Source of the DNA: Podarcis cretensis
Lineage: Eukaryota
Direction of reading: 5' to 3'
Assembly (NCBI GenBank): GCA_951804945.1
Contig: OX638163.1
Span: 37,448,001 to 37,512,000, forward strand
Length of the DNA: 64,000 bases
Part shown: positions 1 to 64,000 of the stretch, one piece after another
How the letters are laid out: the number at the start of each line of letters is the position of its first letter
Numbering within the stretch: the first letter of the stretch is position 1
The notes under the pieces: generated by a model
What the model saw: only the letters and a program-made list of their open reading frames with translations
Databases searched by the model: none
What the model was told of the DNA's origin: nothing
Program-made: the position numbers and the translations under genes

Positions 1-818
1 TTGACTTTTTTTCCTTTGAAATTAAAAGACAAGCCTTGTGGAAATTCCCACCTGAAAGGTATGTTGTTCTTCTTCAGCAGGTCAACCAGATTCTTAAAAT
101 AGGTTCTTACCTCCAGAATGTATTTTGGGATGTCCTTGTAAATTTGAACAGAAGCATTTCCAATCTGAAGGGTTCTCTGGTAATGTAAGTTTAAGATTTT
201 ATCTCTTTCCTCTTTGGATCTCAAAGTTATCAGACAATCCCTTGGAATCTTCCTGCCTTCCCTTCTGCCCAATCTGAAGGCGGTTGTTATCTTAAAGTCA
301 TCTCCCTTTGAATTTACCTGCCAGAATTCTGATAACTCTTTTGTGAGAAAATCCACTAGGTTGTCCCCTTCACTTTCAGGGACCAGCCTAAATTTCAGAT
401 TCCTCTCTTTCCTCTGCATCTCCCACAAAGACAGGGCCGCCTCATGTTGGTCCAACTTCTTGCAGACTGGTATTAAACTTTCCTGTGTATTTTCAGCAGT
501 AGCTTTAGCCTCTTCTGCAATTTTTCGAATTGTAGCATTTTCTTGAACCAATTTATTTATAGTTTCTGTGTTAGATGTAATACTTTTCGTATTCAAGTCC
601 AATTTTGTTGTAAGTTCTGTCAATTGTTTGGTATTCTCCGTGCTCTGCTTGGTCAGGTTTTCTAAAGATTCATTTATTTTGCGTAATGCTTGAGTCACTG
701 ATTCCACGAATACGTTTGTTCCTTTCTCCTGTCCAGCTAAGCCTGATATTGAACCTCTTTTCTTTTGTGCAGCTTTAGCCTTAGATCTAGTTGTTATGTC
801 TTCTGCGGAACCACTCAT
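1..818 (-). CDS. L1 ORF1p (coiled coil, RRM, CTD), truncated by the window edge; absent from the ORF track because no stop lies in the window
   Basis: Manual translation from ATG at 818: MSGSAEDITTRSKAKAAQKKRGS...RKERNLKFRLVPE...DFKITTAFRLGR...RDCLITLRSKEERDKIL...IYKDIPK...IPFRWEFPQGLSFNFKGKKV, open for 272 codons. It matches copy B motifs (DFKIVTAFRLGR, IPFRWEFPQGLSFNFKGKK). Confidence 0.88.
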   Translation of the reverse strand, partial: MSGSAEDITTRSKAKAAQKKRGSISGLAGQEKGTNVFVESVTQALRKINESLENLTKQSTENTKQLTELTTKLDLNTKSITSNTETINKLVQENATIRKIAEEAKATAENTQESLIPVCKKLDQHEAALSLWEMQRKERNLKFRLVPESEGDNLVDFLTKELSEFWQVNSKGDDFKITTAFRLGRREGRKIPRDCLITLRSKEERDKILNLHYQRTLQIGNASVQIYKDIPKYILEVRTYFKNLVDLLKKNNIPFRWEFPQGLSFNFKGKKV

Positions 819-1778
819 GTCCCAAGGTCGTTCCCACAGGAACAGCTCTTAAGTGGAAAAATCCAGTGACTTGTTTTTATTTGACAGTCTATGTTACAAG
901 CTGTAGCCTTTCAACCCTCTAGAGGGAGCAATACATTATATCCAGTAAGCCGAAGAAACAAAGAAACCAAAAGCCCTCTTGGAAAAAAAGCTTTCAGTCT
1001 TCTAATTGCAACAGTATTTATTTCTATAAAGTCCCAAAAATTGTATCTGTAAAGTCCCAAAAATTGTATCAATTTTAGGCTCTCCGCTTTGCAACAGGTT
1101 CTATCAGACAGTTCCTGTCAAAGCGCTTCACCCAGGCAGTCCGTTCCCAGAGTCAGAGACAGCAGAAATTAATCACTTGAATTTCCTCTCTCGCAGGTTA
1201 AGCCAAATTTCCTTTTCTCCCCCCCCTGCTCCTGCTTGCTGGAGGGGTAGTTAAAGTTCAATGCCAAAGTTAGGTAATTCAAAAGTTCAAAGTTACTTTT
1301 CCTTCAATTGCAGCTCTCCAGTTCCGTTGCTTTAAAAGCCATGCAAACCGAGGGAGGCAGACTTCCTTTATTTACCAACCCCGTTTTCAGCCAGATTTCA
1401 AGCGTGTTTTCTTTTCGTTTTTTTGTGTGTAATCCCAGTAGGTTTCCCAATCCTACTTACGGGTATTTCAATTTCAGTCCAGATTTCAGGAAGGAATCGG
1501 CGCTCTCCGCTTATGGCGACGCGGCTTCACTTCACGGGCTGGGTAGCGACTCTCAGCACCACGATCCCCCGATGCTCCTCCGGAGCCTTTAAAAAGGCTC
1601 TTTTGCAGTAAAGGGGGGCGCAAAAGGTGCCCACCGAGTCTCCTTGTTCACAGGCTTCTGCGCCTGTGATTTTAGGGGTCTCCGCTTCGCCGTAGCGGTC
1701 AGACCCGAACTCGTGAAGCAGCCCTCTCTCCGGAGATCGGGGAGAGAGCCGCCATTCAGCGCTGGCGCCGACCGGAAG
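1..1778 (-). mobile_element. L1-clade LINE (copy A): complete 5' UTR and most of ORF1; continues beyond the window start
   Basis: Minus-strand ORF1 is homologous to ORF1 of the full-length L1 at 30253-36396. The CpG-rich 5' UTR shares many blocks with it and ends in the same CTTCCGG..AATGGCGG start. Confidence 0.9.
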
Positions 1779-2003
1779 TCCGGGTGCAAGTAGATAAATA
1801 GGGACCGCTTACCAGCGGGAAGGTAAACGGCGTTTCCGTGTGCTGCGCTGGCTCGCTAGCTGCAGCTTCGTCACGCTGGCCACATGACCCGGAAGTGTCT
1901 TCGGACAGCGCTGGCTCCCGGCCTCTAGAGTGAGATGAGCACACAACCCTAGAGTCTGTCAAGACTGGCCCGTATGGGCAGGGGTACCTTTACCTTTACC
2001 TTT
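1779..2003 (+). mobile_element. Sauria SINE, 3' part (probably interrupted by the L1 copy A insertion)
   Basis: Near-identical to the 3' two-thirds of the SINEs at 15453 and 42820; ends in GGGGTACCTTTACCTTTACCTTT. Confidence 0.9.
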
Positions 2004-2077
2004 AAGGTGAAAATAAGGCTCAACATGATAGTTTTTCTATAGGACACTAAAACCCCATATGTGTTTGCCTACAAGTA

Positions 2078-2510
2078 AGGATGGAGGAGAAATCTGATTC
2101 AGTTCACCTTTAAAGGTAATCCTAATTTACAATTTCCTAAATAATATGTGAACTGATACTTGCCCATCTATCAAAATTCACATTTCTCTTAACTTTAGAA
2201 TGGAGTTTTCCATCCAAGCAACATTAATAGAAATGCACATACTGGGATAAAGTGAGTATAATAATGTACACATGAATGAAAATGACATGCAAATATTTAT
2301 TATATTAGATAAAACTGATTTGGAAAAGTATATTGTGTAAAATTGCATACAAAATATGTATATTTGTAGATATTTACTCTAAAACAATGATCAATTTTCA
2401 TAATGATGTTTTAAAATAAGAATACAAATTGATGTGGAAATGTGAAGTGAACTTAAGAATGAAAACGTTGGAAACTGAGGGAACTCAATATTTAGTTTTG
2501 TCCATCTCTA
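2078..2510. mobile_element. Old AT-rich dispersed repeat (probable non-autonomous DNA transposon); related copies at ~4050-4470, 15095-16025, 16690-16945, 25800-26130, 26856-27090, 40820-41135, 42105-42550
   Basis: Recurrent motifs (AGGGATGG/CCATCC-like ends, CTCATGAAAATTC, AATTTCTCCTAATATA) across the listed copies. Confidence 0.55.
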
Positions 2511-2589
2511 CCAGCCAAGCTTAACTGGGTTTACTTCTGCATAGTCATACTCCTTGCAACCACTAGATATGCAATCATTGATAATATGG

Positions 2590-2795
2590 CTATCAATACC
2601 TTCTGGTCCTGATAGCTATTTCACCTCCAGTATCAGAGGAAGCATTCCAGTTCCTGTAGATGATGAGTGGATAATGCTACTGTACTCATGCCCTGATTTT
2701 ATATTTCCTGCAGGCACCTGGTGGACCACTGTGAGAACAGGATGCTGTACTAAATATGCATTTGGTCTGATCCAGCAGGGCTTCTTATGTTCTTA
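2590..2795 (+). mobile_element. CR1-type LINE 3' end remnant; similar pieces at ~22370-22487, 25530-25790 (-), 56930-57090, 59760-60010 (-)
   Basis: Shared CACTGTGAGAACAGGATGCTGG...TGATCCAGCAG...CTTATGTTCTTA 3' terminus. Confidence 0.6.
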
Positions 2796-5746
2796 AACCT
2801 TTGCTACAGGCCAGAAAGCTTATGATTCTCAAGCCATGTGACTTGTAGCCCATCCTATGTCATGTATCTTCAAAGCTTGTTTGTAGTCCCTCAGACTGGA
2901 TGATGAAAGAAGTCACTCAGATGCTCCTCTGTGCCTCCAGAACATCCTTGTGATGTCTTTCTTGCCATTTGTTTCTCCTACACTTGCTTCCTGGTTGGTT
3001 ACCTCATTTGCCACCTGTCTTGTCTAGCTCACTCTGCCTTCAACCATACAGATGTTGGCATTTGGCTTAAGGTTCTATTCCTGCTTCCTCTTTCTTTGAC
3101 GCTCACTTCTACTCCAGTGGTTGGAACAACAGCACTGAGGTGAAGTGTCTTGAAGGGGATTCATCAGTTGAGAACTCTATGAAAATGTAATTATCTCTTT
3201 CACCTCATTCCTAGCTGAAGAGCACTGCTATTCAACAGTTCTCACCAAAGCAACGATGAGGTAACTTGCTCCACAATGGAGCCAAAGCAGCAATTACAGA
3301 TGTTTATGCAAATCAGCTTTCATTTTTATAGTCAGATCATAAATCATAATTGAGAACAGAGGGACCTGCTCAAAAAACCATTTCCCACTAATAAGCACAT
3401 GTACAGCTGCTTTGAGCGAATGAATGAATGTGCCCCATTTTGTAATAACAGCGGTTGGGCCATGAGGGCAGATCCCTCCTCGAGTATCCTGTTAAATTAA
3501 GTTATGAAATTCACATGCAATCACTGGGATGTTCCCTTTAATTTTATTATGTGTGAGGGTGGCCAAGTCTTGACCCAAATAGGTCACATGGGAATTTAAA
3601 AGCTACAGGGGAAAAGAGTGGTGTTTAGCCGAGGCAAGTCCTTACATTGCAAACCTGCAAGGAGGCTATGAGCTTAAAGTGATAATTGCTTCTGTGCCAT
3701 AGGTACAGATGTCAAGAGATCGAGAACCAAGGAACTTATGAGGACAGAGAATGGAGACATAATTTATGGTTCAGGCCAGGGGGCCTGATTATATACGTAC
3801 ATATATATGAAATTGCTTTTAAAAAAATTCTTGGTGTTTTTTTTTTTTTTGTCAAATAGCTTTGAGATGTCTTTCCTAGGAAGCAATTCATAAATTGAAT
3901 GATATAAATGAAGTTTTGGGGTTGTTTGTGTGACAGTCATAGTGCTTTTGGGTAGGGAAGGATTTACTTATTTTTATTGAGGTGGCTCAGCTCAGCTGCC
4001 ATTCTGTTTCAAAGTGTGGCAAGAATTCAGTACAGTCCTAAGGCATTATTTGGAGGGGGCGGATTTGCTCCTTTTTCTAAGCCTTTCTCACCCCCCCCCT
4101 CAGACTTAAGTTCAGTTTTCCACCAGTTTGGACCCCCCCCTTAAAAAAGGTTCTCATGAAAATTCATCAGCATTTTAGTGTAAATTTCTCCCAATATACA
4201 CATTTTTGTATGCAATTTTGCCTAATATACATTTTCTCCCACAAGCAATTGACTCTAATATATTGTATTTTTGTATGCCCCCTCCAAATAATACCTTAGG
4301 ACTGTACAATTTCCCCAACCACATATGTTTTGTTTGGTTGGGAAACTTCATCACAAAATTCAGATAAGCGCAAATTTTTAAGAATAGCACAGTTCACATA
4401 TTATTTTGAGAAGTGCAAACTAGGCCTCTCAATTCACATTTTGAATGTGAACTGAATCAAATTTCTCCCTCATTGGCTTCATTGAGCCATAACACTCCAT
4501 GCTAGGAAACACTGCAACAATTTGTTGTAGGTCTTACGCTATATTTTGGCAGGGTTTCATTTGCCACCATGGTATAATTTCTGAATAGCAGATCTCATTT
4601 AATAGCTGTCATTTTTGCTTGTCTGAAAGCACTGTTACTACATGGACGAGAATGTCCGACTGATAATTGTACATAGGTGAACCATTTAACAAAAACACAC
4701 CACCAAGCACGAGATTCACATGCTTGTTTCATTTCAACACAGAACTGTGATTTCATACCTGAGGCAATAAACCAAATAGTTAGTCACAATATATATCATG
4801 GGAAACAAAATGCCTACAGGAGTCTCTAAAGGAAATTTATCAGTGACACAGAAAATGGAGTGCTCTCTTCATAGTTTGCATCAATAACATGCAGGGCACC
4901 ATGGATAATTGAAGGGCTCAACACTGATCTGTGCCAAAAACATCTTTGCTAAGTTCCAGTTGTGGGTTGTGATCTGCAGGACCCATGCAAGACATCTTGG
5001 TACCTGAGGCAAACCACAAAGTGGTGCCTCCTCGCCTCACCAGGGAAGAAGGAGTGAGGAAATATCTACATCAGAAACAAGAGGGAGGGAGAAAAATTGT
5101 CATTGAAATCTGCTGCCCCTGGGGATCCATATGCCTGAGGTGTTTGCTCACCTTGCATCATGGGTAGGCCAGGCCTGGTGATCTCCCTTCCACACAAGCC
5201 AACAGGGATTCTAAATATAACCATCAACTGAAACTTATGAACATGTGCTGTACTTGAAGCATCATCCATAAGTTGTTTCAAACATTCCTTTTTGACCATA
5301 GAAACAGATTATATTTCTATTTAAGTTAGTAACTATTTTTAAATGTACATCTATGCATCTAAATATGCTGATTCTTTTTTTTGGGGGGGGGGGATCTCTG
5401 TTATCTTATGCACAACTGGCCATCCTGCCTAAAAGGCTTTCATATGTATATGAAATCAAGGTTGTTACTTGGAAGTAACAGATTTGCCATCAAAGCCCAG
5501 GTGTTTGTTTATTCCTTTGGTTTCTTATTCATTTGCTCTCATAATGATTAATATCCTGCTTTGGAGGCCACCCAACTAATATAACAGTATCATAAAAACA
5601 AAGTAGATAAAGCCAATCTAAAAATAATCAAAACTGACAAAGACAATAACATTTATAGCTATTTTTTAAAGGACAGTTAAAACAGGCAACAAAAAATAAT
5701 GTACCAGCTACTAGAACTATACTGTGTAACATAGCTCTATAGAACA

Positions 5747-5793
5747 AGAAGAAGAAGAAGAAGAAGAAGAAGAAGAAGAAGAAGAAGAAGAAG
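5747..5793. repeat. (GAA)n microsatellite
   Basis: About 15 perfect units. Confidence 0.95.
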
Positions 5794-8700
5794 GGTTTAG
5801 GAAAAGGCAGCTAAAAGCAGGGATGTTAAAATCAGCTTTAAAATTTACTTTGTAGGGTTTTGTTGCTTTCCGGTAGAAAACTTAAAACCAGGAATAAATT
5901 TAGACATAGCTAGGAGTGTGTCTAAGGTTTCATATAGGTGTGGAGAATATTGTGTTTGCTTTCCTAATTATAATGCTAGTGCTTCTGTCCCAATTTCCAG
6001 TGTTCTTTTTACATTGCAGTAGCCATTGCATTATGGAACTGTGGTTTTTTGATTAATATACTGCCATGTTACACTTAATTTTAAATGGAAGGAAAGAACT
6101 GTACACCGGGATACCACCCCGAATTTCATCACATGAGCAGCGGTGGCATGATCAACAAAACCACAGGGAAATCACAATGCAAAACTTCCACAATTTCCTG
6201 AGCTAATGGGATTGCAAACAGATTGTTTTCAGAAAGCAATAAATACAGAAATGGGTGATAAACTTCTGCTGGATTCCACTAGATTTCCAGAAGTAGCTTT
6301 TATGTTGTGGGAAAGATCACATAAAGCACAAAAAGTGACCTGTAAAGAAATGTTGGGAAGATGAACAAAGTGAAGTCTGCACACATCTTAATTCTCTCCC
6401 TCATGAAGGCCAGGTAGGGACCAGGTAGGGACTTGCTGCCTTTTTGAGCCAAGATCTTTTGTGGGCTTTCCCCCTTCCACACCACAAGGGAATTGACAGT
6501 AAATTTAAGACAAATGCAAAAGACAATTTTCAGCATTGATTTTCAGAACGCCTTGTTTCTTAAAATGGTACATCCCGCAGGTGCAACAAACTTAAAAGCT
6601 TGGGACTAGTGTGCGCAAAGGCATTGCTAGATTGGGCCCAAGGAGAATATTTTTCACTAGAAGTTAACATGGTTTATAGTTCCTGGGAGGAATGCTTGCT
6701 TAAATTAAACTCTTTCCCTATAAACCCTTTATTATAATAGCTGCAGCCCAGGAAAGGCGAGGCAAAGCAAAGCAAAGGGCTAGAAAGACAAATGGCAAGC
6801 CATTCCTTGGTATGCGGATAATTACACAATCATTAGATGTCATTAAAAACAAACAAATTTCCACTAGTATTTGCTTACCACAAAGCCACATGATTGTGTG
6901 TGTGTGTCAGGAAATATAATAATGAGTTCTGTTTAATTTAATAGCTCACAGCTGGTGAAAGTGCAATGAGTTGGGTTCAAGGAGGAAGAGATAATTTCTG
7001 ACTCTTAGTTCCCATTTGCACTATAGATTTAAGGATATATTTTTAAGGGTGCTGAGAGTTGTGCTGAGAGCCACAAAACTGTCAATTCTTCTTCCAAGGG
7101 AACTGTGGGAATAAGGGGTCTCCCAACAACTCTTAGCATACACTAGAAAACCTCAGCATATTTTTAAAAAAACTACATTTCCCAGAATGTTGGCAGTTTC
7201 AAATGGTGTTACACTGCTATAATTGTGCAGTGATTATTGAGATTGGCATAGCTCATGTACTATCAACAGCTGGGTAGAAGAATGAAAGCCAACAGTGCAG
7301 CTTTATTGGGGTGTGGAACTGGTCCTATTAAAAATAGTATCCTTGTCTCACATCCCTTTGGTTGTCCCTTCCAAGCAAAAGCTTTCACTTTCATTTCAGA
7401 ATTATGCTTTAGAAAACTTTTGATGGAAGCTCTCCCATTTTTCTCACCTCTGCCCAATCAGCGGAACCCTTCAAAATTCTCTGTTTTAGATCATCTACTA
7501 AAGCTAGCTTCTTCACAGCTGGCAGTCCTAATCTGACCTTTTACCTAAGCAAAAAATGATGAGGATCCAAAGTTGTTATGTTAGGTGTAATATTGTCAGT
7601 GGATGCAAGTGTGGGATCAATCTTTCCCTCCCCAGTGAGGGACCTCAAAAGTAGGGCTTTCTGTTCACAGAAAAAGCCTTAATCATTAACTCTTCCCATT
7701 TCATATTGATGTGAGTTATCACTATTATAAGGACATATCCACTAAGAGTACAGAACCTGGAGGACATCAGATGGTTGACTCAGTCTATGCAACTCCTTGA
7801 AGCATTGGCCAATGGAAGGCTGCTTAACAAGGTTGTTAACCTGTCTTGCATGTTGAAAGTCCCTTTAAAAGCTTTCAGGTCAGGCTATCAAATTCATTTG
7901 TACCTAGGGCTATGTAAGGCCTGCTGTTTCACAGGAGCAAAACCCTGGGTCATGAATTCAGCCAGAGGTGTACTGTAGAAGTGTAACTGGAAGAGCAAAA
8001 CAATATTATTCCGTAGGCAGATAGACTCCAGTGTGAGTTTGACAGTCCAAATGAAAGGCTGATTATGTGTTGGGAGGGTTGGTTCATGGGAGTCATTACC
8101 CCTCAAAACTATGCAGCAAGACAACATAATCTGGACCTTTACAGTATATTGAGGATCACCTGCCCCAGTTCACTCAATATATTATCTGTGTTGTTCTGCA
8201 GATTTGGTTCACACAGTTGCTGGTTGAATGTTTTAACCTACCTAAGTTTGGCCCTCTGCACTTGTGTCCTCTTACAACTTTTACTGCCTGGCCTGGCCTG
8301 TGCTGGTCCATTTTTCTTCCTTACCCTCTCCCAGTGTGGCCCAGGGAGGTGTGAACAGATAGCAACTGCTAGTCTCTTTTTTCTTTCTCAATATTGTTGA
8401 CTTCAGTGATTTCCAGCAGCATCCAGGCTGAAAATAGGATGTTCCTCCAATTACTTCTCATTCAATTGCATTAGTCAGGTGAGGCACAGGATCAGATCCT
8501 GCAAGAATTTAGCATCTGGGTGATTTCAGAGAAGGGGTAAATATTCACATTGACATTTATTAATTTTTTATTTTTTATTTTTTAATTAAGTTTATATTCT
8601 GTCCTTCCTCCCAAGGGAGGCCAAGGCAGCAAAGAACATTGGCATCTGTAAGACTTTATTAATTTTGGGGAGAAATATAAAAACATTACTGTTTCACCCA

Positions 8701-10149
8701 GGCATTTGATGACTGAAAGATAGTGTTCCTGGTAAGCTTATAATAATCACCTCTGAGCATATGCAATTGTTTTTAATTGTTTTAAAATTGTTCTAAATAT
8801 TTTAAATGGTTTTTTAATTTTATGTTTAATTGTATTATTTTATCACTGATGTGTTTGCTGCCTTGGGCTCCTTTGGGATGAAGGGCAGGATATATATATG
8901 TAATAAATAATAGAAATAATAATAAAATTAGATCCTGCAATGATATCCAACTGAACTGTTCAAGAGAAAGGGTGAGACTTCATATTAACTTCAACATCTA
9001 CTAGCAGCAAGGATGCCAGAGATTTTATTTTTTATTTAAAGGACATAGGAGCAGAAATTGCTTATCCATTCTGTCTGGAATGGAAATCAGTAGTCACTGT
9101 TGCTGCTGCTTTCAGTCCACAAATGATACATAACTGATTATATTTTCCCCAATTTTCATTGTGTTTACTTCACAATGAAATATGTGTTGTGTTGAATAAT
9201 GTAATAATGTAATTTACACAATTAATTATGTAATTGAGTTTCTTTATTTCATCACAGTGGACAGCAGCATGATAATGTAGTTTTTGGCAGAGGACAAACT
9301 GCAGCAGAGTGAAAACAGTGCTGTGTGTGTTGTCTGACCCAATGAAACATGTAACTTTATATTTCAGAAGTGGGGGACTTGTGACTCTCCAAACTCTCAC
9401 CAATCCCAGCTAATGGTCAGAGTAGTTGTAGCCCTGCAAGAGCCGCGGGACTACTGTTTCCCCACACTTGTTAGATTCCTTGTGCCAGATTCTTGACGAG
9501 GACTTATACTGTTTGAGACAAGCGTGTGAAATTGCTTTAAAATGGAAGATGGATTTGTGTTTATGCCTGTTTAAGCTTCCTTTTTTTATATTCCAAGCAT
9601 AATGAAGAAGAACAACAAATGTGACTCCACATACCTATGGAGAACCGCGAGCTGTAGAAGTAGGTTTAGTGTTATTAAAAGTCTGCAGCTATTGTGTATG
9701 ACGATGACATATCACTGTCATTTTTCAATTGCTGGCATCTCAAACTAGAAGAAGATTAGATTACAAACTCGATGACCCTTGGTTAGGAAAATGAGATTAG
9801 AAAGAAGTTCTGCCAACTCCCTTATGGGGTAAATTATGTTATATGCCTTGTGCAATCAGAAAACCCAAGAAGGGCTCTGCCTGTGCCGATTCAAGTTTAT
9901 TCCTCTCTTGGCATAGCTCAGTGAGGGCATAAATAAACTTTACATGCGGTTAACTAAACACCACTTCCCATTTTCTGTAAAGGAAAAGACAGATTTAGGA
10001 GGAGGTGCTTAACTTTTCCCATGTCCATCACTTCGCACTATTTCACACCTCTGTGTGTGTGTGTTTGGGGTAAGCGGACAGCAGCTTGGGTATTTTGGGG
10101 CCGAGTAGTGTTGGATGTGGAAAGCAAGATACATTGGCACATACGAATC

Positions 10150-10520
10150 TGCTTTACCATTCAGATTGCATTGACCCATCTAGCTCAGTTTTGTCTGCAG
10201 TACTGGTAACGGCTCCCCAGGTTTTCAGGCAGGATTCTTTCTACTGCCCTGCCTGGTCGTGCCAGGGATTGAACTTTCTGCATGCTGAGCATGTGCACTA
10301 CAACTGAACTGTGTTCCTTCTACCTACATAAATGATGTCCAGTCCTTTTGGTTCTGAATAGAAAAAAAGAACTGGTTTAAATATGATGATAGGAAACTGA
10401 CGTAGGTCCATCTGGCTCAGTATTAAGTCATACTTTAGACAGCCCTGCCTAGAGAGGTGGGGGATTGAACCGGGGATATTCTGCATGCAAAGCAGGTGCT
10501 TCACCAGTGAGCTAGTCCTT
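10150..10520 (-). mobile_element. Two degenerate tRNA-derived SINE remnants; related copies at ~51455-51600 (+), 54780-54960 (-), 60255-60410 (-)
   Basis: Reverse B-box-like GGGATTGAAC and TTCTGCATGC head motifs, plus CATCTAGCTCAGT body. Confidence 0.55.
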
Positions 10521-12118
10521 TCCAGTGTATCCACTCCCTAATGGTGTTTCTGTTTCTAAATTTTCTCCCATTGAAGCTACTTTCTTTTCTTTTTCAAAAT
10601 ATTAAGGAGGTTTAATCTACATTGTGATTGATTGTCCACATTTACACACCACCTTTCCATGAAGGTCCCTCAGGTAATTTACATTTAAAAGCAAAGCAAA
10701 GCAAATACCGTAAATGGTATACCATGTAGGGCAAAGGAGTCATTTCAGGCAAAGGTGGCTGGTGTCCACTGGGGCTGGTAGGGTGGAAGGCAGAGGGGCC
10801 AAAAGAAGGTGGAACCAGAGCCAATGACAGGCAGACCCAACTAATTTTAGCTCTGCCCACACCTCCTTCCAGCTGAGTTCAGGAAGAGCAAAACTGAACT
10901 GAGAAGAAAAAACTGGTAGGCAGCTAAGTCAGTATCAAGTAAGAAGGGAGGCATGTGAAGTCTGGTTGAGGTTGGTGGGGCAGAGTCCCATTTACCTAAC
11001 ATATCTAATGGGGAACAGCAGCAGCATTCTGAGCAATGTTAGGAGGTTTTCTTCCACAATGTCTACATTTTAGTATTGCTATGTTGGAAATTTAAATGGC
11101 ATCTCACTCTCTTCTGTACCCTGATGGAATGGTTGCCTATGTTCAAACATATACAGACAAATACACATATACATATACATATATATTCATTATTTAAATA
11201 AATATTTTATTTACTGTACAAATTCTTAGATTTGCATCAAACATTATATAGCTTTATTTAAGAGCTATTAAAGGTGCCTTTCAAAATATAAATATATTTA
11301 TGGTGCAAAAATATAACAGCGACAATGATGGCGATGACTGCATTTCAAAACAAACATCTGGATTCGCAGTTAAAATGCTAAAGCAGAAAAAAGCAGTATA
11401 ATCCTTTCATTTCAATCCAGCTGCCCTATCAGAAGATCTAAAAACCCGAAGCCACAACCCGGATATCTACTTGCCTTGTGTCTAGGACAGCATATTTCAG
11501 CTTCCCCTTCCCTTCAGCTCCTTCATCAGCAGGAGCAAGAAGTTGAAAGCACATTAAACAAACTGTTTGTGTCAATGCTGCTTGACCCTTCCATGCGCCA
11601 GGGCCTCACCGAGGCCAGGAGTGGGCGTAGCTGACTGTAGACTTGAAGCATTTGTCCACCAGCTTGAGGTCTCCGGGGTCAGCATTCAGAGGTGGAAGAG
11701 GCCACAACAAGAAATTGCTGCCAGGGTGGAAGCTGAGCCCTGAAGAATGGCAATGCCAGTGCTCACATGTACAGGATTTTTAAAAAGCATCCACCAAAAG
11801 AAAAGAAAAAGAAAAAGTCCAAACAGGAACAGCAATTTAACAGAATGGGGCTAATTTGAATATGTGCAGCAATCTGCTGTACAAGATATAGGCCCAAAAT
11901 ATCATCAACAGGGAGTGGGGGAAAGAGATTTGATTCAGGTCACACCTCTAGACAACTTTCCGGTATCCACATGCCAGTGGATGACATGGCCAGAGCAAAA
12001 GTAGGCAGAGACATGAATATGAATGGGTGCCTTTGTTTCAACACACATTTGAACAGGCCTCTCCTCCATCAACCCAGGCAAGTAAGAAGCAATTATCCAG
12101 AGGGTATAACCCAGAGAG

Positions 12119-12307
12119 CATAGGAGCCAACTCCTAGGGGCCGAGGGGGTTTCAGCCCCCCAATAAAATATTTGAAGGAGCCAGTCCCCCCCCCCCAAGT
12201 TGATGGGCATTGCCATTCAAATGGGGTGTGTGCACCAAGTCATGTGATCAATTATGTGGGGCGGAGCTTACCTGCCCCCTCATATTTTATCCACGTTGGC
12301 ACCCCTG
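12119..12307. mobile_element. Non-autonomous hAT transposon (MITE)
   Basis: Perfect 8-bp TSD CCAGAGAG (12111-12118, 12308-12315); imperfect TIRs CATAGGAGCCAAC / GTTGGCACCCCTG. Confidence 0.85.
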
Positions 12308-14254
12308 CCAGAGAGGCATAAGCACTCAATGAGGGTACAAACAGGGTTGGCAAGGGGTGTGGCCTACGGAGAGTCCTGAGAGCCGGATAAAGAGCCTTGG
12401 ATGGCTGCATTGTGGCCCCCACCCCTTCCCTAAAGTGTTGCCCTACTTCACTGTTGGCATGCATCATTTAGATTAGGATCACAGTTGTGCCCACTAGCTG
12501 TCTCTCCTATAATCAGGCTGTCTGGAGGAAGAGTTTTATTGTGATAACTGGGCTTGTTTTAGAGGTGTAATATATGTATGCTCAGGCAGCATGCTATGGG
12601 ATGTATATGGGCTTAAAATTCACCATGCCCCATGGGCAAGCAGATACAGAATGGTGCAAAACAATATATCATAGTATTGTGGTCTTTATGACATTACTCT
12701 GGTAACCAGCAGTAACAGTGGTAATAACCGACTCATTGATCTTTTAGCTTGCCCCCCATAGTCGAGCTCCTGTTATTGTGATTTAGGAAAATGAAATGTG
12801 GGCCAGAAAAGCACAGCTGTGCCATTAACATTCTGAAATCATCTTTCTCTTATTCCCTTCCTTCATACCTTCATTATAGATATTGTGTTTGATTCATTCT
12901 GCAAAGTGAAAATCTAGGCCCAAAGTGCACAATGTTCTAAAACCTCGGTAAATATTTTATACTTCCTTCTCCACGTTGTACACAGGATAAAGGGCTTGCA
13001 GCCCATCAGAGCTGTAAAAGTGAGACAAAAGGATGAAGAAACCCTGCATTTTCAGTTGCGGTACCAGTCCTCATGGATTCTTTCCCAAAAGGACCACAGG
13101 ACCCTTCATATGTTGCAAGCAAATGAGCTGGCCTGTACGACATCCTAAGACAAACCTTAGCATGGTCACACCGCATAAATATTTATTTCTTTTATTTAGG
13201 AGTTTTTATACCCTATCTACTAACCAAAGTTCACAAGGTAGCTTACAATATATTTAAAATGCAATGAAATAGACAATGTTACAATGGTCACTGTAGCAGG
13301 GGAAATGTGTATATAAGTCCATCCTCCCATTGTTCTCCAGTGTTCCAATAAATTCAATTCTGCAGCTGGCCTCAAACTGATGGCCTCATTTCTTGGCCTC
13401 AGACTGATGGTTGAAGCAGCTACATGTTAGCTGTACACAGGTGAGGACCTCCTCACTGGGTGGCTGATGCTGATCTTTCTCAGAGCCCCACCACTGCTGG
13501 CAGATGCAGGAGGTGTTGGAGGGAGCAACTATGTTACATGCCCCCCTCCCAGTTCTTAGATGTTCCAGTGGCCACTTTGCTAAAGAATTTCTGGGACACA
13601 GCAAAGGTGTTGTGGAACTGTGGTTTTTTGGTCCAGCATACTGGTATGTTGCACTAAATTTCACTCACGCCAGTGGTGTGACATTACAATGAATGTTATT
13701 GGACAACATCATTATTCCCTTACCCTTTCTGCACATCTGTGCTTCTGTTCCTCCATGATTCCCCACCCCAAATGAAAACAGAAAAGAACAGTATGGCAAT
13801 ATAATGCCTCAAACATAATCACTTTACTCCCATGATTTTCCAAGTTAAAGGGGGCTGCAAATGTATTTTCTAGACTCAGACAATGTGGAAATGAGTGCTA
13901 ATTATATGCTGCATTCCACTAGATTTCTGGAAGTGGCTCTTAAGCTGAACCAAAGTTCAGATATAATGCAGAAATCAGCAGCTAGGGAAGTCTCAGAGAG
14001 GTAAACTGCTGGTTGAATGAAGTTCATGCCAGCTAGGAAATAATCACAGCCCAGACAGAGCTGCATAAAGTGTTAGTCCCACATAAGACAGGACTTCCTC
14101 ATTTGCTGGCTGTTTCTGTCTCACAACACCTTTGCCCTGTTGGCAGATGCAGAAGGTGTAGCCACTTGGTTTGCTAGACTTCAAAATTAGGAGGTACTAA
14201 GCATCAACATTTTTAACTTAGAACATTTTAAAGCCTGCTGTCATTTCTCTAGAG

Positions 14255-14623
14255 CAGGGGTGGCCAACTCCAAAGAGACTGTGATCTACTTACAGAATAA
14301 AAAACTGGCAGTGATCTACCCCCGTTTTTTTTTTGGGGGGGGGTTCAAGTCAAGGTTGTTGACCTTTTTTGGGATGGAAAGCCCTGTTTTTAAGGGTTTG
14401 GGGGTAGAAAGAAGAATAGCCGCTCACCAACAAATTACTGGGGAAACAAACAACCACAATGAGTAAACTCTGTCTTCCATTCACCAGATCGTGCAACAAT
14501 GGAGAGCGGGGCCGGTTTCAATTTTACCAATGCTAATGAAAGGGAGCCAGTGATTGACCATGATCTTCCAAAACCTCCCGAGGATCTACCAGTAGATCGC
14601 GATTGACCTGTTGGACATCCCTG
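14255..14623. mobile_element. Non-autonomous hAT transposon (MITE)
   Basis: Perfect 8-bp TSD CTCTAGAG (14247-14254, 14624-14631); TIRs CAGGGGTGGCCAAC / GTTGGACATCCCTG; internal GATCTAC/GTAGATC subterminal motifs. Confidence 0.88.
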
Positions 14624-15356
14624 CTCTAGAGCAACAGTAGGATCTACATCACAGTACACAAGCATACTATCTTCTTCCATCCAGCTTCAGGCTTGAAGAG
14701 GAGCTCTTAAACTTTGTTGCCCCTCCCCAGTCCTTTTTGCTGCCATACCATGCAAAGCAAGGTCTATGTCTGGCTTAGTATAACATCTGAACTGGAACTC
14801 TTTCCTCACTAACTACCAGCTTTTATCAAGGTATCTTATTGACCTCGCAGGTACAAGGGCCCATTCTAGATTGCTACCTTGATGGGAGGTGGGAGGGGTT
14901 TAAACACTTTGGCTTCACTCCAGTCGTCTCCCAGATTTGGAATCTGTGAGTAGAGACTGGAGAAGTTGATGCTATGGCACCAAGACCTGCAGAGCTAACT
15001 CAAAATAATCTCAACCTTCAATGTTGGGTTCTCAGAGTGAGAGTGAATTATAGGTGGGTGGGGTTATCACCATCCCACTTCTGGGAGTGCAATAGAGATG
15101 GATGAAAATGCCAATTTTAGTTTATCTCAGTTATTTTCATTCGTACAATTTTAAGTTTACTTCACATTTCTGCATCAGTTTGCAAATTGCAATTTGTTCC
15201 TTAAAAACTCATCATGAAAATTCAGCAGTATTTTCTCCTAATATACACCTTTTTGTGTATTCATTTATCTGTGTGTCTTTTACCCGATATACAGCTTTTG
15301 GTGAGCAGTTACCCTATTAAAGAACACTTTGGCATGTTATTTTGTAATAATATATA

Positions 15357-15445
15357 TAATAATAATTTATTATTTATACCCCGCCCATCTGGCTGGGTTT
15401 CCCCAGCCACTCTGGGTGGCTCCCAATCGAATATTAAAAACACAA
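15357..15445 (-). mobile_element. L2-type LINE 3' terminus
   Basis: AT-rich microsatellite tail followed by TATACCCCGCCCATCTGGCTGGGTTTCCCCAGCCACTCTGGG; the same sequence occurs at 20311 and 58340. Confidence 0.7.
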
Positions 15446-15452
15446 TACTAAT

Positions 15453-15822
15453 ACGCAGGTGGCGCTGTGGGTTAAAGCCTCAGCGCCTAGGACTTGCCGA
15501 TCGAAAGGTCGGCGGTTCGAATCCCTGCGGCGGGGTGCGCTCCTGCTGCTCGGTCCCAGCGCCTGCCAACCTAGCAGTTCGAAAGCACCTCCGGGTGCAA
15601 GTAGATAAATAGGGACCGCTTACCAGCGGGAAGGTAAACGGCGTTTCCGTGTGCGGCTCTGGCTCTGGCTCTGGCCAGAGCAGCGATGTCACGCTGGCCA
15701 CGTGACCCGGAAGTGTCTCCGGACAGCACTGGCCCCTGGCCTCTTAAGTGAGATGGGCGCACAACCCCAGAGTCTGTCAAGACTGGCCCGTACGGGCAGG
15801 GGTACCTTTACCTTTACCTTTA
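15453..15822 (+). mobile_element. Sauria SINE, nearly full length
   Basis: tRNA-like A box (GGTGGCGCTGTGG) and B box (GGTTCGAATCC), (ACCTTT)n tail, flanking direct repeat TACTAATAC (15446-15454 / 15821-15829). Confidence 0.93.
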
Positions 15823-17423
15823 CTAATACCTGCAAACTTATAGACACTTTCTCCTAATATGTACCCTGTACATTTGTGTACATGTAATTTGGTTGGACAA
15901 CTGCATTCCAAATTCTAGGGTAGTCTAAATTTTGAAGCATAGCTGTGTCTCAGTTTATGTGCTGTTTCAGGAACTGTGAATATTCATGTTAAAATATGAA
16001 CCGAACTAAATTTCTTACCCTTCCCCAGTGGACAGGTTCCACAGAACAGGGAAGGGAGAGACATGACCTGGCTGCTCAGTTGTTCTTGTTGCATGCTCGC
16101 TAATATTTTGACTATTATACTTTTGTAGGCATGCTTATTTGCAATTATTAAATTTGTTGTAGCTGATGGGGTGTTCTTGAATTAGTATTTGCTGACATTT
16201 TGTTGGAATTATCTTAATATACTGTTCATAGAATTGTTCCGTAAGTGTTATTAATTTTTGTTTTTAAAAGGATATTTAGAGTAGTTATAGGAAGGTGATA
16301 GTGCAATTTTTATTGTGTAGTTTGTTGTTTCTAAGGCTATAACCAGCTTTGAGTTCTGCAATGTAAGGCGGTATACAATTCATAAATGAAACTGAATCCA
16401 GATCAGCCCTCCTGCACCTGTTATTTATTTATTTTCTAAAAGCCATCTACGCAACTGCTAAATGTGTGAGTGGCATCTGCATTGGCCCTTAGCCCAGTAG
16501 CAATCAACATACAAAACAGTTAAGATTTCATTTAAAAAATGAAACTTCCCCTCCCATCCTTAGGGGTCCCCATAACATTATCACATCATCCTATTAAACT
16601 GCCTTTAATTTGTACTAAAGAGGCAGCCCATATATTGTCTCTGTGTGTGCACTGGGATTGGTTCAGTCTATGGGATTGGATCAGTCTATTTCAAATATGT
16701 GTCAATTTTGCATGTGTCATTCAAAAGTCACCTTAAATAATCTAATTAAATACATATATTTTAAACATGAATTTCCAGTGTCCTAAAATACACATTTTTA
16801 TGCATTTTGGTGCTTAGAGTTATGAATGAATCACAACATGTGAAGAGATGTGCAATCTGAAGGATAATAGCACTTTTAGATCAGGAGGCACAACTTAGGT
16901 GGGTTGCCTTCAAAATGCAGATGAAATGAAAATTCTCCTCCAGTTTTCGTGTACACAGTGTTTTTGCTCTTCATGAGGGAAATATCAAGGACATGGCTTA
17001 ACTAAAACTGATGGTGAAATCACCAAGGGAAGGAAACAGAGGCACTTAACTTGTAGTTTGGGGGCTTTGCTCACACTGCCAGATCTTGTTGTCTTTGAGC
17101 TTCTGTTTGTTCCCAGTCAGTCTCTGGGGGAAAGGGAGAGAGAGAGAGAGAGGAGGGGGTGGGGAGAGAGGAAAACACTCAAGGCAAAGGAATGACACTA
17201 TCAGCTGGCTCTCCTGAGCACAGTTTTTCAGTGTCTTGAGTGGCCCCTTGTCTGACAGCTGCTTGGATTTCCCACTGGACACTCTGCTAGACTATCTTCT
17301 ATGAGTCTTGTGGCAGTTCAGATTTATAAGCAGCAAGAGAACTAGGTGAACTTACAGGAACATAGGAAACTGCCTCCTACCATCTGAGACTGTTTTCTTC
17401 ATCTAGTCTGGTATCAGCTGCTT

Positions 17424-18655
17424 CAGGGGTGGGGAATACTTTTCATCCCAAGGCAGTGGCAGACTCTGGGCTTTAAAATTTCAGTGGTGTCCTGTGCAAT
17501 GCCAAAATTCGGTGCTTCCCACCCCGCCTCTTACCTTGTGTTGTTTTTCATCATTGCAGTGGTCCCTGTGGCACCTTCCTGGCTTGGCACCCAGTGCAGG
17601 CAAACTGGTTGTGCTCCCCTAAATCCTCTGCCCAAGGGCCACATTCCCATCTGGGAAACTTTCTGGGGGCCACATGCCAGTGGAGGGAGGGGCCAAAGGT
17701 AAAAGTGTAATGTATTATTATTATAATGCTAATTTTGTGCACACCCCCCCTCTATAGTCTCTACTGAGGCAAGCAAGAGGCAGTATCAGAATTCAAGGAC
17801 TCAACCCAGCAAGCCAAAACCACTCAAACAAAGCATGAAGCAGGGGCAAATTGTGTCCTCCAAATCATGGAGAGCCACGTGCTGCAGTGAGATCACAAAA
17901 CTGCCTTCTTGTTACTGGGGTGGGCCCGTTTGGATGACCTCCGCACCTCATTGGTTGCCCCTTTGTTGCTGGGGGAAATGTTCTGTTAGTTGGGGTTTGA
18001 TTGGCAACTAATGGGCTATTTAAGGGGCTGCACGAAGCAAAGTACTTTCTCTTTTGCATCGTGCAGCGGATCTCCCGTCCTCCCTTCCTCTCATTTAAGG
18101 TTCTGTTTTTGACCTTGCTATGCCTTTCTAGGGGTCATCTGTTTTTGGAGCAGGGGCCCCGTAGGAATTTTGCCACTTGGCTGATTGGCTGGTGCCATTT
18201 GGTTTTTGCCTACCGTGTAGTAAATTGTCACAACTTTGTAAGGTGGAGGGGGTTATGGATTAGCTGTGCCTGCCCTCATTTTTGTTGCTGTTACTAGGGA
18301 ATTCCATTAAAGGAATCCAGGGGCTCAATTTGCTCTGTCCGATCCCCTCTCAGGGGCAGGGCCAGGCCAGAGTTCCTGGGAGCATCTGGGGTGAACTAAG
18401 AGGTGGAAATCAGGTAGTCCGAACCAATGCCTAAGCAACCACTCACATGCTGTAATCAATAATGTTGTGGCCAAATTAATGCCAAAAATATTAAACAAAT
18501 ATTCTGTGTCCTTTGTGATTTATTTTGGAGGGGGTTTGGGAGTCTTCACATGCAGGATGATTTGGGAGTGAGTATGGTCTGGGGAGGATCCTGAAGATCA
18601 AACAGAGAGCCCTGAAACTTCTCACAAGACCCTGAAGGCCTGAGTTTCCCATATC
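17424..18655. mobile_element. Old hAT-like MITE interrupted by two nested insertions (17454-17630 and ~17865-18530)
   Basis: Pieces match the related copy at ~56310-56620 (AAGGGCCACATT..., TTCAAGGAC...). The small inner insertion is flanked by direct repeat CCCAAGG (17447-17453, 17631-17637). Confidence 0.55.
17865..18530 (+). mobile_element. Solo terminal repeat of a DIRS/Ngaro-like or LTR retroelement
   Basis: ATTGG (CCAAT) boxes, TATTTAA box near 18017, GTAGGAATTTT...TTTTGCCTACC hairpin, degenerate poly(A) signal AATAATGTTGTGGCC near the end; no coding sequence. Confidence 0.45.
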
Positions 18656-19764
18656 TGAACTACTTTGATTGGCACCAGCTTTCCAGAATCTCAGATAGAG
18701 GTATTTTCCACCACCTGATCCTTTCAACTGGAGATGGCAGTGATGGAACCTCGGACAACCGGACTACAAACCATCTCAAGGAAAGAGCAAAATGGAATGT
18801 ATCTTTAGCTGGTCATATAAAATTGACTATGTAGCATTATGAAGTCAACCTACTCACTGTTTGTCTCTCATTTGCTAAGAGAATGCCATTTGGGGAATGT
18901 AAGTTGCAGAAACGAGTAGCCATGGGCAGAAAATTCTGCCTAAAGATCAAGTACAATTGTACATGGAAGGATGTATGCACTGGGGGAATTTTCTGTAGTC
19001 TTCTGAGTCTAAGGAATCCAAATTATTCATGAATGCATTAAAACTTGAAGACAGAGAGTGCTTACTTGTTTTACACAGTAATTTTTCTCCTTGAAAGAAA
19101 GGAGCCACTCAAAGTGGCTTTACATAATATTTAAAGAAGCATAAGAATATTAATCTATACTTAGGGGTTACCCAAGGCCAAAATGCCCACTGCTGATGTG
19201 ATGGTGGGGTGGGGCAAACTTCATAAGGAGTTTCCCTTGCTGGGTGAGGGTGTGTATTACTTTCTGGATCCCCACCCAGTGGCAAAGATGGGCAGTGGAA
19301 TCCCTCCCCTCTGGCTGACTCAGCAGGAGGGGAGACGTTCTGCAGAGTTTTGCCCTTGATCCCTCTCTGCCCATAGAGTCCAGGGAGACCAGCAGCAAAG
19401 CCAGATGGTGATACAGGGGTGATGTTCCTTGTGGGGTGCCACCTGAGGCAGCTTGCTCACCCCACCTCATGGGTGGGCTAGCTTTGTCTATGCTTCAAAT
19501 ATAAGCACTAATTACTAAACCACAAGCAGCATCAAAAAGTAAGGACATAAAGATAACAAATGATCAGCAAATTAATTTAAGCAAGAATGGAATCCAAAGG
19601 GAAATGCCACCAGTCAATACTGGAATGTTGTGTGGAAGATAACCTAACCTTTTGGGGAAAGGGAGTTCCATGCATCCACAGTGTCCATATTAACACTGTT
19701 CATGTTTACTTGTATATAGGATGCAAAGCCCTGCCCACCTTGTTGTGTCTTCTTCCTGCAACAA

Positions 19765-20032
19765 CAGGGGAGCCAACTTGAGCCCCAGGTTATGGGTGCC
19801 CAGTGCACGTGGCATCATGGTATCATGTTGTGACATGATGTCATGATGTCACACGCACGCCTTGGAACTTGACTTCTGGTGAAAGCATCTCCAAGGTCTT
19901 GCGAGGCCTCAGATGTGACTTCCAGTGCTTCACAAGGCACCAGAAGTTGTATCGTGGGCCTAGTGGTATGGGTGCTGAGCACCCTCAACAATTTTTTGTG
20001 GGTGTTCAAGCTCCCTATGGTTGGCACCCCTG
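19765..20032. mobile_element. hAT-like MITE related to 12119-12307
   Basis: TIRs CAGGGGAGCCAAC / GTTGGCACCCCTG; no recognisable TSD. Confidence 0.6.
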
Positions 20033-20267
20033 GTGTTATGTCTGCAAGAAATTCAAGCACTCAGGTGAAGCAGCTCTACACATTAGACACACCTGAGCAA
20101 CTGGGTGTCCCATTCATGCAGAGCCCCTACTGGCAAGTAGGTACATATGCATTTGAATTTCTCCACAGGCAACCACATTAATTGTGTGGTTGTTGTAGGA
20201 AGACAAACCCAACAGCTAAAAGCTGGGTGAAAAGTACACACTTGTTCCGCTGCCAATATAGATATGC

Positions 20268-20268
20268 C

Positions 20269-20312
<44 letters not shown>

Positions 20313-20490
20313 GCCAGCCACTCTGGGCAGCTTCCAACAAAATATTAAAAATATAAAAAATAGAATAAAACATCAAACATTAAAAACTTCCCTAAACAGG
20401 GCTGCCTTCAGATGTCTTCTAAAAGTCAGATAGTTGTTTACTTCCTTGACATCTGATTGGAGGATGTTCCACAGGGTGGGCGCCACTACA
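20268..20490 (-). mobile_element. L2-type LINE 3' fragment with (TAA)n tail
   Basis: (TAT)~14 followed by CAGCCACTCTGGGCAGCTTCCAAC...AGGGCTGCCTTCAGATGTCTTCTAAAAG...GTTCCACAGGGTGGGCGCCACTAC. Confidence 0.75.
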
Positions 20491-20785
20491 GATGAGAATT
20501 TCTCTGTTAGTTATATGATCTATATGGCACCCTTTGCAAGAACAAAAAAACAAAAAAAAACAAAACCCCATCAAACTGAGTAACAACACTGAGTAATAAT
20601 ACATAAATAAAAATGTGAAAATATTAAAACAAAATTTCACTAATAAATCAACATAAATCAATATGTTTGGGTAAGAGAGCCCAGCACTCAAAGGCATAGA
20701 GGAAGAGGATGGCTTTCAGCCAGTCCCAAAAGATGGACAAGGACTGTGCCAAATGGACCTTTGTTCCAGAACTAGAGTCCCATTA

Positions 20786-21027
20786 CAGTGGTACCTCGGG
20801 TTACAGATGCTTCAGGTTACAGACGCTTCAGGTTACAGACTCTGCTAACCCAGAAATAGTACCTCGGGTTAAGAACTTTGCTTCAGGTTGAGAATAGAAA
20901 TAATGCAGCAGCGGTGCGGCGGTGGCAGGAGGCCCCATTAGCTAAAGTGGTGCTTCAGATTAAGAACAGTTTCAGGTTAAGAACAGACCTCCGGAACAAA
21001 TTAAGTTCTTAACCTGAGGTACCACTG
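20786..21027 (+). mobile_element. Tc1/mariner-pogo (Tigger-like) MITE
   Basis: TA TSD, TIR CAGTGGTACCTC...GAGGTACCACTG, internal CAGGTTACAGA repeats; inverted second copy at 48843-49084. Confidence 0.9.
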
Positions 21028-23897
21028 TACTGACTATTGAGCAAATAGAGCTGTTGGCTGGGCCCAACTTCTCCACCCATGATGATAGGGAGGCAGGGGA
21101 GTGAATGGCAGATGCCCCAAATAATATCAGTCAGATGCTGCAGGTTGGCTCGTCTGCTTGGAAACCACAGCCTTTCAAAACCTAGTTTTCTGTGCTTCTG
21201 CAGTGGAAGGGACTCTCGGCAAATGCAATGATAGAAAGCTTGCTATCTTATTCCCATTAAGACTCAGCATACTGATTCATGCTTAATGTGCACACCTGAA
21301 AGCCTGTGTCCGCCTTCTCTCTGTCTTCATCTTGTAATCCACATCAAAGATTACCTTAATCGCCAAGAAGGTAACAAGGAGACCTGTGCATTTGGAACAG
21401 CTCTATTTATTGATAAGCCATGGAGCAGCAGACAATCTGTGCCTATCACTGGAGCATATCACGGCAGCCAGGAAGGTATTTTTCATCTTTTGGATTCTAT
21501 AGGAGTCTCTTGTGTAGAGCAAAATGCCCTGAAGCCCTCAGACTTCTTTCAGCGATTCATTCGCTTTGTTGTTCGTTTCTGAAGAATCAACCAGCAATCA
21601 TTACTGCAGACGTTCTTTACAAAGAAACAAGATTCCCCCCCCCCATCCTGCTATGGGAAGAGAGCAGAAAAGGAGAAGGAAACTAAATTAACAGTATGGA
21701 GGATTTCCCCCCTATATTGGATATTTAGCTCGTTTGTTCCATCAGCTTGTAACAGAAGGCAGAGCAATTACCTTTGAATTAGGAAGACAGTAAGACTGTG
21801 AATGGTCAGCAATCAACTATAAACCTTATTCCCCCCTCCCAGAAAAATGCCATGGTATGCTTGTAATATTTCCTAGGGTACAGCCTGACTTACTCAAAAG
21901 TAAGTCTAGCTGAATTCAATGAGTTTTTATATCCAAGTAAGTATTGTCATTGAGGGCAAAGTGTCATTGCTTCCATGAGCTGGAATCAGTGCAGGGCAGA
22001 TGTGGAGAACCTCTGGCCCTCTGACTATTGATGCCAACTCCCATCAGCCACAACCAGCATGGCCAGTGGTCAGGGGTGATGGGACATATCATCCAGAAAC
22101 ATCTGAAGGTTTAATTATGTGTCCTCTTATCTTATCTAGCCTTCCAGATAATTCTTGGTGTGTATGCACCATGGTGTGCTGGCAACTATATAGAAGAGCA
22201 AACCATGGACACACATCCTTTCAGCCTTCTTCTCCATAGGCTTCTAGCTTAGAATATTAGTGATCCACAAAGTGGAATGTTCAGGAGGAGGTAGCTATCT
22301 GGATGTTTGTGTGGTGTCACTTGTTCCTTCTTCATCAGGATTAAGTCCACAGATGAGCAAGAGAATATGGTTTTACTCATGTCCAGCTTTCAAATTTCCC
22401 ACATGCATCTGGCTAGCCACTGTTAAAACAGGATGCTGGGCTAAATGGGTCTTTGACCTAATCCAGCAGACTGGTCTTATGTTCTTATTTTGCCTGTTCT
22501 CTGTCAATGCTTGCTGCAGCACACTGACATGAAAAGGGAGACTCCCTTGCATGCATGCATGCATGCACGCAGCCATTACTCCCTCTGCAAACAGATCTCT
22601 TGTTCAGAATGTGAGTAATATGGGACTGCAGCATTAGCAGTTGGCAGAGATCAGTATGGGTTGACAGATAAATCAGTATGTGTTCAGGTGAAATAATAGA
22701 GACCGCTTCCTTCCCTCCCTGTTGCAGGTGGTCCTTAGTGTGCATGTACTACAATGCACTTGCCAGTACATGGAATGATACTAGAGAAAAGAGAAAGAAT
22801 CAAAGCTAAGTTGTTGTTCTTAGAAAACAGTTCTTTTATTTTTTTTAAAAAATGACACACATGAAATTGAGAGGGGGGAAGAAACAAGGGCTTTGGAGAT
22901 TTCACAATGCATCCTGATTATATGCAATTTTCTGGGATTTACTAGAAGAAAATAGCTCTTCTCTCATTCTCTGTTTGAATTTTGTTTGTGGCTGCATGTG
23001 AGGTTTTAAGACTATGACTTTAGAAGCTAAAAAATCCCCTGCAAGCATTAATGTCCCTTGCAGATTCACAATGCTTTTACATTATTCATTTATTTATTGG
23101 ATCTATTTGAAAGGGGGAGGGGATAAATTCACTCCATGAAGTTGAAATCAGATTTGGTGGTGTATTGTGTATGTACCATGCTGCTGTTCCTAACAGAGAA
23201 GTTAAGCTGTTGGGCTCAGCTGGCAACAGCTCAATCTGTGCCTGGTAATCCTTGCAATAATCCATTGTGCTTGTCTGGAAGATTTTATTCTAGAGCTAAA
23301 ATAACCAGTGGGGAAGGATGGTTTCAAATTTGCTTGGGAGGAAAAAGCTTCAGAAGGAATGGTTTTTGAAAGATAACAGCATGCCTTTAAATTAATCAAG
23401 ATATTAGTACTGAATGCATCCAGATTCATAACTGGGAAATTTACAAGGGAGGACTCAAGACTTCCACTTGAGCCTATAACTCCACTAATGTTTTGAGGCC
23501 AGCTCTTAATGGCTTCACTGTGGTGTCAGCATTCCACCTCACCATACAGACCTTCTTGCTGCTGGTCCCATCTTTCTCCAAGCATCCGCTTATGCAGAAA
23601 GGTGGCAGTCGCAGGAAAGGCTCATGATGTTAATCAAAGTGTCAGCTCTATATGCGGCTATTGCTTCTGGGGAGCACGAGACAAGGATTTCCCAATGCCA
23701 ATCATCCAGGGAAGGGGAAGAAAATATGTTTGGAATGTGAACTAGTTGTTCCACACATTCCAAAGGAAAATGCAACCAAGAAACACCTCTCTTCTGAAAT
23801 TTGCACTTTTCTGAATTTTGTGCTGTAATAGTGTTGCAACTATATTAGTCTTTTAAAGTCTGAATCTGTGAAGAAAATCAATGTTATAAAATGAGAG

Positions 23898-24030
23898 CCA
23901 GTGTGCTGTTGTGGTTAGAATTTTCAACTAGGACCAGTGAGATCTGGGTTAGAATCTCCACTCAGTGCAACAACTCATTGGGTAATACTGGGCCTGTCAT
24001 AATCTCTCAGCCCAACCTAACTCACAAAGT
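23898..24030 (+). mobile_element. Ancient MIR/CORE-like tRNA SINE remnant (similar piece at ~27895-28000)
   Basis: GTGGTTAGA A-box-like, GGGTTAGAATCTCC B-box-like, CTCTCAGCCCAACCTAACTCACA body. Confidence 0.5.
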
Positions 24031-25120
24031 CCTTTAGAGCATAAAAGGGAGGAGGACCCTGGAGGTCATTTTGATCAATTCTGGCACTGTACATTTTGCT
24101 GCCTGAGACAAAGGACGTGATGGCACCCTCTGTAATAATTTCATGTACTGAAGCTGACAAGATTGGCAGTAGACTATTATTTCAATGCTGCTAGACTCCA
24201 CTGTGCCTGAAAGCAACAAGCCTGCTTAGGTTATGCAGGGAAGGTTATGTGGCACACACAGTTCTGTTCTCCAACATTTACCACCATTGTCTGTCCCCCA
24301 CCCAAACATCCAAAGAACATGAGTTACTCTGCCTAATGATAGGGCTGGCCTTAAAGCTTTTCTCAAAGGGAGGGTGGTATAAAAATAAGATAAAAGTGAG
24401 GAATTTGTTGCACACTGCTGACTATCTTTCTATTGCTGTATACAATTTGTCCTTCTAACACATAGAGAATTATCCTTTGAAGGAAAAGGTTTTATTTGAA
24501 ACACATTGGGCTTTATATTACATTTGGTTTGCAAGAATAAATAAGCCTTTGAATTTTGCACCAGCTTGAGTTTTGCTTCTCACGTGCCCTTCATTTTTTT
24601 AATGATTCCCTCCTTTTCTGTGCATATTACATACCACCCCACACAGTGACTCCAAGTCATAGTCATTGTGCCTCCTATTATCCTATAATATCTGCAGAAT
24701 GCTAATATTGTCTTCTTTTCACAATACCCAAAAGGTAGGGCTGCCCACCACACAGTCAGGAAGACAACATTGCAGATATAAAAACCTTGATGACACAATA
24801 ATTTGGAGAAGTCATGCCAGAAGGGTGGGAAGATGAAGGAACTGTTCCTCAGTGGTTAAGAGGAAATGCCTAAAGGTGATGGAGCTTTGCTCAGGAGAGC
24901 CAGTACAAAGGGGGGGGGGGGGAGAAACTCTCTTGGGAGAGGCTGCTGGGAGAGAAAATAAGAGATTCTGCTTCACATGTTAGAGAAGGGCAATGGCCAT
25001 GTGTTCTGAAAGGCATCTGATGTCAAAGGTGTGCACACCCATCAAGGGAGTGAAGATAAGTTGGAATTCCTTCTTGCATCTACTAATCATTTTGGGGTGT
25101 GGGGTGTGCTAGCTTCAGCT

Positions 25121-25503
25121 TGTTGTTGTTGTTTAGTCGTTTAGTTGTGTCCAACTCTTCATGACCCCATGGACCAGAGCACGCCAGGCACTCCTGTCTT
25201 CCACTGCCTCCTGCAGTTTGGTCAGACTCATGTTTGTAGCTTCAAGAACACTGTCCCACCATCTCGCCCTCCGTCGTCCCCTTCTCCTTGTGCCCTCCAT
25301 CTTTCCTAACATCAGGGTCTTTTCCAGGGAGTCTTCTCTTCTCATGAGGTGGCCAAAGTATTGGAGCCTCAGCTTCAGGATTTGTCCTTCCAGTGAGCAC
25401 TCAGGGCTGATTTCCTTCAGAATGGATAGGTTTGATCTTCTTGCAGTCCATGGGACTCTCAAGAGTCTCCTCCAGCACCAGAATTCAAAAGCATCAGTTC
25501 TTC
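25121..25503 (-). mobile_element. BovB (RTE-clade LINE), 5'-truncated 3' fragment
   Basis: ORF 25133-25462 RVPWTARRSNLSILKEISPECSLEGQILKLRLQYFGHLMRREDSLEKTLMLGK is the BovB C-terminus; (CAA)n tail; TSD GCTAGCTTCAG / GCTGGCTTCAG (25108-25118, 25504-25514). Confidence 0.93.
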
Positions 25504-28500
25504 GCTGGCTTCAGGTAGGGACAGACAAATAAGTCTTTTTCCAATGGCCCATCTGGCTCAGCATCCTGTTCTCACAGTGGCCACCCAGATTCCTGTGGGA
25601 ACCCCTCAATCAGTACCCAAGCATAAGCACACTCTCCCCCCCTGAATGGGTCAGTCTCCAGCAACTGGTATTCAGAAGCACTGCAGCGTCCAACAGTGTA
25701 AGCAGAACATAGCCATCAACATGACTATGTTGATAGCCTTCTCCATAAAGTTGCCAAATCCTCTTTTACAGCCATTAAAGTTGTGTCATGTGTTCATTAA
25801 GGCTGCCAACCCCGTTCATTCACAACTTTTTCTGAATCTATCTGCTTTTTAAAAATAATAAATAAATAAATAAATATGCATGAAGAGTTACGTGAGAATT
25901 CATATTTTAAAATGTATTTTCTCACCTCCATGAAAAAGCAAAAAATTAATATATATATATATGTTGGAGTGTTAGCAGAAAAGTGCACCACCAAATTTGT
26001 AAAAGTGCTAATTTAGGAGGATGATTAGCTATATTCCAATCTGCACATTATTCAAAGTGCTGTAGATCATTAGCAGTTCAAATGGTAATCATGGGGGGGG
26101 GGGGCAGACACAGAAAATCAAATTTCTCCAGTATCCAGGTTTTGAAGGGATCATTGCCAAAACACTGTCGGTGGGCTTCTTTACCTCATTGTACTGTGCA
26201 TGCTGGCAGCTGTTTCTGTGTCCATGCTTGCTTACGAGAGAGAGAGAGAAGAGAGAGAGAGAGATAGAGAGAGTGCCTGGGTGAACAAATGAAGACAGTT
26301 GGTATTCTTTGCCATCACCTTTCAGTCACTCCCCCAGTTGTGGCTGGTGCCCATTAGGCTGTTGATGTGGAAGGTGGGGTGGCCAGCAGTAGGTGAAGCC
26401 AGAACCAATGAGAAATAGAGCTGCTACCTGGCTAACTGTATGTAAGACAGGCAGGTGAGAGACTGACCAATTCAGCCCAATGGACCAGCCTCCACTGCTC
26501 TCCACATTTAGGCTATTGGTTCAGAAAAGGCCTATAAGTAGGGTCAGTTCATGTATGAGTTGCTAGGGATTGCGTAAAGTAGGAGTGAGAAACTGTAGAC
26601 CTGTGGGAGAGGAGACAGCCCACCAGGCCTTACTGTTGGCCTTTGCAACTCTCCACAGGCCTCATCTGTTCTCTCCAGGTCCACATTTGCTCCCCCTTGT
26701 GGCCCTTGGATGTTTGCCTATCCTCAAACAAACTGACTTTTCACTTCCTACTGTGCATCAGAAGGGGGTGTGAATCTGCCATTGCTGACAGCTTTGTCCT
26801 AAGCATTCATGTATGTGCATGAACATCCATAGGAAAGTAGAACATTTGCAACATCTAGGGATGCATATAAGTGTGTTTTAAGTGTGCATATAAATGAATA
26901 TAATCATGACAATAACATTAGGCAATAATAATATCAGGCAAAATCCATACTAAATAAATTTCACAGGGTCTTTTAATATATATTTTTTAAAAAACTGCAA
27001 AGTGATGTGAAAATGTGGCTAACTGAACATAAAACTGGAAAAATGAAAAACCAAGAGAAATTGAAATTGACAGGTTCATTCGTCCCCAGATGCATCCCAT
27101 GAAAACAGATGATGTAAACAGAGAAGCCACTCAGAACTTTCTAGACCCCAAGCAAATCCAAACTACTTTACAAGCAAGTGTCATTGTTATTTTTAAATTT
27201 TAATTTATATGCAAATCAGACTTACTTCTCCATAGGATAAAAAAGACAGCACTGGATGTTACATGATTTGGCTAATTCCTTAATAGCACATGATCCTATT
27301 GGGCAGTGTAGGCACCATAAAGCATTATCATCTCTACTATTCAGCCCTGGGCTTCAGACTATCCTTTAAGGAAGGAATGAGGAAGCTGGGGCCCTCCAGC
27401 TGTTATTGAACTACCATCTTCCTGAATTATTTGCCATGCTGGCTGGCACAGTTGGGAGTTGGAGACCAAGAACATCAGCTTCCCTATCCTGCACTAAGAG
27501 ATGAGAAGCATACTTCTTGTTGTAACTAAGGCTGGAATCCTATTAATATTTTCCAGTTGGTTGGGACCTGCTAATAAATCATAAATTAATACACATCTAT
27601 ACACACTCTACTCCGTAGGTGTAGTATACAAGTAAACATGTTTCATATATTGCACAGTATATGAAGAAAGTAGCATGATCTTTATTGTGGCTACCCCATC
27701 TTGCAGGAGGTGAGCACACACCTGCAAACTGCTACCAAAGTTCCCCCAACTTTCATGCCACCTCATCCGCATGCTACTGCCCTTCTGGCCCCTCATGTGG
27801 CACTGCTATTCTATACCATCAGTTATTGGAAGTACTCCAAGAAATAAAACTATACTGGAGCAAATTATATTGTATTGTGGTTTATGGAGTTACTGCAGGG
27901 CACAGGTTCAATGGTAAGATTGTTGGAGTATGGCTTGGGAGAACTGGCTTCAAAACCTCACTCAGTTATGAAGCTCACTGTATGACACTGGGGTAATTGC
28001 TATAATTTTATTTTGGTGAAGGATATATGGTGAAGAAATTATGCTGCCTGCAATCCTCTGTCTGTTGCATCCTCCTTTAATACTCACAAGGGATGAGGAT
28101 GGGACCTTAGGCATTGTTCATCTGACCTCTAGGCCTAGGCCCCAGCAACCCCCACTAGGTTGAACCAAAATGTGAATATTCTTTCCATGAAAAGAAGTAC
28201 ACACTCCAGTTTGGAGAGGCTCTTTTTGCACTTTTTAAGCAATGCAGAAAGGATGCACCCTCCTGGTATACATTCAAGCTACCCCCTTCAAGTAGTTCAC
28301 ACACTCATTCATATCCAACATACAGGAATCAGCCCTCTGTGAGACTCTTTGCAGCCCTGATGACCTGTCACTTTAGCATATCCCCCCCCCATTCAAATTA
28401 CTCTTTGCCTTCTCCTTTCTCATAGCAACAATGCCTCACAATGTGGATTATGAGTTGCGGCTGTGGGAGAACAACGATGCAGGCAAACAAAACTAATTCA

Positions 28501-30610
28501 TCATCCTCCTCATCATCATATTTTATTTGTATGCCACCTTTCCACAGTTAAAAAAAAACAATGCTCAAGGCGGCTTACAGGCTTACAGCATAACAAGATT
28601 TACTAAATTACAACAACAAAAAAAGATTTACTAAATTACAAAAAGTCATAAACAATAAATAAACCACATCAAAAAATACACAACCAAATTGAAAACAATT
28701 CCCACATAAATCAAAATCTAAAACTAAGAAAACAGCATTAATATCACAGTTTAAAATGACATAGGTAAAAAAATAGTAATTTAAACAAAACCAAAACAAA
28801 ACGGAGCCCTCTCTGCCCAGCAGCAGCAGCAGCAGCAGCAGCCGTCCCTTACAGAGCCCATCAGGCCCCGCCCTGGGCCAGGGGTTGAGTGGCAGTATTG
28901 GGGCCCTCAGGCACTGAGAAGGGGAGTCCTCAATATGAGGACAATGTTTCCTGACTAATCATTCCCTTCACTCTGAGTGGGCTTCATTGTGTTGCAACAT
29001 AGTTAAATTTTCTTTGGTCTGTGATATCATTATCCTTGGAAGAATAATTATTATTTCCAATCTTTGTGTGTGTCTCTCTCCTCTCTCTGTCTCTTTCTCT
29101 CTCTCAAACACAGCTGTCAGTAGGGAGTGTGAACACCAGCAATCAGGTGAATCAGCTACCAGTTGTAGGTCCTTTGGGAAAGCTTTGCATTCCCCTTTAA
29201 AAACTGATGCCCCCCACCCCTGCCTGCCAGCAAATGTTCATTGGAAAACATTTGTCTCAGCCCTAATCATAAATGTACGTTTTATTTAATCAGACACTCC
29301 TTGTTCCCAATAAAGAAGACCTCAGTAGTCAGCGAGAGCCAGATATGTGTTGTGACATATGAATAGCTAGTTGAGAAGAAAGGTTGCTGTACTCTCTGTG
29401 CCTATGGCGCCTTATCATTATATTTTAGTCAGGGAAAAGAATGCCCAGGAGATAGTCATTAATAACCAACATTATGAGTTTGAGCAGACATGGAGCAGGG
29501 AATATGCAGTCTCCATTCCATTGCGTCTTTGGGGTGCTCAAAGGCTCTCCCAGAATATTTCTGGGAGTGATTAGCATTCAGCTGTGTAAAAGCACATGAA
29601 AGGAGATGCAGAGCTTGGTGCAGCATCAAAGTGAAGGTCAGTCTCTTTTAAAGCCCTCCTGGGCCCTCGCTTGCAGGGCAGTGAAGAATGTGATCTGGCA
29701 ACATTGCAAGGGCAGCTAGGGGTTTATTTAAAGGTACGGAAAACTGACAATCTCTAAGAATGGTTGGGTGGCTGTGTAATACCCCCACCTCCCAATGCTC
29801 ACATTCACACCCGTTTCTCCAAGTGGTGAGAAATTCCAGGGAGATGGTTACCTGCATTTGTGTTAATTCAGAGGAGACAGCACTGAAGAGGAATTCCACT
29901 CACTAAAGCAAGACTTACTTCCGAGCAAACAAGTATAGGCATATACTGCATATGTGCCTTTGTCATTTTTGCTTTATTTCTAAATATAGAAGTGGAACGC
30001 ATCTAGTCCCTACCACTGGCCATGGGGAAGTTTCCAAGAAGAGCATCACCACAAGAAGAAAACCAGCCTGGTCCCATCCATTGGGTAAAGAAAGAACAGC
30101 TGTTTGGAGCTTGCTTTGCCAATCCCTGAAAGAAATAACACTCTGCCCAGAACTACCAGTTGCCCTGGGACCGTGTAACTAAAGAAAACATGCTCTGATA
30201 CCATTCATCAGCCAGAGAACTGAGGACTGCTAGTGTGTGTGTGTTACTTCTGTTTTTTTTCTTTTTTATAAATATTTTATTAAATTTTCAAAAATACATA
30301 ATAAAAAGAGAAAAATATAACCAACCATTCAACATAACTTTTCTTATATAACTAGCTGGACTTCCTCGCGTCTCCTTACCCTGCGTTATTTATAATCAAT
30401 ATGTCAGCAAATTATTACCTTATTTCATACCTTATTTTGTACTTTCCAAATATTATACTTCTAAATTTAAACTAATTTTTATCAATTGCTCATACCTTAA
30501 AATTAAACCAAATATTGCCTTAAATTTTGACCTTTTCTTACTTATAACTTAATTTTCTATTTTACAAAGTCTATTTGCTGGAGCTGGTATTTTCTAAATC
30601 GTGCAAATAC

Positions 30611-33600
30611 TTAACATTCATACAACTTATAATATTTTTGTAGATAATCCTTAAACTTCTTCCAGTCCTCTTCCATTGTTTCTTCTCCCAAGTCTCGGAT
30701 TCTGCCAGTCATTTCAGCCAGTTCCATATAGTCTATCAATTGCGTCTGCCACTCTTCCAGTGTGGGCAAGTCTTGTGTCTTCCAGTACTTTGCAATGAGT
30801 ATTCTTGCTGCTGTTGTCGCATACATAAAAAAGCTTCTATCCTTCTTTAACACTTTCTGGCCGACAATGCCCAAGAGGAAAGCCTCCGGTTTCTTAACAA
30901 AGGTATATTTAAATACCTTTTTTAGTTCATTATAGATCATTTCCCAGAAGGCTTTCACTTTAGGGCATGTCCACCAGAGGTGAAAGAATGTCCCCTCAGC
31001 TTCTCTACATTTCCAACATTTATTGTCAGACAGGTGATATATTTTTGCAAGCTTGACTGGGGTCATATACCACCTATATATCATTTTCATAATATTCTCC
31101 TTCAGAGCATTACATGCCGTGAATTTTATTCCGGTGGTCCATAACCTTTCCCAGTCCTCAAACATAATGTTATACCCTATATCCTGAGCCCATTTTATCA
31201 TGGCTGATTTAACAGTCTCATCCTGTGTGTTCCATTTAAGCAGCAAGTTATACATTCTCGAAAGTACCTTAGTCTTTGGTTCGAACAGTTCTGTCTCTAA
31301 TTTCGACTTCTCCACCTGGAATCCTATCTTTTTGTCCAATTTAAAAACCTCTTGGATTTGGGCGTAATGTAACCAATCTTGCACCTTATTCTTTAATTTC
31401 TCCAAGCTCTGCAACCTCCATTTGTCTCCAATTTTTTCTATTAATTCCCAATATTTCGGCCAGCGGGCCTCCATATTGAGCCTCTTCCGGGCCTTAGCCT
31501 CCATTGGTGATAACCATCTCGGGGTCTTACTTTCTAATAAGTCTTTATATTTTGTCCAAACAATAAATATTGCTTTTCTGACAATATGGTTTTTGAACAT
31601 TTTATGAATCTTTACCTTGTCGTACCACAAGTATGCATGCCAACCAAAAGCATTGTTAAACCCTTCCAGATCTAGGACATCAGTGTTCTCAAGAAGTAAC
31701 CAATCTTTCATCCAGCAGAAAGCTGCAGCTTCATAATATAACTTTAAATCTGGCAGGGCAAACCCCCCCCCTCTTTTGCATCCGTTAATATTTTAAATTT
31801 TATTCGGGGCTTTTTGCCCTGCCAGACAAACCTAGAGATATCTTTCTGCCATTTTCCAAAACATTCCACTCTGTCCACAATCTGTAGGGTTTGAAACAAA
31901 AACAACATCCTTGGCAATACATTCATCTTTATAGCTGCAATTCGACCCAGCAAGGAAAGTTTCAATCTTGACCAAATTTCTAAATCCTTTTTAATTTCTG
32001 ACCAACATTTTTCATAATTATCTTTAAATAGATTCAAATTTTTAGCAGTCAAATTAACCCCTAGGTACTTCACTTTTTTAACCACATTTAACTCTGTCTC
32101 ATTCTGAAACCTTTCTGCTTCCGAAGATGTCAGATTTTTTACCAAAACCTTAGTTTTTTGCTTATTCAATTTGAATCCCGCCACCCGACCAAACTCATAT
32201 ATCAGTTCCAAAACTCTTTTCGTACTAGATTCTGGCTCCTGTAATGTTATTACCAAGTCATCTGCAAAGGCTTTCAGTTTATACTGTTTCACTCCGACCT
32301 GTATTCCTTGCACCAACCGGTCCTCCCTAATCATGTTCAAAAGCACCTCTAGGACTGAAATAAATAACAGAGGGGATAAGGGACAACCTTGTCGTGTTCC
32401 TTTTCAATTTTAAACTCTTCTGTCACCACATTGTTAACTATCAATTTAGCTTTTTGCTCTGAATAAATTGCCTCTATTCCATTTTCAAACCCCCGTCCCA
32501 CTCCCATCCCTTCCAAGTTTTTCTTCATAAACCTCCAAGAAATATTGTCAAAGGCCTTCTCCGCATCAATAAAGATTAACACTGCTTTTGTGTTAATATT
32601 AGTTTGCAAAAGTTCCAAAATGTCTATAATGTTCCTGGTATTATCAAACAAATGTCTACCTGGAAGAAAGCCTGCCTGATCTTTATGAATTACTTCATTT
32701 AACACTTTTTTAAATCTACTTGCCAAAATATCCGCAAAGATTTTATAATTCACATTTAGGAGTGAGATGGGACGGTAGTTCTTAAGTTGAGTCTTTTCAG
32801 ATTCCACTTTAGGTATCAATGTGATGAAAGCTTCTTTCCACGATTCCGGTGCCTTCTTCCCCTCCATGATCTGGTTACAGACCTCCATTAGTGGTTGTGT
32901 CAGAAAATCTTTCAATGTCTTGTAATACTTGGAGGTAAAACCATCAGGTCCTGGAGATTTGCCTAGTTGCATATTCTGAATGGCACCCTCAATTTCTTGT
33001 TGCGTTATTCTATCATTTAGGATTGTTCTCTTTTCCTGGGATAATTTTGGTAGTCCATAAATTTTTAGGAAATGATCTATCTCAATCTCTTCCTGCGGCC
33101 CTTGCATATAAAGTTGTTTGAAGTATCTCTGGAAGCACTTTCTAATTTCCTCTGGTTTCTGGATATTCTTCCCTTCAATCTCTAAATTGGTAACCGTGTT
33201 CAATTTTTGTCTCTTTTTCAACTGCCATGCCAGCAGTTTCCCACACTTATTTGCTGATTCAAATGATCTTTGTTTCATCTGTTTAATTTTCCACTCAACT
33301 TCTTGATTTATCAATTTAGCATATTGTGCTTGATAAAATTTAATTTCTCTCAGAACCTCCTGTGATTTAGGTTTTGATCTCAATTTTTTCTCACCATCTC
33401 TTATCTTGTCTAAAATCTTATCCTTTTTTTCATTCCAAAGTCTTTTCTTTATTGTGTTCTGTTGTATCAAAAACCCTCTCATAACTGCTTTACTTGCGTC
33501 CCAGATTATTCTTTTTTCCACCGTAGTATTCAAATTTATTTCAAAATAGTCTTTTAAAGTTTTTTGGGCCTTCTTAACAATCTCCTGATCTCTTAATAGG

Positions 33601-34349
33601 GTGTCATTCATTTTCCATCTGAAGGAACCGGTTGGAATAAGTCTCATTTCCACTTTCATAGCATTATGGTCGGAGCAGGTTTTTGGGCAGATCTCCACTT
33701 TTCTAGTCTTAGGTGCCAGTCCTCTAGTTATCCATATTTGGTCGATTCTTGTCCATGACAGGTGGGCTTCAGAAAAGAAGGTTCCTTCTCTGCCTAAGGG
33801 GTTCTTTGTCCTCCATATATCAATCAAATCCATATTGTCAGTTAGTTCAAAGAAAGTTTTAGGTAGTCTGCTGTCATTTGTTAAATTTTGATTTTGTGAC
33901 TTATCCATATTTGTAGAGACCACTCCATTCATATCTCCCATCATAATGATGTTGGTATAGTCCAGATAGTCCAGAATTGTCTCATGCAGTTTCCTGTAAA
34001 ATTCTGATTTCCCCTCATTCGGCGCATAAATTCCTAATATTAAAAACTTTTCTCCTTGGGCCTGTATTTCAATTGCCAAAATTCTTCCTTGCTCATCTTT
34101 AAATAAGAGTTTTGGTGACAGGCTCTCCTTTGCATAAATCACCACACCTCTTTTCTTAACTTTGTCCGATGAAATAAATTCTTGGCCTAGTCTTTTATTA
34201 ATTAACACTTTTCTATGAAGCCTAGTCACATGTGTTTCCTGCAAGCAAATAATGTCCAATTGTTCTTTTTTCAATATGTGAAAAATTCTTCTTCTTTTTT
34301 CTGGGGAATTTCCGCCATTTATATTCCAACTAAGAAGCTGCAGAGACAT
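30611..34349 (-). CDS. L1 ORF2p (APE endonuclease, reverse transcriptase, CCHC), ~1246 aa after repairing two single-base deletions
   Basis: EN motifs SWNING, CLQETH, IYAPN, GDMN, RID, SDH; RT motifs KSPGPDG, YRPISLLN, QAGF, IDAEKAFD, GTRQGCPLSP (across the frameshift), AFADD, KYLG; zinc knuckle CWKC-x8-H-x4-C. Split into ORFs 32349-34349, 31744-32346 and 30611-31711. Confidence 0.95.
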
Positions 34350-34363
34350 CCTGGATCAGTCTG

Positions 34364-35256
34364 TTAGTCCTGTGGTGGCGTCTCTTTCTTTTGATCCTCT
34401 GGTCCCGAGGGTGTAGGTGCAGGTGTAGGTATAGGTGGAGGTGGTGGCCAAGATCCTGTTGTTCCTTTCTGTAGGTCCTCTTCGTGGTCGTTCAAAAACT
34501 TTTGTTGATCCTCTGCTGTTTTGATTTTAATTTTCTTTCCTTTGAAGTTGAAGGATAGTCCTTGAGGAAACTCCCACCTAAAGGGAATTGAGTTGCTTCT
34601 CAGTAGTCTTGTTAATTCTATATAAGTATCTCTAAGGTCCAAAAGTTGTTTCGGGATATCTTTGTAGATTTCTGCCTTGATGCCTTGAATAATAAGTGAT
34701 TTTCCGAAATGAAGGCCTAGTATTTTATCTCTCTCTTGCTTAGATCTCAAGATGATCAGACAGTCTCTGGATCTGTCCTTCCTCACCACTCTTCCCAATC
34801 TAAAAGCAGTTACAATTTTAAAGTCCTTGTCTTCTTCTATACCCCAGAATTTTGTGATTTCTGATGTCAGATAACCAATCAGGTCTTCCTGTTCAAGTTC
34901 TGGGATAGCTCTCAACCTAAGATTATTTTCCCTATTCTTCAGTTCCGTCATAGCCAGGTAAACCTGCTGTTCCTTGATCTGTTTGCGCAAGGGGTTTACC
35001 TCCACTTTTAATACATCAACTTTCTGATTGGCTGCCTCTGCTTTCTGATTGGCTTCCTCAGCCAATTTACGATTTTCCACAGTTGCTTCCTGAATATTCC
35101 CAATTGCTTGTGTATGTTGAGCAACTTGATCGGTCAGTTTGCTAATAGTGGCTGTTGCTGGTCAATTTTGGACGAATGCTCATCTGCCTTTTTATTCAAA
35201 ATTGCCAGTTGTTCCAAAATTTGCTTTAAAACTGTATCAGATTCTCCAGATGCCAT
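34364..35256 (-). CDS. L1 ORF1p, ~297 aa from the first in-frame ATG after repairing one single-base deletion at ~35155
   Basis: Coiled coil followed by RENNLRLRAIPE, AFRLGR, IYKDIP, FRWEFP. ORFs 35134-35337 and 34364-35080 join if one A is added. The start codon is uncertain. Confidence 0.85.
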
Positions 35257-36059
35257 ATCCTTTGGTACAGTTTGCGCAACTACCTCTTCTTGTACTATAA
35301 CAGCTGGGACAGAAGATCTGCGTGGCTGAGAAGTCAAAGTTGTTTGTACTAGTTGTTTAGCTTTCGTTTTAGCCGCTCTTGCTTTCCCTGTGCCACTCTT
35401 TCCAATCCTGTCTACGTGCCAAGGTTAAGTTATATACAGTCCCGTGGGAAAGACATTTCCAAAAAGTAAACAACAAGGCAGCAGAAAGTCAAAACAAAAT
35501 ACAGTTCCCAAAGAATTGTGAATCCAAAGTCCTCTAGAGGGAGTACAATTATACTTCAGTAGAAAGAAAGAACTGTTCCGCCATTAACATCCCAGCAGTT
35601 AAAAACAAATTTAAAGAGAGCCTTCAGATTCCCTTTAGGTTGTAGAGCTTCCTCAATGTTGAAACAAAGTCTTAAAAGATGTGCAAGATACAGTTCCCCA
35701 AATTGTAGCTAAGCTGTAACGCTCAAATGTAGCACTTTCAGAATTGAATACGTTTTCAGCAATTTGACAGCTCTTTGTTGCCCCGGCAGTCCGGGACTTT
35801 GGGCTTCTCAGTTATTTGTAAGTCCACAAAGGAAAGGAGAGGTCCAATCCTAAGCCAACAAAATTAAAGCAAAATTGTCTCTTTTCAAAAACAAAGTTCA
35901 ATTATTGCACGAAATTCCACACTTTTTACAGCCTTTTTTAAATGCTTCCAGCTGTCAAAGTCTTTACTTTAATCCTTTAAGCACGGTAAGGAGACGGACT
36001 TCCTGGTTACGTCTCCCGCTTTCAGCCAAATTTCAATCACTTTAGTCCCAAATCTTTTT

Positions 36060-36396
36060 AAAATCCCCTACTCACGGGTTTGTAGTTTAGAGTCTGATGT
36101 TCCAGGAAAAAAGGTCGGCGCTCAGCAGCAGCAGCCGCGCGGCTTCACTTCCGCAGAAAGAGCGATGAACTCACAGCACCGCTCCCCCTTCCACGCTCCG
36201 GAGCCCCTTACGGGGTTCCTTCTTCGTTTCTGGGGGGGCTTCTGGTGCCCGCCGAGTCCCACGGCCACAGGCTCACTCTGCCTGTGGTTTTTCTTGATGG
36301 GTCTCCGCTTTGCCGTAGCGGACGACCCTTTCCTGCGGAGCCCCTCTTCACAGCGCGAAGAGGACCGCCATTGCCGTTTCGCGCCGCCTCCGGAAG
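36060..36396 (-). promoter_or_regulatory. L1 internal CpG-rich promoter with terminal ETS (CTTCCGG) and YY1-like (AATGGCGG) motifs; equivalent region in copy A at 1450-1778
   Basis: High CpG density; the motifs lie at the same position in both L1 copies. Confidence 0.65.
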
Positions 36397-39142
36397 TGTG
36401 TGTGTTACTTCTGAAAGGTTATGTTTGTTACATGTTGCCCTGAGAATCATCTGTTCAACATATACAAATATCCATCTCCCACAAGGCAGAAGCTCTACTA
36501 CCCTGCATCAGATCTCCAGAGAGTGACATCAGCTAACTTACAACTTTCTTTGCCTGAGTCTGTTCCAAACAGCAAGCTGTTGTATGCATGCACAAGTACT
36601 CACATGATATTGACTCCCCCTATACAGTAGGAACAGAATGTCACCTTCTCCAAGTTCTGAATGTCTTTCTTGTTGGAAAAGTTACAAGTAGATAATGCAT
36701 ATGAAGCACAGTGCATACTTGTAGATGCAACAGAAGTTTTAAACATTTCCACGGTATCCTGAGGCAGGGATAGCCAACACAGTGCCCTCCATATGTTGCT
36801 GGACTACAACTCTCATTATCCTTAATTTGGCTATGCTTGCTGAGGCTGAGAGTTGGCATGCAGCAACATCTGGAGGGCACCAGGTTGGATTCCCCTGCTC
36901 TAAGGTTACCTAACCACACTGAACATGCTGAGATACTACAACAATAAGTGATTGTATTCTTACAACCATCCCTTTAGTAGGGAGATTGCTTGCTGCTATT
37001 ACTACCCGAGAATGTTACATGATGACTATTCACCATGGGAGCCATGTAAGGCACTCACCTCATCAGAGCACTGGCACTGACAACAGGTTTGAACAAGACT
37101 TGGTCCCACATTAATTTCAGTCATTCATTTATTTTCAGCATGGCTAAAAGAACAATTCTAAAACTATTCAGAAGTGAGTCCTATTTAATTAAATGGGTCT
37201 TACTTCCACATAAGTGGACTCTGGATTGCAGTTTTACATTGGATCCACTCCTATGTCATAATGCAGTGTCCAAACTGATGCACTTCAATTTTTAAAAGTT
37301 AACATTTTGGTTCTTACTACATTGGCTCTTCAATTTTGAAAAATGTCTACCTCTGTATATGTGGGGAAAAGTCAGGCATTAACTGTTCAGCCTTTGGCCT
37401 TCAGAATCTGTGAAAGGTATAAAGAAGGTCAAGTTTCAGAACAGGGTTAATTGTGAGAACCTCTTAGTGCTGGAGGATTGACTTCTAAAATGGGATTAGT
37501 AAAGTTTAAGTTGATAGATTGTGTCACCTCATTCCAAAGTAATCTTAGCTTTTGACACTGTCTATGATCACTTGCAGTTTGGGCAAAATGGAGCGGGCAG
37601 ATCTGGGGAATTACAGAGAAAACTAGAACCTTGTAGTCAGAGATTTGTCTGGTTAATTCAAGTCAATATGTGAAATTGCCTCGGTTCCTGTCTCTGCTGC
37701 TCCCTTCTTTAGACTTCCTCCTTCTTCACCTAACCTTCACCCAGGTTTCTGTATCTCAGTCCTTCACTACTCTGCACCCTTACTTCTGCCACGTTACATC
37801 TGAGGTCCTTGACCTTTTCATCAAGGGACTTATTTTCAGACTTATTTTAACAAGCACTTAAAAGCTCCTTCCTTCCTTCCTTCCTTCCTTCAGACTTGTC
37901 TGAGGTTTGCATTCTCTTACAGAATCTGAACTGCAAACCTCCTAACTTTGTTTGCTAAGAATGTTTGTTAACATTTTGTGTCATCACACCTTCTCATCCT
38001 GTAAGTGGATGAGAATGAAGCCAAATGTCTCAGTTAGTTCTATTTTCATTTGTTCCAAATGCCCTACATGTTCAGCATCACTATAGGTACACATAACTCA
38101 AGAGGATCGAGGATTCATGTGTAGGAATAGCAGCTGGTATAGAATGGCAACAATGAGTCCTATATAGTGGCCAGGTTGTAGTGGTAAAGTAGCATTGTAC
38201 AAAAATGGCCTTTTGAAACTCTCCACTGTGTGCGTGGACAAAGAAGTTGAAGGGACCATTTTACCAAATTTATGCAGAAGCATAGAAAATTCTCCAGGCA
38301 TTAATTAGGATTGCGGCTCCCCATTAGCAATGACAAATATATATATATTTCTTTAGGGGGGTTGGGGGGGTGTTATTCAGCAACAGCAACAACTGCATTG
38401 GCATCCCAGTTGCCATTTTGCACCACTTATAAAGCATTGTGGGAGGAAAAATGGTATATGCCACAAAAAAGTGGCAGAGAAAACTCAAAGAAAATTCCGG
38501 GGCAGTGGTAGTGAAAAAAGAAAGAAAAATCTCAGAAATTTTCTTAGAAAAATGCCCTTTGTTCCTCTGTTCCAAAGATCTTGAAGTCTGATTCATGTTA
38601 GTTTGAGTGAAATTTCCCTTTTTCAACCCAACATCTTCAACCTATCCTGAAACAATTGCAGAGGGGCCCCCTTTATAAAAAAGAATATTGTAGTCACGGC
38701 AGAAACTTTGTACCAGGATTGTACGAGCTTGACTTGTGAAACTAATTAGACAAAGAACCTGCTCAAGAGTTTGCGGCAAGTCTGAAGGATGTGTCATATC
38801 AGGCTGAAATGTCGAATGAGGTGGGATCCCTCCCCCTTGTGTGGCTGCTTTTGCTGAGAGAGTGCGAACTGCCAATCTAGCTCAAGCTTGTGGGCTGAGA
38901 GATGGGAGGATGTAGCAAAGTGTCAAAAGCGCAAAAGGCCAGCCATGTACTACTGCACTATGAAAGAAGTTGTTAGCCTAATGAGTTTGCCAAAGTGCCT
39001 AACACTTGGGGGAATTGTCAGCATTTCCATCAATGCTGAATTTAACCTGAAGGCTTCGATCCAGCAGATGAGCGATCTTGTTGGCATCAGCAAATAGACA
39101 GAGAGCCCCACGGCAGCTTAGTGGATAACTAGTCTGTTGTTT

Positions 39143-39180
39143 CATGAGCTTTGGTAGGCAAAAGCCTACTTCATTAGAGG
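39143..39180 (-). ncRNA. Degenerate Penelope-type hammerhead ribozyme remnant (core mutated)
   Basis: Minus strand CTAATGA-A-GTAGGC-TTTT-GCCTAC-CAAA-GCTC-ATG: same layout as 41811-41856 but with substitutions in CUGAUGA and GAAA. Confidence 0.5.
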
Positions 39181-41716
39181 CACAGAGTGGGCTGGAAGGT
39201 GTTAGCTATACATATTGTAGAACTAACAATATGCAGTGAATTAGTTCTAATGGGGAAGATATACTATGTTACTTAAATATAATCCCCATTTGCTAGAATA
39301 GGTAGATTACTATTTCTGTATCCACATTTGGCTGTATGTCCACATTTGGGCAATGCCCACACTCAGGCAATTATGGGTTGGAACAGCTGTGACCCTCTAG
39401 ATGTTGCTGAGCTACAACTTGCAGTATCCCTGTCTAGGAATGGACAAAAGTGCCAGTTTTGTTTTTCTGTTTCTCTCTTATTATTTCCAACTTTAAATGT
39501 CAGCTGAAAGCTTTTTTAAAATTATTTTTTATTAATTTTTTATTAATAACAATCCAATGGAGGCCACATTCATACTATGCCAAATCATGCCAAATCACAA
39601 TACAACCAAAAGAGCCAATTAAACAGTTCTGAATTAAACATTTTTGGATGACTTCCCATGTCCCAGCTATCAGGAGTTCATATTATTCCTTGATCCTGCA
39701 CCAATTCTCTTAATTAGTCCAAGTTCCACAATTCCGATCTTAATCCTTTGTTTTAGCAGCCACAGATGTGATGACTTTCAATCGTGTTTAATAAATCCAA
39801 ATCCATTAACTTGCAGATGGAATTTATATCCTGTAGCTGTGTGGAATATTTGTTTACCTTCTTCTTTTCCTTCATGTTGTAATCAGTCAATTTTCTTCAA
39901 CATTGCTCCTCCTTCGAAAACTCATGTGTAGGTAAGCCACAGCTCCATTTTGCCTCTCTGAAACCAAAAGCAATCCAGCATCTGGCCATGACTTCTGATT
40001 AACTTCCAGTGTTTATCTCCTTGCTTCTTCAAACAAGCTGGCATCTCACAAAAACCGTAATAAAGCAGAACTAGGGCTCTCTTTTTTTGGCAATGTTACA
40101 AATAATCACAGTATTTCACACAGTCTATTCTTTTAAGCACTCCGTAAAGAGAATTATAAGTTCTTGTTAAATCTCTCTTGCATTCCATATATAGTTGTAA
40201 TCCATTAGTAATTTCATTCCATTAATAATTGATTCTTTTTCAGTGAAGGCTTGCCAATCTCCAGATCAAAAGCTTGGCACTCAGTGGCTGATTCATTTCA
40301 CAGGTTATCTTTTTCCTTCTTCCAAAACACGTGTGTTTCTTAAGTCCAAATTCAGATACATCTTAAAAGAAACAGAATTACCTCCGCTCATGGCGACTGC
40401 ATGGGGGAGTTTCTAATACGTGCAGTGCTGTGCACTCTGTGCCCCTGCCCCCGCACTCCATTGGAGCGAGAAGCAGTTATCGGATGATCCACAAGAGAAA
40501 GCTCTTCCCCCCAATCCTGGGAGGGGGCTTGCAAGGATAATTACTCCCAAATTATCCTTAATAATCTGCACAGCTGGCATCCGCTGCCATGCGATTGGCA
40601 GGTTGCCATGGCGGCTGTGCCAAAAGTCAAAAACTTTTCTATTCCACCAGACCTTTGCAGGCATCTTTAAGAGTGCATCATTCTACAGTAGTAAATTGAT
40701 GTCTGGTTTTAATAATTATCTTTTATGGTTTTTATTGTATGTTTTTATGTATTATTTAAAAAGCTTTGATTTTTGCGTGTGTGTGCACACTCACACGCAC
40801 ACACATATTCTAAATAGATAAATAAACTTTTAAATCCTCATGAAAATTCCTCCACAATTTAGGGTGAATTTATTCAAAAATACATGTGTTTATCTGTAGT
40901 TTTTACTGTTATATAGATTTTTGGATGGCATTTTCACTAATGTATGTATTTTATGCACACTTTCCGCCATTGGGCTTCATTTTCCCATGCATTGTATGGT
41001 TGGGCAATTGTACTACAATATTTGGATGCAAATTTCAAAATAGAATTGTATTTTGGTTTGCATATTGGTTGGAGACATGTAAATTGGGTAGTTTCTTATT
41101 AAATGAAAACAATATCAGTTCCCCTCACCTCTATCCCTATTTCTGAGAATTGGGTGCAATGGCTGGAGCTGAAGGTCGCTGCAGTGCAACAACATCTAGA
41201 TTACCATAAGCCTACCCACCCAATTTATTTGGAACAACTAACATATTGCAAAATTGGGAGCTGGCTTTCAAGATTGAGGGAATTAAAAAAGTAAAATTGC
41301 CTCTCTTAATTTTTTTAGGATCTTACACTATTTGTTTATTTATTTAGTTCACAAAATGTACACGCTGCTTAATACCAAAACAAAAGATTCAAAACAATTC
41401 ACGGAAGATAAAGCAGTAAAACCATGAAAAATTCAAAACCACACTTTAAAAAACATAAATGTTAAAATACTAAAACACATTAGAATTGCCTAAACTTTCT
41501 AAGCAATGTTTTTAGCAGGTGCTGATAAGAGTGCACTGAAGTCACCTCCTTGATCTCAAGAGGAATGATGTTCCAAAGTGCAGGTGCTGCCACACTAATC
41601 AATAATGTTCTTGGCAAGTGTGGTATTATGCGGTAATTGGTAGTAAAATCTGACATTTGAAGTACTTGGGTGGGCACTTGTGGGGTAAGGTGATCTTGTG
41701 GGTAAACTGGCCCCAA

Positions 41717-41852
41717 GTTCCAGTTACAGATAGGTAGCCGTGTTGGTCTGCCATAGTCAAAACAAAAAAAATTCCTTCCAGTAGCACCTTAAAGACCAAC
41801 TAAGTTAGTTCTTGGTATGAGCTTTCGTGTGCATGCACACTTCTTCAGATAC
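41717..41852 (-). mobile_element. Penelope-like element terminal-repeat fragment
   Basis: GTAGCCGTGTTGGTCTG...GTAGCACCTTAAAGACCAAC...ATGAGCTTTCGTGTG...CTTCTTCAGATAC, typical of vertebrate PLE pseudo-LTRs; contains a hammerhead core. Confidence 0.8.
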
Positions 41853-41856
41853 CAAG
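41811..41856 (-). ncRNA. Minimal type I hammerhead ribozyme
   Basis: Minus strand CUUGGUAU-CUGAAGA-A-GUGUGCAUGCACAC-GAAA-GC-UC-AUACCAAG: 8-bp stem I, intact CUGANGA and GAAA cores, palindromic stem II, palindromic AGCU in place of stem III, CUC cleavage triplet. Confidence 0.82.
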
Positions 41857-42819
41857 TTGTTAAGGGCCCCAAGTTGTTAAGGGCTTTCTATGCTAGGGTT
41901 GCCAAATTTTTTTTAAAAAAGTGCAAGTGAAATGCAGGAGGATGTCCTGTTGCTAGTGTTGAAGTAAGATTCAACTGCCAGTGGGCCTCAACCAACAAAA
42001 TGTCTCCTGCTTAGTTCCCAGAGTTCTATTTTATACAAATAAACTATACAATTAGATCAGGCTCCCTGCTGTAGATGTTTGCCCTTTTTGGGGAGGAGGT
42101 AATTATGGATGGATGGATGTGTCAATTTCTCTCAATTTCTCATTTTTCCATTTTTAGTTCTCCACTTTCCCACACCAGTTTGCAATTTTAAAAAAGGTCC
42201 TCATGAAAAAAAGGTCCTCATGAAAATTCACCCACATTCTAGTGGAGATTTCTCCTGGTATGAACATTTTTGCATGTAATTTTGCCTAATGTACACATTT
42301 GTGCAAAGCTATGTTTTGTAATATACTGCTTTTTTGAGTGGTTTCTCCCGCCCCCCACTAAAATGTGCATATTTATTCATACTGCACCTCCTTATATGCA
42401 TGTTTCTACACGTTACTTTGCTGAAGAAGTGCATCAAGAAATTTCAAGAAGTGAGAGTTTTGAAGGGTTGCAACTTCTGGGTTTGTGTGTTGTTTTGGAA
42501 AGTGCAAATTAGGTAAACTCAGGTTTAGAGGCAAACTATATTCTCCATCCCAAATGGTGATTGGGGAAGAATTAGTGTGTTCAATACCCTGTGTGTTGAT
42601 TTAAGCCAGAAGATGAAAATCAAGGAAAGTTCTCCAGTTCCAAGGAATGGAAATATTTTCATAAACATTCCTCTGAGAATTTGCATCCAAGAGGAAATTA
42701 ATTAGGAGGATGATGGTGATCATGGTTTTTACTGAACCACAAAATTGCCCCAGCACTTGTTCTCCTCCTTTTCCCCCTAGCATTAGCTCTTTATGTTTGG
42801 CATCTCCTAATTAATTGTG

Positions 42820-43183
42820 GGGACGCAGGTGGCGCTGTGGGTTAAAGCCTCAGCGCCTAGGGCTTGCCGGTCAAAAGGTCGGCGGTTCGAATCCCTGCGG
42901 CGGGGTGCGCTCCCGCTGCTCGGTCCCAGCGCCTGCCAACCTAGTAGTTCGAAAGCACCCCCGGGTACAAGTAGATAAATAGGGACCGCTTACCAGCGGG
43001 AAGGTAAACAGCGTTTCCGTGTGCGGCTCTGGCTCGCCAGAGCAGCGATGTCACGTTGGCCACGTGACCCGGAAGTGTCTCCAAACAGCGCTGGCCCCTG
43101 GCCTCTTAAGTGAGATGGGCGCACAACCCCAGAGTCTGTCAAGACTGGCCCGTACGGGCAGGGGTACCTTTACCTTTTACCTT
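42820..43183 (+). mobile_element. Sauria SINE, full length
   Basis: GGGACGCAGGTGGCGC start, A and B boxes, ACCTTT tail, perfect 12-bp TSD TAATTAATTGTG (42808-42819, 43184-43195). Confidence 0.95.
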
Positions 43184-44848
43184 TAATTAATTGTGTAACA
43201 AATGAGTAGCTGTATGGCTTCAACAATGTCCAGAGAGCTGTGCTTTATTTCATTGTAGATCAAAAATAACTGCCCCTTATCAATAACTGTGTTTGCCAGA
43301 TTATTCGGAGCACTGTTCTGCTTCCTATGAATTCATTTCCTTTCCTTTCCCCTGATTACTTATTTCAGTTTGATTATTGTACCAAAATTATTTAATTGTT
43401 ACACTGCAACCAGCAGATAGGTTACCTCTACCATTCACAGTCACTCTGCCTTTTCACATTGTCCATTTTGGGGGATGATGAAAAATTCAGGCAGAGGAAC
43501 AGCCCTTCAAGTGCTGCAAACCTCATTATCATCACACAATATCCCTTCTAACATTTCTGAAGTGTCAGTTATCCATGCTGCATCTCCTGTCCAAGTTTCC
43601 TATTAGGTCTTTGAGTTTTTCTCATTCTGTGCATGTTTCCTTCCTATATGTTAAACCTGAAGCCTTGCTTAGCCTAGCGGACCTTCTCTGGGTGAAAAGG
43701 GAAATAACATTTCAAAAAAAGCTGTAGTAGGTTTCTTAATTTATGGCATCAGACTGGTTTCTTTCAGCATTTTTGCAATTTGTTTGAAAGATGCACATTC
43801 CATTAAGTCAAACACTGGGTCAGCCATACATCTTGCCCTCCTACCACTCCTCCTTCTCTTGCATTGCAAGGACAAGTGGGTGCCACCACTTATTAGCAGG
43901 TGACCTACCTTTCCAAAGGTTTTGAAGGATCCATGTATGTCCACCTCTTTAAATAAGGCAGGGGAACCTCAAACACAGGGGCTGAGTATGACTCTCCAGA
44001 GATAATTTACGTTTTTCTGCTGACTGTTGTGTGGATCTACTTACAGTAGAAAGATGTCATGTCCACTGCTCTGCTCACTTCCTCTGCCTCACCTACTACT
44101 GGGATGTGGCCCCCAGAAGATTCTCCATGAGGGAATGTGGCCCTTTTGCAAAAAAAAAAGTTCCCCACCCCTGCTTTAGATCTTTGCCCTTCACTGTTTA
44201 TTTATTATTCAGAAGTATTGCAAGCCCCTGCGTAAATAACCTCTGCCACACAGCTATTAAAAGTGTCAGAGCTCTACCTTCTTTTACATCAGGCCACCCT
44301 CATCTGAACACTTGAGAGAGGTATCAGTGATATTACGGGTATTAGCTTCCCATCTGAAGAGCTGGGAAAATGCCCCCCCCCATTTATCTATTTCTGGAGG
44401 GGTGGAATGTACATTTGCATTAAACATGATGACCCTTGTCTTCTACCATTAGGCAGAATGAGGCAGCTGCCCCAGGTGGCAGATGCTGAAGGGCAGGTGG
44501 TGGCAGTGAGGTGCTGAAGGACAAATCTGTGTGGGCCATGTGGTCTGCTCTGTGCCTACTTAAGCTATCCTGCTTCTCTCACTTTCAATGGAGAAATATG
44601 GTTTACTGTCAGTGTTGAAATAAGATTCAACTTCCAGTGCAGCTGGCTTCTGTATGTGAAATAAGGGGAGAGGGAACCATGTTTCCCTTTGCTTCAGGTA
44701 GCAAACTGTATTGAGCCAGCTCTAGCCTTATTACTTCTCCTGCTACTGCCATTCATGTTGAAGGTGGTGGCAGAAGGAACAGCTGCAATGCACTCCTCCA
44801 AGTGAGTACTGTAGTTGGAGCAGGTTGCAGTGGGGCAAGGACAAGCAA

Positions 44849-44996
44849 NNNNNNNNNNNNNNNNNNNNNNNNNNNNNNNNNNNNNNNNNNNNNNNNNNNN
44901 NNNNNNNNNNNNNNNNNNNNNNNNNNNNNNNNNNNNNNNNNNNNNNNNNNNNNNNNNNNNNNNNNNNNNNNNNNNNNNNNNNNNNNNNNNNNNNNN
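44849..44996. other. Assembly gap (148 N)
   Basis: Run of N. Confidence 1.
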
Positions 44997-47900
44997 TTTG
45001 GCCCTCTAGGCAATATAGTTGCTGACCAGGGTTTGAGGGTCACATTGCAGACAATTCAGACTTCCAGATATGCAAAAGACCAAATCAAAAGTTTGGGCTT
45101 AGATGCTCAGTCTCCCAGCCATTCACATTCAGCAGACTGGCAATTTATAAATATTTAAGGTGCACATTTTTAGGCTAGTTGAACTTCATGGCTACACATT
45201 TACAGCCTGTGAAAAATCAATATCTTAACATTTGCATTTCAAATGTGTGAGATCTGAGAATTACTGGGCTGGCACCCCTGACCTTTACGTTGGGCCAGGA
45301 AAGTAGCTAAGCATGTTTAGGCCTATCTTAGGACGGTGGTGGTGATTTGTGTGTAAAACTTGCATTGAAAGTAGCAAAGGCTTCTTTTCTAACCTTCCCC
45401 ATTCCTCTAAAATCTGACACAAACTATTATGAACCCATGAATCTGCCTTCATGTAAGAATGGGAAAGCTGTGGCTTTCTATATGTTCTTGAACCAGAACT
45501 CCCAAGAGCCCCCACTTTGGCCATACTCCCTAAGGCTGATGGGAGTTGGAGTCCAATAACAGGTGGAGTGTCAAAGGTTCTCCACCCATGATCTAGAACA
45601 CTGTCTACTGTGACAGAGTCCTGTGTCTGCTTTCTCTCCAGGGTCTCAAGCACACGTCCTACTTCTTGAACTGGACATTCAAATTATTGGGCCATGAAAA
45701 GCATATGCCTTATGAGTGAGCTGCAGCTCATCCCAGAATACTGCTGGGATTAATTTTCATTGTGTTATCAAATGCTTCATTATGGCATTTGAAGGTGTTT
45801 CTAGTCGCTTTCTCCAAAATGACTTCTGAGTGGTGACTTCTGAAGTAGATGCGTAAGTCAGCTGTCAGTAATGGCTTTCTTTTTCTTTTCTTTTTCAGTA
45901 TCAGAGTGTATTTAATCTCACAACGGAGCTGGTTATACTTGCACAGTAGCTGTAATTCAAATGCATTAAGAAGCATTTATTCTGTGTATAAGCAATTATG
46001 TTGGGATGGAAGGGAAGCTAATAGATTCTAGTGAGCATGTGAAGCTAGCTTTGGAAAGAATGGGGCTCCTGTAATAGGGTATGTTGAATTTTTGGCATTA
46101 CCTGAAATTTTTCAGAAGGTAAAATTAAAATTCTTTGGTTTTCTGAAAGCAGATAAGTCCCTCTTCATCAAATGTGGGCTTACCAAGCTAAATGTTATCC
46201 AGTCATGAAAAATAATAGCAGATCTGAATTCTTCATTTCCAAAAACCTATTTTTAAGACCCCTTACTGAAGAAATTTGCAAAAAGGAAAAGAAAAAGAGG
46301 TTTTGTCACCTAAAATGTCCCTCTTATTCATGTAGGTTTAATAACTGTGTAGAAGAGGACATTTCAACAGGTATAACATAACAACCTGCTGAAATCCTCT
46401 CAAATAGGGAAAGCTACTGAAGGTGCAAATGTAGGAGATCTGTTCACTTCTGCATCTGGGGATCTCATATGAAGCTGCCTTGCTGTCACAATCTTCCCTA
46501 ACCAGGACCCTGAGGAGACTTCCTTTCTCTTTGAAGAAAAGATGAGGGCCTGTTGCCCAGAAAACTGTGGACAACAAAGAACCTGCTGTAGCCCTAAAAC
46601 AGACTTATGCTTATCTTGCCTGTGGTCATCCCTCCACCTAAATCCCAAACTTTGCCTCACTTGCTGATTCTCCCACCTAATCACCTCTCTCTCAAGAATG
46701 GAGGCCACACTGGAGCCTATGGAAGGCCCAGAACTGGCATAAGAGCATTTATTTCTTTTTCAGGATGTTTTATGGGTGGGCAGAAGTCTCCTCGGGAGGA
46801 AGGGTCTCCTCAGGAGGAGGGAGAAGCCCAGAGACAATCCATCTGTGAACAATGACCTAGGGGATTATTTATTTATTTATTTGTATACCACTCTTCATCA
46901 GGACCAGATCTTAGGGTGGTTCACAACATAAGAATACAAGATGAAAAATACAAAATACATAATAAAAACAAGAACAACAAAAACAAATAATGCTTCCCCT
47001 CAAGCCTGGGGATTCAGATCAACTGAGATTCAAGGGCTTCACAGGTCATGAGAGGGTCCCCCCCAATCGTGGGCCTCCAAATGTGGACCTCCCTCCCCAG
47101 AGTAAATGTCTCTTTTCAGCTCTCATCAGTTGCTGAAGATGGATGTCTTTACCCAGGCCTTTGAGAGCTACAAAACTGATTTTGATATCCTTGAAATGCA
47201 TTGCCTGGGGTGATTTTTATGGGTGGGATTGCTGTTTAGTGCTGCTTTAATTGCTTAGTGTTTTATATACTGTAATCCACCCTGGGACATTCTAATGAAG
47301 GGTGGGTAAGAAATATAATAGGAAGTAAAAACATTGCATGCTACAGATTTTGTAAACATTTTATTATTGATTCTCTATAGTTTTATAATGTATTGTGACC
47401 TGCCCTGAGATCATTCTGACAATGAAGGGCAATGTATAAATTCTGAAATAAATTGAATAAACAAATACAAAGGGATCCATGCATCCTTAAAGAGTTATTC
47501 TTCATCAACTCCATTTCAGTGTCCTGTTCAACAAAGCTGCAACAATTTGGTCCTCAATAAACTGCCATCTTCTACGGCAAGAGATTTATGGACATATGTA
47601 TATATTTTTTGGCAAAATGAATATATAAATATTCATTTAATTAAAATGAATGAGGTAAAACTGATTCACAAAACAGTTCCTTGTAATGAAATTTCAGGCT
47701 GTGTAGTGCAGTTTGATTGATGACTTACGGCCAGAAAAGTAGTAATTTAATCCACCTTTCTTTTCATTAATTCATTATATCCATGAGATTCATTAGTGGT
47801 CCCATTAAATGAAGTACCAAAAAAGAAAGAAAGGAAAAACAAGCATCAGCTGAAGTATTTTTAACCTGTTCTTCTTAGGAAAATGGCAAATAAGGAATGT

Positions 47901-48090
47901 TTATTGCTCAGTACTGAAATGGTAGGACAAGGGATCAGTCCCCTGCAGATATTCAAAAGAACATATGAGGGCTCAAACTAGATAGGATGCATGGAAGCAC
48001 ATGTGCAAGCCCCACCCTCAGTGTCCCCCTGTATACCAGCCCTGCCCTTCCTTCCCCTGTCCTTTGCATTTTGAGTGTGAAAGAAAATTA

Positions 48091-48338
48091 CAGTTGTACC
48101 TTGGAAGTCAAACGAAATCCATTCTAGAAGTCCGTTCATCTTCCAAATCATTCAAAAACCAAATTGCAGCTTCTGATTGGCTGCAGGAAGCTCTTGCAGC
48201 CAATCAGAAGCTGTGGAAGCCCCATCGGATGGTCGGGTTCCAAAAGAAAGAACGTTTGCAAACCGGAACAATCATTTCCAAGTAGGCAGCATTCGTGAGC
48301 CAAAACGTCTGAGTTCCAGGGTGTTCAGGATCCAGCTG
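48091..48338. mobile_element. Older Tc1/mariner-pogo MITE
   Basis: TA-CAGTTGTACCTTGG ... CAGCTG-TA ends; central palindrome GCTTCTGATTGGCTGCA...TGCAGCCAATCAGAAGC. Confidence 0.7.
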
Positions 48339-48842
48339 TATTATCATGTTCAAATTAATCTTCCATCAGATCTCCATGCTCACAGGTCAAGACAGGGGGG
48401 GAACAGAGCCAATGTAGGCTTTCTCACATCCCTTACATACTTGCATGGCCTTCTGAATGTTTAAAGAACGTTCTTATTGGTACAACATTGTGGAAACCAT
48501 AGAACAGATTTTTACTATTTGGGGCACCCAATTTACCAAATATGTTCAAGTGTCTGTGGTCAAATATTAAACACTGAAATGAAATACCATTGGGTGCCTA
48601 ATATAGATATTCACTCCACACTGACACCATGCATTTAAAGCACTATTATACCACTGAAACAGTCATGGCTTCCCCAAAAGAATTGTGGAAACTGTAGCTT
48701 GTTAAGGGTGCTGAGTGTAATTAGGAGGCCCACAATTCCTCTCACATTTTTGGGAGTGGTTTAACTATCCATTCCTCTTGCCAGTAAACTCTTGAAATTG
48801 ATGGCGTGAACTCATGGTGGTTTTGTGTTACTATTAGTATTA

Positions 48843-49084
48843 CAGTGGTACCTCAGGTTAAGTATTTAATTCGTTCCTGAGGTCCGTTCTTAACCTGAAA
48901 CTATTCTTAACCTGAAGCACCACTTTAGCTAATGGGGCCTCCTGCTGCTGCCGCACTGCCGGAGCACGATTTCTGTTCTCAACCTGAAGCAAAGTTCTTA
49001 ACCCGAGGTACTATTTCTGGGTTAGCAGAGTCTGTAACCTGAAGCATATGTAACCTGAAGCATATGTAACCCGAGGTATCACTG
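48843..49084 (-). mobile_element. Tc1/mariner-pogo MITE, inverted copy of 20786-21027
   Basis: TA TSD, TIR CAGTGGTACCTC / GAGGTATCACTG, high similarity to the 20786 copy. Confidence 0.9.
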
Positions 49085-49089
49085 TATTC

Positions 49090-49555
49090 ATCTCTTGGAT
49101 TAGGACCCACCACACTTTTATTTTGGCACAGAGATGTGCCAGATTGAACAAACCATGAATTGGAAGGACACACCGTCTTTAGTTGAGGTGAAGGCATATG
49201 AGAGCAATGGGGGGGGGGGTATAACAAAGAGAGTTGGGGCAAGAATACAGCCCTGTTTCACACCACTCTTTACAGGAAAGGCGTCTGATTAGCCATCATA
49301 CTGGATGGTGCCACACAGGTTCTTGCAGATGGACACAATAATTTTGCGAAGCTTAGGTGGGCATCCTATCTTGTTGAGCAGTGTGAATAATCCTTTTTTG
49401 GCTTAGAAGTTCAAAGACCTTTGTCAGGTCTATGAAGGCAATGTACAGAGGGCCTTTTTGCTCAGCATTTCTCCTGCAGCTGGTGCACTGAGAAACTTAT
49501 GTTGACTGTTGACCTCTGATCGCTAAAGCTGCATTATGACTCAGGACAGTCCCTG
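49090..49555 (-). pseudogene. Decayed RTE-clade LINE reverse-transcriptase segment
   Basis: Minus-strand translation with frameshifts: PES..., QLQEKC, PLYIAFIDLTKVF, KGLFTLLNKIGCPPKL, DAFPVKSGVKQGCILAPTLF, GLFNLAHLCAK. Confidence 0.85.
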
Positions 49556-49664
49556 TCAATGGCAATCTGTCGGGAACTATACGGGTTTGTTTTTCTAGTG
49601 GGTCACAATGCTGGAGTCACACAAATGTTGTGGCACGGATCCTTGTTCCCAACAATGCAAGAGG

Positions 49665-50260
49665 AGGCCATGGAGGCCTTAACGCTTTCCACATGTGCTG
49701 CGTCAGTAGGATTTCAACATCGCATGGCAGGACAGAGTCTAAAACAAAGATGTGTTCTCCCATGCCCACATTTTCAGCATGTTCACACTCCTATCTCAGC
49801 AACGTCTATGCTGGCTTGGTCATGTGCACAGAATGGAAGATGGCAAGATCCCCAAGGACATGATATACGGGGAGCGGGCTTCAGGCACCAGTCTCATTGG
49901 CAGACCAACTCTGTGTTACAAAGAGGTCTGCAAATGAAAGCTGGCAATATCATCCCCACCGTGCGGAAATCCCTTTCAGAAGACCGCAGTGCCTGGAGAC
50001 AGGTAGTCATGTCATGCATCCACAGCAGTGTCCAGAAGAACAATGTGCTGGGAGGGAGCACAGAGAGAAGAAATGTCATCGTGCATCTACAGCAGCACAT
50101 CTGGGTGCCTTCACCTGCCCCAGCAGCAACAAAACATGTCTCTCCCATATCAGTCTCTACAGCCACAGCAGGTACTATAACCTTCCAACAGAATGAGTTT
50201 GGCTTCAACCCCAAATGTGAACTCCTGCATTGTCTCCTGAGACAGACAGGTGGCAACAAG
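49665..50260 (+). pseudogene. Decayed RTE-clade LINE C-terminus and 3' end
   Basis: LNAFHMCCVSRI, QQRLCWLGHVHRMEDGKIPKDMIYGE, GRPTLCYKEVCK, EDRSAWR, C2H2-like FTCPSSNKTCLSHISLYSHSR, and terminal ATTGTCTCCTGAGACAGAC..GCAACAA. Confidence 0.85.
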
Positions 50261-50980
50261 TATTATTATTTGTTTTTTGTTTTTCAAATTTCATTTGCTT
50301 TTACTGACTTTATTTTTATTCTTCCCACCTTCATTTTCTCTGTTAAGTTTGCAAGCAATGATGAAAATAGCAACAGCAACAATTGTTTTAAGAAAATATC
50401 TGGAGGGTACTAGGGGGTGTAATCTAGGGCGTGTACAATGCAAAAAATGTAATGAAGAGTTTGTTTTAGAACAATTTTACTTTAGTTCTGGTCATAAATT
50501 GTGCAGTGTGTGAAATAGCAAAACTGGTTTGATGTTCCAGGGGGTGGGGGTCTGTGTCTGCCTATGGTAGTGGCTTGTTTCTCTCAAATATCCTTTGCGT
50601 TATTTTATCAACTTCCAATCACAGTTGGGTGAGATTGCAACTCTTGTGTCTCTGCATGGCAGGTCAGACGAATGGTTCCCTCTGAAGCCCCTGACAATGA
50701 GACAAACAGGAATACATTGCAGTTGGAACGGCAAGGCCCCAGGAGCCAGAGTGTCATTGCTGTGACGGCCTCCAATGGCTGGAGACTTGGGAACTCTGGC
50801 TCTTTCTTGAACTGGGGTCACTTGACTGGCATGTCTGCCGGTCTCCTGGGTGGCCCTGAGCTGGCTTTCTGCAGCAGGATGAAAGTGTCAGCAGAATTTT
50901 TTTAAAGCACCCTGAATCACATTTTGAGGAAAGGAGGGAAGAACATCTCTTGCTTGAATTTGCTTTCTGTTTAATATTTC

Positions 50981-51308
50981 TCGAAAGGTCGGCGGTTCGA
51001 ATCCCTGCGGCGGGGTGCACTCCCGCTGCTCGGTCCCAGCGCCTGCCAACCTAGCAGTTCGAAAGCACCTCCGGGTGCAAGTAGATAAATAGGGACCGCT
51101 TACCAGCGGGAAGGTAAACGGCGTTTCCGTGTGCGGCTCTGGCTCTGGCTCTGGCTCTGGCCAGAGCAGCGATGTCACGCTGGCCACGTGACCCGGAAGT
51201 GTCTCCGGACAGCGCTGGCCCCTGGCCTCTTAAGTGAGATGGGCGCACAACCCCAGAGTCTGTCAAGACTGGCCCGTACGGGCAGGGGTACCTTTACCTT
51301 TTTTACCT
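50981..51308 (+). mobile_element. Sauria SINE, 5'-truncated (starts just before the B box)
   Basis: Near-identical to the 15453 copy; ACCTTT tail; no obvious TSD. Confidence 0.93.
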
Positions 51309-52266
51309 AGTGATGACTTGGGGAGGATCTTTGTTTCCAGCAGGTAGGTGGTATTAAATGGCATAAGCACCACGTGCCAAAGGAGGTACGAGCTCCCAGT
51401 TGCTTCCTGCTCTTGGTTGTAACTTAAGCAAATCTGTGGCCAATTACTACATTAGGGAAGAGTCATAGTTCAGTGGTATGGCAACTGCTTTGCATACAGA
51501 AGATCCCAGGTTCATTCCTCAGCTTTCCCAGGTAATGCTGGTATCAGTCAATGTTGACAATACTGAGTTGGGCCAAAGCTCTGACCTAGGTTCCTATATG
51601 AGCCTTTCCCAACACTTCAGTTTACAAGGCATGCACCTTAGAAGCCATACGCTGCACAAAATGGAATCAAATAACTTAAAGTAAATTGTAATTAATTCAC
51701 ACTCCCACATTGATTTAATGATGCTTTTCCAGCTGCTTTGCAACAATCATAATGAACTGAAATAAACTGCAATGAATTTAATTGAAAATAAAATGAATTT
51801 ATAATTAGGCAATCCATGTCACACCCACAGCGACATTTACATGAATGGAGTTGCTCATCAAGATTTAATATCGCCCTTTAAGGTAGCGTTTATAATGTTG
51901 ATCTGATGTTGGATGAGCGTTTCAAGCTGTCAGGGCAAAGGGAGCAGTGAAGGGTTATGTGGGAGGAACATTGTTTCTGATTTGCCTCAAGGCATTGTGA
52001 TGATCCTCAAATATCCCACAAGTGCTCTTGTGGAGATTCCCAAGTGTTCTGGAAATGCCCCAGTGAAGATTCCCAAGCACTCACAAAGACAGAAGTGGCA
52101 GTTTTCCCAAGACTCGGCAGAATCTGTGTCTTTAAAAAAACTTTTAGTGATACTGCCACTGCTGTATCCACTGCGCCTGATACCACTGGTAGCAACAACA
52201 CCAGCCATACCACTCCTTACAATACCATTACTGTGAGCCCGCTATCGCACCCAATAACACTCTATG

Positions 52267-52270
<4 letters not shown>

Positions 52271-52307
<37 letters not shown>
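52271..52307. repeat. (TG)n microsatellite
   Basis: About 18 units. Confidence 0.95.
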
Positions 52308-52309
<2 letters not shown>

Positions 52310-54580
52310 AGTGTTAATGCCTCCGCAGCTGCCACTGCCACAAAGTTCTGTATGTGGCTGGTGGGCCAGAAAAAATAATGATTGGTTGGAATATTCTGAC
52401 TCATGAGTCAGCAGTTGCCAGTCTCTGGTGTAAGGTGCAGGTATGTGGAAAGTGTTCACTTGCAATTACATGAGGTTAACAAAAGATGAGTGTTTATTTG
52501 CAGAACGATGAAAACAAATTCTCAGTAAATTGAAGTCTGAGTTGAACACAATTAGAGCCAGAAATCAGTAAAACCAGTTTGCACCCAATTAATCTCCTCT
52601 ACCGTCTCCTTCTTCTGGAAACTGGTCATCATCCTGACTGTCATTTCTGCTTACTTTGACATTCTATACTTTATGCAGCCTCACCACACACCTGCTCCAA
52701 ACAGAAAACCCCAAAATGGCCCATGAGAGTACATGGTTCATTCCATCTGCAAAGGCTAATTGCAATAAGCAAAGCTTTGTTCCATGTGCAGATATAACAG
52801 CCACCACATTGCCCATCTCCTGCTTCATAAAAGTCACCTAACATTGACTGAGGCTTCTATAAGGTTGATAAATGGGGGTGGGTGGGGGTGGATGCAGTTA
52901 TGGCCCCTCTCTGCCAGCCTCTACCGGCAAGCTGGAACATCAGTGATGGCAGAGGCTTCTTCACATCCCAAGATGTGAAAAATTACTATTAGCAGTCGTC
53001 TTGTTTGGCAGCAATGTTCCAAGACAGGGCATTCTGGGAGAGAGGTAGGGATGGAGCTAGACCTATAGGGCTTCAGGTAAATATGATTCTGCTACTCTGA
53101 CAATCTCCAGCCCCTTATTAGGATTATTCAGCCCATCTACAACACCAGCCTCGCAAAATACGGAAATTGATCATCTCTCTGTGGGTTTGTATCAACCCTG
53201 CATACCACCTCTCTGCCTGCTCAGATGGAATGTTTGAGTCTGGATTGACTTCTTTTTCTTAGTTGTTGGTGTTTGTTTGTTTAATAAAATTATATAAAAA
53301 CCTTTGAGAAAATAAATCAGTGCATCAAGCAGTTTTGCTGGAATTTACAGGAGACTCCCAAGGCATGATTGGCTGCTTCAAGATGAAACGTGTTTCCAGT
53401 ATCCCATAGGTGGAAATCTGTCAACAGCTATTTACATCCTGAAACATTTCTAATATGATCTTCATACTATTTATGCTTCACATCAAGTGCCTAAGTAATT
53501 GGAACAGTCTGCAATAAAGCAATTGTCAGTTTGCTTTTTCCTCTTCCCACCTCAAAAGTGCAGACCCAACAAATGATAATGCAAGAATAGAAAAGACTGT
53601 GGATTAAATTACTTGCTTATATAAATAGTTAAAGTTAAAGCTCTTCCGAAACAACTCCTGCCTTTTACTTTGGGATTTTTGAATAGGCGAGTGTAGTTGG
53701 AGTTGTTTTTTTTTGTTTTGTTTTTTGTTTTAAAAAGAATAACTCTTTCCCTTTCTTTTGAAATATTTAGCTACCAACACTTGGTTGTCTAGATTTGTCA
53801 ATCCCTAGCCTCAACTGCCAATCTGATTAATATCTGTATGTGGAATATGGGGCACCATATTTCCCTTCACCTCAGACAACCAAATGTCTTCTACCAATAT
53901 TGCCTGAGGCTAAGATTAAAATCCTCTTGTTTTCCTGGGAGCAAGACCATTTGAACTTAATAGGATGTACTCCTGAGCCAACACAAAAGAATCTGGATGA
54001 ATGTTGTTTGCAGAACTGGCTCTTTTCTTTTTCTTCTTTACTTCTTTATCTTAATTGGTACCTATCTGTTTCATGAGTTGTTGCTGTTGTTTTAAATTGC
54101 TGATAAAAGTACCACTCCCAAGCAACCCATCACAGATTAATTTATCTCCCATCCCTTTACTATTGCTCTATATTTGCAAAACCCTGTGAGCAGCATTCAA
54201 AACTTCTTAAAATCACCTTAATTAAATATTTCACAGCAATACAGAAAAATCACTCTAGAGGTGCTGCTTTTATGTTGCATTACTGCTGAATGTTAACAAC
54301 AATATATAAGCTTGATAGGGTTTCACAAGTTGCACTGAAGCACCTGCAGAATACTGTGGGAGTTGCCTGCAGGTATGGATGGTGCCAAGAGAAAGAAGAG
54401 GGTTGCACAGAAAAGACAAAACACACCCCTGGGGTTGGCAGATACCTTTGTGCCACTTGTTACATTTTTGAAACAGAAATAAGATGATATTTTACCATCA
54501 ATGCTCCTGTCCTAAATATATTTTACTGCATCTTAAATAAAATATATTTAATTTAATGGAGTTAGCAAATGTTGATTAGG

Positions 54581-54723
54581 NNNNNNNNNNNNNNNNNNNN
54601 NNNNNNNNNNNNNNNNNNNNNNNNNNNNNNNNNNNNNNNNNNNNNNNNNNNNNNNNNNNNNNNNNNNNNNNNNNNNNNNNNNNNNNNNNNNNNNNNNNNN
54701 NNNNNNNNNNNNNNNNNNNNNNN
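54581..54723. other. Assembly gap (143 N)
   Basis: Run of N. Confidence 1.
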
Positions 54724-56860
54724 TGTGTTGGAGAGGTGATTCAAAGGTGAGCAATGAATGGGGAGGCATAAGAATTTAGGCAACTGCCTTAATCTGCTTC
54801 AGGTCTACCTAGCTCAGTATGTCTTCATCGACTTACTGTCAGTGGCTTTCCAGGATTTCCGACAGGGCAAATTCTCAATTCTACATGAAGAATCCAGAGA
54901 TTGAACATGAGAACTTCCATATGCAAAGCAGATGCTGTACTATGGAGCTATGACCTTTCCCCATCCCTGTGAGCAATTTTTGGAGCTCCATTTCCCTTCC
55001 ACAAAGGAACCACTGAAGTGTGAGATTTCAAGGCTGATTAACATTCCCTCTGTTTTAAAACCAACTAGGTTTTGTCAACCAGTGGCAAAGAGGCCTGTTC
55101 ACTTATTCACCACAGGGCATATGGGCAATAGATTACATCTCCAAAGCTTCAAAGTTGAAAGAAATCTGTAGTCTGCTGATAGCCCCACCAAGATGGTGGC
55201 TATTCTTTTTTTAAAACAGACAACCCAAAACAATCCTATTGTAGCTTTAAAATACTCCTGATCCAAGCTGGAATGATGCTAACTTTCTCTTTACAAGGAA
55301 TGGGTTTTAACACTTAAGGGATATCATCTGTTTATTTTTAAGATCAATATATAGCCACAATGGCACAGATAAAAGTGAGGTTGACGTTCCTTCCTGACTC
55401 CAGACAAAGGTTGCAAACCATGTCTCAGAAGGTACAAATTGCTAAAGTGTTGACTGTCTGAGCTCTTATTGCTTTTAGCACCTGTGGTAGTTCATCTCAC
55501 CTTTTCCCCTCACACCTTGGGAACAGCAGGCTGGCCTGACCATACACATGGATGCACAATGAAATGGCTATTAGGATGGCTGCTAATATGATCCCCAGAC
55601 AATACATTTGCCACTGATTTTTTGCCTAAAGCCAGAGGCAGACCAAGACATTTTTGTGCCTGAGGCAAAACAAAAGAAAACACACACATAAAAATTATTG
55701 AAGGGCACCCCTCATGGGGGTTAAAAATAAAATAAAATAAAAATGACAAACTACATAGTTAGGAAATTTGCTGTCCATTTAACGGCACCCTGAATTCTGC
55801 CACCTGAGGCAATCCACCACAATGTGCCTAATGTAAGGATTAACCCTGTCCAAAATAGAATGTTGAGCTGAAACAGGACATATCTATTGAGAGGAAATAT
55901 TACTGTTAAATATTTTAAATATGTATAAGGTCATCTCAACATAAAAAAGCTTCTAAGGTTGCACACAAATCTGAAACCAATGAAAAAAATTAAGAGTGTT
56001 CTTTAAATAACTCTGGTTTTGATATTATATTCTCAAAGCTTCACTAAAAAAGAAAAAAAAGATGGGATTATAGAAGATCCAATTCTCTTTCTATTTTCTT
56101 TTGCCACAATCCTGCCACTGTTTTGAAAACAGTCTTATGGCCAAAGTTCCAATTGCTACCAGAATCTGAACATGCCAAAAAGTGAAAAACAAAAACCAAC
56201 AAAAATAATGAAAAGTTGAATTAAGTAAACTAGTACATGCAATTTGAAGGGGTTGTGGATGCTGGCTGAAGCTGGCTGTAATTCTTTGGTGTATTCAATG
56301 TGTACCCTGGAGTGGAGAAATCCAAGGGCCACATTGCCCTATGAACAATCTTCCAAGGGCCACATGCCAGTGATGTGTATGGCCATAAGCAAAAGTAGAT
56401 AAAGCAAACTAATGTAAACCTTTGTGCAATAGGTTAGTTTTTGCACACACTCCTTTCTATCCTCCTTCCAGACAAGCAAGAGTTGATATCAGAGTTCAAG
56501 GACACATTCTAGCTAGGCAAAAACATTCAGGGTGTGAAGCAGGGCCAGTGAGGGGATTGGCCTGGGTGGAATTTTGAGGGCCAGACAGATGAACACTTTT
56601 GTTCCCCCCCCATGTTTCTCCACCTGGTCTACCCCAACAAAATTTTGAATGCCAAAATCATTTGGGGAATGAATGCCCAAATAACTCCAATAACAGTAGT
56701 TTCCAGCCTTCGCATCTTTCTCTTGGTTGAAATAAAAAGACACATAATAAGATCTGCTCCATTTGTGCCACCAGTTGGACTGGTATTTGCGATTTTTCAA
56801 TCAAAATTTTTTAGGCATTATGGATCTGTATAGTCGTGGTGGCCTCTATGCACTGGCTGC

Positions 56861-56914
56861 AAGGAAGGAAGGAAGGAAGGAAGGAAGGAAGGAAGGAAAG
56901 AAGGAAGGAAGGAA
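56861..56914. repeat. (AAGG)n microsatellite
   Basis: About 13 nearly perfect units. Confidence 0.95.
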
Positions 56915-58133
56915 AAGGGAGTTAGACAAAAGTTGTTTTGGTGGCTTTAACAGAGGATTGAGCAAATTCATGGAGGATAAGGCCACAACTGTCAGAGGCA
57001 GTATAGTTACTGGGAATCCTGTTTGACCGCTTTGAGAACAGGATGCTGGACTAGATTGGCATTTGGCTTGATCCACGGAATTCTTCTTATTTTTCTGCAT
57101 TTCTTCTGGATAACAGGATAAGAACCCTTCATGCACAGGAACTGAGTGCAAGGGCTTTCGGCCCTTTAGCTTAATGGAAATGAATGCTATGTCAACAAGT
57201 TAAATTAATAATATTGCATTCCTCTGAGAAATGTTGGCATCTAGAGTGGACACCATAAGGCCCCTGCTTCAACAGTGGGGATGCTGCCAATCCCTGGAGC
57301 CTCTGTGTCCTGCTCCTCCTCCTATCTGCTGCTGCTACTGCTGCTTATACACTCACCTTCTCTAAGAAAGCAATAAAGAAAAGGGGGAGAGCAATAACTT
57401 CCCTGCGGAGAGGTGTGAATTGGACCCAGAAGGAGAGGAAAATGACTAGGCAATGGTAGCAATGGTGCTGATGAAGGAAGAGGAGGACGAAATATTAATA
57501 GAATAGACTTACTGAGAACATCTTGTTGACCTACTCCTCCTCCTCCCCCCACAAAGCAAACCCACCCTGGAACTGATTCTTTAACTAGTTGTGTGAATCT
57601 GAGCTATGTTTTCTGTCCAGCACTTGGAAGAAAAAGAAGCAAATAAAATATGTCCTGGTGTGGTCCTGGTGAGTCTGTTCAGTGCCTGGATAAGTGACTG
57701 CCTAGCAACCAAATGTCCACCATCTTGGGTTCCATGGTGGAGAATCATATGAAGTTAATGTAAGGAAATAAATAAACACAATATTTTCATGCAATTTTAT
57801 AACCCTTGAATACAAGGCATGGAAACAGAAAGCTGCTCAGTTCTAGGGCTGTCTGAGCAATAACAGCCTCCAAAATTTCACTGTCCTATTTATGAATTGC
57901 AACACTGAAGGAGAGTGGGCTTGAGAGTGGGCAGGAGAAATTTCTCAGAAATTTCTTTCTTTAGGAATTTCAGCTCAGCTTATACTGTATGATCCTATTC
58001 TTAGTATATTCTGAAGGATGCAGGACAAAATAGGCTATGGGGGGAAGGAGTAGGGACTATGGACACTAATTCTGTCAGCAATATTCAAATATAAACACTG
58101 TTATTCCTGAAATTTTCCATGCTATCCACAGAT

Positions 58134-58138
58134 TAATA

Positions 58139-58180
<42 letters not shown>

Positions 58181-58300
58181 TGGGGGAGGTATGTTTTCTA
58201 TTATTTTTGAGGAATCCCCCCAAAAAAAATTCTCATAAAAATCCTTTTCTGAAACATTTTGTCTTAGCCTTTGTAAATTTATCTATTTACTATTTATCTA

Positions 58301-58339
<39 letters not shown>

Positions 58340-58379
58340 TACACCCCACCAATCTGGCAGGGTTTCCCCAGCCACTCTG
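58134..58379. repeat. Two (ATT)n microsatellites; the second is the tail of a very short L2 3' end (58300-58379, minus)
   Basis: (ATT)~14 and (ATT)~13, the latter followed by ACCCCACCAATCTGGCAGGGTTTCCCCAGCCACTCTG. Confidence 0.85.
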
Positions 58380-59249
58380 AAATCATCTTTTAGAGGTGGG
58401 CTATGTCCCCAGCCCTCTCGAATCAATTCCTAGCTGAAGTTATACAAAACACTTACTATCTTCATAGTCACGAAGCTTCTAAGGACATTTTGTTAAGAAG
58501 ACTTTTCCTGAAGTGTGGCAATTACAATTGTAGAATTTGTTTTTAGCTCCTTGCATCTGTATCTTTGTATCTTGTCTTATTTTATCTGATTGTGCAATGT
58601 TTCAGTAGCTTGTTACTGCAAAGCTGTTTACAAATCTGTAAAGTAAATAAAATTTAAAACAATAAAATAATGGGTGCTAGTCCCTTGCATTTCCAAGTCT
58701 TTGTAGAAGGACAGACAGGTATCTTGGCTTAAGTTTTTGCTTTCTTTCAGCACTAACACAGAGATGAGTTGAATAGAGCAAAGGAAAGCTTTATCGTTAT
58801 TTTTTAAGACTGATCTGTTCCCAGGGGCAGCCATTCTCTGCCACTTGACACATTTGACATGTCACTGGCAGAATGAAATCTTCAAACATGGAAAACCTGT
58901 CAGGGTCACTGCTCAAAAGTGTATGCAAGTTGGCGGGAGGAGGGAGAGTTCTCTTTTCTGTCTCAGGACAAAATTGAGAAGTAGTTATTTATTCTTTCCC
59001 CAGGTAGAAACATGATGTTATTTTGGCACATTGGTCAAATGCTTGAAAAATAATGGGAAGCGCTATGTATCCACTGGACCTATGGCCCTACAGTGAGAGT
59101 TGTACTCCAACAGGAGAGAGGTAGATTTATTTAATTGCCATTTTAATTCCATGAGGTGTGCTGCCTGGGGACACTTTTTTTTAAGAGCAGACTACAAATA
59201 CCTCAAATAAATAAATAAGCATGCAACCCTCTGGACTATACATGGTGAC

Positions 59250-59475
59250 AGCCCTTGAGGTATTTGCCATATCTCATCTCTGCCTCCTCTAACCCAGACA
59301 AAATATGATCAACTCCCTCAGTCATTCCTCATAAGGGTTGTCTTCCAGGCCCTTTAACATCTTGTTCACCTTCCTCTTCACACGTTCCAGCTTGTCAATA
59401 TCCTTCTTAAATTGTGGTGCCCAGAACTGGACACAGTATTGCAGGTCGGATCTGACCAAGACAGAATAGAGCTGG
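59250..59475 (-). pseudogene. CR1 LINE ORF2 C-terminal fragment
   Basis: Minus-strand translation [53 protein letters not shown], matching the CR1 consensus LVRPHLEYCVQFW...YEERLREL. Confidence 0.88.
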
Positions 59476-62400
59476 ACTATGACTTTATTGGGACACTATC
59501 CTTTGATAATTTGGAATCCATAATGCCTAACTGCAAATGACATAAAAGGTGCTTACACAGTTAAGCACTAAAAAACCCCTTACAGTTACACATTTCTATG
59601 GCCGCTACTGCTTGAAGCAAATAACCTATGATCTAGCAGCATCATAAAGTATTTCAATGACAAGTCATAGTAATATCATTGAAATAGTCATCAACTCCTG
59701 TATTATTCCCATCAACATAGACTTCAACCTATGCCAAGCCCACAAGTGCGACAACACTTCCCTGATCCTGATTTCCAGCAACTAGTATTCAGAGACATAC
59801 CAGGTCTGATAATTGAAGGTAACATAGCCATCACCCATAGGATTATCCTGTATGAATTTGCCTAACTCCCTTTTAATGATGCTTAAATTGGCAGCCATCA
59901 CTACGTATTGCCATAGTGAATTCCACAGTTAAACTATGCACTGTATGAAGAAGTAATTACATTTGTCTTTTTCGTATTTCCCCACATCAAGTTTCATTGG
60001 AAGACCTGCATTAAGCAAGAAGTTCTTTCTATGCAGTTTTTGCCTTTTTGCAAATCTGTTTATTGATCTGATTGGTTCATTGATGTTTTAGACTTCCATT
60101 TTCATGATGTCCTGCCAGTAAGACCAAAGGTCAGGAAAGATGGGAGTTGTAGTCCAACAATAACTCCAATCTTCCCTGACCTTTGGTCATGCTGGAAGAG
60201 CATCATGAGAGGTGAAGTCCAAAACATGTGGAGGGCACCAGGTTGGGAAATGCTTGTCTACTCAGACTGACAGCAGGTTTATAGGGCATTTCCCATTTTC
60301 TATTACCTGCTAGTTGATCCTATTTATTTCAACTGGAGATGTCAGGAATTGAACTTAGGGCCTCCTACAAGGGAAACCTATGCTCTGTGAATGAGTTATG
60401 GCTCTCTCCCGGTTTCCATTTGTTTACCCTGGCACATCTTTCTTTGCTCCTTCATAGCTCATTTTCATAACTGTAGTCCCTGAAGAATAGATAGCTTTGT
60501 AGCCCAGGCTTGCCTGAACAGACAATGCATAGTTAGAATTCAGGATGGCAAGAGGAATTTTGGCAGTTGGAAGAGAAATGTTGAATAGTTCTCTCTCTAT
60601 TCAGAACACCTACCAGCTCAGCCAGCTGACAGTAACAGAAAAGTGTGCACCTTCAAGCGGACTTTAACACTAATTTCTCAGTGTGAGTGATTTAGGCAGT
60701 ATGTCCAGCATGGACACATTGTGTGGCCTTTCAGGAGTCTGTACAATGGGAGGGATAACTGTTAGCCTTTGGGAGGGAAAAATATGAAGTGGGCTGCATG
60801 TATTTTCTAGGCTGAGATTGCTATATGTGCAATCAATAATAAAAAGGACGCTTCAAGTTCTTGGTTTTGTCTAAGGAGTCTTTCTATTTCCATAAGCATC
60901 TTATTGGCATTGGCTACAGCATCCTTGAATGTCAACTCTGCACTCTTTGTGTTCACCATATATAAGACCATTTAGCATTTCACGTGTGTGTGTGTGTGTA
61001 TTACAGACGGGAAATTTCAAAGTGGATCACCTACACTATGTCAACCCAGGTCAAGAGCAGGAGTATATAATGATCTTGGGAAGCTAGCCAGTATCTCACA
61101 GTAATGGGTTCAGGTGACCCTCCTCCACATTGAAATTCTGTGTGAGGGGGTTGCATGGCTAAACCTTGGCCCCTCCCAACACAATCTGTGCATTCACATT
61201 CTCTTGTGAACGTTCAGATACTCTGTATATTATATATAACTTACAGTCAATGATGTGGACTGAGTATGGAGGTGTGGGAAAGCACATGAGATGATAGCAT
61301 CATTGAATAGATCTCAACTGCCATTTATTTTATGGTAGACCCATCTCCATTAAAGCATCTATTTCCACCCCTACAAGTGGTACAATTGAGCCAATCATTT
61401 TCCTTTCTTTCCTTCTCCCTACACCTGCTATGTCTCCCTTTAGCAACCTACAAACCCAAAATGTGAGTTTTTCTGCTACATGTGGGAAGTTTCAGTGTTT
61501 CAAAAGTTCAGAACTAATTGCATTTGCATCCAAAGTGTGCTGTAAAGCGGAGCGGGTAGCTGTGGATTAAACGCTTTAATGTGCCTGCTGACTCTACCAA
61601 AAGTTGCCCCTGTCTGAAGTAGCAATGTCAACATTATCACTCAAGTGTGACTTTGTTCTTTTTCCTCTCGCATTGACATCCCTCTTTCATCTTGTGCCAG
61701 ATTAGCTGGCTGTCAACAACTGTGACACTGTGTGTTTCAGATAGGAAACAAACTAAACTCCAACCAAGTCAACCCTATAGTCTGAAGTGTGAATAATGTG
61801 GGGAATAGTTGTGGGTACGGAAGGGGGGGGAGTGTTTTTGTTAGTCATGGTTGCAATTCTCTTATTGCTCATTGTCTCTCTAGGATGCAGAATGCCAAAA
61901 ACTTTGAAACCAGGAAGGAACTAGCTCAATTCCAGGAGAAATAGTGGCCTGGAGCCAGCTTGTGTTAAAACAGAGAACACAAATTTTACTCACCTTTTGA
62001 ATGCATAATTTCAAATAAGTTAAGGCTGGTAAAGAAAGTGAGCTGATCCAAGTGAGTTTTGCATACTGGCACAATGTATATTGGTGGCATGAGTGTATAC
62101 CATAAACCAGGCTTTTCTCCAGTTTGACCTCTTGGAGCCAGTGGGGACTTTACAGGGCAGAATAAAGTCCTTGGGATGCTGGGGAACAGAATCATTTTTA
62201 GTATACATTTTTAAGTGAACTGACCTAATTTGCATATATGCAGACTAATACTCAGATTGTAATGCAATTATCATTTGGATTTTACACTTATGAGTTTTGC
62301 AATCTATGTCTCAGCTCAATAGGTGTACCAAAATGTGTGAAATAATACACACTGAAGGATAAGATATGTTAAGAGAAGTGTACATTGTGATTAAATACGT

Positions 62401-64000
62401 ATTTAAATTCACATTTTCATATACATTTTTATTTTATTTAAGCATGATCAAAGGAGAAGGGGTTGGGCTGTAAGATGCATCAACACCTGGAATGCCTATT
62501 TTTTTATTTATCCACCCAGCAGACACTTCTCTTGCAAAAAAAGAAAGAAAGGACATTTTTTAGGGTTTTTTTGTGGAGGATGGAGAAGGCAGTGACTTGC
62601 GATCCAGGAAGCTCACATAAATTTAAAAGAACTAATTTTTCTAGTGGAAAGGATTTGTAAGCTGCAGTATAAATCTGGACTTTTTCAACATGCACATGCA
62701 TGATTCTTTGTCATCCTTCTCGTACAGGAGTGAGCAGGATGGTGGTGGCAGGACTAGTTGCAAGTATTGCTTTTAGATGACTTTGAAATATAAGACAATT
62801 AAAAGTACTTGCTTGATTCATCATGGTGGTGTGTGGGTTCCAAGTTCAAGGATTTAATGAGCCAGTTGGTGGGTTTATTGGCCCAAATGTTGTGGCTGAG
62901 AACAGGGAAGAGAAAGAGTAGTAGTCCATAGGACAGCAAGAACAACTCCCTTAGAAGGGAAAATTCTATGGCAATGATTTATTTCAGTAAGAGACTTCAT
63001 TCAATGCATATAATAGCAGAGCAGGTAGCTCTCTAGAGCAGGGATGGACATTTTGAAGGCCTCCAGATGTTGCTGAACTCCCATAACCCATTAAGCATGA
63101 TATGATGGGATTAGCTGCCCCAAGCTCACCTAGTAACCTTCATGACCAGTTAAGGATTCAAGCCTAGCATCTAGCCAAATTCATCATTCTAGCCACTATC
63201 ATCATCATCATCATTATCTTCATCATCATCATCATTATTATAATCTCTATACCACCCTTCAACTGAGGATCACAAGGCAGTTTCCAATATAAAAACACAA
63301 TTATTTATTGAATTTATATACCACCCTGTTCCTGGAGGTCTCAGGGTGGCTCACAGAACAAAACCTGAACACCAAACCACAAAATATATAATAGAAATAA
63401 AAACAACAACCCAATAATCCCCCCAAAAAACCCCCACATTTTAAAAGGGTATAGGATGGAATACATAATACGGTTATATACAACAACAAACAATTAGCAA
63501 AACTAATAATACTTGTATGTCAATAGTTGCTGGTGTACAACTTTGGAGCACTCTGACAGATAAAGTGATGGGAGCAAGTGCCTTGGTGGTCCAAATTCAC
63601 CCCACAACCAGAATGCCTTCATTGGCATCCTGGACCAGCATTGCATCAAGCTGTGCACTAAAATGATTGTAGCATTTCCCAGTCCAGGACACCTGCAATC
63701 ACTCAGCAGCAGGCAAACTCCTAAAAGACAAGCAAATCCATTCATTGTGTGAAATCTTTCACTTTCACTGTCACTCTTTGCTTCCCGCCTTCATTTCCCC
63801 CCTGGATGATCAGTGGCTGCAGCTGCTTTGCACTAATTTGCCGAATCATTTGATTAAGCTTAAAAGAGAGATTTAATTAAGAAGAGGGAGCCAGATAAAG
63901 GGAGGGGGGATGAGAAAGGACAGCAGTTTGTTGACTTACTGGACTATCATTATTGCAATGGTGGCTTGCGTCCATTGGGACTGGTAGGATAGAAGGCACA

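Follow-up and report, generated by a model that had tools for sequence, protein, structure and literature searches.

Does the long 5′ UTR of lizard L1 retrotransposons contain an intron, and if its apparent splice sites are under selection, what do they do for the element? L1 is regarded as intronless, and splicing within its 5′ UTR as a dead end. The question is raised by two L1 copies, A and B, on the minus strand of the window, by which we mean the whole 64,000-nt stretch of Podarcis cretensis DNA analysed here (GenBank assembly GCA_951804945.1, contig OX638163.1, positions 37,448,001 to 37,512,000). In each copy a donor-like GT and an acceptor-like AG enclose 542 nt of the 5′ UTR (Table 1), and a first-pass annotation had proposed from these sites a selected spliceosomal intron.

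That L1 5′ UTRs can contain splice sites, and other non-LTR elements introns, is already known. The donor G98U99 of the human L1 5′ UTR is conserved across subfamilies, is mostly left unspliced and overlaps a RUNX3 site, and its splicing yields spliced integrated copies (SpIREs), about 2% of full-length copies (Larson et al. 2018, PMC5860796). As in the lizard copies with their putative sites, a sense donor is followed by downstream acceptors, and a copy made from spliced RNA would lack part of the internal promoter. The human donor, however, lies at nt 98, whereas the lizard donor lies at the far edge of a CpG island (nt 237-364) with unrelated flanks, and splicing and spliced copies have been demonstrated in human L1, whereas for lizard L1 neither was found among the joints listed below or in the two window copies. 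Introns have also been described in TART, where they are antisense, and in L1, Tad, kangaroo-1, Penelope and Athena (Maxwell et al. 2006, PMC1636488). Like the lizard L1s, TART has kept the spacing of its splice sites much the same although its UTRs have diverged; its introns are antisense, short and established by RACE and ESTs, whereas the lizard L1s have one putative sense interval.

The two L1 copies

Copy B is a decayed full-length element in which ORF1 is followed, 14 nt past its stop, by an ORF2 with an APE endonuclease and a reverse transcriptase domain (PF03372, EN; PF00078, RT), and which is flanked by a 16-nt target-site duplication (36398-36413 and 30237-30252), as expected for the L1 clade. 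Judged by the relatives P0019 and P0020, ORF1 of family B starts near 35400 and not at the ATG at 35256. Copy A begins at 1780 and leaves the window within ORF1, with only its 5′ UTR and ORF1 inside. The closest relative of its ORF1 is a Podarcis muralis protein with 71% identity, and one ORF1 relative is annotated 'L1 RRM domain-containing'. The ORF1 sequences of the two copies share 54% identity over 140 aa, which bears out the first-pass view that the two families are clearly diverged.

By their 5′ ends the elements resemble lizard clade 1 L1, for which Anolis carolinensis 5′ UTRs of 792-1465 nt have been reported (Boissinot and Sookdeo 2016, PMC5381506). The 5′ UTRs of the window copies are 962 and 997 nt long, and with the anole families described there they share the long UTR, the very short inter-ORF region and conserved UTR blocks between divergent families, and the 5′ end is of a similar GACTTCCGG...ATGGCG form. 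The clade 1 motifs GACTTCCGGTG and ATGGCG are found in both copies, with a spacer longer than the published N8 and the ATG at nt 26-27. Unlike most of the anole families, which have two CpG islands, the window copies have one clear island: CpG is dense only over nt 1-320 and then falls to 0-3 per 80 nt.

Several further repeats were observed in the window. The 5′ end of copy A interrupts a SINE-like repeat (1780-1997), which we take to be a Sauria SINE, and copies of this repeat at 15453-15815, 42823-43177 and 50933-51301 run on past the break. Two 246-nt copies with internal short repeats (20784-21029 and 48841-49086), 91% alike and in opposite orientation, appear from their sequence to be a small dispersed element. 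A weak tblastn match (E 0.01) at 57035-57181 on the minus strand to relatives of L1 ORF1, in their C-terminal part, is possibly an old fragment or a chance match. No Rfam match was found in the 64 kb.

Table 1. Features of the two L1 copies in window coordinates, with positions of GTRAG in anole L1 consensuses given as nt from the start of the consensus. A slash marks the putative splice boundary.
Feature	Position	Strand	Description
Copy A ORF1	3..818	-	open, 272 codons, up to the window edge
Copy A leader	819..918	-	100 nt from acceptor-like site to ORF1 ATG
Copy A acceptor-like block	915..947	-	palindrome 916-925; branch candidates -28 and -18
Copy A GT..AG interval	919..1460	-	542 nt; 2 ATG and 2 AATAAA inside
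Copy A conserved block within interval	1361..1401	-	1401-1380, and GGAAGT at 1366
Copy A donor block	1452..1464	-	ACCC/GTAAGTAGG; GT at 1460-1459
Copy A CpG-rich first segment (putative exon 1)	1461..1780	-	320 nt, 27 CpG; 5′ end GACTTCCGG
Copy B, full-length L1	30253..36397	-	6145 nt, decayed; ORF1 and ORF2 frameshifted; TSD, Pfam domains
Copy B ORF2	30611..34349	-	three pieces (endonuclease, reverse transcriptase, C-terminal part)
Copy B ORF1, broken	34364..35400	-	start-homologous position not ATG; frameshift near 35158; relatives P0019, P0020
Copy B leader	35401..35533	-	133 nt from acceptor-like site to ORF1-start-homologous position; one uATG at 35456
Copy B acceptor-like block	35530..35561	-	TACTG..TATAAT..CTCCCTCTAG/AGG; 10-nt palindrome 35531-35540; branch candidates -23 and -16
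Copy B GT..AG interval	35534..36075	-	542 nt, AT-rich, ATG-poor, apparently retained
Copy B conserved block within interval	35998..36036	-	promoter-like; 22-nt block 36036-36015, and GGAAGT at 36003
Copy B donor block	36067..36079	-	ACCC/GTGAGTAGG; GT at 36075-36074
Copy B CpG-rich first segment (putative exon 1)	36076..36397	-	322 nt, 28 CpG; 5′ end ACTTCCGG; ATGGCGG motif
GTRAG, AC1 and AC3b	AC1 nt 290; AC3b nt 299		by eye; AC3b also near 180
GTRAG, AC7 and AC8	AC7 nt 298 and 322; AC8 nt 294 and 318		by eye
GTRAG, AC9 and AC11	AC9 nt 359; AC11 nt 360		by eye; AC9 UTR non-homologous
GTRAG, AC12, AC14 and AC15	AC12 nt 364; AC14 nt 342; AC15 nt 237		by eye

The 542-nt interval

On re-check of the sequence, the coordinates and the 542-nt length given for both intervals proved correct, and both window copies retain the full interval, with no precise deletion in either. 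The exact equality of length, which had been offered as an argument for a conserved intron, is unusable. The alignment of the two intervals contains 13 gap runs with 53 gap columns per side, and at 36005-36015, within the interval, 1-2 nt are inserted in contigs from related copies; since the indel runs cancel and sister copies differ in length, the equality is probably a coincidence. The distal halves of the UTRs had been described as largely unalignable, and were found to be alignable in blocks, with 52.6% identity over 489 aligned columns.

Across the whole UTR the two copies share seven colinear blocks (at least 13 nt, at most one mismatch per 13-mer), one of which is the donor, one the acceptor and two of which lie within the interval. 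Two of the seven are therefore sense splice sites and five are not. The internal block of copy B at 35998-36036 (Table 1) is kept in diverged relatives too, and its GGAAGT is presumably ETS-like. Such conserved non-splice blocks within the interval indicate that DNA motifs are also under selection in this UTR. Sense polyadenylation signals within the UTR number 15 in copy B and three in copy A. As separate observations, the copy A interval contains a short tandem duplication with a period of 23 nt (1027-1068, minus strand), and GGGAA.TGTA, which in our view resembles the ZNF143/THAP11 promoter motif, occurs twice in the copy B UTR (35698 and 35509, minus strand) and is absent from that of copy A.

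The donor-like site and its counterparts in anoles

The donor motif claimed for both copies is present, as CCC/GTAAGTAGG with GT at 1460 and CCC/GTGAGTAGG with GT at 36075, and the full donor and acceptor motifs each occur only at these two places in the 64 kb. The donor lies at nt 321 and 323 from the L1 5′ end, where CpG and GC fall in both copies. It is complementary to U1 at 8 of 11 positions, continuously from +1 to +7, and by U1 match it ranks first in the copy B UTR and tied first in that of copy A; by a rough weight matrix it ranks 3 of 33 (A UTR) and 6 of 55 (B UTR). The lacertid donors have no exonic AG. Relatives in two sequence runs show a change at +8 and none at +1 to +7 among the 40 rows listed, with 601 further rows outside that list, and +3 toggles between A and G in copy A versus copy B and in the sister families AC12 versus AC14, as the donor consensus allows. 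Local folding gave no consistent signal, the donor being open in copy B (96th percentile) and not in copy A (42nd).

The first 400 nt of each of the 55 L1 consensuses in the supplement of PMC5381506 were compared, with GTRAG counted by eye. The word is found within nt 237-364 in all nine Anolis carolinensis clade 1 families (Table 1), and within nt 230-370 in nine of the 46 other vertebrate consensuses (mammals 3/14, frog 3/12, zebrafish 3/17, lizard clade 2 0/3), a control rate near the 0.21 expected per 141-nt window from the background of our window. The difference gives a Fisher P of 7.6e-6, or 8.5e-4 when the nine families are collapsed to five lineages, for a window of nt 230-370 that was chosen after the anole positions had been seen and that, if widened, adds about three controls. 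Taken over all of the first 400 nt, the word is frequent in the controls too (35/46; P 0.18). The flanks of the donor differ between lineages, and GTRAG alone recurs across the anole and lacertid-like families. In six of the eight of these anole families with a published CpG island, it lies 11-55 nt upstream of the end of the first island; in AC15 the island ends at 248 and GTRAG is at 237, the site shifting along with the island. Among the published islands, AC1 and AC15 have one and AC9 has none. The proposal that the donor is selected thus gains independent support from these consensuses, and its conserved position in lizard clade 1 L1 looks to be new.

The word was also seen elsewhere. In copy B ORF2 (30611-34349), GTRAG is rarer than expected (2 versus 7.0). 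Many frog and zebrafish short-UTR consensuses in the same supplement have GTGAG or GTAAG at about nt 18-45, which may belong to the promoter or may bind U1 very early in the transcript. In two of the three short-UTR lizard clade 2 families given there, GTGAGT stands immediately 5′ of the ORF1 ATG (AC17, about nt 210; AC18, about nt 228), where a donor could serve the skipping of ORF1; the inter-ORF regions of these two families are purine-rich, with one short pyrimidine run ending in CAG in AC17.

The acceptor-like site

The acceptor motif CTCCCTCTAG/AGG is likewise present in both copies as had been claimed, with the AG ending at 919 and 35534. By the rough matrix it ranks 3 of 66 in the copy A UTR and 4 of 79 in that of copy B, and both UTRs contain stronger ones. 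The site is a TAG with 72% pyrimidine at -20 to -3; the branch candidates differ between the copies, and copy A has no further AG between -59 and -2. The block is kept in diverged relatives too (runs X15 and X18). Conservation between A and B covers the upstream side (TACTG..TATAAT) and stops directly after AGG. CTCCCTCTAGAGG is the longest colinear exact match between the copies outside the CpG-rich segment, and the chance of a 13-nt exact match at background identity is 0.01-0.10.

The core of the site, CCTCTAGAGG, is a perfect 10-nt palindrome, and on the opposite strand the acceptor score is 6.56 in copy A, against 6.82 in sense, and 2.36 in copy B. Another conserved block resembles an acceptor when read antisense, with scores of 4.86 and 8.73 in the two copies, so that acceptor likeness of a conserved block comes easily. 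With its moderate score and palindromic core, and tested in few families, the acceptor is ambiguous. A scan of metagenomes for the acceptor motif found none, and scans for ORF1 in metagenomes and for ORF2 in viral contigs confirmed 0 of 474 stretches and 0 of 6, respectively.

Two Podarcis muralis gene models with an extended ORF1 were considered as splice products of this acceptor and rejected: the foreign sequence joins about 13 codons before the ATG, where the acceptor predicts about 33. These models were read as protein only, and truncation would look alike. Podarcis muralis gene models (P0001, P0021, P0015, P0017 and P0028) also fuse the ORF1 family to other sequence, namely N-terminal extensions, a TRIM39-like RING/B-box protein and a vomeronasal receptor-like protein; such fusions may be exonised L1 pieces or prediction artefacts.

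Upstream ATGs

The two intervals contain four ATGs where 14.0 are expected, which makes ATG the most depleted of the 64 trinucleotides. None of 1000 dinucleotide shuffles gave a count as low, and none of 202 background tiles had two ATGs or fewer; CAT shows no depletion. As a routinely removed intron needs no ATG avoidance, the depletion suggests that the stretch evolved as a scanned leader and that scanning ribosomes use the unspliced RNA, which contradicts the model of the first-pass annotation, in which a spliced mRNA serves for ORF1p and the unspliced RNA is the template. Part of the signal may have another cause, since ATG is also depleted within ORF1 (7 versus 12.9 expected at 1-818 and 4 versus 13.4 at 34364-35256); it is not depleted in ORF2 (91 versus 91.5). 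ATG is scarce everywhere upstream of ORF2, with possible consequences for how ORF2 is translated.

The copy A interval had been said to hold every internal upstream ATG, and both (1342 and 936) do lie inside it, with only the ATG at 1755, which opens an 18-codon uORF, outside. Copy B has one upstream ATG outside the interval, at 35456 (8 codons), before ORF1. A depletion of GGT in the interval was dropped as a signal, since only copy B has the deficit (0 versus 7.2, against 5 versus 5.5 in copy A).

Junctions and read-through in sequence runs

Among the 24 sequence runs listed none was listed as RNA, which speaks neither for nor against splicing. Four of the 24 (X1, X15, X17 and X18), all made up of contigs, three of them guessed to be RNA and X1 DNA-like, were compared with positions 34400-36450; the contigs are uncertain in strand and RNA status, have rare variants dropped and come mostly from diverged relatives. 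The 542-nt joint 35533-36076 is not among the 15 of 19 joints listed, four joints and 223 loose ends being outside that list, and no precise-deletion joint is among those listed for the DNA-like run X1. In the guessed-RNA contigs, which are weak data, read-through at the donor amounts to 93.1 of 100 depth units in X15 and to both of two contigs in X18, and read-through at the acceptor to three of three contigs by depth arithmetic; X17 covers neither site.

The stretch 35573-35917, uncovered in all three guessed-RNA runs, was rejected as a trace of splicing because the contigs belong to diverged relatives and one X18 contig of 1711 nt contains pieces from both sides of the interval and from inside it, at about full spacing. 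A loose end of X18 at 36069, which starts like post-acceptor sequence, is read as an unspliced relative, since the alignment takes in seven interval bases ahead of it and its +8 change is shared by a sister contig. The sole DNA joint listed in the interval, 35549-35963, was rejected as a spliced copy, its ends not being GT..AG. Of the functional 542-nt intron that had been proposed, the GT and AG sites stand in both copies; its removal does not, no junction being listed and the covering contigs, weak data as they are, reading through. Splicing of the interval is unproven, and the sites are putative.

Discussion

The reading that we favour, tentatively and with a confidence a little short of even, is that a promoter-proximal U1-binding site is selected in front of a mostly retained segment and supports transcription. 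The lizard 5′ UTR would then be laid out like the start of a host gene, with a CpG-rich segment of about 320 nt, a 5′ splice site that binds U1 snRNA and an AT-rich segment. By analogy with mammalian work, U1 near the promoter would aid elongation and shield the A-rich transcript from early termination, and selection for this would keep the donor; pairing would be needed for it, and splicing would not. The unspliced RNA, with the 542-nt segment mostly retained, would be both the scanned mRNA and the template for new copies, and the downstream AG may be used in a minority of transcripts, the copying of which would yield elements stripped of the conserved internal motifs. We infer the U1 binding, its benefit and any minor splicing.

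This reading draws on the donor in nine of nine anole families against nine of 46 others, together with its place at nt 321 and 323 here amid differing flanks, and on its proximity to the end of the CpG island, where CpG and GC drop in both window copies. Retention of the segment is favoured by the ATG depletion in the interval, by the intact interval in both copies and by contigs that read through. Counted against it are the counting window set afterwards, the counts made by eye, the missing exonic AG and the matrix ranks, as well as the five of seven conserved blocks that are not sense splice sites and the ATG depletion within ORF1. In addition, GTGAG at nt 20-45 of frog and fish L1 consensuses in the supplement of PMC5381506 indicates that the word can be kept for promoter reasons.

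A mechanism of this kind is described for host genes. A 5′ splice site near the promoter recruits U1, makes elongation faster in mammalian cells and keeps Restrictor from acting, and it does so independently of splicing (Mimoso et al. 2025, PMC12211998). The lizard donor, like that of host mRNAs, lies within the initially transcribed region and could act without splicing; the published effect, however, concerns mammalian genes and reporters, whereas the lacertid donors lack an exonic AG and are known from sequence alone. An intron placed 5′ of L1 ORF2 protects from HUSH even when unspliced, through the intron body and not the splice sites (Seczynska et al. 2021, PMC8770142), and HUSH alone would therefore be no explanation for the conservation of a donor; that study regards natural L1s as intronless. 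It is conceivable, although we consider it unlikely, that a squamate L1 lineage of long standing imitates the first exon and first intron of host genes so as to pass as host mRNA, with the intron left largely unspliced to survive retrotransposition. The host-like layout would consist of the CpG island, the U1 site at its edge, the AT-rich intron-like body and an acceptor 100-133 nt before ORF1, and it would let the element escape the surveillance (Restrictor, early polyadenylation, HUSH) to which transcripts that are intronless or non-coding are subject.

The main rival, which we judge somewhat unlikely, holds that the two splice-like blocks work as promoter elements in the DNA and only look like a donor and an acceptor, with any splicing a rare by-product. 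It has a precedent in human L1, whose donor G98U99 lies within a RUNX3 site (PMC5860796), and it would account for the palindromic acceptor core with its opposite-strand acceptor in copy A, for the second block that is antisense-acceptor-like in both copies, for the further conserved blocks inside the interval and for the absence of the junction among the joints listed. It is less at ease with the donor, of which only GTRAG recurs while the flanks differ, a pattern more readily expected from U1 pairing than from a protein-binding site of greater length, and GTRAG is also found in the non-homologous UTR of AC9; at the acceptor, conservation between A and B is on the upstream side and ends directly behind AGG, as it would at a 3′ splice site.

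A selected and efficiently spliced 542-nt intron, with the spliced RNA as the main ORF1p mRNA and the unspliced RNA as template, would explain why donor and acceptor are among the seven conserved colinear blocks in the right order and strand, with candidate branch points between -16 and -28 and an extended stretch poor in AG, why the acceptor block is kept in diverged relatives in two runs and the donor in anoles, and what would be gained by taking two upstream ATGs out of each copy. The strong ATG depletion is needless under this model, however, and every resolvable covering contig reads through. Given cis preference, an abundant spliced RNA should be copied, and yet the joints listed for the DNA-like run include no 542-nt joint; in human L1, moreover, splicing within the UTR did not raise ORF1p (PMC5860796). 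Copy B would keep an upstream ATG after splicing, and the equality of length is not robust. We regard this model as improbable and, among the functional readings, as the least favoured. Chance and shared ancestry, by which short blocks were inherited by A and B and their splice-like look and the anole positions are coincidental, would suffice if weight is given to there being only two copies in the window, to the chance of a 13-nt exact match, to the expectation of GTRAG in a 141-nt window with P 0.21, to the non-independence of L1 and control consensuses and to the position window set afterwards. The word stands, however, in the same zone in five of five anole lineages of the supplement and in the two window families (P about 1e-3), and tracks the end of the CpG island, and we consider this explanation a little more improbable still.

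A squamate L1 5′ UTR intron or its splice sites did not appear in the titles and abstracts searched, most subscription papers lying outside that search, nor in the available parts of PMC12129022, 10.1101/2025.02.02.635956 and 10.1101/2020.06.13.149070, and the main text of PMC5381506 contains neither 'splic' nor 'intron'.

In conclusion, if the donor is a promoter motif only, the finding shrinks to the known human case. If the donor is kept at one position across lacertid-like and anole families as a U1-binding site, selection would have equipped a retrotransposon with a splice signal that serves the element itself. The host-like layout could then explain a point left open in PMC5381506, namely why the long 5′ UTRs of lizard L1 are conserved whereas those of mammalian L1 have been replaced, and it would do so in a testable way.
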